Of a stretch of DNA of 64,000 nucleotides, positions 1 to 64,000 are shown in pieces. Every line of letters starts with the position of its first letter. Positions within the stretch are counted from its first letter, which is position 1. Source of the stretch: Gemmatimonadota bacterium (lineage in GTDB: Bacteria; Gemmatimonadota; Gemmatimonadetes; Longimicrobiales; Gaopeijiaceae); the NCBI GenBank assembly GCA_039589315.1, contig JBDHHQ010000021.1, positions 32,001 through 96,000 of the forward strand, written 5' to 3'. Below the pieces are notes generated by a model, which worked only from the letters and a program-made list of their open reading frames with translations, had not been told where the DNA came from and ran no database searches. Position numbers and translations under genes: made by a program.

Positions 1-21
1 TTCGCATGTCGGCTCCGAAGC

Positions 22-408
22 TCACGTCCCCGACCCGACCTCCTCGATCATGAGCTCCGGATGGCGGCCGGGCAGCGCCACCCTGAACCAGATGAATGGC
101 AGCAGCGGATTGGGAAGCCAGTACTTCCAGCCAAGGCCGCGCACCGGCTTCTGACCGTCGAGCCGCAGATCCAGCCACACGTAGAGGAACTTATAGACGC
201 AGACGCCCGGAGCGAACTTCGCCCTGAAGCCCTCCGTCAACAGGTACTTCCGCGCTATGTAGTAGTTGCCTTCGAAGGGGGTGATCCCCCAGCCCACAGG
301 GCCCTCGGCCAAGAGGGTGCCGGAGGGCGTGTGGGTGATGCGAATCCAGCGCACGTGAGCCTCGCGCTGGTGCCCTGTCGAGGGAGACGGCCAAGCGAAC
401 CCGTTCAC
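22..408 (-). CDS. hypothetical protein, DUF427-like
   Basis: The pattern EGNYY...C.YK..Y..L...G....W.Y..P...I..RVA resembles the DUF427 family; the true start may be the internal GTG (VRWIRIT). Confidence 0.5.
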   Translation of the reverse strand: MNGFAWPSPSTGHQREAHVRWIRITHTPSGTLLAEGPVGWGITPFEGNYYIARKYLLTEGFRAKFAPGVCVYKFLYVWLDLRLDGQKPVRGLGWKYWLPNPLLPFIWFRVALPGRHPELMIEEVGSGT

Positions 409-539
409 CGCCTTCGATCATCCGTAGAACGAACCGGTGATACCATCCTCCGTAGCCCCAACGGGTGGGAGGCCTGGATGGTTCGCAGCGGCCTGAGTCG
501 AGCGACCGGTCACCCGAAAGGACCAGCACCTTCCCGGCC

Positions 540-1469
540 TCAGGTCGTGCTCGCGACCCTTCGACCGAGACGGATGGCCAGCAAGAGCAGCAGCGGAGTC
601 TGGATCACGACGGCTCCGATGGGGATCGCGGCCGTTTCCACCCTACCCAACAAGGTCCCGCCAACGAAGATCGCGAGGCCTCCGTTCCGGAGGCTGAAGT
701 CGAGAGCCAGCGTGAAACGGTCTTCGTCGTTGAGACCGAGCACGGTGGCCGTGCCGTATCCGAGGGCCAGGGTCACGATGGCGAACAGGAGCACCAGTGA
801 AGAAACCCACAGCGCGTCGGCCATCAACGCGTCGAGAACCCGGTACCCGACCAGGATCGCCACCAACAGGATGCCCACCACACTCCCCTTTCGGACGATC
901 GGCATCGCCCGGGCGGCCGCTACCGGCCACACAAGCCGCACGCCCATCCCGACGGCCAGCGGCACGATCATGGTGGCGAAGGTCTGGACCAGCATGGGTA
1001 GGATCGGCGTGCTGACCTCAGCGGCCTGACCCAGTCCGAGCCTCAAGCTCGTCGCGAGCAGCATCGGCAAGAGGAATGGCAGGGCCAGATTGCCGATCGC
1101 CGTGAGTGTGACCGAAAGCGGGGTATTCGCCCGCGCCAGATCCACGAGGAAGTTGACCATCGCAGCTGGAGGGCACACTGCAAGGATGATCAACCCCGCT
1201 GCCAGGTAAGGGGGGGGATCGAGGAGGATGGCGAGGCCCACGGCCACGAGCGGAAGCAGGACGAGCTGAACCGCCGTTGCCATGAACACGACGCGTGGGA
1301 ATCGTGCCACGCGCCCGAAGTCCTCAGGTGCCAGGCTCAGCCCCACCACGGTCATGATGTAGACCACGACTGCGGGAACGACGACCTGAATGACCAGATC
1401 CATGGGCGCATAGTCTGGCGTCCCGGACATCACCGAGCCAGGCCCGCTGTCATGCGACGGCCCGTGCAC
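540..1469 (-). CDS. bile acid:sodium symporter (BASS) family transporter
   Basis: Multi-TM protein with M..VGLSL...DF, QLVLLPL, CPPAAMVN and RNGGLA motifs; start uncertain. Confidence 0.85.
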   Translation of the reverse strand: MHGPSHDSGPGSVMSGTPDYAPMDLVIQVVVPAVVVYIMTVVGLSLAPEDFGRVARFPRVVFMATAVQLVLLPLVAVGLAILLDPPPYLAAGLIILAVCPPAAMVNFLVDLARANTPLSVTLTAIGNLALPFLLPMLLATSLRLGLGQAAEVSTPILPMLVQTFATMIVPLAVGMGVRLVWPVAAARAMPIVRKGSVVGILLVAILVGYRVLDALMADALWVSSLVLLFAIVTLALGYGTATVLGLNDEDRFTLALDFSLRNGGLAIFVGGTLLGRVETAAIPIGAVVIQTPLLLLLAIRLGRRVASTT

Positions 1470-1684
1470 CTAACCCGCGGTTGCTTCGCGGTCCGCCCCA
1501 CCGGGAGGTTGCGCTCCCCCTCCATCGGCACGATCTTCTGGCGATTTTTTCCGAATCCGGGCACTGACGGACAGTGTTCCAGACGACCCCACCAACGGGT
1601 CCCCGGATCTCCGGAAGAGCCATACCGGCAGCGGCTTGTCCGCAGTGCTGGTTCAGACGCAGCCAATCCAGGACGGCGGAAGGG

Positions 1685-2323
1685 ATGACCGAACGACTTC
1701 GGAACACAGGAGTCGCAGCGGCGCTCATCGTGGCGCTGAGCGGGTCGGCGTGCTCCGAGCCGACTCCGGGCCTTGCCCGGGGCGACGCTCTGTTCGACAC
1801 CTGCGTTCCTTGCCACGGCGCAGAAGGTCAAGGAAACCGGGAGCTTGGAGCGCCCGCCATCGCCGGACTACCTCAATGGTACGTCCAGGCCCAGCTCGAG
1901 AAGTTCGAGTCGGGATGGCGGGGCGCCCATCCGATGGACACGGTAGGGATCCGCATGAAGTCCATGGCGCGCTCCCTCGACCTCGAGGGCGACCTGGAGT
2001 CGGTGGCCGAATACGTGGCCACCATGCCGCCCACGGATCCCCAACCCGTTCTGCACGGTGACGCGCAGGCCGGTCAAACGGTCTATCAGGGAACCTGCAT
2101 CGCTTGCCACGGCCCGGACGGGCGGGGCAACGAGGCGTTGAACGCACCGCCGCTGGTGGGTCAGAGCGATTGGTACCTTCTGGCCCAGTTCCAGAAGTTC
2201 CGGAAGGGTTGGAGAGGCACGAATCCCAACGATACCTGGGGCTCGACCATGTACCCCAACTCCCTGCTCTACGAAGACGCCGCAGTGGAAGACGCCCTGG
2301 CCTACATCCAGACCTTGCAGTAG
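1685..2323 (+). CDS. diheme cytochrome c (c4/c553-like) lipoprotein
   Basis: Two CxxCH motifs (CVPCH, CIACH), each followed by AP.(I/L).G...WY...Q..KF..GWRG and a distal Met; lipobox-like LSGSAC; ATG at 1685 after GGAAGGG. Confidence 0.9.
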   Translation: MTERLRNTGVAAALIVALSGSACSEPTPGLARGDALFDTCVPCHGAEGQGNRELGAPAIAGLPQWYVQAQLEKFESGWRGAHPMDTVGIRMKSMARSLDLEGDLESVAEYVATMPPTDPQPVLHGDAQAGQTVYQGTCIACHGPDGRGNEALNAPPLVGQSDWYLLAQFQKFRKGWRGTNPNDTWGSTMYPNSLLYEDAAVEDALAYIQTLQ

Positions 2324-2338
2324 GGACACGATACGCGC

Positions 2339-2521
2339 ATGAGCAACGAAGTGAGTGCCCCGAAGGAGAATCTGCCGGTGGACGAAGCTTCCATCGAGGA
2401 CGCCTATCTGGCGATCCCCGACGAGGAGAATCCACCCATCATCGACGCTCGCAAGACGTTCCGCGTGACCGTGATCATGGCGATCCTGTTCATCGGAAGT
2501 GTCTTCGTCTTCATTCTTTGA
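2339..2521 (+). CDS. small single-TM membrane protein in oxidase operon
   Basis: 60 aa with an acidic N-terminus and a C-terminal hydrophobic helix; fills the gap between the cytochrome c gene and subunit II. Confidence 0.7.
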   Translation: MSNEVSAPKENLPVDEASIEDAYLAIPDEENPPIIDARKTFRVTVIMAILFIGSVFVFIL

Positions 2522-2543
2522 TCCGAGCGGAACCGCTGCGCCC

Positions 2544-3311
2544 ATGATCGAGAGTCTGATTCAGCAAGCATCGTCGTACGCGGCGTCCATCGACGGGATC
2601 ATCCTGTTGATCGCCGTGCTGGTGGGGTTCTGGTTCATCCTGGCAGAGGGCGTCTTCTTCTGGCTGATCCTGAAGTTCCGGGCCAAGCCCGGGCAGAAGA
2701 GCGACTACATCACCGGCAAGGAGAAGCATCTCAAGCGGTGGATCACGATTCCCCACGCGCTGGTGCTGCTGTGCGACGTCTTCATCGTCATAGGCGCAGT
2801 CCGGGTCTGGCATGAGGTCAAGCTCCAGCTGCCCGAACCCGACGCGACTGTCAGGGTCATCGGCCAGCAGTGGGCGTGGGTGTTCCAGCACCCAGGCCCC
2901 GACAACGAGTTGGACACCGGCGACGACATCTTCACGACCGACGAGCTGCACGTTCAGAACGATCGGACGTACCACTTCCAGCTCCAGTCGCGAGACGTGG
3001 TCCACAGCTTCTCGGTGCCGGTCTTCCGCCTCAAGCAGGACGCGGTCCCGGGCCGGACCATCACCGGTTGGTTCCGTCCTACGCAGACGGGTGAGTTCGA
3101 CATCCAGTGCGCCGAGATCTGTGGAATCGGCCACGGCGTTATGGGGGCCCGGATCCACATCGAGAGTGAGAGCGAACACGCCACCTGGATGGCGCTGAAC
3201 AGCCCTGGGGACGGCACCGGCTTGGCACTAGCCGGCCCGGTGGATGCCCCGGCACTCGCTCCGGCAGCGGACCACGACAGCCACGACCACAGTCCGTCGA
3301 ACACCCAGTAG
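2544..3311 (+). CDS. coxB: cytochrome c oxidase subunit II (CuA)
   Basis: Two TM helices, GQQWAW, DVVHSF and the CuA motif CAEICGIGHGVM; His-rich tail. Confidence 0.95.
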   Translation: MIESLIQQASSYAASIDGIILLIAVLVGFWFILAEGVFFWLILKFRAKPGQKSDYITGKEKHLKRWITIPHALVLLCDVFIVIGAVRVWHEVKLQLPEPDATVRVIGQQWAWVFQHPGPDNELDTGDDIFTTDELHVQNDRTYHFQLQSRDVVHSFSVPVFRLKQDAVPGRTITGWFRPTQTGEFDIQCAEICGIGHGVMGARIHIESESEHATWMALNSPGDGTGLALAGPVDAPALAPAADHDSHDHSPSNTQ

Positions 3312-3329
3312 CGGAGAGAGACGACCAAC

Positions 3330-5039
3330 ATGGCTCAGGCCGCCACGATTGCCGAGGGTGCCGAGCACCACGCTCACGAGCACCACGGTCCCCAGGGGAT
3401 CCTGAAGTACATCTGGTCCACCGACCACAAGATCATCGCCATGCAGTATCTCTTTACGGGGATGTTCATGGGTGTGATCGGTGGTCTGATGGCGTACGTG
3501 TTCCGTATGCAGCTGGCTTTCCCGGGTGTCTCGGTCCCCGGCTTCGGCGTGGTCTCGCCCGGTGAGTACAACGCACTCGTGACGAACCACGGGTCCATCA
3601 TGATCTTCTGGGTGGCGATGCCCGTATTGATCGCCGCCTTCGGGAACTTCCTGATCCCCCTGATGATCGGGGCGGACGACATGGTGTTCCCCAGGATCAA
3701 CCGGCTGTCGTTTCAGATCTTCTTCCTGAGCGCCGTCCTGATCCTTCTCTCGCTGGTGGTGGAGGGTGGCGGCTTTGGGGGCGCCTGGACGGCGTATCCG
3801 CCGCTTTCAGCCAATTCGGCCTACAACCTGACCAAGCTGGGCGCGACGCTCTGGCTCCTGGCCGTGGCGCTCGAGTTCGTGGCTTTCCTGCTGGGCGGCA
3901 TCAACTTCATCACGACGTTGATGAACTCCCGAGCCCCCGGGATGAAGGCCTACGACATCCCGCTGGTCTGCTGGATGATCGTGATCGCCAGCATCATCTT
4001 CATGCTGTCGGTGGGCCCGCTCATCGCAGGCGCGGTGATGCTGCTCTTCGATCAGGTGATCGGTACCGGCTTCTACGACCCGACCCGAGGCGGGGACCCG
4101 ATCCTCTGGCAGCACCTCTTCTGGTTCTTCGGCCACCCCGAGGTGTACGTTGTGTTGCTGCCGGCCATCGGCATCGTGATCGACGTCGTGGCCACCTTCG
4201 CCCGCAAGAAGGTGTTCGGCTACAAGATCATGCTCTACACGGCGGTAGCCACCGGCGTGTTGAGCTTCTTCGTCTGGGCGCACCACCAGTTCGTCGCCGG
4301 GATCGACCCCCGGATGGCGAACATCTTTACGGTCACGACGCTGCTGATCTCGGTGCCCATCGCCGAGTTGTGCTTCGTAATCATCGCGACGCTGTATCGA
4401 GGGTCGATTACGCTCAATACGCCCATGCTCTGGGCACTCTCGTTCATCGCAGAGTTTCTGATCGGCGGTGTCACGGGGATCTTCCTGGGAGCCAGCGGCT
4501 CGGATATCTACCTGCACGACACGTACTTCGTGTTGGCGCACTTCCACTACACGTTCTTCCCCATCGCCATCATCGGGGCATTCGCCGCGCTGACGTACTG
4601 GTTCCCGAAGATGTTCGGGCGGATGATGAACGACACTCTCGGGAAGATCCACTTCTGGGGAACGATCATCCCGTTCAACTTCATCTTCATTCCGCTGTTC
4701 GTGCTCGGGTTGGGTGGTCAGCACCGCCGGATCTACAACTTCCAGAATTTCTCCGAGCTGGCGGCCATGCAGCCCTACCGGGTCCTGGCCACGGTGTCGT
4801 TGATCGTCATGCTCCTCTTCCAGCTGGTCTTCTTCTACAACTTCTTCCGGAGCATGCGGAAGGGAGAGGCGGCAGGCAGGAACCCGTGGAAGGCAAACAC
4901 CCTGGAGTGGACGGCGGAATCGCCGCCGCCCCACGGCAACTGGCCCCGTGACGAGATGCCCCGCGTCTACCGCGGTCCCTACGAGTACGGGCACCCGGAC
5001 CGTGAAGAAGACTACTGGCCCCAGAACCTTCCTGCCTGA
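3330..5039 (+). CDS. coxA: heme-copper oxidase subunit I (A-family-like, atypical proton channels)
   Basis: STDHK, TNHG, DMVFPRIN, WTAYPPL, FWFFGHPEVY, WAHH, LHDTYFVLAHFHY and HRRIY motifs. Confidence 0.97.
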   Translation: MAQAATIAEGAEHHAHEHHGPQGILKYIWSTDHKIIAMQYLFTGMFMGVIGGLMAYVFRMQLAFPGVSVPGFGVVSPGEYNALVTNHGSIMIFWVAMPVLIAAFGNFLIPLMIGADDMVFPRINRLSFQIFFLSAVLILLSLVVEGGGFGGAWTAYPPLSANSAYNLTKLGATLWLLAVALEFVAFLLGGINFITTLMNSRAPGMKAYDIPLVCWMIVIASIIFMLSVGPLIAGAVMLLFDQVIGTGFYDPTRGGDPILWQHLFWFFGHPEVYVVLLPAIGIVIDVVATFARKKVFGYKIMLYTAVATGVLSFFVWAHHQFVAGIDPRMANIFTVTTLLISVPIAELCFVIIATLYRGSITLNTPMLWALSFIAEFLIGGVTGIFLGASGSDIYLHDTYFVLAHFHYTFFPIAIIGAFAALTYWFPKMFGRMMNDTLGKIHFWGTIIPFNFIFIPLFVLGLGGQHRRIYNFQNFSELAAMQPYRVLATVSLIVMLLFQLVFFYNFFRSMRKGEAAGRNPWKANTLEWTAESPPPHGNWPRDEMPRVYRGPYEYGHPDREEDYWPQNLPA

Positions 5040-5050
5040 GGTCCGATCAA

Positions 5051-5623
5051 TTGGATAAGCCCATCGCGACCACGCGCTACGCTACCGGGATCCCCACCGG
5101 CCGTCTGGCTGTCTGGTGGGTTCTCGCCTCCGAGGTCGTCATCTTCGGGGGCCTGCTGGCGTCCTATCTCATGTTCCGGCTCGGTCATCCGGAGTGGGCC
5201 GACGCCGCGGCGCACACCAACACGTGGATCGGCGCATTCAACACCTTCGTCCTGCTTACGTCGAGCTTCACCGCGGTCCTGGCCCACCAAGCCGCGGAGA
5301 AGGGCGACGGGCAGCTGGCGGCCAAGTACCTGGGGTTCACCATCATCGGTGCGGCCACCTTCATCGGCGTGAAGAGCTTCGAGTGGTACTCGGAGATCAC
5401 CCACGGCTATACCATCACGGCGAACGGATTCTGGAGCTTCTACTACACGGCGGCGGGGCTGCACGCGGCCCACGTGATCGCAGGCGCCGTCATCATGGCG
5501 TTCGTCGCGAGGGACGCGGCGCAGAACAAGGAGCTCCACCGGGTGGAGCTGATCGGAATCTATTGGCACTTCGTGGACGTCGTCTGGATCTTCCTGTTCC
5601 CCCTGCTCTACATCGCGAAGTAG
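5051..5623 (+). CDS. coxC: heme-copper oxidase subunit III (short form)
   Basis: SEVVIFGG, NTFVLLTSSFT, GLHAAHV and YWHFVDVVW motifs; TTG start after GAGG. Confidence 0.9.
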   Translation: MDKPIATTRYATGIPTGRLAVWWVLASEVVIFGGLLASYLMFRLGHPEWADAAAHTNTWIGAFNTFVLLTSSFTAVLAHQAAEKGDGQLAAKYLGFTIIGAATFIGVKSFEWYSEITHGYTITANGFWSFYYTAAGLHAAHVIAGAVIMAFVARDAAQNKELHRVELIGIYWHFVDVVWIFLFPLLYIAK

Positions 5624-5630
5624 GTACGAC

Positions 5631-6374
5631 ATGTCGGATCAATCCGGGCACGACATCAACTACAAGAAGATCTATTACACGCTGCTGATCCTGCTGGTGA
5701 TCAGCGTAGCGGGCCCGTTCTTGGGGATCTTCTGGGTCACGCTCATCACGGCCTTCGGGATCGCCTTGGTAAAGGCCAACCTGGTCGTCCAGAACTTCAT
5801 GCACCTGAAGACCGAGCGGCAAATCATGAAGTGGTTGCTGGCCGGGTCTCTCGTGCTCATGTTCCTGCTGTTCGCCGGTGTCGCCGCGGACGTGATGAAG
5901 CACGAAGGCGCCAATTGGGAGAACACGGCTGCCAAGGCCGCCGTGGCCCGGGGAATCCCGGACGCCGACCACGCCGAGGAGTCGGGTGAGGAGCACGGCG
6001 AGGGGTCCGGTGAGGAATCGGGTGCCGAGGCGGGGGCGCCGGAGGGTGGGGCCGCTGTGGCGGTCGCTGGGGCGGCCGAAGCCGCCGCGTTCGACGCCGA
6101 GGGCGCCTTCCAGGCGGTGTGCGCCACCTGCCATGGCTTGACGGGCGGCGGCGACGGGCCGGGTTCGGCGGCCCTGGAGCCCAAGCCCGCGGCCTTCGAC
6201 GACCGGGCCTTCTGGGAGACGCGCACCGAGGCCGACATGGTGACGGTCATCCTGCAGGGCGGTGCGGCGATCGGTAAGTCGCCCCTGATGCCCCCCTGGA
6301 ACGCGCTCTACGACCAGGCAAAGGCCGAGGCCCTGGTTGCCTACATCCGGGAGACCTTCGCGCCCGCCAGCTGA
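5631..6374 (+). CDS. cytochrome c oxidase subunit IV (CtaF-like) fused to a C-terminal cytochrome c
   Basis: N-terminal 3-TM domain with KANLVVQNFMHLK.E; acidic Gly/Ala linker; CATCH heme motif and SPLMPPW distal Met. Confidence 0.88.
   Translation: MSDQSGHDINYKKIYYTLLILLVISVAGPFLGIFWVTLITAFGIALVKANLVVQNFMHLKTERQIMKWLLAGSLVLMFLLFAGVAADVMKHEGANWENTAAKAAVARGIPDADHAEESGEEHGEGSGEESGAEAGAPEGGAAVAVAGAAEAAAFDAEGAFQAVCATCHGLTGGGDGPGSAALEPKPAAFDDRAFWETRTEADMVTVILQGGAAIGKSPLMPPWNALYDQAKAEALVAYIRETFAPAS
5976..6023 (+). repeat. 4 x 12-nt imperfect tandem repeat encoding the EESG/EEHG/EGSG/EESG linker
   Basis: gaggagtcgggt gaggagcacggc gaggggtccggt gaggaatcgggt. Confidence 0.7.
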
Positions 6375-6407
6375 CCCTCGGGTCGGCCGGCTGGGAGACG
6401 ATCGGTA

Positions 6408-7001
6408 ATGGAAGCCTCGACCTTGACGTTGGCGCGCCGCGAGCCGCAGCCGTCACCCCAGCTGCTTGCGAGCAGCGTGCTGGGCATGCTGCTGTTCGTA
6501 TTCACGGAGATCATGCTCTTCTCCGGCTTGATCTCGGCCCACGTCATCTTCCTGTCGGGCCGGGTGGGCGAAATCTGGCCGCCTCCCGGACAGCCTCGTC
6601 TGCCGTTCCAGGAGACGGCCCTGAACACGACGGCGCTTCTGGTGAGCGGCGTGGTCTTGCTCATTGCCCGGCTGGCGTACGCCAAGAGCCCGCGCCGGGC
6701 TCTCGTTCCCATGGCGATCTCGGTTCTGCTCGGCGCATTCTTCGTCGCCGCCCAGGGTGCGGAGTGGCTGGACCTGATCCGCGAGGGGCTCACGATGACG
6801 TCGAGCACGTACGGGGCCTTCTTCTACCTGATCGTGGGCACTCACGCGGTACACGCGGTGGCCGCCATCTTCGGTCTGGCGTGGGCTTGGCTGCGACTGC
6901 GAACAGGCGAGCTCAACAGCGCCCACTTCGACACGGTCCAGATCTTCTGGTATTTTGTGGTGCTCGTGTGGCCGGTGATCTACTTCCAGGTGTACGTGTG
7001 A
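6408..7001 (+). CDS. second subunit III-family protein (CoxP/NorE-like)
   Basis: TEIMLFSGL, NTTALLVSG, QGAEW, GTHAVH and FWYFVVLVW motifs. Confidence 0.88.
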   Translation: MEASTLTLARREPQPSPQLLASSVLGMLLFVFTEIMLFSGLISAHVIFLSGRVGEIWPPPGQPRLPFQETALNTTALLVSGVVLLIARLAYAKSPRRALVPMAISVLLGAFFVAAQGAEWLDLIREGLTMTSSTYGAFFYLIVGTHAVHAVAAIFGLAWAWLRLRTGELNSAHFDTVQIFWYFVVLVWPVIYFQVYV

Positions 7002-7231
7002 TGGCTCATCGCTGGATCCCCATGCTGGTGCTGGTGCTCCTGGTCGCTCTGCCCGAGGCGATCTTCGCCTGTCCCGTCTGCTTCGACGCGAGCGCCGAGA
7101 ACCGCGTAGCGTTTCTGAAGACCGCCATCGCTCTGTCGGTCCTGCCATTGGGACTGGTGGGAGGGACAGGCCTGTGGCTACGCAAGCGGTGGCGGGAGCT
7201 GTCCGGCGAGTCGGACGAAGATCTGGGCTGA
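7001..7231 (+). CDS. small membrane protein with signal peptide and CPVC motif
   Basis: TGATG overlap with the upstream stop; MAHRW...AIFA-CPVCF, then one TM helix and a basic stop-transfer segment. Confidence 0.75.
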   Translation: MAHRWIPMLVLVLLVALPEAIFACPVCFDASAENRVAFLKTAIALSVLPLGLVGGTGLWLRKRWRELSGESDEDLG

Positions 7232-7407
7232 CGAGGTCCTCCATCCACATTCCTGCCGGTCCAATCTCGGCAGAGCCGCAGGATCAACTCTCAGCTCAAC
7301 TCCAAGCCGCTCCGTCAGTCCTCGGCATGCCTGCGAAGACAAAGGAGCGGAGGCAAGCGGTTGGTGGAGGGCGGAGGCTGCCTGAGGGTACGACGGCAGG
7401 CTGGCCT

Positions 7408-7956
7408 CTAGGCCGGGGTGCCGCTCAAGTCCGCTACGTCGTTCCCCGCGTTGGCGCTCTCCCCCTGCTCCGCCTCGGCAGAGAGATGGGCTCTCCGGAG
7501 GAACGCCGTCATGGCTGTGGCCGTGAGCGCGTTGGCGACCAGGATGCTGCCCGCCCCGATCCGCCCGGCCACTCCTGGCATGATTACGCTGGCGCTCATC
7601 AGGAATCCGGCGGAGGAGAGCACGAAGAGCGCGCCGGCGGAGGCCGAGAAGGAAGTGGCGCGCGCCTCGACGAAACGGACGACCCAGGAGGCCAAGAGGC
7701 CCAGTATCATGAACGCGAGGATGTGGACGATCGTGGTCAGCGCCACCGCGTCGAGCCGGACCGCGCTCACGGCATCTGCGGCCTCGCCGAAGAACAGCAC
7801 GCTGCCCACCAGTGAGGGCGTGAAGAGCGGTTGCCCACCGATCGTGTCGAGCACCAGGAAGAAGAGCGCGACGACGGCCCCGCCAATGGCACCGGAGTAG
7901 AACGACTCGTACAGGACATCGGCCATCGTGGGCGGGCGGTGGTTCTCGTGCGTCAT
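7408..7956 (-). CDS. hypothetical integral membrane protein
   Basis: About 5 hydrophobic helices; D..GGQPLFTP, H and N within helices; RBS GGAGAGG before MTHEN. Confidence 0.75.
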   Translation of the reverse strand: MTHENHRPPTMADVLYESFYSGAIGGAVVALFFLVLDTIGGQPLFTPSLVGSVLFFGEAADAVSAVRLDAVALTTIVHILAFMILGLLASWVVRFVEARATSFSASAGALFVLSSAGFLMSASVIMPGVAGRIGAGSILVANALTATAMTAFLRRAHLSAEAEQGESANAGNDVADLSGTPA

Positions 7957-8236
7957 CGGACCTCTCCCTCCGGGCAACCAGGAGCCCGGACCTGCCGTAG
8001 TAGGCTCTACTCCCCCGAAAGCGTGAGCCTCTGGCGGAGTTCCGTGCGGAATGGCATCGATCGACCCGGGGGAGGGGAGACCCGGGACGGTCGCGCCGAG
8101 GTCCGCTGTGGGAATAAAGGCAACAGTAGGGCCTTCGCGCCCCCTTGGCGAGGGGCCCGGGGGCGGTGGTGCGTCGGTGGGCCCGATTGCCCGGCGGGTA
8201 CCCGGTGCCGACCGCTGCCGAGGGCGCCCTCGAGGC

Positions 8237-9622
8237 TCATCTGGCCTTGGCGTCGGCGTCGCCCAGGTAGATCCGCCCCCCCTTCATGACCCAGGTCACT
8301 CGCTCCAGCTCGGTGATGTCCTCGAGCGGGTCGCCGGCGACGGCGATGAGGTCAGCGAGCTTGCCGGCCTCGACGGAACCGAGCCGGTCGTCCCAACCCA
8401 TGATCGTGGCATTGAGGCTGGTCGCCGCCACGATGGCGTCCATCTCGCTCTCGCCGAGCTCGATGCGGATCGCGAACTCTCGGGCGTTGTGGCCGTGGGG
8501 GAACACTCCGGCGTCCGTGGCGAACCCGATGGTGAGCCCTGCTTCCAGGGCCCGCTGGAAGGTGGCGTTCCGGTATTTCATCATCTCCCGGGAGCGCTCG
8601 ATCTCGGCGGGTGGGATGCCGAGCTCGGCCCCGTCGCGGACCACTACGGCCCCCACGTAGAGGGTGGGCACGTAGTACGTATAGCCGCTGGCCAGGAGCA
8701 TCCGGATCCCCTCGTCGTCCATCATCGAACCGTGGTCGATGGTGCGGACGCCAGCGCGGATCGCGGCCTTGATGCCCTCGGCTCCATGTGCGTGGGAAGC
8801 AACGAAGCGGCCCCATCGGTTTGCCTCCACCACGGCCACCGCGATCTCCTCGTCGGAGTACTGCTGAGCCCCCGGCGGGATGCCCCTGGACAGGACCGCA
8901 CCGGTGCTGAGGATCTTGATGAAGTCCGCGCCGTGCTTGAAGTTCGTGCGCACGGCCGCCCGGACCGCGTCGACCCCGTCGGCCAGGTTCCGTACGACGG
9001 GGACGTCTACGTAGATCGAGAACTGGCGGGCGTCGCCGGCGCCCCCCGTGGCTGACACGTAGTTGCCGGCCACGGACATCCTGGGCCCCGGTACGAGCCC
9101 CTCGTCGATGGCGTTCCGGAGGTCCACGTCGGTGTAGGGCCACGTCGGGCCCATGTCCCGCACGGTCGTGAAGCCGGCCTCGAGGGTGACACGGGCGTTG
9201 TAGGCGCCGGAGAGCGCGGCGTAGCCGGGCGTCGTGGTGACGAGCTCCTCCTCCCAGGTCACGTTGGTGCTGCCGGACAGGTGGGTGTGGAGGTCGATGA
9301 GGCCGGGCAGCACCGTGGCGTCGCCCAGGTCGATCACGCGAGCGCCCGACGGGATCGCGGATGCGTCACCGACGGCTCTGATGCGCTCGCCCTGGATCAC
9401 GACCGCACCGTTCTGGATGGGTGGGGCGCCCGTGCCGTCGATGATCCGAGCGGCACGGACCGCGAGGGTCTCGCCCTCCTGTCCCAGGGCCGGCAGGGGC
9501 ATGACGGCCAGGAGCCCCACCATCACCGACGCTGCGTGCACGCGGCGCCGGTCCGGGGTGAATCGGCGACGCCCACCGAGAGCGGGCGATACGGTCCGGC
9601 GGAGCTCATTCGAAGGAAGCAT
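8237..9622 (-). CDS. secreted metal-dependent amidohydrolase (Xaa-Pro dipeptidase-like)
   Basis: PGLIDLHTH, GFTTVRD, GADFIKI, SHAHG, IDHG, ATDAGV and GKLADLIAV motifs; RBS AGGAGAG before ATG 9622. Confidence 0.92.
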   Translation of the reverse strand: MLPSNELRRTVSPALGGRRRFTPDRRRVHAASVMVGLLAVMPLPALGQEGETLAVRAARIIDGTGAPPIQNGAVVIQGERIRAVGDASAIPSGARVIDLGDATVLPGLIDLHTHLSGSTNVTWEEELVTTTPGYAALSGAYNARVTLEAGFTTVRDMGPTWPYTDVDLRNAIDEGLVPGPRMSVAGNYVSATGGAGDARQFSIYVDVPVVRNLADGVDAVRAAVRTNFKHGADFIKILSTGAVLSRGIPPGAQQYSDEEIAVAVVEANRWGRFVASHAHGAEGIKAAIRAGVRTIDHGSMMDDEGIRMLLASGYTYYVPTLYVGAVVVRDGAELGIPPAEIERSREMMKYRNATFQRALEAGLTIGFATDAGVFPHGHNAREFAIRIELGESEMDAIVAATSLNATIMGWDDRLGSVEAGKLADLIAVAGDPLEDITELERVTWVMKGGRIYLGDADAKAR

Positions 9623-9746
9623 CGTCACGCTCTCCTGCATCTCGAGTCCGTGGGGCCGGTCGGCGCCCCGGAGGTCGTCGCCATCAAGTCGCAGCTGAGT
9701 GACCTGCACCCAGAGCCGGACGCCCGCGCCACCCCGCTCCCGGTCC

Positions 9747-12700
9747 TCATCCGATCGGGCCGTCCTGTTCGTCGTCCGAGATCACGGCCGTGTCCCGCTC
9801 CGGCGCCTCGATCATGGGCAGGCCCGCCTCCTGGATGCGGCGGTTCAGGTCGCTCACGTCTTCCTGGATGATCCGCTCAATCTCGCGGCTCAGGTCCTGA
9901 AGTGAGGTGTCGAACACCTCGATCCACTGGTCTTGCTGTGCGTTGGGCCCTTCACTCACGGTCCCCACGTCACCGAGCATCGCGCTGATCCTGTCCCGTA
10001 GCATGGCCGGTGACCGGTAGCCGCCGGGCTCGCTCACCAACTCCCCGCGGACCGTCTCCAGATCCTCGTGGATCGTGCGTGCGTCCCCCGCCAGGACCCC
10101 CGGCTGACCTTCCTCATCCTCGTAGCGATCGGCGAAGGTCTCCAGTCCCTCCTGGACCGCTTCGGCGTCCTCGATGGACGTGTCCGCGGCGTACCGCATC
10201 CGGGCCAGGCGCCGGGCGGCCTCCACCTGGGCGATGACGTCCGCCTCCGTAACGCGGGCCTCGGGGTCCATGCGGACCTGGAGAAGCTTGGTGAGCTCGG
10301 CCTCGCCCACCGCCAGCCGCACGGTGTAGACGCCCGGTGGCACGCGCACCAACGGATTGGATTGCGCAAAGGGATTCCCCCCACCGCCTTCGCCCATGGG
10401 ATCGTAGTCCAGCGCCCAGTGGACACGGTTCACTCCGGTGTGTCCGGTGGCCTCCAACGTCCGGATCACGCTCTCGCCATTCTCCACCGTGAGCGACACG
10501 TCGGCTTCCGGCTCCGCGTCCAGGTAGTACGAGATCGTGGCCACGCTACCCGGGTTGTCTCCCTTGAAGGCGCCTTGTGCCAGGAAGGGCTTGTTGAACT
10601 GCATCTGGAAGCGCGTGGCCGTGGGTGGATCGAACAGATAGGTGCCGGCCATCCGCCCCTCGGCCAGTTGCTGGAGGGGCGTGAGGTCGTCCAGGATCCA
10701 GATGCTCCGGCCGTGGGTGCCCACGATCAGGTCGTTGTCCCGGGGGTGGATCAGAAGGTCGTTCACCGGGGCGGGGGGCAGCGAGCCGCCGCTGAGCTCG
10801 GTCCAGCTCCCGCCCGCGTCGAAGGAGGCGAAGAGCCCGAACTCGGATCCCACGTACAGGAGGTTCGCGTTCATGGGGTCCTCCCGGACGACGTGCAGGT
10901 ACCCGAAGTCCGGCAGATCGGCCGTGATGTTCTCCCACGTCTGTCCGAAGTCCCGGGTGCGGAACAGGTAGGGTGCCATGTCGTCCAGCCGGTGCCGATC
11001 GAAGGAGGCGTAGGCCGTGCCGGCATCGTGATGGGACGCGTCGATGCGGGACACCCACGACTCGGGCGGCAGACCCGGCACGCTCTCGGTGACGTTGGAC
11101 CAGGTCGCTCCCCCGTCCTGGGTGACCTGCACCAGGCCGTCGTCCGTCCCCACCCAGACGACACCGGCCTGCACCGGCGACTCCGAGATGGTGTGGATGG
11201 TCGTGTGGTACTCGGCGCTGGTGTTGTCAGTCGTGATCGGTCCGCCCGATGCGATCTGCTTGGCGGGATCGTCGGTGGTCAGGTCGGGGCTGATCTCGGT
11301 CCACGACCGCCCCCCGTCGTCGGTCCGATGGAGGACGTTGGAGCCGAAATAGACCACCGTCGGATCGTGGGGCGACAGATGGATGGGTGAGTTCCAGTTG
11401 AACCGGTACGGGTGATCGCCGGCCGCGGCGCCCTGGAGTGAGACCGGATAGGGCTGGATGGACTGCTTCTCTCCGCTGGTCTGGTCCACCCGGACGATGT
11501 TCCCGTAGTGGGCGTTCGTGTAGACGGTGGTCCAGTCCGTGGGGTCGATCTGGGCGTAGTAGCCGTCGCCGAAGTGGATGATGTACCAGTTGTCGTTGAC
11601 CAGGCCCACGGTCTCCCGCGTCTCCGACGGGCCGCACCAGACTCCGTTGTCCTGGAGGCCGCCGCAGACCCAGTACGGATCCCGCATGTCCGCGCCGATC
11701 TGATAGAATTGGCCCAGTGGCACCCGGTTCAGGTATTGGAACGACTCTCCCCGGTCCCGGGACAGGTAGACGCCGCCGTCGTTCCCGTTGAGGATGAACC
11801 GGGGGTCCTCGGGGTCGATCCACATGGACTGGTGGTCGGGGTGAATGTCCTCGCCGAGCCGCTCCCAGGTGCGCCCGCCGTCCGTGGAGACCATCAGTCG
11901 GCCGCTGAGGGAGTAGAGGCGCTCGCTGGTGGCCGGGTCCACACGCATGTCGGTGAAGTAGAAGGGGCGGGAGTTCACGTTGCCGTCTTCGGTGACCACC
12001 CGCCACGTCCTGCCCCGGTCGTCGGAGCGCCAGACCTGGCCGTCGTGGGTGGACTCGATCATGGCGTAGACCACGTCGGCATCGCTCGGGGCTACCGCCA
12101 CGCCGATTCGCCCCAGCGCCCCCTCGGGTAAGCCGTTGTCGGGCGCCGCGTCGGTGAGCGCCTCCCACGTGTCGCCTCCGTCCGCCGAGCGCCACAGCCC
12201 GCTGCCCGGACCGCCGGAGCGGAAGTACCACGGCTGCCGGCGGAAGTCGTACATGGCGGCGTACAGGATCCTCGGGTTGGCCGGGTCCATGGCCAGGTCG
12301 GCCGCGCCCGTGGTGTCATCGACGTACAGGATTCTGTCCCACGTTGCACCGCCGTCGGTGGAGCGAAAGATGCCCCGATCAGGATGGTCCCCCCACTCGT
12401 GGCCCAGAGCGGCCACGTAGACGACGTCCGGATCGGTGGGGTGGATGCGGATCCGGGTGATCTTCTCCGTGCCGCCCAACCCCAGAGACGTCCAGGTCTC
12501 GCCGGCGTCCACGCTGCGCCACACCCCCCGACCCACTGAAGCGCTGTTCCGGGGGTTGCCCTCACCTGTGCCCACGTAGATGACGTTGGGATCCGACGGT
12601 GCTACGGCGATGGCGCCGATGCTGGGCACGCCGATCTCGTCGAAGATGGGCTCGAACGTGACGCCCCCGTTCCGCGTACGGAAGACGCCTCCCGACGCAT

Positions 12701-12902
12701 GACCGAAGTAGAACGTGAGCTGGTCGCCCGGGACGCCGGCGATGGCGGCCACCCGCCCGCCCATGATGGCGGGACCGATGGAGCGGAACTCCAGGGCGGC
12801 GAGGGCTTCGTCCGGCCCGTCCTGGCCCGTCAAGGCGGGCGGCCCTGCGAGCACGACGGAGAGGAGGAAGCTCAGGGCAGGCAGGATCAGTCGGACATGC
12901 AT
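9747..12902 (-). CDS. BNR/Asp-box repeat sortilin (VPS10)-like glycosyl hydrolase family protein
   Basis: Signal peptide, FRSIGPAIMGGRV, many S.DGG.TW Asp boxes, GGLQDNG, RFNWNSP, GTHGRS. Confidence 0.9.
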   Translation of the reverse strand: MHVRLILPALSFLLSVVLAGPPALTGQDGPDEALAALEFRSIGPAIMGGRVAAIAGVPGDQLTFYFGHASGGVFRTRNGGVTFEPIFDEIGVPSIGAIAVAPSDPNVIYVGTGEGNPRNSASVGRGVWRSVDAGETWTSLGLGGTEKITRIRIHPTDPDVVYVAALGHEWGDHPDRGIFRSTDGGATWDRILYVDDTTGAADLAMDPANPRILYAAMYDFRRQPWYFRSGGPGSGLWRSADGGDTWEALTDAAPDNGLPEGALGRIGVAVAPSDADVVYAMIESTHDGQVWRSDDRGRTWRVVTEDGNVNSRPFYFTDMRVDPATSERLYSLSGRLMVSTDGGRTWERLGEDIHPDHQSMWIDPEDPRFILNGNDGGVYLSRDRGESFQYLNRVPLGQFYQIGADMRDPYWVCGGLQDNGVWCGPSETRETVGLVNDNWYIIHFGDGYYAQIDPTDWTTVYTNAHYGNIVRVDQTSGEKQSIQPYPVSLQGAAAGDHPYRFNWNSPIHLSPHDPTVVYFGSNVLHRTDDGGRSWTEISPDLTTDDPAKQIASGGPITTDNTSAEYHTTIHTISESPVQAGVVWVGTDDGLVQVTQDGGATWSNVTESVPGLPPESWVSRIDASHHDAGTAYASFDRHRLDDMAPYLFRTRDFGQTWENITADLPDFGYLHVVREDPMNANLLYVGSEFGLFASFDAGGSWTELSGGSLPPAPVNDLLIHPRDNDLIVGTHGRSIWILDDLTPLQQLAEGRMAGTYLFDPPTATRFQMQFNKPFLAQGAFKGDNPGSVATISYYLDAEPEADVSLTVENGESVIRTLEATGHTGVNRVHWALDYDPMGEGGGGNPFAQSNPLVRVPPGVYTVRLAVGEAELTKLLQVRMDPEARVTEADVIAQVEAARRLARMRYAADTSIEDAEAVQEGLETFADRYEDEEGQPGVLAGDARTIHEDLETVRGELVSEPGGYRSPAMLRDRISAMLGDVGTVSEGPNAQQDQWIEVFDTSLQDLSREIERIIQEDVSDLNRRIQEAGLPMIEAPERDTAVISDDEQDGPIG

Positions 12903-13159
12903 GGTCGCGTCCCCCGGGATAACACGTGCAGGTCTGGGCAGGAAGAAGAGATTAGAATAGGGGGGAGGCCCCGTGCCGTCGATGCGGGGTAGCACCGAGT
13001 CCCTCCCGGGTCGGCTCGGGACCGGTCCCAGGATGGCGGCGGGGAGCGAGACCGCTAGCCGAACATGCGTGGTTCAGGACCCGGTCTCCAAGACCGATTA
13101 CACCGGAGCGAAGGATGTTCCCACAGGCTCATGGCGCGATCCGACCTGCGGCTCCGGCC

Positions 13160-13777
13160 GTGAACGAGGAATCCTCCGCTCGTCCGGTGCTGCTACAGCG
13201 AGGACGCCGTCTCGAATACCTGACCATCGGCTGGAACGTCGTGGAGGCCGGGGTGTCCATCGCCGCCGGCGTTGTGGCCGGGAGCACGGCGTTGATCGGC
13301 TTCGGCATCGACGCCGCTATCGAAAGCGCCTCGGGTGCCACGCTGCTCTGGCGACTGCAGGACTCGGAGCACGCTGAGGCCCGGGAGGAAACAGCGCTCA
13401 AGCTGGTGGGCCTGTCATTCCTGCTCCTGGCGGCGTGGGTGGCTTACGACGCCGTGCAGACGCTGCTTGCGCAGAGCGCACCCGACGCGAGCCCTGCCGG
13501 GATCGTCATCGCGTCCCTCTCGCTGGTGGTCATGCCCTGGTTGGCGTGGCGGAAGCGGCGGGTGGCCGCGCTTCTGTCGAGTCGAGCGCTGCAGGCCGAC
13601 TCGCGACAGACCTCGCTGTGCGCCTACCTCTCGGCGATCCTCTTGGGCGGACTCACGCTCAACGCCCTGTTGGGGTGGTGGTGGGCCGATCCCGTGGCCG
13701 CTTTGATCATGGTGCCGATCATCACGAACGAGGGGGTCGAGGCGCTCCGGGGAGAGCGGTGCGACGACAGGTGCTGA
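13160..13777 (+). CDS. cation diffusion facilitator-family transporter (TM domain only)
   Basis: LEYLTIGWNVVE, ALIGFGID..IE, ADSRQT..C and WWWADPVA motifs; no C-terminal cytoplasmic domain; start uncertain. Confidence 0.85.
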   Translation: MNEESSARPVLLQRGRRLEYLTIGWNVVEAGVSIAAGVVAGSTALIGFGIDAAIESASGATLLWRLQDSEHAEAREETALKLVGLSFLLLAAWVAYDAVQTLLAQSAPDASPAGIVIASLSLVVMPWLAWRKRRVAALLSSRALQADSRQTSLCAYLSAILLGGLTLNALLGWWWADPVAALIMVPIITNEGVEALRGERCDDRC

Positions 13778-14102
13778 GGATGGTCGCCGGATAGGAGCCG
13801 GGGGGTGCCGTGCAACGACGCGACGGGGATGGGCCTGGCCCCGCACAGCGACGCAGATCGAGCCCGCCGTCTCGGCGTCACTACCTTGTTCGGTCGTGCT
13901 CCCGTCCGCAAACTAATGCCCCGTTGGCGGAGGATCTCAGCCGGTCGGCGGCACGGGCCTCCGTCGGAGCTCGGTGCGCGGCCGCGGCCGCTGCCACGAC
14001 GCCTCACCCTGGTCCCGCGTGCACATTCCCCTTCGGTCCGTCAGTGTAGGGCCTTGGGCGACAGGGCTCGACGCCCGTACCTGTAACGGAGCAGCCTGAC
14101 CC

Positions 14103-15470
14103 ATGCGTTTCACCAGCACTGATCCATCGAGCGGCGAGGTGATCGCCGAGTATCCTTCGTTGACCGACGCCGAGGTAGCGGAGGTCCTGACTCGCGCGGA
14201 CATGGCGTTCCGGTCATGGCGGCGTGTGGATTCGTCCTCGCGGGCCCGAGTCCTGACCGCCACGGCCGGCGTTCTGCGTGACCGGCTGGAGGACCTCGCG
14301 CGCCTCGTGACGCAGGAGATGGGCAAACCCCTGGACCAGGCTCGGGCCGAGGTGGAGAAGTGCGCCTGGGTATGCGAGTACTACGCAGCCGAGGGGACGG
14401 ACCACCTCGCACCGGTCGCCGTCGAGACCGACGCGTTCCGCAGCATGGTGGCCTTCGAGCCCCTGGGTGTGATCCTGGCCATCATGCCGTGGAACTTCCC
14501 TTTGTGGCAGGTCGTGCGGTTCGCGGCGCCCACGCTGATGGCCGGCAACGCAGCCCTCCTCAAGCACGCGCCCACCACTCAGGGATGCGCACACGCCATC
14601 GAGGACGTGTTCCTCGAGGCCCGGCTTCCCGGCGGCGTCTTCCAGAACCTGCCCGTCGACGTGGACGCGATTCCCGGCATCATCGCAGACCCGAGGGTGG
14701 CAGCGGTCACGCTGACCGGAAGCACCCGGGCGGGTAAGGCGGTGGCTGCCACGGCGGGCGCCCACATAAAGAAGACGGTGCTGGAGCTGGGCGGGAGCGA
14801 CCCGTACCTGATCCTGGAGGACGCGGACCTGGATGCCGCGGCGGCCCAGTGCACGACCGGCAGGCTGATCAACTCCGGGCAGAGCTGCATCGCGGCCAAG
14901 CGGTTCATCGTAGTCGCGTCGGTCATGGACGACTTCAGGGAGCGGGTGCTGGCCAGGATGGGCGCGGCCGTGATGGGCGATCCCCTGAACCCGGCCACCC
15001 ACGTCGGCCCCATGGCGCGGAAGGACCTCCGGGACACGCTCCGCGATCAGGTGGCGCGTAGCGTCCGGGCCGGCGCCCTCTGTCTGCTCGGCGGCCAGGT
15101 CCCCGAGCGCCCGGGCTGGTTCTATCCGCCGACGGTGCTGAGCGACGTCCGCCCGGGCATGGCCGCTTTCGACGAGGAGCTGTTCGGGCCCGTCGCGACC
15201 CTTATCGAGGCGCGGGACGAGGTGGATGCGATCGAGTTGGCCAATCGGACACGCTACGGCCTGTCCGCTGCGGTCTTCACGCGCGACCTGGAGCGGGGCG
15301 AGCGGATCGCCCGGGAGCGCATCGAGGCCGGAGCCTGCTTCGTGAACGCGTTCGGCCGCTCCGACCCCCGCCTTCCCTTCGGTGGAATCAAGGAGAGCGG
15401 ATACGGTCGGGAGCTCTCGGAGTTCGGGATCCGGGAGTTCGTGAACATCAAGACCGTCTGGGTCGCTTGA
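14103..15470 (+). CDS. NAD(P)-dependent succinate-semialdehyde dehydrogenase family aldehyde dehydrogenase
   Basis: MPWNFP, LTGS, LELGGSDP, GQSCIA, EELFGP and PFGGIKESGYGRE motifs. Confidence 0.92.
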   Translation: MRFTSTDPSSGEVIAEYPSLTDAEVAEVLTRADMAFRSWRRVDSSSRARVLTATAGVLRDRLEDLARLVTQEMGKPLDQARAEVEKCAWVCEYYAAEGTDHLAPVAVETDAFRSMVAFEPLGVILAIMPWNFPLWQVVRFAAPTLMAGNAALLKHAPTTQGCAHAIEDVFLEARLPGGVFQNLPVDVDAIPGIIADPRVAAVTLTGSTRAGKAVAATAGAHIKKTVLELGGSDPYLILEDADLDAAAAQCTTGRLINSGQSCIAAKRFIVVASVMDDFRERVLARMGAAVMGDPLNPATHVGPMARKDLRDTLRDQVARSVRAGALCLLGGQVPERPGWFYPPTVLSDVRPGMAAFDEELFGPVATLIEARDEVDAIELANRTRYGLSAAVFTRDLERGERIARERIEAGACFVNAFGRSDPRLPFGGIKESGYGRELSEFGIREFVNIKTVWVA

Positions 15471-15480
15471 GGGGCGGACA

Positions 15481-16734
15481 ATGGAGGTCTTTCACGTCGT
15501 TGCGGCCCTCATGGCGCTGGCCGCCGTCTTCGCCTGGCTCAACCACCGCTACCTGAAGCTGCCGACCACGATCGGACTGCTGGTCATCTCCATGGTCTTC
15601 TCCCTGGCGATGGTTCTGCTCGGCGCGGCGGGGGTTCGCTTCCAGGGACTGCGCGACCTGCTCCTGGCGGTCGACTTCGACCAGGCGCTGCTCCACGGCA
15701 TGCTGGGAGCGCTACTGTTTGCCGGGGCGCTGCACGTCAACCTGGACGACCTGGCCGAGCAGAAGTGGGTGGTCCTACTGCTCGCCACCGTCGGCGTAAT
15801 CACGTCCACGGCGCTGGTGGGCCTGGGAACGTGGTGGCTGCTCGACGCCCTCGGCGTCGGGTTGCCCCTCGTCTTTTGCCTGCTGTTGGGCGCGTTGATC
15901 TCACCGACCGATCCCATCGCGGTGGGGGCGATTCTCCGAAACCTCGGCGCACCGCGGCGCCTCATGACCACAATCACCGGCGAGTCCCTGTTCAACGACG
16001 GGATCGGGGTGGTGCTGTTCCTCGTGCTCCTGGGGATCGCCACCGGTGGCCACGGGAGCGACGCGACGGCAGCGGGAGTGCTTCAGCTCCTCGTGGTGGA
16101 AGTGGGCGGTGGCGTCGTCTGGGGTGCGTTGCTGGGTCTCGTGGCGTACGGAATGCTGAAGAGCGTGGACAACTACCAGGTGGAGATCATGGTCACACTC
16201 GCCCTGGTGACCGCCGGCTACGCCATGGCCGACCGACTCCACATCTCCGGCCCCCTGGCCATGGTCGTGGCAGGGCTGCTGATCGGGAACCACGGTCGCC
16301 GATTCGCCATGTCCGAGCGCACCCAGGAGCGCCTGGACGGATTCTGGGAGCTGGTGGATGAGCTCCTTAACGCGCTCCTGTTCGTGATGATCGGCGTCGA
16401 GGTGCTCGTGCTCGCGTTCTCCATCCCTGCGGTCATCGCGGGGGTCGCCATGATCCCGCTGACCCTGGCCGCTCGCTGGATCGCCGTGAGCATCCCGCTC
16501 ACCGCCCTTCGGGGACGCCACGGCCTCCCGCGGCGGGCGGCCGAGATCCTGACCTGGGCGGGCCTCAGGGGCGGGATCTCGGTGGCACTGGCACTCTCCC
16601 TCCCGGCTGGTCCCGAGCGGGACCTGACGCTCACGATCACCTACATCGTGGTGGCGTTCTCCATTGTCGCTCAGGGGCTGACCGTAGAGGCTGTAGTACG
16701 GCGGTTGGTGGAGGATCCGCCGGCTGAAGGGTAA
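15481..16734 (+). CDS. nhaP: Na+/H+ antiporter (CPA1/NhaP family)
   Basis: SPTDPIAV, GESLFNDG and WAGLRGGISVALALSLP motifs. Confidence 0.92.
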   Translation: MEVFHVVAALMALAAVFAWLNHRYLKLPTTIGLLVISMVFSLAMVLLGAAGVRFQGLRDLLLAVDFDQALLHGMLGALLFAGALHVNLDDLAEQKWVVLLLATVGVITSTALVGLGTWWLLDALGVGLPLVFCLLLGALISPTDPIAVGAILRNLGAPRRLMTTITGESLFNDGIGVVLFLVLLGIATGGHGSDATAAGVLQLLVVEVGGGVVWGALLGLVAYGMLKSVDNYQVEIMVTLALVTAGYAMADRLHISGPLAMVVAGLLIGNHGRRFAMSERTQERLDGFWELVDELLNALLFVMIGVEVLVLAFSIPAVIAGVAMIPLTLAARWIAVSIPLTALRGRHGLPRRAAEILTWAGLRGGISVALALSLPAGPERDLTLTITYIVVAFSIVAQGLTVEAVVRRLVEDPPAEG

Positions 16735-16790
16735 GCCCGGCCCACGCCTATCCACTTGATGATCGGCGGCTTGGCCCCCACCATGCCCCG

Positions 16791-18302
16791 ATGACACAAG
16801 CTGCTACGACCGCGCCGACCGATCGCGCGCCCACCGGACTCATCCGGGAGCTGGGGCTGCTGGGCCTGGCCGCCACCGGCATCTGCTCGATGCTGGGGGC
16901 CGCTATCAACGTCATCCCCATCATGATCCACCGGAGCGTCCCGGGGATCGGCCCCAATGTGCTACCCGCCTACCTTTACGGCGCCCTCCCGGCGATCCTC
17001 GCAGCGCTGGCGTACGCAATCCTCGCCTCGGCCATGCCACGGGCAGGCGGGAGCTACGTGTACGCCAGTCGAGCGCTCCACCCTTATCTGGGCTTCGTCG
17101 CCAGTTTCTCCCAGTGGTTCGGCTTGTGCATCGCCATCGGGGTGGTCTCGTACGTAGTCGTGCCGTTCCTGCGGGACATAGCCGCGGCGCTCGAGATGAG
17201 TGGCCTGGCAGCCACGCTGGACGCGGGGCCGGCCCGAGTGGGGATCGCCCTCGCGTTCCTTTGGACCTTCGTAGGCGTCAACCTCCGGGGTGTGAAGCTC
17301 TACGAACGAACGCTGGTCCCACTCATGTTCCTCATGTTCGCTCTGGGGAGCATCGTGATCGTGGCGGGGTTCTCGTTCGACCACGCCGACTTCGCCGCGG
17401 CGCTCGCCGCGCGGGAGGGCGCCCAAGTCCCTGCCGATCCCGGCACGCCCTTCCGTCTGGGTCCGTTCCTGGCCGCGGCGGCGCTGCTGTTCTCGAGCTT
17501 CATCGGGTTCGACTCCATCGCCCAGGCCGGCGGCGAGGCAAGGAACCCCAATCGGGCCCTGCCCCTGGCGATCGGCATTGCCGTCGCCACGGTGGGCACC
17601 TTCTACATCCTCTTCACGGCGGCCGTGTACCACGCCGTCCCGTGGACCTTCGTGGCCGAGCGCGCGCAGGAGACGGACCTGACGGCCCCCGGGCTGTTGG
17701 GCTACGTGCTCCCCACCGGTTGGACCGTGGCGATCGTGGCCGGCGCCGCCATTGCCCTGATCAACGACCTCCCGGCCATGCTCCTGGCCGTCTCCCGGCT
17801 CATGTTCGCCTGGGCCGAGGACGGGATCTTCCCGAAGCAGGTGGCGAAGGTGCACGCGCGACGCCACACCCCACACGTGGCCATCGTGGCCAGCGGGCTC
17901 ATGGCTTCGGTGGGGATCCTGGGAAGCCACTTCGCCGGGGACTTCTTCCTGGGCGTGGACATCCTGGTCACGTCGATGCTGGTGAACTTCCTGCTGATGT
18001 GCCTCTCGGTCTTGATCCTGCCGCGGCGGAATCCCGAGTTGGCCGCCGAGGTCCGGGTGATCGGGTCCCGGCGGGGGCAGGTGCCCATCGCGGTCGGTGG
18101 CGTCGTGCTCCTGGGCATCTTCCTGGTCGTGCACGTCGTGAAGGACATGGGGGCTCCGGTGGAGGCGTGGTACTTCCGCTCCACGTGGCTCTGGATCCTG
18201 GTGATGGCGCTCGCCAGCGTGGTGTTCCTGAGGGAGTGGCGGGCGCTGGAGGCGAGCGGGGTGGACGTGAAGGCTCGGTTCGCCGAGCTGCCACCGGAGT
18301 AG
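16791..18302 (+). CDS. APC family amino acid permease
   Basis: About 12 TMs; MPRAGGSYVY, FIGFD..AQ.GGEARNP, SRLMFAWA.DG.FP and TPHVAI motifs. Confidence 0.92.
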   Translation: MTQAATTAPTDRAPTGLIRELGLLGLAATGICSMLGAAINVIPIMIHRSVPGIGPNVLPAYLYGALPAILAALAYAILASAMPRAGGSYVYASRALHPYLGFVASFSQWFGLCIAIGVVSYVVVPFLRDIAAALEMSGLAATLDAGPARVGIALAFLWTFVGVNLRGVKLYERTLVPLMFLMFALGSIVIVAGFSFDHADFAAALAAREGAQVPADPGTPFRLGPFLAAAALLFSSFIGFDSIAQAGGEARNPNRALPLAIGIAVATVGTFYILFTAAVYHAVPWTFVAERAQETDLTAPGLLGYVLPTGWTVAIVAGAAIALINDLPAMLLAVSRLMFAWAEDGIFPKQVAKVHARRHTPHVAIVASGLMASVGILGSHFAGDFFLGVDILVTSMLVNFLLMCLSVLILPRRNPELAAEVRVIGSRRGQVPIAVGGVVLLGIFLVVHVVKDMGAPVEAWYFRSTWLWILVMALASVVFLREWRALEASGVDVKARFAELPPE

Positions 18303-18440
18303 AGGGGACGTGTTCATGAAGATACCACCTGCCAGGGCGTGCAGAGTCGGCCTCACACCGGACATGGTCCCTGTCCGGGCTCCCGCCGCACCGGGCACAG
18401 GATCCGCCTCGGGTGGGCGCCAGGGGCGGGCGCGCTGACC

Positions 18441-19541
18441 GTGTCGGATTCTACCCGTCCCTCCGACACCGCCGCGGGCTTCGAGGTCAACGCGGACTTC
18501 CGCCGCTTCAACCAGAAGAACGACGTCTTCTGCCGCTCCTTCTGGGATCCGACGGTCCGGTCGGGCCGTTCCGGCCTCTTCTACCAGTCCTACCGCACTC
18601 CGCTGATCGAGTGGAAGAAGGTGGAGGGCTTCACCCAGCGGGACTACGCGCTCCGGAACGCCGCCTGGCACGTGACGGACATCTTCGCCGAGCTCAAGGA
18701 GGACGGGGACCGGCGAGAGGGCTTCCTGGATGAGTACACCGTTCTACGGGATGGCCCGGACCAGAAAGTCGACGTCGAATCGCCCGAGGCCATGGCCACC
18801 GAGATCAAGCACGTGGCCAAGACATTCGGCGCCGACCTGGTCGGGATCACCGACTTCGACGAGCGGTGGATCTACACCCGGAAGTACTCGCGCCAGCGGG
18901 AGAACGAGAAGCCCCAGGAGATTCCGGGCGATCTCACCAACGTCATCGTCATCGCCCAGTCCATGGACCGGGACCTGATCCGCACGGTGCCCTCGGCGCT
19001 CAGCGGCACTGCAACCGGGCTCGGATACGCCCACGACACCGTGGTACTACTTGGCCTCACTCAGTACATCCTGAACCTGGGCTACCGGGCCGTGGCCAGC
19101 ATGAACGACTCGGCGCTGGCGATCCCGTATGCCCTGAAAGCCGGCCTGGGGGAGTACGGGCGCCACGGCCTGGTGATCACCGAGGAGTTCGGGCCGCGCG
19201 TTCGCTTCGGCAAGATCTTCACCGATCTGCCTCTGGCCCACGACAGCCCGAAGCGCTTCGGTGTGAAGGAGTTCTGCGAGGTGTGCCGGGCGTGCACGGA
19301 TGCGTGCCCGGCGAATGCAATACCAGGCGGCACGCCCAGCACGGAGGTCCACAACATCTCGAACATCCGGGGAGTGAAGAAGTGGACCGTCGATGGAGAG
19401 AAGTGCTTCAGGTTCTGGGCGAACCAGAACAGCGACTGCTCGATCTGCGTGCGCGTCTGCCCCTACAACCGGGACTATGGCAAGCTCTCCAGAAACGGTG
19501 AAGTGCGGCGCAGCCGAGGACTCGCGTCGCCGATGCGGTAA
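18441..19541 (+). CDS. reductive dehalogenase (RdhA)-like cobalamin/2x[4Fe-4S] protein, no TAT signal
   Basis: FGADLVGI, AGLGEYGRHGLVITEEFGPRVRFGKIFTDLPL, CEVCRACTDACP and KC-x10-CSICVRVCP motifs; start uncertain. Confidence 0.85.
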   Translation: MSDSTRPSDTAAGFEVNADFRRFNQKNDVFCRSFWDPTVRSGRSGLFYQSYRTPLIEWKKVEGFTQRDYALRNAAWHVTDIFAELKEDGDRREGFLDEYTVLRDGPDQKVDVESPEAMATEIKHVAKTFGADLVGITDFDERWIYTRKYSRQRENEKPQEIPGDLTNVIVIAQSMDRDLIRTVPSALSGTATGLGYAHDTVVLLGLTQYILNLGYRAVASMNDSALAIPYALKAGLGEYGRHGLVITEEFGPRVRFGKIFTDLPLAHDSPKRFGVKEFCEVCRACTDACPANAIPGGTPSTEVHNISNIRGVKKWTVDGEKCFRFWANQNSDCSICVRVCPYNRDYGKLSRNGEVRRSRGLASPMR

Positions 19542-19644
19542 CCCGTGGCGGATAGGACGCCAGGGGGAGGCGGATCGGACGACACGCGGCGCAATCGGGC
19601 AATGCCCTGTGCTGCGCGAGAGAAACCTGACCACGGAGCATCGA

Positions 19645-21399
19645 ATGCCGGGGAGACGTACGGGGATCTTCGACGGGACTTCCGCGATGGGCATCGTGGT
19701 CGCTCTGGTATCGTTCTGGGTCTGCGCCACGTCCGCGCAGGCTTCCTCTAGCGCAATGGACGGGGGGGCCGCGGCGGCAACGATCCCGTCCAGCGTGGCA
19801 ACGAATCCGTCAGTGGCGGTTGCCGGCGAGGCCGGGTCAACACCTCCAGCGCCCGCAGTGGTGACCCCGACGGCGGACGCCTCGGGCGACACGATCCCGC
19901 TCTACGGCAACCTGGGGCCTCACACCCGGCCGATCACGACCTCGTCCCCGTTGGCGCAAGCGTACTTCGATCAGGCCAAGCAGCTGACGTTCGCCTACGG
20001 CCACTCCGAGGCGTTGCCCTCCTTCAAGGAAGCCCAGCGCCAAGATCCCGAGTGCGCCATGTGCTTCTGGGGCGAGGCCTGGGCCAACGGGCCCTACCTC
20101 AATTCGGGGATGGACGAGGAAGAGGGGATCGCGGCGAATGCCGCGATCCAAAGGGCAATGGAGCTGCGGCACGCTGGCACTGACGTCGAGAAGGCCCTCA
20201 TCGAGGCCATGGCCACCCGGTACGTTGCCGAGCCCACCCAAGCCAACCGCGCTCCCCTCGACAGCGCCTACGCCGACGCCATGAGGGACGTGGTTCGGAG
20301 ATTTCCCAACGACCTGGACGCCGGCAGCCTACTGGGGGAGGCGCTGATGCTCTTGGCTCCGCGGCGGTTCTGGGACGAATACGGAGACCCGAACCCTGGC
20401 GTGGAGGAGATGGTGGCGGTCCTCGAGAGCGTCCTGGCCCGGGACATCAAGCACCCCGGGGCTTGCCATCACTACATCCACCTCGTGGAGGCGTCTCCCA
20501 CGCCGGAGCGGGCCGAAGCCTGTGCCGACCACCTCGGCAGCGCCATTCCCGGCGCCAGCCACATCAACCACATGCCGTCCCACATCTACATGAACATCGG
20601 GCGCTACGGCGACGCGGTGAAGGCCAACCAGCAGGCCTGGCACACGGACCTCAAGGCTGCTTACGGCGGTCCTCCCGGGATCTACCCGACCCACAATCTC
20701 CATATGATGCTGTTCGGGGCCTGGCTGGACGGACAGAGCGCGGTGGCGATGCAAGCCGCGCGAGACCTGGCCCGGATCGCGGAGAATTCGGCCTTCTACG
20801 TTCCGGTGGCGCTGGTACGTTTCGGGCGCTGGGACGAAGTGCTGGAGTTGCCCGACGGTCCCGACACGCCGTTCCAGCGGGCGTTGTGGGACTTCAGCCG
20901 TGGGATGGCCACGCTTCGGCTCGGAGACGCCCAGGCGGCCCGTACGCACCTGACCGAGGTGGATCGGGTCGTGGACGAGCTGCCGGACTCCATGAGTCGG
21001 AGCTTCCGCCGTCACAAGCAGCGGGACCTGCTCCTCATGGCTCGTGGGGTTCTCTCCGGTGAGATCGACGCCTCGGAGGGCCGTTACGATCAGGCCATCG
21101 AGGCCCTGCGCGCCGCTGCCACCGTGGAGGACAACCTCGCCTACGACGAGCCCGAGCCTTGGCCCATCCCCGTGCGTCACGTGCTGGGCGCGGTCCTCCT
21201 GGAGGCGGGTTGGCCGTCCGAAGCGGAAGTGGAATACAAGAAGGAGCTGGACCACCACAAGGAGAACGGTTGGTCGCTGTTCGGCTTGGCTCAGAGTCTC
21301 GAGGCGCAGGACAGGAACGACGAGGCGGGGGAGGTCTGGCAGCGCTTCGAGCGCGCCTGGGGCCGGTCCGACCTGTGGATTCGGTCGTCACGTTTCTGA
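19645..21399 (+). CDS. secreted TPR-like protein with conserved His motifs
   Basis: Signal peptide and A/P/T linker; DPECAMC.WG.A, HPGACHHYIH, HINHMPSHIY, YPTHNLH, YDEPEPW, NGWSLFG and terminal SSRF. Confidence 0.85.
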   Translation: MPGRRTGIFDGTSAMGIVVALVSFWVCATSAQASSSAMDGGAAAATIPSSVATNPSVAVAGEAGSTPPAPAVVTPTADASGDTIPLYGNLGPHTRPITTSSPLAQAYFDQAKQLTFAYGHSEALPSFKEAQRQDPECAMCFWGEAWANGPYLNSGMDEEEGIAANAAIQRAMELRHAGTDVEKALIEAMATRYVAEPTQANRAPLDSAYADAMRDVVRRFPNDLDAGSLLGEALMLLAPRRFWDEYGDPNPGVEEMVAVLESVLARDIKHPGACHHYIHLVEASPTPERAEACADHLGSAIPGASHINHMPSHIYMNIGRYGDAVKANQQAWHTDLKAAYGGPPGIYPTHNLHMMLFGAWLDGQSAVAMQAARDLARIAENSAFYVPVALVRFGRWDEVLELPDGPDTPFQRALWDFSRGMATLRLGDAQAARTHLTEVDRVVDELPDSMSRSFRRHKQRDLLLMARGVLSGEIDASEGRYDQAIEALRAAATVEDNLAYDEPEPWPIPVRHVLGAVLLEAGWPSEAEVEYKKELDHHKENGWSLFGLAQSLEAQDRNDEAGEVWQRFERAWGRSDLWIRSSRF

Positions 21400-21445
21400 C
21401 CCGAGGGATCCGACTCCGTATCGACTCCGGAAAGGACCACTGATC

Positions 21446-22270
21446 GTGCGACTCGATAGACCAGAGACCGCGGCGGCTCCGAGCCGAGGTGTCCCGCGAC
21501 GACGCTTCCTCGTGGACGTGTCGGCTGCGGCGGGGCTGCTGACGTGGGGAGTGGCAAGCGCCAGAAGGCTCGGCGCCGCCCCCGTGCCGCCGGATGCCGA
21601 CACCCGGATCCCGCACTCCGAGTCCCGGGCCCAGGAAGCCAGCTCCGGGATCGTCCTCCCCCAGTCCGGGGCGCAGGAAGCCAGTGCCCGGATCGTGCTC
21701 CCCGAACCGGGGCCCATGCTCCCACCCGTCCCCGCCGTGCTCCTCACGGTGCGAGGTAAGGACGAGGACCCGCACCACATTTCGGTAGTCTGGACGTTCG
21801 TCGTCAACGGCGACCCGCCCCAGATCGGCATCGCCCCCGGACACGAGCATGTGGCCGGAGAGCTCGTGGACCTGCATGGCGAGTTCGTGCTCAATGTGCC
21901 GACAACCAGGATGGTGGAGGGCTTCGACCGCGTGGACATGACCTCGTCCCGTGTGGGCGACAAGTTCACGCTGTCGGGCTTCACGGCGGGTCAGGCGGTC
22001 GCCGTGGATGCCCCCACCGTCGAGGAGTCCCCGATCCACGTGGAGTGCCGCGTGTTCGACCGCCACGAAGTGCCCCCCAGCCGTACCCTGTTCCTGGCCG
22101 ACGTCGTCGCAACCACGGTTCACGAGGGTGCTTGCGACGAGAACGGTCGCCTGATCGTGGAGAACGTGCCGTTCTTCGGCATGACCGCCGGCAGTGGCGA
22201 GTTCTACACGGTGGGCACGCGGGTGGGGAACATCGGCATGACCATGGGTCGCTCGGACATCAAGTACTGA
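21446..22270 (+). CDS. flavin reductase-like (DIM6/NTAB) FMN-binding protein with twin-arginine signal
   Basis: PRRRFL followed by a hydrophobic stretch; P.PAVL, GEFVLNVP, DKF, AP.VEESP..VECRV; RBS AAAGGA before GTG 21446. Confidence 0.8.
   Translation: MRLDRPETAAAPSRGVPRRRFLVDVSAAAGLLTWGVASARRLGAAPVPPDADTRIPHSESRAQEASSGIVLPQSGAQEASARIVLPEPGPMLPPVPAVLLTVRGKDEDPHHISVVWTFVVNGDPPQIGIAPGHEHVAGELVDLHGEFVLNVPTTRMVEGFDRVDMTSSRVGDKFTLSGFTAGQAVAVDAPTVEESPIHVECRVFDRHEVPPSRTLFLADVVATTVHEGACDENGRLIVENVPFFGMTAGSGEFYTVGTRVGNIGMTMGRSDIKY
21629..21712 (+). repeat. 2 x 42-nt in-frame tandem duplication
   Basis: AQEASSGIVLPQSG / AQEASARIVLPEPG; the DNA copies start gcccaggaagccagc and gcgcaggaagccagt. Confidence 0.85.
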
Positions 22271-22291
22271 GCCAGACTGGCCTCGGCCGTC

Positions 22292-24055
22292 ATGACGCTG
22301 CTCTTTCGCCGTCTCGTCCTGATCTTCGTGGCACTGTCCGCCACTGGCGCTTTGGTTTGGGTGGGCATGACGGTCGTCGCCGAGCAGCTGATCGACGCCG
22401 AGCTGCTGGAGCAGGTCTTGAACGGCGCCGTGGGTCCCGCCACGGACGGCCGGTACCGCGTCCAGGTCGATCACGTCGACGTGGCGCCGTGGAAGGGCGA
22501 CCTGACGGTGAACGGGATCCGCCTGCGACCCCAGGACTTCGGCACCAACGATCCGGACCCCGGTTTGGCACCCGCGCTCCGCTTTTCGATGGACGTGGGC
22601 ACCGTGTCCTTCGAGGGGGTGCAGATCGGTAGGCTGATCCTGGACCGGGACCTGGAGGCGGACGCGTTCACCATCCGGGCACCCCGCGTCGCTGTGATCC
22701 TCGTGGAGCGGGAGATCCCCCCGGTCATGGATGGAGCCGGCACGACGCCGGGTGATGAAGCTCGTGTCGAGGCACGCGGCGGTGAGGCGGCCGCGCCCAC
22801 GCCGGATTCGGCTGGCACCAGCCCGACGCTCCGTGAGGCCGTGGCTCAACAGCTGCGCCACATCCACGTTAGAACGGTGGCGATCGAAGACGTCGACGCG
22901 ACGATCGTCACGCTTCGCCGCGGCGGGGCCGGTCGCGGGGAGGCGCCCCTGAGGGAACGCGTGAGAGGGCTGTCGCTGACCTTCGACGACTTCCGCATCG
23001 ATCCGGGCGAAGCCGATTCCGAGGAGCGGTTTCTGTGGTCGGAGGATGTCCGGCTCGAGATGGACGCCATGGAGCTCAGCGGCGGTGAGCGAGCGGTGGT
23101 GAGCATCGGAGCCGTGTCCGCGTCGACCGCCGCGGGCTCGATCCACGTCGAGTCCTTCGCGCTGGATCCGACGCGCGCGGAGGCCGAGTACCTGGCCGGA
23201 CAGGGCCCCGGAGGCGATCGGGTCACCATGGCGACCGGCGCGGTGTCGGTGGAGGGACTCCAGTTCCATCGACTCACCCAGGACCTCGAAGCGGTGGCCC
23301 GGACGGTGCGGGTCGAGGGACTCACGCTGACGGTGCTGAGCGACAAGCACCGGCCCGGCAGTCCTCGCACGAGCCCGCCCACCATGCCCCACGACGTCAT
23401 GCGCGAGCTGCCCGTGGGCATCACGGTGGATACCGTGGAGATCGTGGACGGCTCCGTGACCTACTCGGAGCGAGGCCCACGGAGCCAGCGTCCGGGATCC
23501 GTCGCCTTCGCCGACGTCCAGGCCCGGCTCACCAACCTGACGAACGACCCGGCCCGCATCGCGTCCGACGGGCCGACCATGCTGGAGGCCGAAGCCCGCG
23601 CGTTCGACGCCGCTCCGGTGAGCGTCCGTGCCTCCATCCCCCTGCTCGCCCCCCCCCCGACCATGTTCTTCTTCGCCAGCGTGGGGCGCTTTCCCGCCGG
23701 GGCGGTGAACGCGATCCTGCCGGACCTGGAGGGAATCCGCGTGACGGCGGGCCGCGTCGACAGCGCCCGCGTGGACATCCGTTACCGGCCGGGCGGGGCT
23801 TCAGGTGCTGTCATGGTGGGATACGAGGATCTCTCGATCCGCCAGGAGGACCGGAACACCGGGAACCAGAACCTCGGGCAGAAGCTCACGAGCTTCCTGG
23901 CCAACACTTTCGTGATTCGCGGGAGCAACCGGCCGGACGACGGCAAGCCGCCGCGCCAGGGTCGGGTCGCCTACGAGGCTGATCCGAACGCACCCTTCTT
24001 CAAGATCTTCTGGGAAGCGATCCGCGAGGGTCTGATCGACGTGACAAAGCGCTGA
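22292..24055 (+). CDS. AsmA/DUF748-like membrane-anchored beta-rich protein
   Basis: N-terminal TM, repeating beta-strand pattern, Y.E..., LTNLTN, SFLAN.FVI..SN and FFK.FW C-terminus. Confidence 0.65.
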   Translation: MTLLFRRLVLIFVALSATGALVWVGMTVVAEQLIDAELLEQVLNGAVGPATDGRYRVQVDHVDVAPWKGDLTVNGIRLRPQDFGTNDPDPGLAPALRFSMDVGTVSFEGVQIGRLILDRDLEADAFTIRAPRVAVILVEREIPPVMDGAGTTPGDEARVEARGGEAAAPTPDSAGTSPTLREAVAQQLRHIHVRTVAIEDVDATIVTLRRGGAGRGEAPLRERVRGLSLTFDDFRIDPGEADSEERFLWSEDVRLEMDAMELSGGERAVVSIGAVSASTAAGSIHVESFALDPTRAEAEYLAGQGPGGDRVTMATGAVSVEGLQFHRLTQDLEAVARTVRVEGLTLTVLSDKHRPGSPRTSPPTMPHDVMRELPVGITVDTVEIVDGSVTYSERGPRSQRPGSVAFADVQARLTNLTNDPARIASDGPTMLEAEARAFDAAPVSVRASIPLLAPPPTMFFFASVGRFPAGAVNAILPDLEGIRVTAGRVDSARVDIRYRPGGASGAVMVGYEDLSIRQEDRNTGNQNLGQKLTSFLANTFVIRGSNRPDDGKPPRQGRVAYEADPNAPFFKIFWEAIREGLIDVTKR

Positions 24056-24118
24056 CGCACGGCTTTCCCGGAACGGCCAGGGCCTCCCGCACGCGGTACG
24101 CCGCCGCAGTCCCGCAGG

Positions 24119-24802
24119 TCAGTACGGCACGTCGATCGCCCTGCAGATGAAGCGCACGAGGCTCCCGCCGGCCTTGAAGGTGGCCGCCAGCTCGTCCGCG
24201 AATCCCGCGCTGGTCACGGCCTTCTGGCTCAGCCGCGTGACGCCGATGAAGTCCTTGCGCCGGAGGTCGTCGATCAGGGGGTGCTCGGGATCGACTCCCT
24301 TGGGTGCGCGCTTGAGGGCGTCGCCTTCCAGGTCGTAGAGGTTACGGAACCGCTTGCCCACGGCACGCTTCCAGGCGGTCGGGTCCTCTACGATGGCCTC
24401 CCGGATCTTGCGAAGCGTCGTCGAGTCGGGATGCCAGCTCCCCACCCCGCAGAAGACCTGGCCAGGCTCGAGGTGCAGGTAGAATCCCGGCGCGTACGCG
24501 TCCTTGCCCAGCTCGTGACGGAACTGGATGCCCGTGTGGGTCTTGTAGGGGCTCTTGTCCTTCGAGAAGCGGGTGTCCCGGTGGATTCTGAACAACGATC
24601 CACCCACGGCCCGGGGATCCGCCCGGAAGTGGGGGCTGATCTTCTCGAGTCGGGGACCGAAATCGGCGATCAGCTTGAGCGCCGGGTCCTTCACGTGCTG
24701 TTCGTAGCGACTCTTGTTGTCCTGGAACCACTCCCGATTGTTGTTCTCCGCCAGCTCCTTCAAGAAGGTGAAGAGCGAGGGTGTGAAGTAACGTTCCGCC
24801 AT
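24119..24802 (-). CDS. DUF2461 (TIGR02453) family protein
   Basis: FLKELAENNNREWF, FRIHRDTRFSKDKSPYKT and PGFYLHLEP motifs. Confidence 0.92.
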   Translation of the reverse strand: MAERYFTPSLFTFLKELAENNNREWFQDNKSRYEQHVKDPALKLIADFGPRLEKISPHFRADPRAVGGSLFRIHRDTRFSKDKSPYKTHTGIQFRHELGKDAYAPGFYLHLEPGQVFCGVGSWHPDSTTLRKIREAIVEDPTAWKRAVGKRFRNLYDLEGDALKRAPKGVDPEHPLIDDLRRKDFIGVTRLSQKAVTSAGFADELAATFKAGGSLVRFICRAIDVPY

Positions 24803-25183
24803 TGTTCCCTACCCGGTCAGAGGTCGGCCCCATTTAGGTCCGGCGCGTGAGGCAAGCAGCTCGGCGGGCGCGCCAGGACGGGATCATGCGACGTGGGCCC
24901 GGGCGACGCCAGGGCCGAAGGGGCGGTGTGAGATTCGATGCGTCGACGCCGTTCGCCGACTACCCACGGCTCTACCGTCGGGCCCGTATGGCAGATATTC
25001 GCGCTCCGCCCCGGGCACGACTGTGCAGAGAAGCGACGGAGCGTCTCCGGAGTGGACGCCGGACGGCGACCACGTCGTGGCGGAGCCCTCTCTCCCCTGC
25101 GTGGGGGCGGCCGTGAAACCCTCAGCAAACAGAGCCCGTAGGGCCAGTGTCACAACTACTGGAGAATAGGACTAATCCGTCTC

Positions 25184-25210
25184 GATCAGTCCTGGAATAT
25201 AGGACTGATC
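25184..25210. promoter_or_regulatory. perfect 10-7-10 inverted repeat, probable PadR operator
   Basis: GATCAGTCCT-ggaatat-AGGACTGATC, 32 nt upstream of the padR ATG; an extra half-site ATAGGACTAATC lies at 25166-25177. Confidence 0.7.
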
Positions 25211-25242
25211 AGCGGGCACCGACCCTCTACGGAGCGACGCAA

Positions 25243-25572
25243 ATGCGAAAGGGGCTGGGCGAGTTCGAGCACCTCCTGCTCCTGGCCGTGATGCGGTTGG
25301 GAGACGAAGCGTACGGGGTCACCATGCGCCGGGAGATCGAAGCCCGAACCGGACGCTCCGTTTCCCTCGGGGCCATCTACCCCTCCATGGACCGGCTCGA
25401 GGAGCGTGGGTTGGTGTCGTCCCGCATGGGGCCCCCCACGGGCGAGCGCGGCGGAAGGAGCCGGCGCTACTTCCGCCTGGAGCCCGCCGGCGAACGGGCG
25501 ATTCGGGCTACGCGGGACATGCTCGCGTCCATGTGGGACGGCCACGAGGCCTATCTGGGATCCGACCGGTGA
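25243..25572 (+). CDS. PadR family transcriptional regulator
   Basis: LGEFEHLLLLA, AYGV, GAIYPSMDRLE and GGRSRRYFRL...G motifs. Confidence 0.93.
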   Translation: MRKGLGEFEHLLLLAVMRLGDEAYGVTMRREIEARTGRSVSLGAIYPSMDRLEERGLVSSRMGPPTGERGGRSRRYFRLEPAGERAIRATRDMLASMWDGHEAYLGSDR

Positions 25573-28295
25573 CACCCTTGGTGCCGAGCGCTCCGCCGCT
25601 CTGGCTTCGGATTCTGAGCTGGCTGCTTCCGCGGAGGCACCGCGAGCTGGTGCTGGGCGACCTCTACGAGGAGTACACCGAGCTGATCCGGCCACGACGG
25701 GGCGCGGTGCGGAGCCGGATCTGGCTGGTTCGCCAGGCCGTCGCGAGCGCCGGCTCGGGGCTCGCGCACCGAGTCTACGACCTCTTCCGCACCCCTCTCA
25801 GCCAACCCGGACCGGGCGGCCCCAAATCGCCTCGAGGCCAGATGGACATCCTGAATCAAGATCTCAAGTATGCCGTGCGCCGCCTCTTCGGCAGCCCAGG
25901 CTTCACCTTCGTAGCCATCCTGAGCCTGGCACTCGGGATCGGCGCCAACACGGCGCTGTTCACGGTCGTCAACCGGCTCATGCTCGAAGGTGTGGGCCTC
26001 TCCGACCCGGCCACCCTTGTCCAGATCTACACGAGCGAGGAGGACGGCTATCCGTACTCCACGAGCTCATACCCCGACTACTTCGACCTCCGGGAACAGA
26101 ACGAGGTCTTCGAGGACGTAGTGGCTCACGCCATGTTCTTCGCCCAGTCCGAGGTAGACGGCGGAGAGCCCATGCTCTCCATGGGCGAGGTAGTGAGCGG
26201 CAACTACTTCGACGTGCTGGGCATCCGGCCCGCGTTGGGCCGGGGCTTCCTCCCCGAGGAGGACGCGACCCCCGAGACCCACACCGTGGTGGTGATCGGC
26301 TTCGAGTACTGGCAGCGGGTGTTCGCCGGCGATCCGGCGGTGGTGGGTCGGACGCTACGGATCCTACGGCGGCCCTACACGATCGTCGGTGTGGCACCCG
26401 AGGGGTTCGGTGGCATGTGGCCCGGGATCGAGGTCGACATGTGGGTGCCGTCCATGATGACCGACCACGTCAACCGGGCGTTCGGCGGGACCCGGCTCGA
26501 GAATCGCGGGAGCCGTTCGCTCTTCCTGACCGCGAGGCTGGCAGCGGGCGTGACGCCGGACCAGGCAGCGGAGTACGTCGCGACCTTCTCCCGGGGCCTC
26601 GAGGGAGCCTACGCGGACACCAACGACGGCCGGATCATGACGGCCCTTCCAGCCGAGGACGTGGCCCTCCACCCATTCGTGGACCGGGCGCTCCTGCCCG
26701 TGGCGGGCCTCCTCTTCGCCGTCGTGGGGCTGGTCCTGTTGATCGCGTGCACCAACCTGGCCAGCTTCCTGCTGGCTCGCGGCGCGGACCGGAAGAAGGA
26801 GATCGCGGTGCGGCTGGCCCTGGGCGCGAGACGGTGGACGCTGATCCGGCAGCTCATGACCGAGACGGTCGTGTTGGCTGTGCTCGGCGGTTTGGGCGGC
26901 CTGCTGCTGGCCCAGTGGACGCTCTCGCTGGTGGTGGGCTTCCAGCCGCCCATTCCGATCCCGATCAACCTGGATCTCAGCCCGGACGGAACGGTGCTCT
27001 GGTTCACGCTGTTGATCGCCGTCGCCGCCGGCATGCTGTTCGGCCTGGTGCCGGCGCTGCAATCCACCAGGCCCGACGTGGCGCCTACCCTGAGGGACGA
27101 GTCCGGTGCGGTGGCTGGCGGCCGTTCCCGGTGGAGCCTCCGGAACGGCCTGGTCGTGGCGCAGGTGGGCTTGTCTTTCGTGCTGCTCATCGGAGCGGGA
27201 CTGTTCGTCCGCAGCTTGCAAAAGGCCCAATCCATCGACCCCGGCTTCGACACGAGCGCCGCTGCCATGGTGTGGCCCAACATGGAGATGAGCTACATCA
27301 CCGAGGAGGAGGGGGCCGTTCTGTGGGAGGAGCTGGTCCAACGAGCCGCAGCGCTGCCCGGTGTAACAGGCGTGACGCTGGCCGACCGCATCCCCCTCGG
27401 CTTCGCGGTGCAGACCACGAACCTGCTCCCGGACGGAGTCGCGCCACCCGAGGACCTGGACGCCTTCGCGGTAGATCACGCGGTCATCGACGAGCACTAC
27501 TTCGAGGTCATGGCCGTGCCAGTCGTGGCGGGTCGCGGGTTCGCACCCACCGACGTAGCCGAAAACGAGCCCGTTGTGGTCGTGAGCGCGGCCTTCGCCC
27601 GTCGGTTCTGGCCCGGAGAAGCGGCTCTCGGCAGGACCCTGAGTCGCCGGGATCGAGAGTACCGGGTGGTGGGCGTGGCGCGGGATACGAAGGTACGGAC
27701 CCTGGGCGAGTCGCCCCGGCCCTACGTGTACTTCGCACACCGGCAGAACTACAGTCCGGTCCTCAACATCGTCGTTCACGGCATCCTCCCCGAACCCGAG
27801 CTCCTCGGGCAGCTGCAGACCATGGTGCGGGAGACCCGCTCGGATCTGGTGGTGCTCAGTGCGTCGACCATGAGGGAGCACCTGGCGCTTCCGCTCTACG
27901 CCCCGCGCATGGCCGCCATGCTGCTGGGGGTCTTCGGTGGTCTGGCTCTCGTGCTGTCGGGAATCGGTCTGTATGGCGTCGTCAGCTACTCGGTGGCGCG
28001 GCGGACCCGTGAGGTGGGCATTCGGATGTCGCTCGGAGCCGACGCACGCAAGGTGGTTGGCATGGTGGTCGCCGGCGGCATGCGACTCGTCGCCGTAGGT
28101 GGGATTCTCGGCCTGATTCTGTCGGCGACGGTAACCTGGCTCCTGTCTCGCTTCCTCTACGGCATCAGCACGACGGACGTCGCCACCTTCGTGGCCATCC
28201 CGCTGGTCCTGACCGCAGTGGCCATGGTGGCGGCGTTCATCCCCGCCCGACGCGCGAGCCGGGTGAATCCGGTGGAGGCGCTCCGGACGGAGTGA
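25569..28295 (+). CDS. duplicated FtsX/MacB-type orphan ABC permease (ADOP family)
   Basis: GTGA overlap with padR; GDL.EE prefix domain, QDLKYAVR..PGFT, LGIGANTA, ACTNLA, E..(V/I)R.(A/S)LGA twice, PARRASRVNPVEALR; no ATPase gene nearby. Confidence 0.93.
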   Translation: MTPLVPSAPPLWLRILSWLLPRRHRELVLGDLYEEYTELIRPRRGAVRSRIWLVRQAVASAGSGLAHRVYDLFRTPLSQPGPGGPKSPRGQMDILNQDLKYAVRRLFGSPGFTFVAILSLALGIGANTALFTVVNRLMLEGVGLSDPATLVQIYTSEEDGYPYSTSSYPDYFDLREQNEVFEDVVAHAMFFAQSEVDGGEPMLSMGEVVSGNYFDVLGIRPALGRGFLPEEDATPETHTVVVIGFEYWQRVFAGDPAVVGRTLRILRRPYTIVGVAPEGFGGMWPGIEVDMWVPSMMTDHVNRAFGGTRLENRGSRSLFLTARLAAGVTPDQAAEYVATFSRGLEGAYADTNDGRIMTALPAEDVALHPFVDRALLPVAGLLFAVVGLVLLIACTNLASFLLARGADRKKEIAVRLALGARRWTLIRQLMTETVVLAVLGGLGGLLLAQWTLSLVVGFQPPIPIPINLDLSPDGTVLWFTLLIAVAAGMLFGLVPALQSTRPDVAPTLRDESGAVAGGRSRWSLRNGLVVAQVGLSFVLLIGAGLFVRSLQKAQSIDPGFDTSAAAMVWPNMEMSYITEEEGAVLWEELVQRAAALPGVTGVTLADRIPLGFAVQTTNLLPDGVAPPEDLDAFAVDHAVIDEHYFEVMAVPVVAGRGFAPTDVAENEPVVVVSAAFARRFWPGEAALGRTLSRRDREYRVVGVARDTKVRTLGESPRPYVYFAHRQNYSPVLNIVVHGILPEPELLGQLQTMVRETRSDLVVLSASTMREHLALPLYAPRMAAMLLGVFGGLALVLSGIGLYGVVSYSVARRTREVGIRMSLGADARKVVGMVVAGGMRLVAVGGILGLILSATVTWLLSRFLYGISTTDVATFVAIPLVLTAVAMVAAFIPARRASRVNPVEALRTE

Positions 28296-28388
28296 TTCGG
28301 GGGAGCCGGGGGGCCGCGTGGCACGGCCCCCCGGCCGGAGCGTCCAGGCTGTCGCGCCGTGAGGTCGAACGTTCGGGGACGCCTCGAC

Positions 28389-28922
28389 TCAGGCCATGCC
28401 CAGGAGCCGGGCGAAGATGGCGGCGATCCCCGCCATGAAGAGGGCTCCGACGAAGACGGCGGCCCAGCCCAGTCCCACGGTGGCAATGGCCTTGCCGGTG
28501 GAGAAGTCCAGGGCCTGGCGGACGGCGATCACACCGGCGATCAGCACCCAGATGCCCACGATGCCCCTGAGGAGGCCGTCGGGCACGAAGGGTACGATAC
28601 CCAGGAAGAGCAGGACGTTGGGAGCCTGGGCGAAGCCCAGCGTGCGCAGGAGCTCTCCCCAATCAGCGGTTCCTTCGAACAGCCTCGAACCCACCAGATA
28701 GGTGATACCTGCCCAGATTCCCCAGCCGACCAGCACCCACCCGGATTGAAAGACGGCCTCGAACAGGCCGACGTCGCTGGCGCCGATCCCGGAGGCCACA
28801 GCCCCCAGGAACACCACCAGGCCGGCCTGACCCGTCGCCGTCTGGTCGTGCTCGACTTCCTCATACGTTTGGATGTCGAGCATCGCCGCGCCCTTCATCC
28901 GGTCGATCAATCCCTGTGCCAT
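28389..28922 (-). CDS. Yip1 domain membrane protein
   Basis: YEEVEHD..AT.QA, LLRTLGFAQAP and AVRQALDFST.KA motifs; RBS GGAGG. Confidence 0.85.
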   Translation of the reverse strand: MAQGLIDRMKGAAMLDIQTYEEVEHDQTATGQAGLVVFLGAVASGIGASDVGLFEAVFQSGWVLVGWGIWAGITYLVGSRLFEGTADWGELLRTLGFAQAPNVLLFLGIVPFVPDGLLRGIVGIWVLIAGVIAVRQALDFSTGKAIATVGLGWAAVFVGALFMAGIAAIFARLLGMA

Positions 28923-28971
28923 CGGTGCCTCCCAGGAGGTGGGTTCGGAGATCCGCTCATCGGGTCGTGCG

Positions 28972-29838
28972 TCAGCGCAGCCCCGTGTCACGCATCCATG
29001 CGTCTATCACGGACCCAATGTCCGCCGGCGGTTCGGAGCCGTCGGCGTCTCGTCGAGCGGCGTCCGTGATCACATGATACGTGAATGGCCTTCCAGGCGC
29101 CCGTAGCGCGTCGATGAGGGCCATCGTCTCCGCGGGGGCGCCCGGGCCCCATTCGCCCAACAACCAGAGCGCCGGAACGTCCAGCTCGGCCAGCTCCGAC
29201 TCCGCGACGTCTCCGCCTTCGGGGACGATAGGAGTGCCGACCATCACCACGAACGCGAGGTCGTCGGAGCGGGACGCGGCTTGCGACGCGACGGAGCCCC
29301 CCTCGCTCAGATCCAGGATTCCCAGGCGGGTCCAGCGAACGTCGGATTGCGCCCGGAGGAAGCCCAGCGCCGCCAGCGCGTTGTCGGTGAGCGTGGCGGT
29401 TGCGCGGTCACTCATGGCCGAGCCGCCGCCCTGATCCAGGACCGTCAGCGCCACGATACCGGCCCGGGCCAGAGCATCGCCGAGATCCCCGAGGTGGCTG
29501 GCGGCCTGCCCGGCGGTGGCCCCGACCACCGCCACGGCCGGGTGGGGTCCCGGTTCCGGAGGTACGTGCAGCACCCCGTCGAGTGGCGTGACCCCTCTGG
29601 CGAACGTCACCTCCTCGACCCGGGGGGGCAGCGGCGCCTGCGGTTCCAGGGTCGCTTCGCTGGACGCAGCGGGCTCATCGGGCAGGAAGATCCACAGGAA
29701 CACGACCGGGATGGCTGCAACGGCCGCCACCACTCCGACCAGGATCAGCCCACCTTTGAGAAGGCTCCCCAGCTTCCGGAGGAAGGGAGGTCCCCTGCGG
29801 GTGCGCTTCCGGTCCATGGGTGAGCGCGGTATGTCCAT
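28972..29838 (-). CDS. membrane-anchored alpha/beta-hydrolase-fold protein, apparently degenerate
   Basis: N-terminal TM; L.G.L..P...GPHPAV, LARAGI, ALGFLRAQ.DV; nucleophile elbow reads DLSEGG. Confidence 0.6.
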   Translation of the reverse strand: MDIPRSPMDRKRTRRGPPFLRKLGSLLKGGLILVGVVAAVAAIPVVFLWIFLPDEPAASSEATLEPQAPLPPRVEEVTFARGVTPLDGVLHVPPEPGPHPAVAVVGATAGQAASHLGDLGDALARAGIVALTVLDQGGGSAMSDRATATLTDNALAALGFLRAQSDVRWTRLGILDLSEGGSVASQAASRSDDLAFVVMVGTPIVPEGGDVAESELAELDVPALWLLGEWGPGAPAETMALIDALRAPGRPFTYHVITDAARRDADGSEPPADIGSVIDAWMRDTGLR

Positions 29839-29892
29839 TCCCAGCCTCTCCTCCGCGACGCCGGCAGTGACTGACGAGGCCCTCCGGCCAGG

Positions 29893-30267
29893 CTACTCCA
29901 CCTGCCCGATCAGGCTCGATATGCGCTCCGGTCCGAGCCCCAACCGGCTTCCCACCCGGATCAGCAGGATCTTCTCGTCGCGGTGCAGGGCGCGGTCAGC
30001 GATGGAGACGCACGCCGCCGCCCGCATGATCGCCTCCCGCTCCCCCTCGTCGAAGGCCTGGGCGGCTGTGACCAGAAGCTCGTCGAGGTCCGGCTGCTCG
30101 GCCTCGATGGCATCCATCTCCTGGTCGATGGCCGCCCGAGTCAACGGTGCGCCGAACAGGCGCTGATGGACATCCGACATCATCTCGATCTCGGATGTGA
30201 GAACCCGGCGGTCGGCCATCATCATCAACACCATCACGCGGCGCACGGTGGCGGAGAGGTCAGTCAT
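29893..30267 (-). CDS. TerB family tellurite-resistance-like protein
   Basis: Duplicated AD.....E motif (MADRRVLTSE, IADRALHRDE) and LGL near the C-terminus. Confidence 0.75.
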   Translation of the reverse strand: MTDLSATVRRVMVLMMMADRRVLTSEIEMMSDVHQRLFGAPLTRAAIDQEMDAIEAEQPDLDELLVTAAQAFDEGEREAIMRAAACVSIADRALHRDEKILLIRVGSRLGLGPERISSLIGQVE

Positions 30268-30462
30268 GATACGCGGGTTCGAAGGAGGTCCGATGCTCCG
30301 CCAGTCTAACGGTTGCTCGCGGAGGGCCATCAGCCACAGGTTTACCGTTCGCCCATCAACATGGACCCGGCTACGGACCTGGCAAAGCTCGAAGGAGAGT
30401 CGTTGCTCGACGAAAGAGGGGAGGGCAGGACCCTGCCGGGCCCCCATCGAAGACGAACGAGC

Positions 30463-32682
30463 GTGCCAAGGCTCCTGGCCGTGCTGGTCCTGGCGGCCGC
30501 CGCGCCACTCGGTGCTCAGGACCTGAAGGAGAGGGCCGCGGCCTCCTCCGTTCGAGCCACGCGGCCGCAGGTCATCGCGACGGCGACGACGTCGGAGGTC
30601 CGAATCGATGGGCGTCTCGACGAGCCCGTGTGGCAGGCGGCCCCTTCGGCCACCGATTTCGTCCAGGCTGAGCCCAGGGAAGGTCAGCCGGCCACCGAGG
30701 CGACGGAGGTCTGGATCGCCTACGACGAGGACAACCTGTACGTAGCGGTCAGGCTGCGCGACTCCGATCCGTCCGGCATCGTCGTCAACGACATCAAGAA
30801 GGACTTCGCGGAGGGCAGCCAGGACGTCTTCACGGTCATTCTCGACACCTTTCAGGACCGCAGGAACGGGTACGTCTTCATGACCAACCCGGGCGGCGCA
30901 CGGGGCGATCGGCAGATCGCCGGCGAGGGTCGGGAGGTGAACGGAAGCTGGGACGCCATCTGGCTCGTGGAGACGCAGATCGACGACGCGGGCTGGACTG
31001 TGGAGATGGCCATCCCGTTCCGGACCCTGCGCTTCGACCCGGAGCGGGCGGGCACCTGGGGGATAAACTTCAGCCGCTACATCCGGCGCAAGAACGAGCA
31101 GGTCTACTGGGCACCCGTGCCGCGCTCGTACAACATCATGCGCCTGTCGCTCGCGGGCGACCTCACCGGGCTACCGCAGGCGTCGGCCGGCCGTGATTTG
31201 CGCCTCACGCCCTACGCGCTGGGCCGGACCGTTCGGGAGACCGGTGGCGAGTCCTTCGACAACGACGCGGAGCTCGGGGGCGACCTGAAATACGGGATCA
31301 CCGATGGGCTCACGCTCGATCTCACGGTCAATCCGGACTTCGCCCAGGTGGAGGCCGACGTTCAGCGCGTGAACCTGACCCAGTTCTCTCTCTTCTTCCA
31401 GGAGAAGCGGGATTTCTTCCTGGAGAATTCCGGTATCTTCTACGTGGGAGACCTGGCGCGGAACGTGAGGGTCAGCAACATCCCCCGGGCCGACGAGGAC
31501 CTCGTGGTCTTCTTCAGCCGCCGCATCGGCATCGGCTCGGAGGGGGAGCAGATTCCCATCTACGGCGGTGCTCGGATCACGGGCCGCGTGCCGGGAGGCG
31601 TGAGCCTCGGAGCCCTGTGGATGCGGACGCACGAGCTCGACGAGAACCCCGAGTCGGACTACGGCGTGGTCCGCCTGCGGAAGAACCTGTTCGCCGGGTC
31701 GGACATCGGCGGGATCTTCCTGGTGCGGAACTCGGTGAACCGTGCCGAGGACCACAACATGGTGTACGGTCTCGACTCCTACATCCGCTTCCCGGGTGAC
31801 GTGGACTGGAGCGCCTATGGCCTGTTCACCGAGACCCCGAGCATCAGCGCGGGAGAGTACGTCTGGCGGACCTCCCTGAACCGGGAGGGCAACTTCCATC
31901 ACATCAAGTTCGGCGTCATGCAGATCGGCGAGGGCTTCAATTCCGATCTCAGCTTCTACCGGCGGGTTGGCGTCAGGAAGTACTTCATCGATTGGGGGAT
32001 TCGCCCACGCCCGGAGTCGCTCCGCCGCCGGGGCATCCGCGAGATGCACCCGCATATCGTCTGGAATTACTTCGAGGATCTGGCCGGGCGGAAGGAGGCC
32101 TACCGGCTCCACACGGGCTACACCTTCTTCTTCGAGTCGGGCGCTTTCGCGGAGCTATCGGTCAATCCCGTGTTCGAGCGGCTCGAGGACGAGTTCGAGA
32201 TCGATCCGGGGGCCGCGCCGATTCAGCCCGGCGAGTACGGGTGGGCGGAGTGGCAGCTCCGCGGCAACACGGACTCGAGCAAGCCCCTGTCCTTGAGCGC
32301 CGTCGGGATCCTGGGCGGGCTCTGGTCGGGGGACCAGCGCACCCTGAACGCCACGGTGGCCGCGAAGCCCAACTATCACTTCCGCGGGGAAGTGGGCATC
32401 TCCCGGACCGACGCGTCCCTGCCCGAAGGCGACTTCGTGAAGACGTTCTGGACCGGCCGGGTCAACTACTCGTTCCACAAGGACATGTTCATCGACGCCC
32501 TGGTCCAGTACGATCCAGGCAGCGGCCTCTTCAACTCCAACCTTCGCTTCAACTTCATCCACCACCCCCTGTCCAACCTGTACATCGTCTGGAACGAGCA
32601 GCGTTTCACCACCGGGATCGACCGCAACCTGAATCCAGGCCGCAGCCTGATCATCAAGGTCACGCAGATGTTCGCCTTCTAG
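30463..32682 (+). CDS. CBM9-like/DUF5916 outer-membrane protein
   Basis: IDGRLDE..W, WTVEMAIPF..LRF, TVNPDFAQVEAD, EKRDFFLE, FFSRRIG; terminal Phe. Confidence 0.9.
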   Translation: MPRLLAVLVLAAAAPLGAQDLKERAAASSVRATRPQVIATATTSEVRIDGRLDEPVWQAAPSATDFVQAEPREGQPATEATEVWIAYDEDNLYVAVRLRDSDPSGIVVNDIKKDFAEGSQDVFTVILDTFQDRRNGYVFMTNPGGARGDRQIAGEGREVNGSWDAIWLVETQIDDAGWTVEMAIPFRTLRFDPERAGTWGINFSRYIRRKNEQVYWAPVPRSYNIMRLSLAGDLTGLPQASAGRDLRLTPYALGRTVRETGGESFDNDAELGGDLKYGITDGLTLDLTVNPDFAQVEADVQRVNLTQFSLFFQEKRDFFLENSGIFYVGDLARNVRVSNIPRADEDLVVFFSRRIGIGSEGEQIPIYGGARITGRVPGGVSLGALWMRTHELDENPESDYGVVRLRKNLFAGSDIGGIFLVRNSVNRAEDHNMVYGLDSYIRFPGDVDWSAYGLFTETPSISAGEYVWRTSLNREGNFHHIKFGVMQIGEGFNSDLSFYRRVGVRKYFIDWGIRPRPESLRRRGIREMHPHIVWNYFEDLAGRKEAYRLHTGYTFFFESGAFAELSVNPVFERLEDEFEIDPGAAPIQPGEYGWAEWQLRGNTDSSKPLSLSAVGILGGLWSGDQRTLNATVAAKPNYHFRGEVGISRTDASLPEGDFVKTFWTGRVNYSFHKDMFIDALVQYDPGSGLFNSNLRFNFIHHPLSNLYIVWNEQRFTTGIDRNLNPGRSLIIKVTQMFAF

Positions 32683-32806
32683 TTGGAGTCACGCTCAGCG
32701 GGGTGCCTCGGCGCTGGATTGTCGCGGTGGGTCATGAGGCGTCGAACCAGGGCTGTCCGGAGGCGCGCGCCTGGCCGCGCGCCCCCCCACACTTCATCTT
32801 GAGCAC

Positions 32807-35410
32807 ATGGACGACCTCCAGAGCCGTCTGCAGCACGCTCTCGGGGACCGGTACCGGATCGAGAGGGAGCTCGGCCGCGGTGGGACGGGGATCGTCTTTC
32901 TCGCCGCTGACACGAAGCACGATCGACACGTCGCGCTCAAGGTCCTGAGCCCCGAGATCGGCCAGTCCGTGGGAAGCGAGCGCTTCCTGCGGGAGATCCG
33001 TATCTCCGCGCAGCTGACCCACCCGAACATCCTCACCCTCATCGACTCGGGCGAGGCGGAGGGTCTGCTCTACTACGTGATGCCGTACGTGGCCGGCGAG
33101 TCGGTGCGGGACCGCCTGGACCGGGAGAGACAGCTCCCCATCGGTGACGCGCTCCGCATCACGCGGGAGGTAGCCGGCGCGCTGGACCACGCCCACTCCG
33201 CCGGGGTGATCCATCGGGACATCAAACCCGAGAACATCCTTCTGGAGTCGGGTCACGCGCTCGTCTGCGACTTCGGCATCGCCACGGCCATAGACCAAGC
33301 CGGCGAAGAGCGACTCACCAAGACCGGCTTCGCCATCGGCACGCCGGCCTACATGAGTCCGGAGCAGGCAACTGGGGCCGCGATGGACGCCCGCTCGGAC
33401 CTCTACAGTCTGGCCTGCGTTCTCTACGAGATGCTCGTCGGTTCGGTACCCCACGCCGGCGCCACGCCTCAAGCCGTGCTGGCCCGAAAGGCGGCCGAGC
33501 CGGCGCCAAGTGCCCAAGTTGTGCGGGATACCGTGCCCAGGCACGTCGAAGAGGCCCTGAAGCGGGCCCTGGCACGCGTGCCAGCAGATCGTTTTGCAAC
33601 CGCCGAGGGCTTCTCCGAAGCTCTCGCTGACGCGAGCTTCACCACCGGCCGGTCGGCCTCGACGCCGGGGAGTCGCCGCGCTCTGCAATTGGCCCTGGGT
33701 GCCGCCACTCTGGTGATCGCCGGAGGAGCCTGGCTGGCCTTCGGGGGCAGAGGAGGAAGCGCCCCCACGCCGTTGAGGACCACCTTCGGTCAGCTGACCG
33801 CTCAACCCGGAGTCGAGGATTCTCCGAGCCTATCGCCCGACGGCATGTGGGTCGTGTACGCCGGGGACGAGGAGGGGGATCGCGACATCTTCCTCCGCAG
33901 CGTGGGGGGCCAGCTTCCCATCAACCTCACGGAAGACTCACCGGACGACGACCACTCTCCCGCCTTCTCGCCCGAAGGGGAGCGCATCGCCTTCCGGTCC
34001 AGCCGGCAGGGCGGCGGGCTCTTCGTGATGGGACGCACCGGAGAGGCCGTCCGGCGCGTGTCGGCCGCCGGCTTCAACCCCGTGTGGTCGCCGGACGGGG
34101 CCCGGCTGGCCTATGCCACGGAGCACGTGGGCCTGTTGCCGCTCAACTGGGAGGGCCGGAGCGAGCTCTGGACCGTCTCCGTGGACGACGGCCAGCTACG
34201 CCTGATCGACGGCGGCGACGCGGTGCAGCCCACCTGGTCGCCCAACGGACGGTGGATCGCCTACACCGCCCGCATGTCGGACCGCACCGAGATGGACATC
34301 TGGGTCATTCCGGCCGATGGCGGAGAGCCCACCGCGGTCACGTCCGACGTGCCCACCGACTGGAGTCCCACCTGGTCGCCGGACGGAGAGTACATCTACT
34401 TCTCCAGCGACCGGGGGGGCAGCATGAACCTCTGGCGCGTCCCCATGGACGTGGACGGCGGCCGGCCCAGCGGTGATCCCGAGCCCGTGACCACGCCAGC
34501 GTCATTCGTGGCTCATCCCAGCGTTTCGGCAGACGGCCTGAGCGTGGCGTACAGCTCGGTGCTGATGACGCAGAACATCGAGAAAGCCACGCTCGACCTC
34601 GACGAGGGCACGCTGGTGGATCCGATCCCGCTCACCACGGGCTCCCGGCAGTGGTCGTCCCCCGACCCGTCGCCCGACGGTGCCTGGGTCGCGTTCTACT
34701 CCCGGGACCTGCCCGAAGGAGATCTCTACCTCATTCGCGGAGACGGGTCGGGGCTTCGCCAGGTGACCGGCGACTCGGCGTTGGACCGGATGCCCCGCTG
34801 GTCACCGGAAGGCGACCGCGTCCTGTTTTTCTCGAACCGGAGCGGGCGCCTGCAGCTCTGGTCGATCCGCTCCGACGGGAGCGCCCTGGAGCAGGTTACG
34901 GACGGTTCCGGTGCCGGGATCGCGGTGTGGTCACCGGATTCCCGGATCGCCGCGAACGGCTTGGGAGCACGGACCGACCGAGTCGTGGAGATCTTCGACG
35001 CGCGGACGCCCTATGGCGAGCAGACGCCTCTGACCCTCCCCCCGCCGGATTCCACCATCGGAGAGTTCATCGTCAACGACTGGTCGCACGACGGAGAGAG
35101 GCTCGCGGGAATGGTCGGCCTCTCCGACGACGGCGTCATCGTGTACGATCTCACGACGGGTGCGTACGAGCGCATCACCGACTTCGGCCAGTGGCCGGTT
35201 TGGCTGGCGGACGATCGCAGTCTGCTGTTCGTGACGGGTGGCAACGCCTTCCACGTGGTCGACACTCGGTCGGGGGCCGTCAGGCGTGTTCACTTCGCGC
35301 TACGCGACGTCGTCGGTCCGCCCCGAGTGACCCGCGACGGCCGCACGCTGGTCTATTCGCGGCGCGTCACCGAAGGCGATGTCTGGCTGGTCTCCCTCGA
35401 GCAGCCCTGA
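32807..35410 (+). CDS. Hanks-type Ser/Thr protein kinase with TM helix and PD40/TolB-like beta-propeller
   Basis: GRGG, VALKVL, HRDIKPEN, DFG and GTPAYMSPE motifs; many P.WSPDG repeats. Confidence 0.95.
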   Translation: MDDLQSRLQHALGDRYRIERELGRGGTGIVFLAADTKHDRHVALKVLSPEIGQSVGSERFLREIRISAQLTHPNILTLIDSGEAEGLLYYVMPYVAGESVRDRLDRERQLPIGDALRITREVAGALDHAHSAGVIHRDIKPENILLESGHALVCDFGIATAIDQAGEERLTKTGFAIGTPAYMSPEQATGAAMDARSDLYSLACVLYEMLVGSVPHAGATPQAVLARKAAEPAPSAQVVRDTVPRHVEEALKRALARVPADRFATAEGFSEALADASFTTGRSASTPGSRRALQLALGAATLVIAGGAWLAFGGRGGSAPTPLRTTFGQLTAQPGVEDSPSLSPDGMWVVYAGDEEGDRDIFLRSVGGQLPINLTEDSPDDDHSPAFSPEGERIAFRSSRQGGGLFVMGRTGEAVRRVSAAGFNPVWSPDGARLAYATEHVGLLPLNWEGRSELWTVSVDDGQLRLIDGGDAVQPTWSPNGRWIAYTARMSDRTEMDIWVIPADGGEPTAVTSDVPTDWSPTWSPDGEYIYFSSDRGGSMNLWRVPMDVDGGRPSGDPEPVTTPASFVAHPSVSADGLSVAYSSVLMTQNIEKATLDLDEGTLVDPIPLTTGSRQWSSPDPSPDGAWVAFYSRDLPEGDLYLIRGDGSGLRQVTGDSALDRMPRWSPEGDRVLFFSNRSGRLQLWSIRSDGSALEQVTDGSGAGIAVWSPDSRIAANGLGARTDRVVEIFDARTPYGEQTPLTLPPPDSTIGEFIVNDWSHDGERLAGMVGLSDDGVIVYDLTTGAYERITDFGQWPVWLADDRSLLFVTGGNAFHVVDTRSGAVRRVHFALRDVVGPPRVTRDGRTLVYSRRVTEGDVWLVSLEQP

Positions 35411-35550
35411 AACGGCCGCCGCCGGCCGGCTCGACCACCCAGCCTGGGCGCGCCACCCCGGGGCACGAGCCTCACGTCCGCCCAACCTCGGTCCGTGGGG
35501 CCGGCCTCACCTGTGCGCGGACCGGCCTCCCCTCCGCTTCACCCCGGTCG

Positions 35551-35581
35551 GGAACAATGGAACAATCGGGAACACGGGAAC
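35551..35581 (+). repeat. four tandem GGAAC motifs in intergenic DNA
   Basis: ggaacaat ggaacaatcg ggaacacg ggaac, upstream of the 35715 gene. Confidence 0.55.
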
Positions 35582-35714
35582 GCCTACGCCACTCGAACAG
35601 TTGGACCCATGACCGGCGGGGGCCGACCCCTCATCACGACGCGACGCCTTCGGGTCGCGTCCCCGGCCGGGGATCCCCAGGCGGGGGCTGAATGCGACTG
35701 TGAAAGGTAGAGCG

Positions 35715-36137
35715 ATGATGATGAAGAACACGATCGGGTTACTCGCGACCGGCATGGTGTTGACCGCGCTTCTCGTGGCTCCGTCCGGTGCGGCTGGCCA
35801 GCAGGCCACCGAGGGAGATGCCTTCGAGGAGGTGACCGCTCCGGCCAACAAGCCCGTGCGGCTCTACGTGCAGAACAACAACTGGCTGGACGTGAACGTC
35901 TACGCGGTACGCGGCGGGACCCGCTTTCGCCTCGGCGTGGTGCGCTCGGCTGCGGGCAGGTTCTTCGAGCTGCCGGACCATTTGACGAGCCACGGACTGA
36001 ATGTCCAGCTGCAGGCGAGCCCCATCGGCCAAAGGGGATCGGTTACGGAGGCCGTGCCGATCAGCCCGGGCGACATCGTCGAGTGGCGGATCCAGAACAA
36101 CCTCAACCTCTCCAGCCTGTCCGTCTGGTCGACCTGA
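35715..36137 (+). CDS. hypothetical secreted beta-sandwich protein
   Basis: RBS AAAGG, signal peptide (..SGAAG-Q), VQNNNWLDVNVYAV..G.R.RLG.V. Confidence 0.75.
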   Translation: MMMKNTIGLLATGMVLTALLVAPSGAAGQQATEGDAFEEVTAPANKPVRLYVQNNNWLDVNVYAVRGGTRFRLGVVRSAAGRFFELPDHLTSHGLNVQLQASPIGQRGSVTEAVPISPGDIVEWRIQNNLNLSSLSVWST

Positions 36138-36338
36138 GCGCACTCAGGTGGGTGCCGGCCGGCTGAGCCGGTTCGGCAGTAGCAAGGCGACCTCCCCGAC
36201 CCGGCGGGTTCGACCCGCCCGGCCAGGCGGCGTCCCCGGGGGCCATGAGGTCTCCGGGGACGAATCGTAGGGGCGAGACCCCCCGGTCTGCGCCCCGGTG
36301 TTGGCCGCTCCGGCGGACCGTGGCCCCGGGCGGGCGTG

Positions 36339-36830
36339 TCAGATCACCCCGATGAGCCCCAACAGCACCGACAACAGCCAGCCGGCCAGCACTACCATGC
36401 CCGCCACCGACCCACCCACGACAACGGCCATTCCCAACCAGAAACGGCGCGCCGCCACCCCCGCCCGGGCCGGGTCGGACAGGTAGCCTTCCAGCAGCCG
36501 CAGGTTGCGGGTATTGGCCTTCCAGACCGCGTCGAACACGTCGCCCGCTACGGGGATGACACCGAGCACGGTCTCGACCGCGACGTTCAGGAGCATCCGG
36601 GCAACCGTGCCTCGCGAGGCACCGAGTCGGGCCGACTCCCACACCAGATAGGCCGAGAGCACCGCGCCGATGGCGTCGCCGGCCCAGGGCACCAGGCCGA
36701 GGAGCGGGTCCAGACCGATGCGCTTCCCCGTTCCGGGGATCCGGATGGACGTGTCCAGCAGCCGGGTGAGCTTGCGTACGCGGGCGATGCGCCGCTGAAC
36801 GGCAACGCGCTCGGTCGGTTGCTGGGCCAT
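36339..36830 (-). CDS. DUF4112 family membrane protein
   Basis: LLD..IRIPGT..RIGLDPLLGLVP..GD and G.IPV.GD.FD..WKAN.RN motifs. Confidence 0.92.
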   Translation of the reverse strand: MAQQPTERVAVQRRIARVRKLTRLLDTSIRIPGTGKRIGLDPLLGLVPWAGDAIGAVLSAYLVWESARLGASRGTVARMLLNVAVETVLGVIPVAGDVFDAVWKANTRNLRLLEGYLSDPARAGVAARRFWLGMAVVVGGSVAGMVVLAGWLLSVLLGLIGVI

Positions 36831-37048
36831 GCGGCTCCCCGATGAGGTGGACAGGGACGGATGTAGTCGTGGAAGCGAGGGGGTGCAAACGCGACGGCAG
36901 CGACCACGGTGTCGGCGCGTCGCCACGGACGGGGGCAGAGCGGGGCACTGCTTCGACGCGTTGACAAACGTCGGCCCTCTGCCGACCGGCCTCGCCGCGG
37001 GCGACGCGGGGGTTTGACGCCCCGGGCACGTGAAATGACTTTGCGGCC

Positions 37049-37543
37049 ATGAGCTTCACAGCCTCAGTCCTCGCGGTCGCGGCCATGGCCGCCGCCCTTC
37101 TGGTCGTGCCCCTCGGCCTACCTGGCGTGTGGGTCATGGTCGCCATTCTGCTGGTGGCGACCCTCCTGGGCGCCATGCCCTGGGTGACCTGGGTCATCGT
37201 GGCAGTGGCGGCCGGGGCGGCCGAGGTCGGGGAGCTCTGGCTGTTGAAGACGCTCGGCAGTCGCTACGGGGGCTCGAGGAAGGCCTTCTGGGGCGCCATT
37301 CTGGGCGGCTTCATCGGGCTCTTCCTGGGCGTGCCGATCCCGTTGGCGGGCTCGATCGTCGCGGCCTTCCTGGGATCGTTCCTGGGCGCGGCCATCGTCA
37401 CCTTCCTGGAGACGAGATCGGCGGGGCACGCCACCCGGGTAGGTTGGGGCATCCTCCTGGCTCGGACCGCGTCCGTAGTGCTCAAGGTGGGTACGGGCGC
37501 GGTGGTGTTGGCGGTGGGGGCCTGGGAGCTCCTGCTCCGGTGA
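37049..37543 (+). CDS. DUF456 family membrane protein
   Basis: GLPG.W, YGGSRKA.WGA..GG..G and K...G near the C-terminus. Confidence 0.88.
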   Translation: MSFTASVLAVAAMAAALLVVPLGLPGVWVMVAILLVATLLGAMPWVTWVIVAVAAGAAEVGELWLLKTLGSRYGGSRKAFWGAILGGFIGLFLGVPIPLAGSIVAAFLGSFLGAAIVTFLETRSAGHATRVGWGILLARTASVVLKVGTGAVVLAVGAWELLLR

Positions 37544-38592
37544 GCCTCTCACGCCGGGCCTGCGCGGTCGCGCTGGCGCTGATCACTCTGGCGTGGGGAG
37601 CGAGCGCGGGCGCGGCGCAGCGGACCGACGTGCTGACGATCGTCAACGGAGACGAGATCACAGGGGAGATCAAGAGGCTGGCTCGCGGAAAGCTGTCCTA
37701 CAAGACCGACGACATGGGGACCCTGTCCGTGAAGTGGGACAAGGTGCTTCGGCTCCGCACGACCCATATCCAGGAGGTCGTGCTGGCGAGCGGGCGTCGC
37801 ATGTTCGGCTCGCTGCGGGACGCGGAAGACGAAGGTCAGATCGTGATTGTCGGAGACACCGTCGACGTCCTGCAGATCGTAGAGATCACACCTATCGAGG
37901 CTACCTTCTTCCAGCGAACGAGCGGATATGTGGACATCGGCTTGACCTACGCCAAGGCCAACGCCGCCACGACCTTCACGACCGGCTGGGAGGCCAACTA
38001 CCGGGGCGAGATCTGGGGCACCGGCTTATCCGGTAGCAACTACTTCCAGGAGCAGGCCAGCGCCGAGCCCACCAGGCGGAACAACGTGGGTGGGTTCGGT
38101 GAGCGGTTCATCAACGGAAGATGGGCCGGAGTGGTCTCCATCAATCTGCAGCAAAACGACGAGCTGAACCTGGCCCTCCGGGCCAGCTACGGCGCGGGCG
38201 CCAGGGCACGTCCTCTGATCACCAACCACATGGAGATCGTGGTCGAGGCGGGCGTGCTCCTGAACCAGGAGCGCTTCAGCCAAACCGACACCACATCTAC
38301 ATCCCAGGACGACACAGCGACCAGCCTCGAGGTCACGGGCGCGTTCGACTGGGACTACTTTCGCTACGACAGCCCCAAGTTCGATTTCGACGTGGACTTC
38401 GCCCCCTTTTTCAGCGTGACCAAGCTGGGGCGCGTGCGCTTCCAGCTGGACGTGCGGACCACCTACGAGGTGTTCAGCGACTTCAACATGGGCCTGACCT
38501 TCCGGGACTCGTTCGACAGCGACCCTCCGTCCGCGGGAGCCAGCAACAACGACTTCACGGTGACGTTCACCGTGGGGTGGTCGTGGAGCTAG
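37540..38592 (+). CDS. DUF481-like outer-membrane beta-barrel protein
   Basis: GTGA overlap; signal peptide, NGD.ITGEIK N-terminal domain, amphipathic strands, terminal GWSWS. Confidence 0.8.
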   Translation: MSLSRRACAVALALITLAWGASAGAAQRTDVLTIVNGDEITGEIKRLARGKLSYKTDDMGTLSVKWDKVLRLRTTHIQEVVLASGRRMFGSLRDAEDEGQIVIVGDTVDVLQIVEITPIEATFFQRTSGYVDIGLTYAKANAATTFTTGWEANYRGEIWGTGLSGSNYFQEQASAEPTRRNNVGGFGERFINGRWAGVVSINLQQNDELNLALRASYGAGARARPLITNHMEIVVEAGVLLNQERFSQTDTTSTSQDDTATSLEVTGAFDWDYFRYDSPKFDFDVDFAPFFSVTKLGRVRFQLDVRTTYEVFSDFNMGLTFRDSFDSDPPSAGASNNDFTVTFTVGWSWS

Positions 38593-38788
38593 GGGGGCTC
38601 ACCAGCCTCTCGGCCTTCCGAGCGCCGATGCGCGCCGCTCAGCTTCGCCGCTCCTCCTCGAGAATGCGCTGCTCTGCCTGGTCGTTCGTTGTGGCGTGCG
38701 AGAGGCGCCCCCGACCTCCCGGTGGCTCGGAGCTCGTGAAACACCGCTCTATCAGGACTGGTGCCCTCGGGGCGCCTGAAATGAAGAT

Positions 38789-38818
38789 CGCCCCCGAAGC
38801 CCGAAGGCTCCGGGGGCG
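38789..38818 (-). terminator. GC-rich hairpin, probable intrinsic terminator
   Basis: CGCCCCCG-AAGCC-CGAA-GGCTC-CGGGGGCG between convergent genes; followed by T-rich ATCTTCATTTC on the minus strand. Confidence 0.6.
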
Positions 38819-38895
38819 CATAGTGGGACCCGGCGTCCGAACGTCCTCGCCAGCCCTACCTCACATCCACACCACCCATCCGGCTCAGGCGTCCG

Positions 38896-39459
38896 TCAAA
38901 GCCCGGGCCCAAAGTCGTCTACGTCGTCGGCGAAATCAGCGGCCACAGTGACCGTGCCGGACTGCTGGTCGATCCGGGCCAACACGATGCCGCGAACGGC
39001 GTCGGACAGCACCGGCGTCTCGACGACCGCTTCCGCGCGTTGCACGTACCCCAACGCGTCGGATTCCTTGCCCCTCTTGGTGGCGACCCAGGCGGCATCG
39101 ACCAACAGACTGCCAGCCGTGAGGAAGTCTCCTCCCTCCATGGCCCGCTCACTCGCCGACTCGAGGGACCTTTGCGAGCCTCTCAGATCGCCGGTGTAGT
39201 ACGCGAGCTTTCCGGCCCAGTGCAGATCCACCACCGCTTCGGCATCACCCACCGGCCGGAGAGACGCCGCCTGCAGGTACAACCAGGCGGCGTGCTCCCA
39301 CCGGTCGCGCTGGTCGGCCAGGCTCTTGGCCTCGGCCTCCATCTTCTCCGCCCGGTGGATGCCCCAATCAGGGTCCTGCGCTCGAGCCTCGGGCGTTACC
39401 ACTGCCGAGGCGACCACCGCACCCACCACAGCCCAACCCCACACCGCTCGCAGCTTCAT
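38896..39459 (-). CDS. hypothetical secreted helical (TPR-like) protein
   Basis: RBS GGAGG, signal peptide ending ARA-Q, Ala-rich helical repeats. Confidence 0.75.
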   Translation of the reverse strand: MKLRAVWGWAVVGAVVASAVVTPEARAQDPDWGIHRAEKMEAEAKSLADQRDRWEHAAWLYLQAASLRPVGDAEAVVDLHWAGKLAYYTGDLRGSQRSLESASERAMEGGDFLTAGSLLVDAAWVATKRGKESDALGYVQRAEAVVETPVLSDAVRGIVLARIDQQSGTVTVAADFADDVDDFGPGL

Positions 39460-39590
39460 CACAACCTCCACCCTCATCATCGTCGTCGTCATCATCACCC
39501 CATCGCCGTCCACCGGCGGATCGGACCGACCCCGTCGGTCCTGTCCCGCGGGCGACCACCCTGGCGGCCCGCCGGACACGCTTGATGTTC

Positions 39591-39650
39591 TGGAAGTTCT
39601 GTGCCAGGTGTCCGAAACGTGTCTAACATGCTACACGTCAATGAGTTGGC
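39591..39650 (-). promoter_or_regulatory. putative sigma-54 promoter with IHF-like site
   Basis: Minus strand TGGCAC-AGAAC-TTCCA (one mismatch to TGGCAC-N5-TTGCA); CGTCAATGAGTTG at about 39636-39648 resembles WATCAA-N4-TTR. Confidence 0.5.
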
Positions 39651-39844
39651 GGGTAACGCTCCGATCTCGTCTCCCCTGCGGGAGCGTCCGTATCCGGGAT
39701 TCCCACTTTCGGAAACGGGACAATGGGGTGTCCGGATTGCGGAGATCGGGGCCCTCGGCGAGCTTCGGGCCGAGGTGGAGCGGATCGGACGAGCGGCGGC
39801 TCTCCCCCATGGAGAGAAGCCAGCGTGAAGTGGAAGGAGACACC

Positions 39845-40669
39845 ATGGCGCAGAGGTCAGGAGCGGGTGGGCTCGCCATCCTCGGCGGTGGCAACCTGGG
39901 TCGGGCCCTGGCCACGGGGTGGGCGGCTGCGGGCATGTTCGAGCCCCACCACATCCACGTGACCCGTCGCCGCTCCGGTGGGCTGCCGGAGCTCGAGGCT
40001 CGGGGTGTTCGGGTCAGCAGCGACAACCGCGGCGCGGTTGCCGGGTCGGATCTGGTGGTGATCGCCGTGCAGCCTCAGCAGGTGGTGGAGGTCCTGGACG
40101 AGATCCGGGACGTTCTCGATCCCCGGCGTCACACGCTCGTCTCCGTGGTGTCGGGTGTCACGGTCGCGGCCCTGCAGGCTCACGCCGGCGCGTCGGTGCC
40201 CATCGTGCGAGCCATGCCCAACACGGCGGTCGGCATCGGAGAGTCCATGACCTGTCTCGCCGCGGCCCCCGGGGCGGAGGAGGCTCTGACCCGAGCGACC
40301 GAGCTCTTCGACGCCGTGGGCAGCACGCTCCACATCGAGGACGAGATGATGGTGCCGGCGACGGCTCTTTGTGCCTGCGGGGTCGCGTTCTTCCTGCGGT
40401 CCATCCGGGCGGCGTCCCAAGGCGGCATCGAGATCGGCTTCCACCCCGGAGAGGCCCTGCTCCTGGCGGCCCAGACGGCGAGGGGGGCTGCGGCGCTGTT
40501 GCTCGACGAGGGCCGGCACCCGGAGTCGGAGATCGACCGGGTCACGACACCACGCGGTTGCACGATCGCGGGTCTGAACGAGATGGAGCACCAGGGGTTC
40601 AGCTCGGCAATGATCCGGGGCATCGTGCTGTCGGCGAAGCAGGCCGCCGGGCTCTTCGACGAGGGGTAG
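39845..40669 (+). CDS. proC: pyrroline-5-carboxylate reductase
   Basis: ILGGGNLG, AVQP, RAMPNT and VTTPRGCTIAGL motifs. Confidence 0.95.
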   Translation: MAQRSGAGGLAILGGGNLGRALATGWAAAGMFEPHHIHVTRRRSGGLPELEARGVRVSSDNRGAVAGSDLVVIAVQPQQVVEVLDEIRDVLDPRRHTLVSVVSGVTVAALQAHAGASVPIVRAMPNTAVGIGESMTCLAAAPGAEEALTRATELFDAVGSTLHIEDEMMVPATALCACGVAFFLRSIRAASQGGIEIGFHPGEALLLAAQTARGAAALLLDEGRHPESEIDRVTTPRGCTIAGLNEMEHQGFSSAMIRGIVLSAKQAAGLFDEG

Positions 40670-40683
40670 GGGAGAGCCCACCC

Positions 40684-41565
40684 ATGGACGTCCATCTCGT
40701 CGACGGCACCTACGAGCTGTTCCGCCACTTCTACGGAATCCCTTCGGACTCCCGCTACGCCGGGGACAACGAGCTCCAGGCAGTGCGCAACGTCCTGGCC
40801 TCCATGCTCCAGCTCCTCGAGGAAGGCGCGACCCACCTGGGCGTGGCGACCGACCACGTAATCGAGTCGTTTCGGAACGACCTGTGGCCCGGATACAAGA
40901 CCGGCGCGGGCATCGATCCCGCTCTGCTCGCTCAGTTCCACCCGCTGGAGTCGGCGCTTGCCGCCATGGGGGTGAAGGTGTGGCCGATGGTCGAGCTGGA
41001 GGCGGACGATGCGCTCGCTGCAGCGGCCGCCCGCGCCGCCCGGGACCCGCGGGTGCAAACGGTCTACATTTGCACGCCGGACAAGGACCTGGGACAGAGC
41101 GTCATGGGGCAGAAGGTCGTACAGATGGATCGGCGTCGGGGCGAGGTCCGGGACGAGGCCGGCGTGAAGGCGAAGTTCGGCGTGGGCCCGGCGTCCATCC
41201 CCGACTACCTGGCCCTCGTGGGTGATGCGGCGGACGGTTTCCCTGGACTCCGGGGATGGGGCGCCAAGTCCGCGGCGACAGTGCTGGCGCGGTACGACCA
41301 CATCGAGCAGGTGCCCGATCATGCGCACGAATGGGACGTATCCGTTCGGGGTGCGACCGGTCTGGCCACTACGCTGGCGCAGAACCGACCGCTGGCGCTG
41401 CTGTTCCGCCGGATCGCCACGCTGCGCCTGGATGTCGCCGTCTTCGCGGACGTCGATGAGCTGCGGTGGACGGGCCCGGGGCCGGAATTCGAGGAGCTGG
41501 CCCGCAGCTTGCGGGCCCCGGGGCTGTGCGATCGCGCCACCAGAGTCGCCAGGAGTCGCCGTTGA
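40684..41565 (+). CDS. stand-alone 5'-3' exonuclease / flap endonuclease
   Basis: LVDG, FRN.L..GYK, EADD, DKD and LVGD.ADG.PG..G.G.KSA (H3TH) motifs. Confidence 0.93.
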   Translation: MDVHLVDGTYELFRHFYGIPSDSRYAGDNELQAVRNVLASMLQLLEEGATHLGVATDHVIESFRNDLWPGYKTGAGIDPALLAQFHPLESALAAMGVKVWPMVELEADDALAAAAARAARDPRVQTVYICTPDKDLGQSVMGQKVVQMDRRRGEVRDEAGVKAKFGVGPASIPDYLALVGDAADGFPGLRGWGAKSAATVLARYDHIEQVPDHAHEWDVSVRGATGLATTLAQNRPLALLFRRIATLRLDVAVFADVDELRWTGPGPEFEELARSLRAPGLCDRATRVARSRR

Positions 41566-41661
41566 CTTCGCGATGGCAGGCACCGGCAGGCTCCGCTTGC
41601 CACCACGCCACTGCCGGCGCCACCGTGTAGATCCGGATAAGGTACCAACGGAGGTAACCTG

Positions 41662-42396
41662 ATGAAGGGCAGTGAGCAGCCCACGCCGTTCCTCGCGGCC
41701 ATGGGCGCCGTGCTGACGCTGGGCATCCTCGCCCCCGACCTCGTCGAGGGCCAGTTGACTTGTGCCGAGGCGGGATACCTGTGCGCGGCGCCGGCCGATC
41801 GGCCGGCCGTCCGCTGGCCCGACGGGCGCCGCGTTCTCCGGATTCTGGTGCCGCCCCCCCCGCACGAGCCCTCGTCTCGCGCCCTCCGGTACCAGCGGTC
41901 CGCCACCCGCGGAATCATGGCGTGGAACCGGCTGCCCTTGGAGCTCCTGGTCTTCGAGCAGGCCAGCAACCTGAAGATGGACATCGTGGTGGAGTGGGTC
42001 GAGCAGCTGCCGGAGACCCGCATTGGAGAGACGCAGGTGACGTGGAGCGAGGGGGGCGACGAGTACGTCTTCGACGTCGTGCGCTTCGTACTGGCAACGC
42101 GTCCGCCCGAATCCTTCTACGAGGAGGAAGAAGGTGCCGTGCCCGAGTCGGGCGCCGACACCGAAGCAGCCGATTCGGCGCCAGACGAAGCGGCCGTGGT
42201 CCCCGATCAGCTGGCCCTGGCGGTGGTGGAGCTGACGGCGGCGCACGAGATGGGGCACGCCCTCGGCCTTCCGCACAGCGACAGCACCGACGACGTCATG
42301 TATCCGGAGAACATGGGCGCGAGCCTCTCCCGGCGAGACATCCAGACCGTGCGCGCCTTATACGCGTTGCCCCCGGGGATCAAGCCTGCCCGCTAG
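41662..42396 (+). CDS. matrixin (M10) family zinc metalloprotease
   Basis: HEMGHALGLPHS zinc motif and Met-turn DVMYP. Confidence 0.88.
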   Translation: MKGSEQPTPFLAAMGAVLTLGILAPDLVEGQLTCAEAGYLCAAPADRPAVRWPDGRRVLRILVPPPPHEPSSRALRYQRSATRGIMAWNRLPLELLVFEQASNLKMDIVVEWVEQLPETRIGETQVTWSEGGDEYVFDVVRFVLATRPPESFYEEEEGAVPESGADTEAADSAPDEAAVVPDQLALAVVELTAAHEMGHALGLPHSDSTDDVMYPENMGASLSRRDIQTVRALYALPPGIKPAR

Positions 42397-42568
42397 TGTG
42401 GTGCTGCACCACACCAGGACAGCGCCGCCGCACCCCCGCGCTCGTGGGGGCCAGGCGTTGGCGGAGGCCCCGTCGCCCGGGTAGAATCGAGCCCTGACCG
42501 CCGGGAGCCTGGCTCAGGCCGCTCCGGTCCGAGACTACCTGTTCAACCGCCCAACGGAGGCGCCTCCC

Positions 42569-43207
42569 ATGGCCAAGCTCCTGACCGAGTGCATCGGTAC
42601 GTTCTTCCTCGTCCTGACGATCGGCCTGACGGTCGTGGACGGGACGCCGCTGGCTCCCCTGGCTATCGGGTCCGCCCTCATGGTGATGGTCTACATGGGC
42701 GGCCACATCTCCGGGGCCCATTACAATCCGGCGGCGAGCCTAGCCATCCTCATGCGCGGGAAGATGGAGTCCAAGGAGTTGATACCGTACTGGGCCGCCC
42801 AGATCACCGGTGCCATTCTGGCGTCCCTGGTGGTCTACGCGTCCGTCGGGTCCACCTTCGCGCCGGCGCCCGCCTCGGACGCGTCGGCGATGGCCGCGTT
42901 GCTGCTGGAGTTCCTCTTCACATTCGCCCTTTGCCTGGTGATCCTGAACGCGGCCACCGCTCGAGCGACAGAAGGCAACTCGTTCTACGGACTGGCCATC
43001 GGTTTCACCGTCCTCACGGGAGCTTTCGCCGCCGGGCCGGTGTCCGGCGGCGCGTTCAATCCTGCCGTGGGGATCGGTCCGATTCTGATCGACGCGGTGA
43101 TGGGGGACGGTTCCTTCGGAGCGCTCTGGCTCTACCTCGTGGGCCCGCTCGCCGGCGGGGCGGCGGCCGCGGCCGTGTTCAAGATGCAGAATCCCGAGGA
43201 CGTCTGA
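42569..43207 (+). CDS. MIP/aquaporin family channel
   Basis: SGAHYNPA and GGAFNPAV motifs; 6 TMs. Confidence 0.95.
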   Translation: MAKLLTECIGTFFLVLTIGLTVVDGTPLAPLAIGSALMVMVYMGGHISGAHYNPAASLAILMRGKMESKELIPYWAAQITGAILASLVVYASVGSTFAPAPASDASAMAALLLEFLFTFALCLVILNAATARATEGNSFYGLAIGFTVLTGAFAAGPVSGGAFNPAVGIGPILIDAVMGDGSFGALWLYLVGPLAGGAAAAAVFKMQNPEDV

Positions 43208-43270
43208 GACCGGAAGCGGGGCGGCCGCCGCACCTCGGGCCGTCCCGCCTCCGCCCCACCCGTCGTGCCC

Positions 43271-45454
43271 GTGACCGAGCCACACGCCGCCCGGGGCCCC
43301 AGCCGGAGAGTCAGACCCTGGCGCAGGCGCTGGCGTCGGTGGGCGCGCACCCTCACGGTCCGCCTCTTTCGCCTTCGCCAGCGACTGCGCAAGTGGCTGG
43401 ATCGGCTCCTCACCAACGTACGCCGTGGCGAGCACGCTTTCGTCGTGGTCAGCGCCGCGATCATCGGCGTGCTGGTCGGATACGGGGCCATCGGGTTTCG
43501 CTATCTCATCCGGATCATCCAGGACTTCTTCTACGGCGTGCCAGAGTTCACGTTGGAGGGTCTGGCGGCCATCCCCTGGTGGCTTCGCCTGCTGGCGCCG
43601 GCCCTGGGCGGGCTCGCGGTCGGTGGTCTCGTCACACGGGCTGCGCCGGAGACCAAGGGCTCGGGGATCCCCGAGGTCATGGAGGCCGTCGCCCGGTTGG
43701 CAGGAGCGATCCGCTTCCGGGTGTTATGGGCAAAGACGCTGGCCGCGGCCATCACCATCGGCACGGGTGGGTCGGCAGGCCGTGAGGGACCGATCGTCCA
43801 CATCGGCTCCGCCGTGGGATCGCAGTTGGGTCAGTTCCTCGGCGTCTCGGCGCGTCGCCTCCGCACGTTCGTCGCCGCGGGCGCGGCGGGGGCGATCGCA
43901 GCCACCTTCAACGCGCCCATCGCCGGGACCCTCTTCTCGGTCGAGGTAGTGCTGGGCGACTACGCCTTCGCGTCCCTCGCCCCCATCGTCATCTCGGCGG
44001 TCGTGGCTACGGTGGTCTCGAGGCACTACCTGGGCGACTCGCCGGCCTTCGAGATCCCCATCTACGACCTGGTGAGCTCCCGGGAGCTGCTTCTTTATGC
44101 CGGACTCGGCCTCGCTGCCGGTCTGGCCGCCGTGGCCTTCGTCCGCCTCCTGTATCGCACCCACGGGGCGTTCGAGGCATCGTCGATTCCGGAATGGCTC
44201 CGGCCGGCCGTCGGCGGCCTCGGCGTGGGTGTCATCGCCCTCGCCTTCCCTCAGGTGCTGGGCGTCGGCTACCCGACCGTCACCGCAGCGCTGTGGGGCC
44301 AAGCCGCTCTGGTGATCAGCTTGATCGTCATCGCCAAGATGGCCGCCACGTCCCTCACCCTCGGGAGCGGGGGATCGGGGGGTGTCTTCGCACCCGCTCT
44401 GGTCATGGGAGCGTCACTGGGCGGCGCGTGGGGCCAGGTGGCGCATGCGGCCTTCCCCGACTGGACCGGTGGCCCCGGCGCCTATGCGCTGGTGGGCATG
44501 GGCGCGATGGTCGCGGGCGTGAGCCATGCGCCCATCTCCGCCATCCTCATCATCTTCGAGCTGACCAACGACTACCGCATCATTCCACCGCTCATGGTGG
44601 CGTGCGTCCTGGCCGTGCTGTTGAGCTCGCGACTCTATCGGCCGTCCGTCTACACCGCGAAGCTGCACCGCCGTGGGGTGCGCCTCCGCGAGGGTCGAGA
44701 CGTCAATCTGCTGCGGGCCATCGCGGTGTCCGAGGTCATGGAGCCGGATCCGGAGACTGTACCGGCTGACCTGCCGTTCAAGGACCTGGTCCCTCGGCTC
44801 CTGGCCGACCCGGGGCTCGAATTGCAGGTGGTCGACGACGACCACTGCCTGCTGGGCACGGTCTCGCTCCGGGACGTCCGCGAGCTCCTCCTCGAGCTGG
44901 ACACTCTCGGCAGCCTGATCGTGGTGGAGGACGTGGCACAGCCGGACGCGCCCTTCGTGCTGCCCAGCGACAACCTGGATCTGGCCATGCACCTGTTCGG
45001 CCGGACCCACCGCGACGAGATCACCGTCTGCGCGGATTCAGAGACGAAACGGGTCGTCGGTGTCGTCAGCCGCGACGCGCTGATCGACTCCTACAATCGC
45101 CGCCTCTTCCACGTCGATCTCACGGGCGGCTTCGGCTCGATCGTCGACTCGGTTCGTGGCGGACGGTCACTCGAGGTCGTGGGCGGGGTCCATCTGGCCG
45201 AGCTGGATGTGCCGTTTTCCCTGGTGGGTCGAACGCTCCGCGAGTCCGACGTGCGTCGGCGGTGGGGCGTGGAGATCCTGTTGATCCACACCGCCGGTCC
45301 TCCGGGCGAGGAGCTCGAAGGTCGTCCCGGGAGGCTTCCCGCACCCGACGTTCGGCTCCACCCCGGCGATAGGCTGCTGGTCATGGGGACCCAGGAGGCC
45401 ATTGGCAGGCTCACCCGCGGGCAGGATCGCCAAGGCAGCCAGCCGGAGGGTTGA
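43271..45454 (+). CDS. ClC chloride/proton antiporter with CBS pair and C-terminal RCK_C (TrkA-C) domain
   Basis: GSGIPE, GREGP, FSVE, GGVFAP and SVYT motifs; CBS repeats; GRTLRES..R...GV.I...P.....PGDRL.V.G; start uncertain. Confidence 0.92.
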   Translation: MTEPHAARGPSRRVRPWRRRWRRWARTLTVRLFRLRQRLRKWLDRLLTNVRRGEHAFVVVSAAIIGVLVGYGAIGFRYLIRIIQDFFYGVPEFTLEGLAAIPWWLRLLAPALGGLAVGGLVTRAAPETKGSGIPEVMEAVARLAGAIRFRVLWAKTLAAAITIGTGGSAGREGPIVHIGSAVGSQLGQFLGVSARRLRTFVAAGAAGAIAATFNAPIAGTLFSVEVVLGDYAFASLAPIVISAVVATVVSRHYLGDSPAFEIPIYDLVSSRELLLYAGLGLAAGLAAVAFVRLLYRTHGAFEASSIPEWLRPAVGGLGVGVIALAFPQVLGVGYPTVTAALWGQAALVISLIVIAKMAATSLTLGSGGSGGVFAPALVMGASLGGAWGQVAHAAFPDWTGGPGAYALVGMGAMVAGVSHAPISAILIIFELTNDYRIIPPLMVACVLAVLLSSRLYRPSVYTAKLHRRGVRLREGRDVNLLRAIAVSEVMEPDPETVPADLPFKDLVPRLLADPGLELQVVDDDHCLLGTVSLRDVRELLLELDTLGSLIVVEDVAQPDAPFVLPSDNLDLAMHLFGRTHRDEITVCADSETKRVVGVVSRDALIDSYNRRLFHVDLTGGFGSIVDSVRGGRSLEVVGGVHLAELDVPFSLVGRTLRESDVRRRWGVEILLIHTAGPPGEELEGRPGRLPAPDVRLHPGDRLLVMGTQEAIGRLTRGQDRQGSQPEG

Positions 45455-45622
45455 GCGCATCTCCGGGTGAGGGACTCACGCCGGCTGCGCCGCGGGGGGA
45501 TCCTCCGGAGGATCGCGACGGTCGTCTCCTGGACGCGGCGCGCGACGCCCCTCGCCCCTTGCGCCGCGGGTCCGTGCCAGGGATGCTTCGGAGTGGGATG
45601 GACATTGCAAACGGAGAACGGA

Positions 45623-45877
45623 ATGGACGAGCGCGTACAGGACGCAATGGAGAAGCTGAAGCAGCAGCGGGACGAGCTTCGCCTGAAGATGCACCTGGCC
45701 AAAGCCGAGGCGCGGGACGAGTGGGAAGAGTTGGAAGAGAAGTGGGAAACGCTGCGGAGCCGTCTGAAGGCCGCGGGAGACGAGGCGAACGACGTGTCCG
45801 GCGACATCGGTGAGGCCTTCAGAATGCTGACGTCCGAGCTCAAGAAGGGATACGAGCGGATCCGCGAGCAGCTCTGA
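45623..45877 (+). CDS. small coiled-coil hypothetical protein
   Basis: RBS GGAGA; LKQQRDELRLKMHLAKAEARDEWEELE.KW. Confidence 0.8.
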   Translation: MDERVQDAMEKLKQQRDELRLKMHLAKAEARDEWEELEEKWETLRSRLKAAGDEANDVSGDIGEAFRMLTSELKKGYERIREQL

Positions 45878-45895
45878 GCCCGGTCAAGACAGCCT

Positions 45896-46615
45896 TTGGG
45901 AGGTGAAGGGAGAGCCGGGTCGCTGGCGGCGATTCAGCGACGGGTGGTCGCGTGCCGCCGTTGCCCGCGGCTCGTCAGCTGGCGGGAAGCCGTGGCTCGC
46001 CGGAAGCGGGCCGCCTTCGCCGAAGAGGCTTACTGGGGCCGTCCGGTCCCGGGCTTCGGTGACGTGGAAGCTCGCGTGTTGGTCGTGGGGTTGGCACCCG
46101 CGGCACACGGCGCGAATCGCACCGGGCGCATGTTCACGGGAGACCGTTCGGGCGACTGGCTCTACCGGGCGCTCCACCGGGCCGGGTTCGCGAACCAGCC
46201 CGAGTCGTGGGGGCGGGACGACGGCCTCGAGCTGCGGGGCGTCTTCGTGACGGCGGCCGTCCGCTGCGCGCCGCCCGACAACAAGCCGGCGACGTCGGAG
46301 CGGGACAACTGTCGTGCGTACCTGGCCGACGAGCTCGGGCTCCTCCTGCCGCAGGTGCGCGTGGTCGTGGCGTTGGGGGGATTCGCCTATGGGCAGGTCA
46401 TGCGTCTCCTGACGGAGCGGGGCCTGCCGGTACCGAAGCCCCGTCCCCGCTTCGGCCACCGGGCAGAGGTGATGCTCTCGCCGAGGCTGACGGTGCTGGC
46501 GTCCTACCACCCGAGTCAGCAGAACACCTTCACCGGTCGCCTGACCGAGGAAATGTTCGACGGGATCTGGCGGCGCGCCCGGGACCTGGCCGGCGCGGCC
46601 ACGGGGGCCGAATGA
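45896..46615 (+). CDS. udgB: uracil-DNA glycosylase family 5 (UdgB-like, [4Fe-4S])
   Basis: CRRCPRL, GLAPAAHGANRTGRMFTGD.SG, RCAPP.NKP and YHPSQQNT.TG motifs. Confidence 0.92.
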   Translation: MGGEGRAGSLAAIQRRVVACRRCPRLVSWREAVARRKRAAFAEEAYWGRPVPGFGDVEARVLVVGLAPAAHGANRTGRMFTGDRSGDWLYRALHRAGFANQPESWGRDDGLELRGVFVTAAVRCAPPDNKPATSERDNCRAYLADELGLLLPQVRVVVALGGFAYGQVMRLLTERGLPVPKPRPRFGHRAEVMLSPRLTVLASYHPSQQNTFTGRLTEEMFDGIWRRARDLAGAATGAE

Positions 46616-48912
46616 GCGCGTCGAGGCGGCTGCGGTTGGGTGTCGGCCTCGCCCTCGTGGTGGGAGGGGCTCTGGTGGTGACCCGTCGAGTGAGCGACCG
46701 CGCATCGGATGTCTTCCCACCCCCTTCGCCCGAGGCCGCGCCGGCCGTGGCCTTCTCCGAGTTCATGGGTGCGGAGGCGTGTGCCGAGTGCCACCAGGAC
46801 CAGTACCAGCGCTGGGCGACCTCCACCCACGGCAGAGCCGGCGGAGAGCCCTCGCCGGAGCTCGTCATCGCACCGTTCGACGGAACCCCCATCGGGCTCG
46901 CCGACGGCCGGGTGATCCCGCGGGTGACGCCGCAGGGCGACTACCAGTTCCTCGTTCAGCAGGCAGGACACGCGGACCAGGTCTTCCCTGTCGACGGCGT
47001 CATCGGCGGTGGCCACATGGTCGGAGGCGGCACACAGGGTTTCGTGACGCGGGTAGCAGACGGAACCGTCCGGTTTCTCCCCTTCGACTGGTCCCGCCAC
47101 GAAGCGCGTTGGTTCTGCAACACGGGCACGCGCGCCGAGAGGGGTTGGGTCCCCATCACACCCGACATGACGCTGGCGGACTGCGGAGATTGGCCGCCGC
47201 TGCGGGTTCTGGGCACCGTGGAGAGGTTCGCCGACTGTCAGGGTTGTCATGGCAGCCAGATCCTCACTGACCAACCCCCCGGCCAGGACTACCGTTCGCG
47301 CTACACATCCCTGGCAATCAACTGCGAGTCGTGTCACGGTCCCGGACGGCGCCACGTCGAGCTGGCGGAGTCGGGGCGGCTCGGACTCGGCGGGGACCTG
47401 GGGCTCGCGTCCCTGGGCACGGTGACCAAGGACGGGTCCCTGGACCTCTGCTTCCAGTGCCACGCCCTGAAGGACGTGGTCCGGGAGGGGCATCTCCCGG
47501 GTGCTTCTCTGGAGGAGCATTACGCCCTCAAATTCCCGATCCTGGGCGACGATCCTTTCTTCCCGGACTTCCGGGTCAAGACCTTCGCGTACCAGGGGAC
47601 CCATCTGAGCAGCCCCTGCTACCTGGATGGGTCCATGACGTGCGTGAGCTGCCACGAGCCACACTCACAGGCATATCAGGATGAGTTCGGAGACCCCCTG
47701 ATCGGCCGGTTCGACGACGGGCAGTGCACCTCCTGTCACGCCTCCAAGGCCGATCCCATCGAGGCGCACAGCTTCCACGCCCCTGACTCGGAGGGCAGTC
47801 GCTGCGTCGCCTGCCACATGCCCTACTTGCAGGAGCCCGAGGTGGGCCCCGGGGTCCCGTATGCGCGGTCCGACCACACGATCCCCGTGCCGCGTCCACG
47901 CTTCGACGCGTCGCTGGGGGTCGAGAGCGCGTGCATCCAGTGCCACGCCGATCGGAGCGCGGACGCGCTCCAGGCCCAGGCCGAGGCGTGGTGGGGCGAG
48001 CTCAAGCCGCACCGGTCCCTCGTGGATGCGTTGGTGTCAGCGTCGGTGGGCGGTGACCGCGAGGCAGCCGCACGGGACCTCCTGCGGCCCGACCTCGAGG
48101 ATCCGCTGGCCCAGTTCGCCGCTCTTTCGAGGTTCCTCCTGGACCATCTGGGCCCCGACGATCCGAACTTGGAGCCAGCGGTGGCCGAGCTCCTCTGGGG
48201 ACTGGAGGGCAGCCCCGACCTGGACGTTCGGGCTCTGGCTCTCGCTTCTCTCCACTGGGCCCGGGGACACGATCGCGACACGCGGCAGGCGCTCGTGGGG
48301 GCGCTGGCTGCTGCCGAGGCGGACGGGGACGCCCTGCGTCAGCGCTGGGTGCTGGGCCTCAGCTTCCTGGGCGACGAGGCCCGGGCCGCAGGAGACGTCG
48401 ATGGGGCGTTGCTGGCGTACCGGAAGGTCCTCGAGCTGGTACCCGAGGACGGCCGTGTGCTGGGGGCCATGGGCGCGGCGCTGAACCAGTCGGGCGACTA
48501 CGAAGGCGCGAGGGCCTACCTGCTACGGAGCGTCGCCGCCCGCCCCGATCACGCCCTGAGCTGGGTGAATCTGGGTATCGCCCAGGCCGGGCTCAGCGAC
48601 GTGGCTGCGGCGACCGAGAGCTACGCGACGGCGGCCAGGAGCAATCCCAACGAGCCGTTGGCCTTCTTCAACCTCGGCAACCTCTATCTCCGGCAGAACG
48701 CGCTTGCCGAGGCGGCCCTTTCCTACGAGCGCGCGGTGGAGTTGGATCCTGGCCTGGCCCGTGGCCACTACAACCTGGCGCGCGTCTACATCCAGCTGGG
48801 CCGGTACGCCGAGGCGCTCCCGAGGGCCAGACGGGCGCTGGAGCTCGAGCCTACGAACCAGGGAGCTGCCCAGATGTTGAGGGACCTGCAACGGGCCGTG
48901 GGCAGCCCGTAG
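46612..48912 (+). CDS. octaheme cytochrome c with C-terminal HEAT/TPR domain
   Basis: ATGA overlap; N-terminal TM; eight CxxCH motifs (CAECH, CQGCH, CESCH, CFQCH, CVSCH, CTSCH, CVACH, CIQCH); about 5 TPRs. Confidence 0.92.
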   Translation: MSASRRLRLGVGLALVVGGALVVTRRVSDRASDVFPPPSPEAAPAVAFSEFMGAEACAECHQDQYQRWATSTHGRAGGEPSPELVIAPFDGTPIGLADGRVIPRVTPQGDYQFLVQQAGHADQVFPVDGVIGGGHMVGGGTQGFVTRVADGTVRFLPFDWSRHEARWFCNTGTRAERGWVPITPDMTLADCGDWPPLRVLGTVERFADCQGCHGSQILTDQPPGQDYRSRYTSLAINCESCHGPGRRHVELAESGRLGLGGDLGLASLGTVTKDGSLDLCFQCHALKDVVREGHLPGASLEEHYALKFPILGDDPFFPDFRVKTFAYQGTHLSSPCYLDGSMTCVSCHEPHSQAYQDEFGDPLIGRFDDGQCTSCHASKADPIEAHSFHAPDSEGSRCVACHMPYLQEPEVGPGVPYARSDHTIPVPRPRFDASLGVESACIQCHADRSADALQAQAEAWWGELKPHRSLVDALVSASVGGDREAAARDLLRPDLEDPLAQFAALSRFLLDHLGPDDPNLEPAVAELLWGLEGSPDLDVRALALASLHWARGHDRDTRQALVGALAAAEADGDALRQRWVLGLSFLGDEARAAGDVDGALLAYRKVLELVPEDGRVLGAMGAALNQSGDYEGARAYLLRSVAARPDHALSWVNLGIAQAGLSDVAAATESYATAARSNPNEPLAFFNLGNLYLRQNALAEAALSYERAVELDPGLARGHYNLARVYIQLGRYAEALPRARRALELEPTNQGAAQMLRDLQRAVGSP

Positions 48913-49026
48913 GTGGAGAGGAAGACCTCAACGGTTGCACGCTGAGCCGGACGAGCGCGTTGCCCGGGCGACGATGGCCAAGCCAACGCGAGGGACCGAG
49001 GCAAACTGGACGCCAAGCGAACCGAC

Positions 49027-50271
49027 GTGACCCTGGGACTGGGTGCGAACTGGAGACAGTTCGCACTGCTTGTCCTCGTGAACGCCTTCGTCGGCGCCAT
49101 GGTGGGCGTGGAGCGATCGGTGCTGCCGACGCTGGCAGAGAGCGAGTTCGGCATCACCTCGGCCCGAGCCACCCTGACCTTTCTCATCGCATTCGGGTTG
49201 ACGAAGGCCGCCTCCAACTTCGTCGCCGGCGACCTGGCCGACCGCCTGGGCCGCAAGCGGATCCTGGTGGCGGGCTGGATCGCCGGCATTCCCGTGCCGC
49301 TGCTGCTCATCTACGCCAACGACTGGACCTGGGTCGGCGTCGCCAACCTGTTTCTCGGAGTGAATCAGGGCTTGGCGTGGTCCGCCACGGTGATCATGAA
49401 GATCGATGTCGTGGGGCCGCGTCGCCGGGGTCTGGCCATGGGGCTGAACGAGTTCGCTGGTTATGTTGCGGTCGCGGCGGCTGCCCTCGGAGCCGGGTAT
49501 CTGGCGGCCGCGCACGGGCCCCGGCCAGCCCCGTTCCTGATCGCGCTCGTCGCAGCGGTGGCCGGCCTCGTGCTCAGCGCGGCCTTCGTGGAGGACACAG
49601 GGGAGCACGTCGAGCTCGAACGGTCCATGGCCGATGCGGCCCTGGAGGGCGGACCGGGTGCATTCCCGCCGGAGACTCTGCGGCGCTTCAAGGTGGCCAG
49701 TTGGGGCCACCCGGCGCTCCTCGGTGCCAACCAGGCGGGACTGGTCAACAACCTGAACGACGGCGTCGCGTGGGGTCTGTTGCCCGTGTACCTGGCCCAA
49801 GCGGGCCTCGGCGGCACCGAGATCGGCTGGATCGCCGCCGTCTATCCGGCGGTCTGGGGCGTAGGCCAACTCGGTAGCGGGGCACTCTCCGATCGATGGG
49901 GTCGCCGGCCTCTGATCGTCTCGGGGATGCTCGTCCAGGGACTGGCCCTGGTGGGGTTCTCCCTGGCGGCCGGACTCGGAGGGTGGATCGCCGCCGCGGT
50001 GGTCCTGGGTCTCGGGACGGCCGCGGTGTATCCCACCCTGATCGCGCAGGTGAGCGACGTCGTGTCCCCCACGGACCGTGCCACCGCGGTGGGCGTGTAC
50101 CGCCTCTGGCGGGACCTCGGATACGTGGTAGGAGCGGTCGTGGCGGGGACGTTGGCCGACGCCTTGGGCTACGAGGTCGCCATCGCCTCGGTGGCGGCGC
50201 TCACGGCCCTCTCGGGGGTGGCCGCGCGGCTGCTGCTTCCTCCCGCCTCCTCCCCGGGTGGGCCGAGGTAG
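49027..50271 (+). CDS. MFS transporter
   Basis: 12 TMs; MFS motif A twice (GDLADRLGRK, GALSDRWGRR). Confidence 0.92.
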   Translation: MTLGLGANWRQFALLVLVNAFVGAMVGVERSVLPTLAESEFGITSARATLTFLIAFGLTKAASNFVAGDLADRLGRKRILVAGWIAGIPVPLLLIYANDWTWVGVANLFLGVNQGLAWSATVIMKIDVVGPRRRGLAMGLNEFAGYVAVAAAALGAGYLAAAHGPRPAPFLIALVAAVAGLVLSAAFVEDTGEHVELERSMADAALEGGPGAFPPETLRRFKVASWGHPALLGANQAGLVNNLNDGVAWGLLPVYLAQAGLGGTEIGWIAAVYPAVWGVGQLGSGALSDRWGRRPLIVSGMLVQGLALVGFSLAAGLGGWIAAAVVLGLGTAAVYPTLIAQVSDVVSPTDRATAVGVYRLWRDLGYVVGAVVAGTLADALGYEVAIASVAALTALSGVAARLLLPPASSPGGPR

Positions 50272-50359
50272 ACGGATGCGGGCATCCGGTATCGGTCGTG
50301 GGGGCTTCCGGCGCCGACCCGCTTTCGCGGGGGGAGGAAGGCGCCTCTCGTCCGCTGGG

Positions 50360-50614
50360 TCAGGAGTCGGCGGCCAGACGGGGCTCGTCGAGGAGGCCGT
50401 CCTCGATCAGGATCGCCTCGATCTCCTGCAGGGCGACGGCCCGCCTGGTGTTGGCGTCCGCGTACTCCAGAACCGCCTCGGTGATCCGGTCCTCCAGCTC
50501 GGCGACCGCCGCGTAGCCGTCATCGACGATGTCGTCTTCGGCCGACTGAGCGACGCCGTGGGCTTCAAGGACCTCGAAGACCTCGTCAGGCGTGACTTCG
50601 TAGGCGAAGCTCAA
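50360..50614 (-). CDS. small acidic hypothetical protein
   Basis: TTG start after purine-rich GGAAGAGAG; GC-rich third codon positions; lies between a convergent and a divergent gene. Confidence 0.6.
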   Translation of the reverse strand: MSFAYEVTPDEVFEVLEAHGVAQSAEDDIVDDGYAAVAELEDRITEAVLEYADANTRRAVALQEIEAILIEDGLLDEPRLAADS

Positions 50615-50710
50615 TCTCTCTTCCTTTCCCGTCCTGGAGCCGGGGGTTCATGCGGTCGGCGGGAACGGTAACGTCGGTGAAGACGGTTTTCCACCACGCG
50701 GGGGCACGGA

Positions 50711-50855
50711 ACGGGTATCCTCTCCTGGATCGTTCTCGGTCTGACCGTCGGACTCCTGGCCAAGGGCCTGATGCCGGGCAAGGATCCGGGCGGGCCCGTG
50801 GTCACGATTCTCATCGGCCTCGCCGGTGCTCTTCTCGGCGGGTGGCTCGGAAGTG
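50711..50855 (+). pseudogene. GlsB/YeaQ/YmgE (transglycosylase-associated) remnant
   Basis: ACG-GILSWIVLGLTVGLLAKGLMPGKDPGG.VVTILIGLAGALLGGWLGS; the start codon reads ACG and the third helix is missing. Confidence 0.75.
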
Positions 50856-50929
50856 TTGCGCCGGCGGTGCGTCTGCCCGAGCATTCCCTCCCCTTGGCCA
50901 AAGCCACGAACCGAGAACTGGAGCTTGAC

Positions 50930-52360
50930 ATGAAGGTCGGCAGGCGCACGGGCGCGATGGTGATCCTGGTCTGTGGGTGCTCGGTAGCTGCTGCTGTGCC
51001 CGACGTAATCCGGGCCCAGACCTACCCACCCGACGAGTACGTCGAGCTGTCCCGGGAGATCTTCCAGGAGCTCATCGACATCAACACGACCAATTCGGTG
51101 GGCGACAACACCGCGGCGGCGCAGGCCATGGCGGACCGGCTGCTCGGGGCCGGCTTCGACCCCGCCGATGTCCACGTCATCGAGGCCGCCCCGCGCAAGG
51201 GCAATCTGGTAGCCCGCCTGCGGGGCAGGGACTCCGGTCGGCGGCCCATCCTGCTCCTGGCTCACATCGACGTGGTGGAGGCCGATCCTGCCGACTGGAA
51301 TCTGGACCCGTTCACGTTCGTGGAGCAGGACGGCTTCTACTACGGCAGGGGCACCACCGACGACAAGGACGAGGCCGCGATTCACGTGGCCAATCTGATC
51401 CGCATGAAGCGTGAGGGCTTTGTCCCGGACCGGGACATCGTGATCGCGCTGACCGCGGACGAGGAGGGGGGGCCGGCCAACGGCGTGGCGTTTCTCCTGG
51501 CCAACCACCGGGAGCTGATCGATGCCGAGTATGCTCTGAACGAGGGTGGGGGCGGTGTCATCCAGAACGGCCGCCGGATCTCCAACACCGTCCAGGCGGC
51601 GGAGAAGGTCTACCAGAGCTTCCGCCTCGAGGTCTTGAACCCGGGTGGCCACAGCTCATTACCCCGCGAAGACAACGCGATCTACGAGCTTGTCCATGCA
51701 CTGACCCGGATCCAGGAGCACGGGTTCCCGGTCATGCTGAACGACGTCAGCCGGGCCTACTTCGCGGCCACGGCGAACCTCGTGGAGCCCCAAACGGCAG
51801 CCGCCATGCGCCGGGTTCTCGGCGATCCTCCCGATCCGGGTGCCGTGGAGATCCTCTCCCACATCCCGGCCTTCAACTCCCGCATGCGGACGACGTGCGT
51901 GGCGACGATGCTGGCGGGCGGGCATGCGGAGAACGCTCTGCCCCAGCGAGCCCAGGCCGTGGTCAATTGCCGCATCGTGCCGGGACACGACCCCATGGAC
52001 GTGAAGGCGACGCTCGAGCGGGTGGCTGACCAGCCCGGCTTGACCGTGACGCCCATGGACGATGCGACGCCCAGCCCGCCGTCGCCGCTGGCTCCGGAGA
52101 TCCTCCAAGCCGTGGAGCGGATCACGGAGGAGATGTGGCCCGGCGTCCCCGTGGTTCCAGCCATGAGCACCGGAGCCACCGATGGCCTCTACCTTCGGAA
52201 CGCGGGCATCCCCGTGTACGGTGTGTCCGGACTCTTCCGCGACATCGACGACAATCGGGCGCACGGGCAGGACGAGCGGATCGAGATCCGGTCGTTCTTC
52301 GAGGGGATGGAGTTTCTCTACCGCCTCACCGTGGAGCTCTCGTCGGCGGACGTGAGCTAG
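50930..52360 (+). CDS. M20/M25/M40 family metallopeptidase (secreted)
   Basis: LAHIDVV, GRG..DDK, ADEE, NEGG, GHSS, GATDG and AHGQDERI motifs. Confidence 0.93.
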   Translation: MKVGRRTGAMVILVCGCSVAAAVPDVIRAQTYPPDEYVELSREIFQELIDINTTNSVGDNTAAAQAMADRLLGAGFDPADVHVIEAAPRKGNLVARLRGRDSGRRPILLLAHIDVVEADPADWNLDPFTFVEQDGFYYGRGTTDDKDEAAIHVANLIRMKREGFVPDRDIVIALTADEEGGPANGVAFLLANHRELIDAEYALNEGGGGVIQNGRRISNTVQAAEKVYQSFRLEVLNPGGHSSLPREDNAIYELVHALTRIQEHGFPVMLNDVSRAYFAATANLVEPQTAAAMRRVLGDPPDPGAVEILSHIPAFNSRMRTTCVATMLAGGHAENALPQRAQAVVNCRIVPGHDPMDVKATLERVADQPGLTVTPMDDATPSPPSPLAPEILQAVERITEEMWPGVPVVPAMSTGATDGLYLRNAGIPVYGVSGLFRDIDDNRAHGQDERIEIRSFFEGMEFLYRLTVELSSADVS

Positions 52361-52394
52361 AGTGTGGCGCTGCAAAAGCAGCGCGCCACTCTAG
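52357..52394. repeat. CTAG-flanked palindrome (hairpin) between convergent genes
   Basis: CTAGAGTG-tg-GCGCTGC-aaaa-GCAGCGC-gc-CACTCTAG. Confidence 0.7.
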
Positions 52395-52523
52395 TGTGAT
52401 GACACCAGTGGAGCCCTAGCCCCAGGCAGTGGAGCGCGATCAACGGGCCGGAGCGGGGGCATCCGGCCCGGCTGCCCCCGCCCCGCCAAAGGGTCGAGTC
52501 GGTCGCGCCTGTCGTGCCCGTCC

Positions 52524-53486
52524 CTACTGCACCACGATCGTTCCCGTCATCCCGGCGCCCTGGTGGGGCTCGCAGAAGTAGGGGAGGGTGCCGGGGTTGA
52601 TCAGCAGCACCTCCAGCACCACGCCGGGAGCGTTCGTTTCGGTCCGGTCCCAGGCCGAGTGGTTCTGGGGCGTCACCGTGTGGAACATGTTGTCCTCGTT
52701 GATCCAGCGGATCGTGGTGCCACGAGCGACGACCTCGCTGCCGCCCCCGCTGGGTCCGACGAACCGGAGGCCACTGGTCAGCGAGATCTGAACGACCGGG
52801 CTCTGCTGGGCCAGCTCGACGTCGAAGTCCAGGTCCACCGTCCCTCCGCCCGTCACGGTCGCCGCTTTGGTGGACTCCTCTCCCGTCACGAGGCGGAACG
52901 CCGCCGGGAGCGTCACGGTCACCGAGTACTCGCCCGCCTCGAGGTCCTCGAATCGGTACTGTCCGTCGTCCTCTGTCGTGACCTCACCCGCGGGACCTGC
53001 CGGTCCCTCCAGGCTCACCACCACGCCCTGGACGCCTTCGCCCCCGAGGCGAATGTGCCCTTCCACCTCTCCCGTGACGGCCGGGAGCTGCCGGTCCAGA
53101 AGCATGGTCAAGTTGGAGGTCTGGCCCGAGGACACCGTCACGTTGACCGGGCTCGCCTGGCCCTGAGCCAGTTGGAAGCCCGTGGGTGGCGTGATCGCCA
53201 CCTGATAGGCACCGGGCTCAAGGTCCGCGAACGAGAAGGACCCGTCCGCGGCGCTGGTGGCCGAGCGGCTGGCGCCACCACTGAGCGCGATCGAGGCCCC
53301 TGGGACACCCTGGCCCGCGTCATCCTGCACGCTGCCGGCGATGGCGCCCGGGTCGGGCGCCGGCGGGTCCGGCGGCGTCACGCCGCCGTTGCCGCTGTCA
53401 CTGTCGCTGCAGGAGAAGAGCAGCGGTGAGGAAAGGGCCAGGAGCAGCGCCGTGCGCCTGGAAAGAGACGAACGTGGAACGGTCAT
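52524..53486 (-). CDS. lipoprotein with two carboxypeptidase-regulatory-like (prealbumin-fold) domains and a C-terminal type-1 copper (plastocyanin-like) domain
   Basis: Lipobox LLFSC; two DG.(F/Y).F.DL..G.Y.V repeats; HTVT and YFCEPHQGAGMTG.I.V. Confidence 0.88.
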   Translation of the reverse strand: MTVPRSSLSRRTALLLALSSPLLFSCSDSDSGNGGVTPPDPPAPDPGAIAGSVQDDAGQGVPGASIALSGGASRSATSAADGSFSFADLEPGAYQVAITPPTGFQLAQGQASPVNVTVSSGQTSNLTMLLDRQLPAVTGEVEGHIRLGGEGVQGVVVSLEGPAGPAGEVTTEDDGQYRFEDLEAGEYSVTVTLPAAFRLVTGEESTKAATVTGGGTVDLDFDVELAQQSPVVQISLTSGLRFVGPSGGGSEVVARGTTIRWINEDNMFHTVTPQNHSAWDRTETNAPGVVLEVLLINPGTLPYFCEPHQGAGMTGTIVVQ

Positions 53487-53782
53487 GAGCGGCCTCCAAC
53501 GAGGTGGGGAAGAGTGGGGTCATTCAAACTTAAATCACATGAGTCCGTACCGCGAGGATGCGTCGTAGAGGTCGCCCCCATCCGCCACGTACCTCACGAA
53601 TCGGTGGGGCGGTGCACCGGAGGCTGCTGGTCAGCGAGATCTGGTTACCGTGGGGCGTGGATGGCGCACGGCACCGTCACCGCCGCGTCGAGCCTGCCGG
53701 ACGCAGGGGGGTTGCGGCACCCGGGGGGATCGCCGGTAGGATGGACCGTCACTGCAGAGTCGTCCTCATAGCCTGCGAAGCC

Positions 53783-54016
53783 ATGGTCGCCCCACGCGGA
53801 TATCGGTCCCACTACCTGCCCCGCACCCGGCGTGGCTGGGTCGCGCTGGTGGCCTTTCTGGCCCTGTTCGCGCTCACCCAACCGCCGGTCGTCCACGGCC
53901 TGGTGAACCATACGGAACCCTGGATCTCGGGCCTGCCCTTCCTCTACGCGTGGCTCCTCGCGGTGTACACGGCGCTCATCGTAGTGCTGCTGTGGATGCT
54001 GCGGAGGGGGCTGTGA
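53783..54016 (+). CDS. small 2-TM accessory protein of a sodium:solute symporter (DUF3311-like)
   Basis: N..EP.I.GLPFLY.W motif directly upstream of the symporter gene. Confidence 0.75.
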   Translation: MVAPRGYRSHYLPRTRRGWVALVAFLALFALTQPPVVHGLVNHTEPWISGLPFLYAWLLAVYTALIVVLLWMLRRGL

Positions 54017-54140
54017 ACCGCCCCGTCCCCGTCCGGGGTCACAGGACCCTCGGCGTCGAGGTGGGACCGTCTCGCCGGACCCCGCCAGGAGCAAGCCGGC
54101 TCGCAGGCATGCGGCCACCCGGGCGCAGACACGACCGCTG

Positions 54141-55634
54141 ATGGAGCCCTGGATCGTCGCGACAGGGCTGATCTTCGCCTACCTGATCGTCACCATCGCC
54201 ATCGGGGTGGTGGCGAATCGACGCCTCGAGGTGGATCTGGAGGACTTTCTCCTGTACGGGAGAAAGGCGGGGCTGATCGTACTGTACCTCACGGTGGTGG
54301 CCACCTACCACTCGGCCTTCGCTTTCCTGGGATCGGGCGGGTTCTTCTACACACACGGAATCGGCTTCTGGGTGGCGGGCGCCTGGACGGTTCTGACCGG
54401 GGCCATCACCTACGTGCTGGGCACGCGCATCTGGGCGTTGGGCAAGAAGTTCGGCTATATCACCCCTGCGGACCTGGTGGCGGACTTCTACGAGAGCGAA
54501 GCGGTGCGCGTGGTCGTGGCCATGGTCTCGGTGCTCTTCACGATCCTCTACATCCAGGTCCAGGCCCAGGGCCTCGGCTACATCCTGTCGGTGGCGTCGG
54601 GCGACCGCATCTCGTTCGAAGTGGGAACGCTGATCCTGCTGATCGTCGCGGCCGGCTACCTCATGGCGGGGGGGCTCCGCGCCGTCTACTGGACCGACGT
54701 GATCCAGGGGATCTGGATGTACGCCGCCGTCTGGATCGGCGCCCTGTTCCTGGCGTATCAGCTGTTCGGCGGTCCCCTCGAGCTGTGGCGGGCGGTGGCG
54801 GCCGAGCGCCCCGATCTCCTGGCTCTGCCAGGTCCCAGGGGCTTCTTCACCCCGGGGATCTGGTTCGGGATGACGATCGCCCTGTCCTTCGGCATCATCT
54901 TCCAGCCTCACCTCATGATCCGGTTCTACACGGCCGACTCGGCGCGGACCGTGAAGATCCTGGGGGCCACCACCCCCATCTATCTGATGACGCTGTACAT
55001 CCCCGCCGCCCTCGTTGGACTCGGGGGGGCGCTCGTTCTCCCCGACCTGGCCGTGCCCGATCGCGTCTTCCCCGAGCTGCTCTTCCAGTTCGCCCCGGCG
55101 TGGCTCACGGGAATCATCCTGGCAGGGGCTACTGCTGCGGCAATGTCCACGCTGGACTCGATCCTCCACTCCAACATGACGGTGCTCACTCGCGACGTAT
55201 ATCAGCGCTACGTCCGCCCGGACGAGACCCAGGGGCACTACATCCTGGTGGGCCGCATCCTCGTGGTGGGACTGCTGGCCGTCGGGTACATGCTGTCCGT
55301 GACCACCTTCGACTTCCTGGTGACCCTGGTCACCATGTCCGGGGCGGGGGCGCTGCAGCTCATGCCGGCGGTGTTGGGCGTGTGTTTTCCCACCCGGCAC
55401 CCCCTGACGAAAGCCGGGGTGTTGGCGGGGATCGCAGTGGGCCTGGCCACCCTCTACCTGACCCTCGTCGCGTGGCCGCACCCGCTGGGACTCCACGCCG
55501 CGGTGTGGTCGGTGACGGCCAATGGCCTGGTGGCATGGGCCGTTTCCCGCGTGACCCCCGGGCCCTCGGAGGCCACGGTGCGGCGGATCCACGGCGAGAT
55601 CGAGCGCTTCGTGTACGGCGACGGGGCGGTCTGA
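54141..55634 (+). CDS. sodium:solute symporter (SSS) family
   Basis: SAFAFLG..G, YIT..D, GGLRAVYWTD.IQG, PH...RFY and AAAMSTLDS motifs. Confidence 0.93.
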   Translation: MEPWIVATGLIFAYLIVTIAIGVVANRRLEVDLEDFLLYGRKAGLIVLYLTVVATYHSAFAFLGSGGFFYTHGIGFWVAGAWTVLTGAITYVLGTRIWALGKKFGYITPADLVADFYESEAVRVVVAMVSVLFTILYIQVQAQGLGYILSVASGDRISFEVGTLILLIVAAGYLMAGGLRAVYWTDVIQGIWMYAAVWIGALFLAYQLFGGPLELWRAVAAERPDLLALPGPRGFFTPGIWFGMTIALSFGIIFQPHLMIRFYTADSARTVKILGATTPIYLMTLYIPAALVGLGGALVLPDLAVPDRVFPELLFQFAPAWLTGIILAGATAAAMSTLDSILHSNMTVLTRDVYQRYVRPDETQGHYILVGRILVVGLLAVGYMLSVTTFDFLVTLVTMSGAGALQLMPAVLGVCFPTRHPLTKAGVLAGIAVGLATLYLTLVAWPHPLGLHAAVWSVTANGLVAWAVSRVTPGPSEATVRRIHGEIERFVYGDGAV

Positions 55635-55672
55635 CCGGTCGGCTGGCTCAGCCCGCTCCGGAGCGAAGACCC

Positions 55673-55723
55673 TTGACCCATCCGTTCCAACCTTGCCACT
55701 ATTACGATCATCTACTCAGATGA
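55673..55723 (+). promoter_or_regulatory. putative sigma-70 promoter with palindromic operator upstream of padR
   Basis: TTGACC-N18-CACTAT with an extended TG; palindrome TCATCT-actc-AGATGA at 55708-55723. Confidence 0.55.
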
Positions 55724-55817
55724 CCGGTATAGCGATGGCCGTACGAGTGTCAGCGTGGGACACGAGTCCCCGACGCTCGAACGGGTGCTCTGACGACCAC
55801 GATCCGGGAGGGACTCC

Positions 55818-56159
55818 GTGCCGGAACCGAGGGACGCCCAGGACTTTCTCCCCCTGACCCACCTCTCGCTGTCGATCTTGTTGGCGCTGGGCGACGGCCG
55901 CGCCCACGGCTACGCGATCATCAAGAGGATCGAGAGGGAGAGCGGCGGCCGAACCCGCCCGGGTGCCGGAAGCCTCTACGCGGCCCTGGACCGGCTGGTG
56001 TCCGACGGGCTCATCGAGGAGAGCGGGCCGAGCCCGGGGGAGGATCAACGCCGACGGTACTACGGACTGACGCCCATGGGGCGCCGGGTGACGCGGGCCG
56101 AGGCCGCCAGGCTGGCCGAGGTGCTGGCGGTGGCGAACGTGAAGGGGCTGGCGCCCTGA
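55818..56159 (+). CDS. PadR family transcriptional regulator
   Basis: PL....ILLAL.DG..HGYAI, GSLYAALDRL and RRRYYGLT..G motifs. Confidence 0.93.
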   Translation: MPEPRDAQDFLPLTHLSLSILLALGDGRAHGYAIIKRIERESGGRTRPGAGSLYAALDRLVSDGLIEESGPSPGEDQRRRYYGLTPMGRRVTRAEAARLAEVLAVANVKGLAP

Positions 56160-56246
56160 TAGAGCGGCAGGGGGCGCGACCTTGGAGACCTGGTCGTCGG
56201 GAGTGGAGCGAAGCGCGGAGGCAACGGTGAGGGAGGGGAGGCAGCG

Positions 56247-58919
56247 GTGAGAGAGGATCGTCTCACGGGGTTGTACCGACGAACGTTGAGAGCCCTGCCC
56301 AGGGGCTTTCGCGAGCGCCGGGGCGAAGACCTGGCGCGACTGTTCGAGACGTTGGTGACGGACGCTCGTCGCCGGGGTGGGGGCGCTACGGCGGTGGCCT
56401 GCCTGGTGCGGGAGAGCGCGGACGTGCTCATGACGGCGGTCCAGTTGCGGATGAGGGGACGTGAAACGGAGGGAGGCGGGGCGATGGACAAGCTGGGACT
56501 GGACCTGTGGCGGTACGATCTTCGTCTGGCAGTGCGTGGGCTCGGTCGAAGCCCCGGTTTCGTGGCCGTCGTGGTGGTCACGCTCGGGCTGGGCATCGGC
56601 GCAACCACGGCGATCTTCAGCGTGGTCAACGGGGTGCTGTTGCGGCCGCTGCCGTTTCACGAGGCCGAGCGGCTCGCGCTGGTCTGGGAGAACGACCGTG
56701 AGACGGGCTCGGTGCGGGAGGCGGGATCCTGGCCCGACTACCTCGACATCCGCGAAAGGACCCGGGCCTTCTCCGACGTGGCCGCGTTCGGCTCCAGATC
56801 GGCGAACCTGACCCGGGCCGACGCCGACCCCACCCGGGTCCGCATGACCGCGGTCACCGACAACCTGGATGCGGTGCTGGGCGTCTCGCCCGCGCTGGGA
56901 CGGGGTATCCGCGCAGAGGAGGCGAGACCCGGGGGCGGGCTGGTCGCCGTCCTCACGGACGGCTTCTGGGCCAGGGGGTTCGGACGAGACCCCGAGGTGT
57001 TGGGCCAACTCCTGTCCATCGATGACGAAACCTACACGATCGTGGGGGTGCTTCCGTCCGGTCTCGAGTACCCGGAGGAGACGACGGATCTCTGGGCTCC
57101 GCTCCAGACCGACGCCGAGCTGACCCCACGCTGGACCCATCCATACACCATGGTGGGGCGCTTGGCGCCGGGGGTCTCCGTCGACGCGGCACAGGCCGAG
57201 GCGTCGGCCATCATGGCCGACCTCGAGGCGACCTTCCCCGAGAACGAAGCCCGGGGTGCCTTCGTGGAGCCGATCGAGGATGTGATCCGCGGGAACGTGT
57301 CGACCCCCCTGATGATCCTGTTCGGTGCGGTGTTCCTGGTGCTCCTCGTGGCCTGCGCGAACGTCGCCAACCTGTTCCTGGCCCGCGGAGCCCAGCGAAC
57401 CACGGAGTTGGCCGTGACGGCCGCGCTGGGAGCCAGCGCCGGTCGTATGGCGCGTCGGTTCCTGGTGGAGAGCCTGCTGCTCACCGGCGCCGCTGCGGTG
57501 GTGGGCGTCGTCCTGGCTTTCGCCGGAGCCCGTACGATCATGGCGGCCGCGCCGGTCGAGGTCTCCTCCCTCGGGCGGGTCACGCTGGATAGCGACGTGC
57601 TGGCGTTCACCGTGCTCACGACCTTGGCGGTGGGGGTGCTGTTCGCCCTGGTCCCGGCGCGCCAAGCGTACAACGTGGACCTGCAGGGCGCTTTGAAGGA
57701 GGGACGCAGCCAGGGCGGGGCCGGGGGGTTGGACAAGCTGCGCGCCCGCCGGGTGCTGGTGGTCAGCCAGATGGCCCTGGCGATGGTGCTACTGGTGGGG
57801 GCGGGGCTGCTGATCCACAGCCTGTGGAAGATCCAGCAGATCGATCCGGGGTTTCGGACGGAGGGGATCCTCCGTGCCGAGTTCCAGCTACCCAGCTCCC
57901 GCTACCCCCGGGACTTTTCGGTCTATCCCAGATGGGCCGAGGTCCACGCTTTCAATCAGGCACTCACCGAGCGGGCCCGGGGCCTGCCCGGCGTGCAGGC
58001 AGCGGCGATCGTGAGTCAGCACTCCCTCGATCCAGGGTTCACGAACAGCTTCCTGGTCGTCGGCCGTGAGGCCGAGTCGGCGGACTGGGGTGAGCTGGTC
58101 ACTCGTCTGGTGGGTCCCGCATACTTCGCCACGACCGGGTTGCGCGTCGTGGAAGGGCGCGCCTTCGACGAGAGCGACGACGCCGAAGCGCCGCTGGTGG
58201 CCCTGGTCAACCGTGCCACGGTGGAACGCTACTTCCCCGACCATCCGGTGATCGGGTCGCAGATCCGCTTCTGGGGCATGGCGCGCGAGATCGTGGGGAT
58301 CGTGGAAGACGAGAAGATGTATGGGCTCACGACGGAGACACCACCTGCCGTCTACGCGTCGATGAAACAAGCCCCCCAGACCGGTCGGGCCACCCTCATG
58401 GTGAGGACCACGGGCGATCCCTTGTCCCTGGCAGATCCGATCCGAGCGGCGGTGGCAGAGCTGGATGCGGACATCCCGGTCTATAACGTCGCGACCATGG
58501 ATCAGACGCTGGCCGACTCCCTGGCCAGGGAGCGCTTCACCTCACTGCTGCTGGCGGTCTTCGCGGGAGTCGGGCTCCTGATCGCGCTCATCGGCGTGCA
58601 TGGGGTGCTCAGCTACCTCGTTGCGCAGCGGGGCCATGAGGTGGGGGTGCGGATGGCCCTGGGCGCGAGCCGTGGGCAGGTGCGCAGGATGGTGGTCTCA
58701 CAGGGTATGGGACTGGCCGTGGCGGGGATCGCCCTGGGCCTGGCCGCGGCCCTTGGTGTGTCCCGTCTCCTGGGCGGGCTCCTATACGGAGTCTCCCCCA
58801 CGGAGCCGTTCACCTATGCGGCTGTGGCGGGCGTGTTGGCGGTCGCGGCTCTGGTGGCCAGCGCCCTTCCGGCACGCCGGGCTACCAGGATCGACCCGGT
58901 GGAGGCGCTCAGAAGCTAG
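56247..58919 (+). CDS. duplicated FtsX/MacB-type orphan ABC permease (ADOP family)
   Basis: LP..FRE..G prefix, DLR.A.R.L..SPGF, LGIGATTAIFS, ACANVANL, EVGVRMALGA, PARRATRIDP.EALR; no ATPase gene. Confidence 0.93.
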   Translation: MREDRLTGLYRRTLRALPRGFRERRGEDLARLFETLVTDARRRGGGATAVACLVRESADVLMTAVQLRMRGRETEGGGAMDKLGLDLWRYDLRLAVRGLGRSPGFVAVVVVTLGLGIGATTAIFSVVNGVLLRPLPFHEAERLALVWENDRETGSVREAGSWPDYLDIRERTRAFSDVAAFGSRSANLTRADADPTRVRMTAVTDNLDAVLGVSPALGRGIRAEEARPGGGLVAVLTDGFWARGFGRDPEVLGQLLSIDDETYTIVGVLPSGLEYPEETTDLWAPLQTDAELTPRWTHPYTMVGRLAPGVSVDAAQAEASAIMADLEATFPENEARGAFVEPIEDVIRGNVSTPLMILFGAVFLVLLVACANVANLFLARGAQRTTELAVTAALGASAGRMARRFLVESLLLTGAAAVVGVVLAFAGARTIMAAAPVEVSSLGRVTLDSDVLAFTVLTTLAVGVLFALVPARQAYNVDLQGALKEGRSQGGAGGLDKLRARRVLVVSQMALAMVLLVGAGLLIHSLWKIQQIDPGFRTEGILRAEFQLPSSRYPRDFSVYPRWAEVHAFNQALTERARGLPGVQAAAIVSQHSLDPGFTNSFLVVGREAESADWGELVTRLVGPAYFATTGLRVVEGRAFDESDDAEAPLVALVNRATVERYFPDHPVIGSQIRFWGMAREIVGIVEDEKMYGLTTETPPAVYASMKQAPQTGRATLMVRTTGDPLSLADPIRAAVAELDADIPVYNVATMDQTLADSLARERFTSLLLAVFAGVGLLIALIGVHGVLSYLVAQRGHEVGVRMALGASRGQVRRMVVSQGMGLAVAGIALGLAAALGVSRLLGGLLYGVSPTEPFTYAAVAGVLAVAALVASALPARRATRIDPVEALRS

Positions 58920-58966
58920 CGAGGGCCGTTGCGCTGCGGCCCGTGGCGCCGCACTCATCCGGTGCC

Positions 58967-60466
58967 ATGCGGCAATCGGCTTCTCCCTCGCTCACCCACG
59001 TTCTGTACAGCGCGGTCTTCACCGCGGTGGCGCTGCGCGCGTTCCTGCTCCCGGTGTCGCCAAACGACTCGTGGTGGCACCTGGCGACAGGCAGGATGAT
59101 CGTAGAGGGCGGGGCGATTCCCACGTCGGACGTCTTCTCGTACACCTATCCCGGGACGCCGTGGTTCGACCAGCCCTGGCTGGCCCAGGTCGTCCTTTAC
59201 CGACTCCATGGACTGGGTGGCGTGCCGCTAATGGTCTTCTTCGCTTTCCTGCTCCTTGCGGTGACGTTCGCGCTGCTCCTACGGCTGTGCGGGCGCATCA
59301 CGGGTGACGCGAAGCTGGCGGCCGCCTTGTTGATCGTGACCCTCCCGGCTTCGTCGCCCAACTGGAGCCTCCGTTCCCAGATCTTCGCCATTCCGCTTTT
59401 CGTCGCCTTTCTCGTGATCCTGGCCGAGTGGCGCGCCGGGAGGAATCGGCAGGGGCTTTGGCTCCTGCCCGTGTTGATGGCCGTGTGGGTCAACGTACAC
59501 GGCTCCTTCGTGCTCGGGGGGATGCTGCTGGGCCTGGTGGCCCTGGGCTCGGCCCTGGAGCGGTACCGGGCCCGGCGAGAGGGCCGACCGGTGGCCATAC
59601 CGCCGCTCCGCCACCTGCTCCTGTGGGGGGTCGTCACGGCTCTGGCGACGTTGTTGAATCCGAGGGGGCACGAGGTCATCGGGTACGTCGCCGGTCTCCT
59701 GGGGGACCCAGCGGTCCAGGGCCTCATCCAGGAGTGGCAGGCGCCGCACCCAGCCAGCTTCGTGGGCGCGGCGTTTCTGTGCTACGCGGCCGTCACGGTC
59801 CTGACGGTGCTGCTGAGCCGGCGCCGGTCCGACGCGACCGAGATCCTGACGTTCGCCGTCTTCCTCGCGATGGCGCTCGGGGCCGAGCGCCACGTCGCGT
59901 GGTTCGCACTGGTCACCACGCCGATGTTCGTGGGAGCCGCGGCGGAGATCCCCTGGATCCGCTCGTCTTGCGCGAGGGTCGAGACGCCGGCGGCGCTGAA
60001 CCGGAGTCTGATCGCCAGCTTCGGCGTGCTCGTCCTGGCTGCCTCACCGTGGCTCAAGCCGCAGCTGCCGTGGCCGTCCGGTGTCCGCTCTCTCCTTTCG
60101 GCGGACACGCCGGTGGCCGCTTTGGCAGCGCTCCAACGAGACCCGGATCCGCCCTCCCGCCTCTTCCACAGCGAGGCCTTCGGATCGTACCTGATGTGGG
60201 CCGCCCCCGAACGGCAGGTGTTTGTCGACACCCGGGTCGAGCTCTATCCGCTCGAGCACTGGCAACGTTATGGCGAGACGAGTCAGGGACGAGGGGCTCG
60301 AGAGACATTCGAGCTCCACAGCGTCGACGGGCTGCTACTGGATACGCGGCGGCAGGCCGGGCTGGTGGGCTGGGCTCTCCGGAGCCCCGATTGGAGTCTC
60401 CGGTACCGCGACCGGAGAAGCGCCTACCTGGTGAGGGCCGAAGGGCGTCCCGATGGAGGTCCGTAG
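58967..60466 (+). CDS. polytopic membrane protein, probable GT-C-fold glycosyltransferase
   Basis: D.WWHL..G..I, D.FSYT...PW, R.Q.F, W.N.HGSF..G, I.EW, G.YL.W and FVD.R..LY motifs. Confidence 0.65.
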   Translation: MRQSASPSLTHVLYSAVFTAVALRAFLLPVSPNDSWWHLATGRMIVEGGAIPTSDVFSYTYPGTPWFDQPWLAQVVLYRLHGLGGVPLMVFFAFLLLAVTFALLLRLCGRITGDAKLAAALLIVTLPASSPNWSLRSQIFAIPLFVAFLVILAEWRAGRNRQGLWLLPVLMAVWVNVHGSFVLGGMLLGLVALGSALERYRARREGRPVAIPPLRHLLLWGVVTALATLLNPRGHEVIGYVAGLLGDPAVQGLIQEWQAPHPASFVGAAFLCYAAVTVLTVLLSRRRSDATEILTFAVFLAMALGAERHVAWFALVTTPMFVGAAAEIPWIRSSCARVETPAALNRSLIASFGVLVLAASPWLKPQLPWPSGVRSLLSADTPVAALAALQRDPDPPSRLFHSEAFGSYLMWAAPERQVFVDTRVELYPLEHWQRYGETSQGRGARETFELHSVDGLLLDTRRQAGLVGWALRSPDWSLRYRDRRSAYLVRAEGRPDGGP

Positions 60467-60539
60467 CTCAGCCGGCGCCCATGCGTCGACGCGGAAGTGG
60501 GCTGGGCCTCTCGCTCTACCAGGCCGACTCCGGACCCGA

Positions 60540-60889
60540 TCAGCGACCGGCAGCGGCGTCGTGGAGGAGGTGTCCGAGGCCCATGCGCCGGAGCATGGCT
60601 GCGAAGCGCCCAACGGTGCGCATCGGCGGAGGAAGGGTTGAGCTCCAAGGCCCGGTCCAGCTCGGCGCGGGCTCCCCGGAAGTTCCAGTCGTGGTAGAGC
60701 AACGACAGCGCTCGGGCGACGTGGGCCGCCGGTAGGTCCGGATCGAGGGCCAGGGCCCTGTCCGCGGCCTCCCGGGCCCGTGGCAGGATCTCACCGGCCC
60801 GGCCCCGCCGCCGCAGCGTACACGATGGCGGCGCGATACACCTTTCGACGCCGAAGCTCGGCGAGATAGCGGCGAACCGGAAGAGTCAT
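60540..60889 (-). pseudogene. collapsed remnant of a membrane TPR (TolB-like/adenylate-cyclase-associated) gene
   Basis: RBS plus MTLPVRRYLAELRRRKVYRAAIVYAAAA, then a frameshifted TPR piece PRAREAADRALALDPDL...HDWNF..A..ELDRALELNPS, then RFAAMLRRMGL in another frame. Confidence 0.75.
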
Positions 60890-61110
60890 CCCCGCTCCAT
60901 GGAGGTCTGCGGACCAACCTTCACCCAATTGTTGGTCGGCGGCGGAGTCGGCAGCAAGGCTGGGGGCGCGGCCGGCTCCCCTTCCGGTCTCGAGCCGTGG
61001 AGAGAGGCGCCCTGGCAGGAGACCTCCGCGCTCACCCGAGTGGACGCAGCCCCAGCGGTCCTCTAGTCTTTCCGGGCTCGCCGCGCTCGACCCCGATCCG
61101 GAGCTCCTGA

Positions 61111-62931
61111 ATGGACCGCGCTCAGCGCCACCTCACCGCAATCGGCATCCTGCCCGTCGTGTTCGCCTCCGTCCTCGCCTCGCCGGAGGAGCTGGACGGT
61201 CAAGCCCAGTCCCTGGCCGCGGCGGTGAAGGACGCCATCACATCGGAGCGGCTCGACGCCCACGCCTTCGAGATCACCCGCCACGTGCGCCCGTCGGGCA
61301 GCCCCGGCGAGAACGCCGCCATCGACTACATCGTGGGCCGACTTCGGGCGGAGGGGGTGCCGGTGCAGGTCCACGAGCTCATGGCGTACACCAGCAATCC
61401 GGTGTCCGCCCGTGTCGAGGTGATCGGTACGCGCTTCGCGCCCGACGCCATCACCATGTCGTTCTCCGGCGCCACGGAGGGCGTCGAGGCGGTCGCCGTC
61501 GACCTGGGAGAGCTGCGCGACCTCCCGACCCTCGAACTCGGCACCGGCGAGCGCCTGGTCGTCCGGGACACCCGCGGGTTCGACCATGTGCGGGGCAACG
61601 TCGCCGTGGTCACGGGCCAGCCCCGCAACATCCCCACGACGGTGCTCGAGCAGCTGGGCGCGGTGGCGGCGATCTACGTCAACCCCGAGGAGCGCCTCAA
61701 CGAGCTCATCGTGACGTCGACCTGGGGAACGCCGTCCCTCCTGAGCACGCACCGGCTCAACGCCCTGCCCACGGCGCAGATCCGCCGGAGCGACGGCGAT
61801 CGGCTCCGGGCCATGATGGCCGACGGCCAGGTCCGCGTGCGGGTCTCCACCGAGGTGGACACGGGGTGGAGGCCACTGCGGCTGGCTGTCGCACGCGTCA
61901 TGCCGCCGGACGACGCAGAGGCTCCATACGTGCTGTTCGGCGGACATATCGACGGATGGCACCACGGGGGGACCGACGAAGGCGCCTCGAACGCAGCCAT
62001 GCTGGAGCTGGCGCTGGCGTTTCACCGGCATCGCTCGAGCCTGCGCCGGGGCCTGGTGGTCGCTTGGTGGCCGGGCCACAGCAACGCCCGGTACGGTGGC
62101 GCCACGTGGTTCGCGGACCGGTTCTTCGACGAGCTGCGCGCCCGGGGGCTCGCGTACGTCAACGTGGACGGCATCGGCCAGATGGAGGCCAAGCGCTTCG
62201 GAGCGTCGACGTCGCCGGCCCTACGGCAGTTGGCGGCCGAGGTGATCCGGGCCGGGACCGGGCAGACAGTCACGCCATCACGCCCAGGGCGCAACTCCGA
62301 TCAGGCCTTCAACGGCGTCGGGCTGCCGCTCCTACAGATCAGCCATTCCCGGCTGGCCGAGGATGGTGGCTACTGGTGGTGGCACACGCCCGACGACACG
62401 TACGACAAGATCGACGCCGAGATCCTGGAGCTGGACGCCGAGCTATATGCCGACGCGCTTGCCGTCATGCTGGCCGGTGGGCGCTACCCGGTGGATCTGG
62501 AGGCCGAGGCGAGCGCCCTCGTGGACGCGCTGGACATGCGGCAAGCCGAATCCGGTGACGCCCTGGACCTCTCGGAAGCCCGGGCCCGGGCCGAGGCTCT
62601 GGCGGAGACATTCGCCGCCGCGAAACGAGCCCTCGAGGACGCGCCGCCGTCGGTCGAGTTGGATCTGGCGGTGCTGCACGCGCTGCGGCCCGTTCACCGG
62701 GTCATGTTCGCCCCGGGTAGCGCGCACCATCCGGATCCTGGGATCTACAGCGATCCGCTCCCTGGCCTGGAGCCCGCCGCGATACTCTCGGAGGCTCGGC
62801 CGGACGGGGACCGGTACCGCTTCGCCCACGCGCAGCTCGTCCGGGAGACCAACCGGATTCTCGAGGCCCTGGCCGAGGCCCAGCACCGAGCCGCCACTCT
62901 CGTAACCGAAGCCAGGAGGCCGGGGGCATGA
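61111..62931 (+). CDS. M28 family peptidase-like protein
   Basis: R.SGS.GE, GGHIDGW..G.TD, WPGHS, NVDGIG and WWHTPDDT.DKID motifs; signal peptide. Confidence 0.85.
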   Translation: MDRAQRHLTAIGILPVVFASVLASPEELDGQAQSLAAAVKDAITSERLDAHAFEITRHVRPSGSPGENAAIDYIVGRLRAEGVPVQVHELMAYTSNPVSARVEVIGTRFAPDAITMSFSGATEGVEAVAVDLGELRDLPTLELGTGERLVVRDTRGFDHVRGNVAVVTGQPRNIPTTVLEQLGAVAAIYVNPEERLNELIVTSTWGTPSLLSTHRLNALPTAQIRRSDGDRLRAMMADGQVRVRVSTEVDTGWRPLRLAVARVMPPDDAEAPYVLFGGHIDGWHHGGTDEGASNAAMLELALAFHRHRSSLRRGLVVAWWPGHSNARYGGATWFADRFFDELRARGLAYVNVDGIGQMEAKRFGASTSPALRQLAAEVIRAGTGQTVTPSRPGRNSDQAFNGVGLPLLQISHSRLAEDGGYWWWHTPDDTYDKIDAEILELDAELYADALAVMLAGGRYPVDLEAEASALVDALDMRQAESGDALDLSEARARAEALAETFAAAKRALEDAPPSVELDLAVLHALRPVHRVMFAPGSAHHPDPGIYSDPLPGLEPAAILSEARPDGDRYRFAHAQLVRETNRILEALAEAQHRAATLVTEARRPGA

Positions 62932-64000
62932 CCACGCGCGGAGGAATACCAACGGCCGCCTACGGCGGAGCCCCGACAAGTGGGATAGCGAGGGGGCTGG
63001 CGGCCATCGCAGTCGCCGTCGGCGTCGCGTGCGCACCGGGGGACGACCCGGGTCCGGGGTGGATTCCGTCGGAGCGGGAGTGGCCCACATACGGTGGGGT
63101 CGCCGACGGCACGAAATACACCCCGCTGGACGTGATCGATCGGAGCAACGTGGACGCGCTCCAAATGGCGTGGACGTGGGAGACCGGCGAGAAGCCGATC
63201 ACGGGGCCGTACCGACCGGTCCGGGGACAGGACGTCCGACCCGGCAACTTCGAGGTCACGCCACTGGTGATCGGCGACACCATGGTCCTGTCGACGCCCT
63301 ACAACCGGGTCGTGGCGTTGGAGGCCGGTACCGGGCGCGAGATCTGGACGTACGACCCGCGCACGGTTGAGTGGGGACAGCCGCCGAACGGCACCGGCTT
63401 CGTGCACAGGGGCGTGGCGGTCTGGACGGGTCCGGGCGAGCGCCGGGTCTTCCTGAACTCCCGGTGGCGCCTGATCGCGCTGGATTTCGCCAGCGGCCAG
63501 CCCATCGCGTCGTTCGGCCACGAGGGCGAGATCGACCTGACCGAAGACCTGCTGTGGCCGACGAACCGGCTCCACTACACCCAGACGTCACCGCCCCTGG
63601 TGCTGGGAGACGTGGTCATTCTCGGCAACGGCGTCTGGGACGGGTTCGTGTACCCGAACGATCCACCCGGCAACCTCCAGGCCTTCGACGTGCGGACGGG
63701 CGAGAAGGTCTGGAACGTGAACCTGATCCCTCAGCAGGGGGAGCCGGGGAACGAGACCTGGGAGGACGAGTCGTGGAAGGTGATCGGGCACACCAACGCC
63801 TGGGCGCCCATGGTCGCCGACGAGGAGCGGGGATTGGTCTACCTCGGGGTCGGGACGCCCAGCAACGACTACTACGGTGGGCACCGCAAGGGCGACAACC
63901 TCTACGCCGAGTCCCTGCTCTGCGTGGACGGCCGCACCGGAGCGATCGTCTGGCACTACCAGACGGTACGCCACGGCCTCTGGGACTACGACCTGCCGGC
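62928..64000 (+). CDS. PQQ-dependent (glucose/quinate-type) dehydrogenase, truncated by the window end
   Basis: ATGA overlap; WPTYGG, YTPL..I.RSNV..L..AW, TPL, HRGVA, TSPP, NAW, DYYGGHRKGDNLYAES, HGLWDYDLP. Confidence 0.93.
   Translation, partial: MTTRGGIPTAAYGGAPTSGIARGLAAIAVAVGVACAPGDDPGPGWIPSEREWPTYGGVADGTKYTPLDVIDRSNVDALQMAWTWETGEKPITGPYRPVRGQDVRPGNFEVTPLVIGDTMVLSTPYNRVVALEAGTGREIWTYDPRTVEWGQPPNGTGFVHRGVAVWTGPGERRVFLNSRWRLIALDFASGQPIASFGHEGEIDLTEDLLWPTNRLHYTQTSPPLVLGDVVILGNGVWDGFVYPNDPPGNLQAFDVRTGEKVWNVNLIPQQGEPGNETWEDESWKVIGHTNAWAPMVADEERGLVYLGVGTPSNDYYGGHRKGDNLYAESLLCVDGRTGAIVWHYQTVRHGLWDYDLP

What the first reader, a model, noticed from the sequence alone, without database searches (positions are those of the whole stretch)
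4140..4460. Heme-copper oxidase subunit I has lost the entire canonical K proton channel
Seen in sequence: all six metal-ligand histidines and GHPEVY (crosslink Tyr, pump Glu) are intact. Helix VI reads GIVIDVV where A-family enzymes have GIVSH/GIISE. Helix VIII reads ISVPIAELCFVI (4347-4382) where the canonical motif is IAVPTG(I/V)K(I/V)F(S/N)W. Established knowledge (R. sphaeroides numbering, recalled): S299, T359, K362 and S365 form the K-channel, and K362 is near-invariant and essential for turnover in A-family oxidases. Here these positions are I, I, L and V. Inference: this is a divergent A-type subfamily that delivers chemical protons by another route or has different chemistry. The intact ligands and complete operon argue against decay.
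Basis: partly seen in the sequence, partly recalled or inferred. Interest (0 to 1): 0.9.

Follow-up and report, generated by a model that had tools for sequence, protein, structure and literature searches.

The report
Lysine-less cytochrome oxidase, rebuilt proton path
This gene encodes an intact oxygen-reducing respiratory enzyme from a widespread bacterial lineage that has lost the textbook 'K' proton channel, is the only such enzyme in many relatives, and carries a serine plus a buried acid on the partner subunit that recur wherever the lysine was lost, which suggests a natural replacement that can be tested.

Summary
Observation confirmed. In an ungapped alignment to R. sphaeroides, S299/T359/K362/S365 read I/I/L/V, and subunit II E101 is gone too. 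It is no private change: 0 of 336 homologs have a Lys in helix VIII. They form one clade (100/100) in Gemmatimonadota, Myxococcota, Bdellovibrionota and others. It is almost surely an O2 reductase: in 22 of 22 related genomes it is the only heme-copper enzyme with the crosslink Tyr, with no cytochrome bd. Best mechanism (inferred): a rebuilt K-type site. Ser/Thr at A356 (46 of 47 Lys-less operons, 0 of 66 Lys-bearing) and an acid in a one-turn insertion of subunit II helix 2 (45 of 46 vs 0 of 60) recur across separate Lys losses. Lys-less A-family oxidases are already in print from sequence surveys (Degli Esposti 2020/2021), and this scan found them, with the subunit II acid idea, on other DNA before. 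New variant of a known kind; no biochemistry found.

The parts
1574..2323 (+). Dihaem cytochrome c (c4-like), likely electron donor; true start probably later than the listed GTG
   Evidence: Two CxxCH motifs; Pfam Cytochrom_C, 2 stretches; upstream of subunit II in 22 of 23 clade loci shown, the miss being cut off
2499..3311 (+). Subunit II with CuA site (likely start ATG 2544)
   Evidence: Pfam COX2, NCBIfam CoxB 134.5 bits vs cut-off 147.7; CuA motif in 37 of 37 clade operons
2730..2732 (+). Subunit II Leu78, in place of the K-channel entry Glu (E101)
   Evidence: Profile alignment to 1M56 chain B; Glu here in 2 of 37 clade vs 59 of 59 Lys-bearing operons
2754..2756 (+). Subunit II His86, clade-specific, mid helix 2
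   Evidence: 37 of 37 clade operons; named in the predicted I/II interface (residue 72 of the chain as cut)
2775..2777 (+). Subunit II Asp93, buried acid in a four-residue insertion of helix 2; proposed replacement for the Lys
   Evidence: 37 of 37 clade; acid in this stretch in 45 of 46 Lys-less vs 0 of 60 Lys-bearing operons; insertion vs 1M56 chain B; in predicted interface (residue 79)
3330..5039 (+). Subunit I, A1-type heme-copper oxygen reductase lacking the canonical K channel
   Evidence: Pfam COX1 450.7 bits; CtaD_CoxA 587 bits, under its cut-off 670.75; fold match
3873..3875 (+). Glu182 at the S197 place of the upper D channel (with Ala185 and Phe186 for S200, S201)
   Evidence: Alignment; 336 of 336
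4131..4148 (+). GHPEVY: CuB His269, Glu271 (E286), crosslink Tyr273 (Y288)
   Evidence: each 336 of 336
4179..4184 (+). Ile284 (S299 lost) and Asp285 (H300 place; Asp or Glu in 336 of 336)
4350..4352 (+). Ser341 at the A356 place; gained again and again with Lys loss
   Evidence: 336 of 336; 46 of 47 Lys-less vs 0 of 66 Lys-bearing loci; independent pairs 6.8 of 10 same way, 0 opposite
4359..4379 (+). Helix VIII I344 (T359), E346 (I361), L347 (K362), V350 (S365)
   Evidence: E346 in 312 of 336, named in the predicted I/II interface
4452..4454 (+). Glu375 in helix IX (L390 place)
   Evidence: 299 of 336; not named in the predicted interface
5051..5623 (+). Subunit III, first short copy
   Evidence: Pfam COX3; order kept in the clade
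5631..6374 (+). Subunit IV fused to a monohaem cytochrome c
   Evidence: caa3_sub_IV over cut-off, Cytochrom_C; one CxxCH
6408..7001 (+). Subunit III, second short copy
   Evidence: Pfam COX3
6998..7231 (+). 77-aa membrane protein with CPVC, overlapping the previous stop; probable last gene of the operon
   Evidence: No Pfam or NCBIfam match; look-alike after subunit III in 14 of 23 clade loci shown

Best explanation
The operon encodes a working A1-type (aa3/caa3-like) cytochrome c oxidase that reduces O2 to water (about 90% sure). Electrons go from its own c-type cytochromes to CuA, low-spin haem and the haem-CuB site with the His-Tyr crosslink; the D channel still feeds Glu271. The canonical K channel is dismantled in both subunits (shown). 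In its place (inferred) a rebuilt site at the helix VIII / subunit II helix 2 interface does the lysine's job in the reductive half of the cycle: Asp93 of subunit II, carried on a one-turn insertion, is the protonatable group, and Ser341 links it to Tyr273, as Thr359 links Lys362 in textbook enzymes. In this clade Glu346 and subunit II His86 (and perhaps Glu375) extend that path towards the cytoplasm. The confidence given is for this whole mechanism.
For: O2 chemistry: crosslink Tyr and all ligands in 336 of 336 homologs; PMC11214002 takes the Tyr as the mark of O2 reductases. In 22 related genomes, 12 hold no other PF00115 match (5 of them single-contig) and in the other 10 the second enzyme has Gln for the Tyr; cytochrome bd in 0 of 22, with the control ringing in 9 of 14; haem A synthase in 5 of 5 single-contig genomes. 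Replacement site: Ser/Thr at A356 in 46 of 47 Lys-less vs 0 of 66 Lys-bearing loci, and in 31 of 38 apolar Lys-less vs 1 of 92 Lys-bearing representatives; on the tree the Lys state changes 12 times, and of 10 independent pairs 6.8 go the same way, none the other way (median p 0.016). Subunit II acid in 45 of 46 vs 0 of 60 operons, at the same place (W+12 or +13) in lineages that sit apart on the trees; the one miss (L021) has also lost two His ligands. A356 and G327 (Ser312 here, 333 of 336) are corners of the K-channel volume in PMC10341450. The predicted I/II complex names S341, E346, His86 and Asp93 in the interface (score 0.89, best control 0.00, contacts agree 97%, pLDDT 87 or more; mark reached by 116 of 157 solved and 2 of 215 mismatched pairs; a textbook pair, so it shows likeness only).
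Against: No atomic coordinates could be read, so no distance is measured; an Asp93-Ser341 pair is not among the 25 best contacts listed, and by helix register Asp93 may sit one to two turns nearer the outside than Ser341 (inference). The cytoplasmic half has no universal residue: Glu346 is Ile/Val in 24 of 336 and Glu375 is missing in 37 of 336, and the three sister-type operons lack Glu346, Glu375 and His86. The Ser/Thr trait was picked after seeing the data, the pair test used a quick tree, and 13 of 17 representatives with Gln/His for the Lys and 7 of 38 apolar ones lack it. The subunit II acid was not put through a tree test; 37 of the 46 Lys-less operons are one clade. The alternative oxidase search was uninformative (control silent). 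No enzyme of the clade has been assayed as far as my searches show.
Confidence: 0.45

Rival explanations
1. D channel only: all eight protons (or fewer) go through a remodelled D channel in which Glu182, at the S197 place near Glu271, is a second proton store; the helix VIII and subunit II polar residues are structural.
For: D-channel core kept (Y40, N106, D117, N124, E271 336 of 336; N192 334) while the upper part is changed in all 336 (E182, F186, R125, Q129, W94). S197, S200, S201 and F109 line the D channel in PMC10341450. An acid in this helix IV stretch occurs in 19 of 49 Lys-less and 0 of 88 Lys-bearing representatives. The K channel is not needed for the peroxidase half-cycle (PMC10095113).
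Against: The helix IV acid follows Lys loss in only about 1 of 10 independent pairs; 30 of 49 Lys-less representatives lack it. It does not explain the repeated gain of Ser/Thr356 and the subunit II acid. Recalled, not seen in any call: S197D in R. sphaeroides uncouples pumping.
Confidence: 0.27
2. Asp93/Ser341 do replace the Lys, but not as a channel from the cytoplasm: they give local charge compensation, or take the reductive-phase protons from the periplasmic side, so the enzyme conserves less energy.
For: Same convergence data as above. Asp93 lies in the outer half of helix 2. The entry Glu is lost and the stretch is basic. PMC7196763 notes a 'dielectric' role proposed for the K channel. 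No universal polar chain on the cytoplasmic side.
Against: This clade adds buried Glu346, His86 and Glu375 on the cytoplasmic side, and no homolog of 336 lacks both glutamates (2.6 expected if independent, so weak). Being the only oxidase of 22 genomes argues against a large loss of yield (inference).
Confidence: 0.17
3. The buried carboxylates form a sodium site and the enzyme couples O2 reduction to Na+ movement.
For: Three buried Glu in subunit I plus Asp and His in subunit II; a Na+-pumping cbb3 oxidase with a helix IX Glu is recalled, not seen in a call; a putative sodium symporter gene lies next door.
Against: The D-channel proton machinery is fully kept; Glu346 and Glu375 are each dispensable in sub-lineages; alignment to the cbb3 sodium site was not tested.
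Confidence: 0.05
4. It has different chemistry, such as NO reduction.
For: M335 is Gln and V423 is Thr near the active site in 336 of 336; scores fall under the CtaD cut-off.
Against: Crosslink Tyr kept; described NOR families lack it. NirK over cut-off in 0 of 23 genomes, only short partial cytochrome d1 hits; 11 of those 23 carry a separate Tyr-less enzyme; the hosts would have no O2 reductase.
Confidence: 0.03
5. Decayed gene, private mutation or sequence error.
For: The window's genome holds two other A-type operons.
Against: 336 homologs at 67-100% identity share the pattern; operon order kept across phyla; sole oxidase in closed genomes.
Confidence: 0.01

Closest known systems
Canonical A1-type aa3 cytochrome c oxidase (R. 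sphaeroides 1M56/2GSM, P. denitrificans 1AR1, mitochondrial)
   Same: Fold (Z 50, rmsd 1.5 A), six His ligands, E286, Y288, D132/N139/N121/N207/Y33, Mg-site His-Asp, R481/R482, CuA subunit II.
   Different: S299, T359, K362, S365 and subunit II E101 all lost; S341, E346, E375, E182 and subunit II His86/Asp93 with a four-residue insertion gained; S200/S201 lost; two short subunits III and two c-type cytochromes in the operon.
Lys-less A1 oxidases of Degli Esposti et al. 2021 (PMC8239418, table for Fig. S7): Elusimicrobia, Ca. Calescamantes HR19, Methylacidiphilum, Bacteriovorax/Halobacteriovorax ('KC-channel' or 'hybrid')
   Same: A1 type, Tyr kept, Lys replaced by an apolar residue, acid at the H300/E292 place, entry Glu often lost. 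By that scheme this enzyme has Thr and Ser at two of the helix VII 'KC' places (T304, S312).
   Different: No row has this pattern (apolar Ile/Val/Leu at T351 with Leu/Met at K354 and Val at S357); the three Gemmatimonadetes rows all keep the Lys. Proteins with the Elusimicrobia-like pattern branch apart from this clade (matched by residue pattern, not by accession). The table has no column for A356 or the subunit II insertion.
Lys-less oxidases of acidophilic iron oxidisers and Thioclava (10.1101/2020.03.01.968255)
   Same: Lys and subunit II Glu both replaced, D channel kept.
   Different: They keep Thr at T351 and are classed as a deep-branching group with extra N-terminal helices; this enzyme has 12 helices. 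Their sequences were not in my trees.
R. sphaeroides K362M mutant (3OM3)
   Same: Met or Leu at the Lys place (Met 192, Leu 133 of 336); top fold match.
   Different: The mutant keeps S299, T359, S365 and E101 and is blocked in reduction of the site (PMC10341450); the natural enzyme has lost all of these yet is the host's only oxidase.
B- and C-family oxygen reductases and the eNOR/bNOR/sNOR/nNOR/gNOR families
   Same: No Lys; a K-like route made of other polar residues (PMC11214002).
   Different: This enzyme keeps the D channel and E286, has the Tyr on helix VI, and all 41 PDB matches at E<=1e-20 are A-family.

Membership tests
Heme-copper oxygen reductase | Six His ligands and the crosslink Tyr | tested here: met
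   336 of 336
Heme-copper oxygen reductase | Measured O2 reduction | not testable with these tools
   Indirect only: sole Tyr-bearing enzyme in 22 of 22 relatives
A family, type A1 | Glu in the helix VI motif (E286) | tested here: met
   GHPEVY; E271 336 of 336
A family, type A1 | D channel (D132, N139, N121, N207, Y33, S200/S201) | tested here: inconclusive
   Entry Asp, Asn gate and Tyr kept; S197, S200, S201 read E, A, F
A family, type A1 | CuA-bearing subunit II | tested here: met
   CuA motif 37 of 37; matches 1M56 chain B
Canonical two-channel A1 oxidase | K channel: K362, T359, S299, S365, subunit II E101 | tested here: not met
A family, type A1 | Branches among A-family sequences | tested here: met
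   Clade 100/100, with a Binatia sister 100/98; nested among Lys-bearing relatives in the quick tree (95), unresolved in the careful one; no B or C outgroup used
A family | Pumps about one proton per electron | not testable with these tools
   Needs vesicle assays
Lys-less 'KC-channel' A1 subclades of Degli Esposti 2021 | Lys absent, polar residues at KC places | tested here: met
   L347; D/E285, T304 (Thr/Ser 334 of 336), S312 (333 of 336)
Lys-less 'KC-channel' A1 subclades of Degli Esposti 2021 | Belongs to one of the named subclades (Oligoflexia; Elusimicrobia/Calescamantes/Methylacidiphilaceae) | tested here: inconclusive
   Residue pattern matches no row; the named accessions could not be fetched; look-alikes by pattern branch apart
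NO reductases (eNOR, bNOR, sNOR, gNOR, nNOR, cNOR, qNOR) | Crosslink Tyr absent | tested here: not met
   Y273 in 336 of 336; criterion from PMC11214002
C family (cbb3), as several database names claim | Tyr on helix VII, no D channel, no CuA | tested here: not met
   Tyr on helix VI, D channel and CuA present; names seen

The most novel reading that the evidence does not exclude
A-family oxidases have repeatedly swapped the textbook Lys/Thr channel for a second, undescribed solution: a Ser/Thr at A356 plus a carboxylate delivered by a one-turn insertion in subunit II helix 2, so that the reductive-phase proton path runs between subunits I and II; in this clade a Glu-His-Asp-Ser chain makes it a full cytoplasm-to-tyrosine channel that supports life as the only oxidase, and grafting the two features would rescue a K362M enzyme.
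Probability: 0.35. Interest if true: 0.8.

Novelty: new variant of a known kind. Interest (0 to 1): 0.55.

Why it matters
Why A-family oxidases need two proton channels, and why K362 is indispensable in model enzymes, is an old open question. Here is a multi-phylum clade that lacks every classic K residue, yet is the only candidate O2 reductase in closed genomes, so the function must be met another way. The repeated pairing of Lys loss with Ser/Thr356 and a buried subunit II acid names two residues to mutate and a graft to try. It also bears on annotation (members are often called cbb3) and on how much energy these common uncultured bacteria get from oxygen. Lys loss as such is not new.

Tried and rejected
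Compensating Lys nearby: none in residues 336-355 in 336 homologs; Lys/Arg299 lies at the cytoplasmic end of helix VII and is Arg in many Lys-bearing relatives. Glu346 as the direct stand-in for K362: it lies about 100 degrees round the helix, is named in the subunit II interface and is absent from a 24-member sub-branch. Glu346/Glu375 as one redundant site: 0 of 336 lack both, 2.6 expected by chance, too weak. Helix IV acid as the general compensation: about 1 of 10 independent pairs. AU test of one clade for this enzyme and the genome's second Lys-less enzyme: not finished, not repeated; the separation rests on branch support. Alternative oxidase: 0 of 5, control silent, so no conclusion. 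FNR and sigma-54 patterns (recalled) upstream: none. Cluster look-up of 10 representatives gave no accession from the published table. Paper searches for this clade or signature returned only the Degli Esposti and Murali papers as relevant; two more opened did not bear on it. The S197D paper is not held. A recalled equivalence of Ser341 with the ba3 channel serine was dropped as unverified.
Full report
1. The observation. The ORF at 3330-5039 encodes a 569-aa subunit I. Query 281-383 aligns without a gap to R. sphaeroides 1M56 chain A 296-398, which fixes the numbering: S299=I284, H300=D285, A356=S341, T359=I344, I361=E346, K362=L347, S365=V350, L390=E375; further up S197=E182, S200=A185, S201=F186. 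All six His ligands, E286 and Y288 are present. A model built from a 44-row alignment (pLDDT 87.0, pTM 0.89) matches A-family structures at Z 50.2, rmsd 1.5 A over 505 residues.

2. A clade, not a private change. Three searches each listed their best 120 of about 7,996 scored hits; the union, with the query, is 336 distinct proteins. None has a Lys in residues 336-355; position 344 is Ile/Val/Leu and 347 Met/Leu/Ile/Val in all; none has Ser/Thr at 284. Lys-bearing controls from the fetched loci keep Ser299, Ser/Thr359 and Asn/Ser365 in 58 of 58. Of 80 loci kept from 598 in named genomes, L001-L017, L019 and the frameshifted L055 carry the signature; their titles name Gemmatimonadota, Myxococcota, Bdellovibrionaceae, Eisenbacteria and a Puniceicoccaceae. 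In a careful tree of 31 chosen rows the clade has 100/100 support and joins a Lys-less Binatia type at 100/98. A quick tree of 110 rows (all well-covered Lys-less representatives, a chosen sample of Lys-bearing ones) nests it among Lys-bearing relatives at 95; the careful tree leaves that node open. Secondary loss is likely but not proven; neither tree is rooted.

3. The operon. Dihaem cytochrome c, subunit II, subunit I, subunit III, subunit IV (here fused to a cytochrome c), a second subunit III and a 77-aa protein. The order of the first six is kept in 21 of 23 clade loci shown, the other two being cut by contig ends; one locus is a duplicate. The CuA motif is intact in 37 of 37. Subunit II has lost the entry Glu (Glu in 2 of 37, against 59 of 59 Lys-bearing operons) and gained a His and an Asp in helix 2 (37 of 37). 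The Asp lies in a four-residue insertion relative to 1M56 chain B.

4. It is an O2 reductase. Among 250 other genomes of the phylum (all at least 90% complete), 22 hold a clade member, all in the window's family (the host phylum is inferred to be Gemmatimonadota from homolog names and neighbours). In 12 of the 22 it is the only PF00115 match, 5 of these being single-contig genomes. In the other 10 the second enzyme reads GHSSQQ, with Gln at the Tyr place (the label eNOR for that motif is recalled). Cytochrome bd was found in 0 of 22, haem A synthase in 5 of 5 single-contig genomes, NrfD-type subunits in 5 of 5 and cytochrome b in 3 of 5, NirK over cut-off in 0 of 23, and only short partial cytochrome d1 hits. 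The alternative oxidase search was uninformative. These genomes are kin and not independent, and that they breathe oxygen is inferred, but the simplest reading is that this enzyme is their only terminal oxidase. Among the 16 named clade genomes searched, most hold further matches; three entries (one the same genome as G157) hold only this one.

5. What replaces the lysine. Glu375 is in 299 of 336. Two features are more general. (a) Ser/Thr at A356: 336 of 336 in the clade, 46 of 47 Lys-less against 0 of 66 Lys-bearing loci, and among representatives 31 of 38 apolar Lys-less, 4 of 17 with Gln/His, 1 of 92 with Lys. On the 110-row tree the Lys state changes 12 times; in 10 independent pairs the trait goes the same way in 6.8, never the other way (median p 0.016, range 0.008-0.063; trait chosen after seeing the data). 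(b) An Asp/Glu in mid helix 2 of subunit II: 45 of 46 Lys-less against 0 of 60 Lys-bearing operons (the window's own copy and two duplicates were left out). It stands at the same place in this clade, the Binatia sister, two Acidobacteriota lineages and the genome's own second Lys-less oxidase, which the trees place apart. The miss, L021, has also lost two His ligands. A356 and G327 are corners of the K-channel volume in PMC10341450. A predicted I+II complex scored 0.89 against 0.00 for the best of three controls (contacts agree 97%, pLDDT at least 87; mark reached by 116 of 157 solved and 2 of 215 mismatched pairs). It is a textbook pair, so the pass shows likeness only, but its interface names residues 341-342 and 345-346 of subunit I and His86 and Asp93 of subunit II, and not Glu375. 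No distances could be read.

6. Mechanism. Shown: loss of the K residues in both subunits, an intact active site and D-channel core, the repeated gain of Ser/Thr356 and the subunit II acid. From the literature: the K channel serves the two reductive steps before O2 binds, as a proton route or as charge compensation (PMC7196763), needs K362 in the model enzyme (PMC10341450), and is not used in the peroxidase half-cycle (PMC10095113). Inferred: Asp93(II) is the new protonatable group, Ser341 links it to Tyr273, and Glu346 with His86(II) carries the path to the cytoplasm in this clade (0.45). Rivals: all protons through a remodelled D channel with Glu182 (0.27; an acid in that stretch is in 19 of 49 Lys-less and 0 of 88 Lys-bearing representatives, but follows Lys loss in only about 1 of 10 independent pairs); Asp93 as a charge buffer or outside-facing donor (0.17); Na+ coupling (0.05); NO reduction (0.03); decay (0.01). 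Recalled and not verified: the S197D mutant of R. sphaeroides loses pumping, so the pump ratio here may be low.

7. What is known. Lys-less A-family oxidases are in print from sequence surveys: iron oxidisers and Thioclava (10.1101/2020.03.01.968255; passages and section 8 read; supplements closed) and many A1 and A2 rows in PMC8239418 (passages; supplement search; Table 3 whole; Data Sheet 2 parts 2 and 3 of 8), which also says the canonical channel may have been lost six or more times. No row shows this pattern and its three Gemmatimonadetes rows keep the Lys. Others seen: PMC11214002 (parts 1-2 of 6 and passages); passages only of 10.1101/2022.04.13.488242, PMC10095113, PMC9687966, PMC7196763, PMC10341450, 10.1101/592808 and 10.1101/328856. 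Ten searches found no paper on this clade, on A356 Ser/Thr or on the subunit II insertion; subscription journals, the 2020 BBA review (recalled) and unread supplements may hold one. This scan has noted Lys-less oxidases in at least 23 other genomes; several notes propose a buried acid on subunit II, and one (e1-7020070) reads like this clade. I had seen His86/Asp93 before reading them, but they led me to rank the Asp higher and to run. They are leads, not support.

8. Verdict. A real, conserved, multi-phylum variant of the A1 cytochrome c oxidase: a member of the A family by active site, E286, CuA and tree, but not of the canonical two-channel type. New variant of a known kind. Interest 0.55: the loss itself is catalogued, but sole-oxidase status in closed genomes and a convergent two-residue replacement make a long-standing question directly testable.

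Noticed in passing
G000:C27:75656-77482 (L157): A second Lys-less A-type subunit I in the same genome, 44% identical, of separate origin on the trees; it too has Thr at the A356 place and a Glu in subunit II helix 2.
   Followed up: partly
G000:C43:99737-101528 (L158): The genome's only Lys-bearing subunit I changes frame near C43:101035: assembly error or pseudogene. If real, this genome too has only Lys-less O2 reductases. It follows a cytochrome bd-like membrane protein and several cytochromes c.
   Followed up: partly
G000:C6 (L156:3634-5400) and L141-L150: Heme-copper enzyme with Gln for the crosslink Tyr (eNOR-like, label recalled) in 11 of 23 genomes in which no nitrite reductase passed the searches; its NO source is unexplained.
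   Followed up: partly
window 6998-7231 (+): 77-aa protein with a CPVC motif, no family match, kept at the operon's end in 14 of 23 clade loci; perhaps a copper or assembly factor.
   Followed up: partly
window 7408-7977 (-): 189-aa membrane protein with no Pfam or NCBIfam match; look-alikes (31-39%) sit beside other oxidase operons in L157, L022, L048 and L051.
   Followed up: no
window 540-1469 (-): Bile acid:sodium symporter family gene divergent from the operon; linkage not tested.
   Followed up: no
P0155, P0160, P0174 and 11 more representatives: A separate lineage with Gln/His for the Lys mostly carries a Glu in helix IV, and often a Glu for N207, but mostly lacks Ser/Thr356: a different solution to Lys loss.
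   Followed up: partly
L011: A record titled Klebsiella pneumoniae MAG holds the full clade operon and groups with Myxococcota sequences; the label is probably wrong.
   Followed up: no
P0010, P0038, P0309 and others: Databases name clade members 'cbb3-type cytochrome c oxidase subunit I', which is wrong: they are A1 type.
   Followed up: yes
window 4551-4562: Helix X after the haem ligands has Thr408 (336 of 336) and Pro411 (335 of 336), and Gln320 follows the CuB His pair (336 of 336); roles unknown.
   Followed up: no

Follow-up and report, generated by a model that had tools for sequence, protein, structure and literature searches.

The window, meaning the whole stretch of DNA analysed here (64,000 nucleotides of a Gemmatimonadota bacterium, GCA_039589315.1 JBDHHQ010000021.1:32001-96000), carries on its plus strand a compact cluster of heme-copper oxidase genes in the order di-heme cytochrome c, subunit II, subunit I, subunit III, subunit IV-cytochrome c, subunit III and a small ORF. 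The first gene (1685-2323) encodes a cytochrome c with two CxxCH motifs (PF00034), the probable electron donor, and a homologue of it adjoins subunit II in 49 of 66 loci of the core clade described below, many loci being too short upstream. Subunit II (2544-3311) was identified by PF00116, TIGR02866, alignment and a CuA-type C-x-E-x-C motif; its start falls at GTG 2499 according to the ORF finder and at ATG 2544 according to the beginnings of its homologues. It is followed by subunit I, of 569 amino acids (3330-5039), by a first subunit III-like gene (5051-5623, PF00510), by a caa3-type subunit IV fused to a mono-heme cytochrome c (5631-6374; TIGR02229 above cut-off, PF03626 and PF00034) and by a second subunit III-like copy (6408-7001, PF00510). 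The last member, a membrane ORF of 76 amino acids with a CPVC motif (7001-7231), overlaps the stop of the second subunit III copy and has no family match; it recurs 3' of the operon in loci L001, L002, L008 and L010. Gaps between genes from subunit II onward measure -1 to 33 bases, and a scan for promoters and terminators returned one promoter-like site against 0.9 expected.

Genes of other kinds flank the operon. On its 5' side lies a gene of the bile acid:Na+ symporter family (540-1469, minus strand), and ca. 8 kb to its 3' side a Na+/H+ exchanger gene (15481-16734, plus strand). A membrane protein of 189 amino acids (7408-7977, minus strand) belongs to an unnamed Gemmatimonadota family (Atlas cosine 0.95) with three paralogues in the genome, one of them directly after the oxidase on contig C27. 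A tie between this gene and loss of the K-channel lysine was considered and rejected, its homologues within the loci adjoining lysine-bearing oxidases only.

Subunit I was aligned to chain 1m56_A of the R. sphaeroides (Rs) enzyme, with a numbering offset of +15. All six histidine ligands (H87, H269, H318, H319, H404 and H406) and the cross-link tyrosine (Y273) are intact. The available parts of the cited sources define the A1 class by the motif XGHPEVY (PMC8361435) and describe the canonical channel residues and their roles (PMC8361435, PMC8239185), with further background in PMC5492636 and bioRxiv 2022.04.13.488242. The A1 motif GHPEVY, with E271, lies at 4131-4148, and the CuA-bearing subunit II expected of A1 oxidases is present. 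The AlphaFold model of subunit I has a mean pLDDT of 87.9, and its best Foldseek matches are A-family oxidases (TM 0.85-0.91, ca. 38% identity). Membership of the C-family is contradicted by these A-family matches together with the CuA subunit II, and assignment to the nitric oxide reductases, which in the text available are marked by absence of the cross-link tyrosine (PMC11214002), by the presence of Y273 in 240 of 240 homologues.

The K-channel is erased. In subunit I, K362, T359, S299 and S365 of the Rs enzyme are replaced by L347, I344, I284 and V350, so that the helix VIII segment at 4359-4379 reads I344 (T359), E346 (I361), L347 (K362) and V350 (S365), with a new glutamate on the opposite face; in subunit II the entry glutamate (Rs E101) is replaced by Leu63 (2730-2732), as seen in the codon and in the alignment to 1m56_B. 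Since the canonical A1 K-channel is missing, the enzyme is filed as an A1-derived variant and not as a canonical member. Equivalents of D132, N121, N139, N207 and E286 of the D-channel are kept (D132 in 240/240 homologues, N207 in 239/240), but the segment S197/S200/S201 has become E/A/F. This remodelled upper D-channel corresponds to E182..A185-F186 in helix IV (S197E, S200A and S201F; 3873-3887). The initial annotation had described both aspects correctly: its motifs FGNF, DMVFPRIN and GGIN, read as retained D-channel residues, are all present, and the serine pair that it reported as changed to Ala/Phe is aligned with A185/F186.

Spread of the clade and the oxidases of its genomes

Across the aligned loci, the pattern of E182, E346 and E375 is the signature of a multi-phylum clade of putative A1-derived oxidases that lack the lysine. 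Record titles of clade loci include Gemmatimonadota, Myxococcota, Bdellovibrionaceae, Puniceicoccaceae, Eisenbacteria and Binataceae, and protein names add SAR324. One record, L011, is titled a Klebsiella pneumoniae MAG and carries the clade operon, whose other occurrences are in unrelated phyla; it is possibly a mislabelled bin. Among Gemmatimonadota, a match of at least 77% identity occurs in 27 of 301 genomes (a count that includes G157 in the denominator only), all in the family of the query (26 of 47 relatives, plus the query genome G000).

In 12 of the 26 clade-bearing relatives no PF00115 match other than this enzyme occurs, a figure made up of 5/5 genomes chosen as apparently single and 7/21 others. 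Where second matches occur they are high-scoring only in G279 (377 bits), the others reaching 195-210 bits and, in G285, 63 bits; the query genome's own match, at 203 bits, is without the tyrosine. No bd oxidase was found in the five genomes tested, which are 97-99% complete. Matches to CtaA and CtaB are present in 39 of 39 genomes, consistent with heme A. Replacement of heme a3 by heme b3, with a vacated farnesyl groove, was also considered and is weakened by the occurrence of both enzymes in all 39, sole-oxidase genomes included. A non-functional paralogue is rejected by conservation and sole-oxidase status. Taken with CtaA/CtaB, the same two lines of evidence make it very likely that this A1-derived enzyme functions as an O2 reductase with heme A.

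The query genome holds further heme-copper subunits. A second K-less A1-type oxidase of a separate lineage (G000:C27:75647-77482, locus L082) has no glutamate in helix IV, VIII or IX, and carries Thr at 356 and a Glu in TM2 of subunit II. The genome's lysine-bearing A1 subunit I (G000:C43:99737-101648, L083/L085) is split over two frames at a short direct repeat, by an assembly error or as a pseudogene, with c-type cytochromes and a bd-like gene as neighbours. A fourth subunit I (G000:C6:114744-116102, L084), adjacent to a CuA subunit, has H-S-S-Q-Q-I-N in place of the His-Tyr motif, which we take to resemble eNOR; matches scoring like it were found in 13 of 26 relatives.

Lysine loss, the three glutamates and Thr408

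The residues that accompany loss of the lysine were tabulated for 188 of 191 loci, those covering the sites, of which 98 have the lysine and 90 do not; the set is not random, its loci having been collected for their similarity to the query and to L018. The K-less loci fall into a core clade (65 loci: E182 in 65, E346 in 62, E375 in 56), an outer group (11 loci: Glu or Asp at 182 in all 11, E346 and E375 in none) and 14 others with none of the three glutamates. Ser or Thr at Rs position 356 is found in 89/90 K-less and 0/98 K-bearing loci, the sole exception, L021, being without both this residue and the TM2 acid described below.

On trees of 91/188 rows and of 47 rows, with diagnostic columns masked, the state of the lysine changes five times, and a quick mixture-model tree again gave five changes. 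Ser/Thr356 follows the loss in four of five independent pairs (p 0.125, five such pairs being unable to reach p 0.05), and in a pair test on 137 of 150 cluster representatives ca. 2.3 of 4 pairs agree with this and no pair opposes it (p 0.5). Among 147 representatives it occurs in 31/40 whose residue 362 is none of K/Q/H/E/R/N, archaeal proteins included, in 4/18 with Gln or His362 and in 1/89 with Lys362; of the 18 with Gln/His362, 13 keep Ala356. One separate K-less group (P0154, P0178, P0185 and related proteins) has Gln or His at 362 and in most cases Ala356, several of its members with Glu at the N207 position. The link between Ser/Thr356 and lysine loss, as read from these alignments, is strong in counts and not statistically established across lineages.

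The glutamates behave differently from what the initial annotation's idea of co-conservation with K-channel loss would suggest. E182 follows one of the five independent losses, and E346 and E375 follow none; with representatives the values are 0.6, 0.1 and 0.1 of 4 pairs, and among 49 K-less representatives E182 occurs in 3 and E346 and E375 in 1 each. A role as general partners of K-loss was rejected on these figures.

Within the clade they are firmly kept. Their GAG codons, in the ORF at 3330-5039 (+), are located at 3873-3875 (E182), 4365-4367 (E346) and 4452-4454 (E375), with mean hydropathies of 2.15, 2.27 and 1.74 in the surrounding windows, and with T408 they lie inside the model helices 169-199, 327-355, 364-387 and 399-429, so that codons, hydropathy and model bear out the placement of the glutamates in hydrophobic helices first proposed from the sequence. 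Likewise, the threonine noted to follow HFHY is found in HFHYT at 4539-4553; it opens the segment T408-F-F-P411 in helix X (Rs V423..L426, 4551-4562), remodelled just after the heme ligands. The Rs equivalents are S197 for E182, I361 for E346, L390 for E375 and V423 for T408.

A set of 120 close homologues, at 82-100% identity and with the cluster of the query counted in, has E182, E346 and T408 in all 120 and E375 in 111; the glutamates are therefore neither chance nor sequencing errors. A second set of 120 (67-79% identity) has E375 in 114. The conservation anticipated for the glutamates thus holds over both sets (n=240), with E182 in 240, E346 in 216, E375 in 225, T408 in 240 and Lys362 in none. 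The 24 homologues without E346 are the top matches of one lineage, that of L009. E375, in helix IX, is the least conserved of the three among close homologues and core loci, being replaced repeatedly by Thr, Ala or Ser (15/240 homologues; three changes on the 47-row tree). At least one acid at 346 or 375 is kept in all 240 homologues and in 66 core loci.

Glu or Asp at 182 is present in 76/76 clade loci, by definition, versus 0/98 K-bearing loci. Thr423 and a polar residue at 390 are not as novel as the initial annotation suggested, being found in 5 and 15, respectively, of 76 lysine-bearing 50%-cluster representatives (at 390, T9, Q3, N2 and E1). On ideal helical wheels E182 lies on the S201/G204 face of helix IV, which is that of the D-channel, and E375 on the S371/T382 face of helix IX. 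E346 adjoins the K362 position, occupied by Leu347; the wheel, which ignores the Pro343 kink, sets it 100 degrees off 362 and 160-180 degrees off the T359/T352 face. As a direct substitute for K362 it was rejected, since it occupies 361 on the wheel face opposite T359/T352.

A proposed proton entry at the interface of subunits I and II

TM2 of subunit II is four residues longer than TM2 of 1m56_B. It holds His71 (Pro+1, 2754-2756), the proposed partner of E346, and Asp78 (Pro+8, 2775-2777), an acid shared by K-less lineages and invariant in alignment A4; both are in the predicted interface with subunit I. Histidine at Pro+1 is found in 60/61 core loci versus 0/21 other K-less loci and co-occurs with E346 in 57 of 58. 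The three core loci without E346 have instead a glutamate at Pro-2 of TM2 and, forming one lineage, count as one event; L009, titled Puniceicoccaceae bacterium K14 with no MAG label, has this Glu-swapped form. Neither E346 nor His71 is needed for living without K362, to judge from the aligned sequences, because the outer members and three other K-less lineages lack both. An acid at Pro+8 is far more general, with Asp or Glu in 81 of 82 K-less loci with an aligned subunit II. Of 87 K-bearing subunits II, 80 offered a TM2 anchor that could be used, and a TM2 acid was flagged in three of these, two of them mis-anchored and one at the helix end. Ser341 of helix VIII (Rs A356, 4350-4352), the site at which Ser/Thr accompanies lysine loss, is also in the predicted interface.

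This interface comes from a predicted complex of subunit I residues 25-512 with the subunit II hairpin 5-97, which scored 0.64 against 0.00 for the best of three controls; 116/157 solved pairs attain the mark for this score, as do 2/215 mismatched ones. At least 88% of contacts are shared between runs, and the partner pLDDT is at least 68. The pairing of subunits I and II is a textbook one, and solved structures remembered by the predictor may account for the pass; only the residue list is used. It contains 341-342, 345-346, 373-374 and 377-378 of subunit I and 70-71, 74-75 and 78 of subunit II, and omits 375, 182 and 408, absence from the list being uncertain. The pairs E346-H71 and S341-D78 are absent from the 25 best-ranked contact pairs of the predicted complex.

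Given the wheel faces and this list, which includes E346 and not 375, 182 or 408, the three glutamates are most simply assigned to three separate places. E346 and E375, at similar depth, may border one cavity, a possibility kept alive by the constant retention of one acid or the other. The single site once envisaged from Glu(VIII), Glu(IX) and Thr(X) does not agree with a prediction that puts E346 at the I/II boundary without E375, T408 or E182. That E346 faces another subunit in the predicted complex, an outcome named in advance as adverse to a glutamate pathway, does speak against a heme-side site, and it points to a new path. The notion of a rewired ion pathway survives in this changed form, as a proposed route along the I/II interface, and not as an ion site beside the heme.

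The explanation we put first, tentatively and at slightly less than an even chance, is an H+-coupled oxidase in which the K-channel has been replaced by an interface route E346-His71(II)-Asp78(II)-Ser341-Tyr273. The residue changes are observed, Ser341 and Asp78(II) having been gained across K-less lineages and E346 and His71(II) in a sub-clade; the interface position is predicted, and transfer of protons along it is what we infer. With the K proton channel lost, a substitute would have been built between helix VIII of subunit I and the lengthened TM2 of subunit II. The two protons of the reductive phase would pass from the cytoplasmic side to E346/His71(II) and on to Asp78(II), and from there through Ser341, in T359's stead, to the cross-linked Tyr273 and heme a3. 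The stretch of subunit II from His71 to Asp78 is hydrophobic, and the proposed route would need water there. Pumping would still use the D-channel, with E182 as an extra protonatable relay offsetting S200A/S201F, E375 and T408 would be secondary, polar substitutions on the side of helices IX and X, and the coupling ion would be H+.

Alternatively, all eight protons could enter by the remodelled D-channel, with E182 as a new relay, and the interface acid and Ser341 would replace the electrostatics and hydrogen bonding of K362/T359 without conduction. The retained equivalents of D132, N121, N139, N207 and E286 and the standing of E182 as the most conserved of the three glutamates agree with this proposal, and Degli Esposti et al. 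(bioRxiv 2020.03.01.968255), in the part of the preprint available, read their K-less COX as retaining the D-channel only. Nevertheless, position 182 is never acidic in three other K-less lineages (0/14), yet 12 of their 13 aligned subunits II have a TM2 acid, and the account would give no reason for the E346/His71 pair or for its swap; on balance we regard it as somewhat unlikely.

A further option concerns the depth of Asp78, which lies in the C-terminal, periplasmic half of TM2. Chemical protons could enter from that side through Asp78(II), with charge separation partly given up and E346/His71 serving as a structural ion pair. A second Asp at Pro+12, present in 8/8 outer-clade loci and 4/13 other K-less loci, would suit such an entry, but it occurs in 0/61 core loci, this gene included, H71 and E346 were gained on the inner side, and sole-oxidase status would argue against lost efficiency. 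Periplasmic entry is thus improbable for this enzyme. The glutamates could also have nothing to do with ion transfer and be changes particular to their lineages that serve packing, lipid binding or regulation: K-loss preceded both E346 and E375, each of which is dispensable in some lineages, and position 390 tolerates polar residues in K-bearing enzymes. Buried acids kept across several phyla, and a glutamate swapped from subunit I to subunit II, would nonetheless seem costly for mere packing, which leaves this option with little probability.

With regard to sodium, a helix IX glutamate of cbb3 oxidases has been implicated in Na+ pumping in an alkaliphile enzyme, and E-S with a helix-1 Gln is part of the Na+ motif of c-rings. 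The initial annotation had drawn on the former to suggest Na+ coupling, which in our assessment is very unlikely, whether as a Na+-translocating oxidase or as a Na+ site formed from E346, E375 and T408. E375 does share a wheel face with the cbb3 position (20 degrees), at least one acid at 346/375 is kept in the 240 homologues and 66 core loci, the query genome has NqrA and the Na+/H+ exchanger gene at 15481-16734, and a Na+-motive cbb3 exists, as far as the available text of PMC8874543 goes. However, in an hhalign profile comparison with five CcoN sequences (probability 97.3) the cbb3 glutamate E323 (3mk7) falls on the invariant T382, seven residues or two turns from E375, with a 3-residue gap in the alignment between the two sites, so that the proposed analogy fails in position though not in wheel face. 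Also contrary are the repeated replacement of E375 by T/A/S, the orientation of E346 towards subunit II in the predicted complex and the intact proton D-channel. The genomic indicators are mostly negative. NqrA is above cut-off in 5/56 genomes, that is, in only 5/44 clade-bearing ones (own included; 1/27 in the own family) and 0/12 controls, and of 30 c-subunit loci 28 are readable, with 17 E-G, 3 E-A and 8 E-S, seven of the last with the helix-1 Gln; all 13 own-family c-rings, and the query genome's, are E-G without Gln. The NqrA gene of the query genome (G000:C1:154867-156237) is the only one above cut-off among 39 own-family genomes tested.

Returning to the interface route, a broader and doubtful generalisation would be that A-family oxidases have repeatedly exchanged the K-channel for a TM2 carboxylate in a lengthened subunit II helix, together with Ser/Thr356 beside the catalytic Tyr, and that in this clade the arrangement was re-plumbed from a periplasm-facing Asp-Asp ladder, as in the outer members, to a cytoplasm-facing Glu346-His71 relay. 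If true, heme-copper oxidases would have a third way of taking up protons, one that runs between subunits.

Comparison with known oxidases

It is an old question why, in A-family oxidases, two of the eight protons require a K-channel of their own, and nearly all work on it has used lysine mutants that are almost inactive. The clade offers a natural case of oxidases that do without this lysine, frequently as the only heme-copper oxidase of the genome, and it points to candidate residues, S341, D78(II), E346/H71(II) and E182, which are also candidate suppressors for lysine mutants of R. sphaeroides or P. denitrificans. In the literature covered, in which subscription journals are thinly represented and preprint supplements may list the clade, nothing was found on its glutamates, the E346-His71 pair, the subunit II His/Asp, the Ser/Thr356 link or sole-oxidase status, nor, with the same thin coverage of subscription journals, on S197D, cbb3 K-channel residues or exit-side proton access.

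K-less A-family oxidases are already published, and the putative replacement residues of this clade are the new part, within the literature covered. According to the accessible portions of the reports, K-less COX of the A2 type occurs in acidophilic Fe(II) oxidisers and in Thioclava (bioRxiv 10.1101/2020.03.01.968255; PMC8239418), K-less COX is described in Ferrigenium (bioRxiv 10.64898/2026.01.22.701106), and Gemmatimonadetes have COX gene clusters in which COX3 is duplicated and other cytochromes c occur (bioRxiv 2020.03.01.968255). The Fe(II)-oxidiser enzymes share with the present one a hydrophobic residue at K354/K362, loss of subunit II E78/E101 and a kept D-channel. They are described as A2 and deep-branching, whereas this enzyme has the A1 motif with E271 and groups among lysine-bearing A1 enzymes, on trees that are without the Fe(II)-oxidiser K-less sequences. 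The accessible portion of that account describes no replacement residues; its figures S10 and S11a may list the clade.

With the cbb3 oxidases of the C-family (3MK7; the Na+-motive Thioalkalivibrio enzyme in the available text of PMC8874543) there is distant homology, and helix IX carries an acid on the matching face. Unlike them, this enzyme has a CuA subunit II and a D-channel and is without CcoO/CcoP, though several clade members, A-type as they are, are labelled 'cbb3-type subunit I' in databases. The closest comparison is with the canonical A1 aa3 enzymes (R. sphaeroides 1M56/2GSM, P. denitrificans 1AR1), with which it has in common the fold, the six histidines, the cross-link tyrosine, GHPEVY, the CuA subunit II and D132/N121/N139/N207/E286. 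It differs from them by K362L, T359I, S299I, S365V and E101(II)L in the K-channel, by S197E/S200A/S201F, A356S, I361E, L390E, V423T and a proline at 426 in subunit I, by a TM2(II) four residues longer with its His and Asp, and by two copies of subunit III, the subunit IV-cytochrome c fusion and the di-heme cytochrome c.
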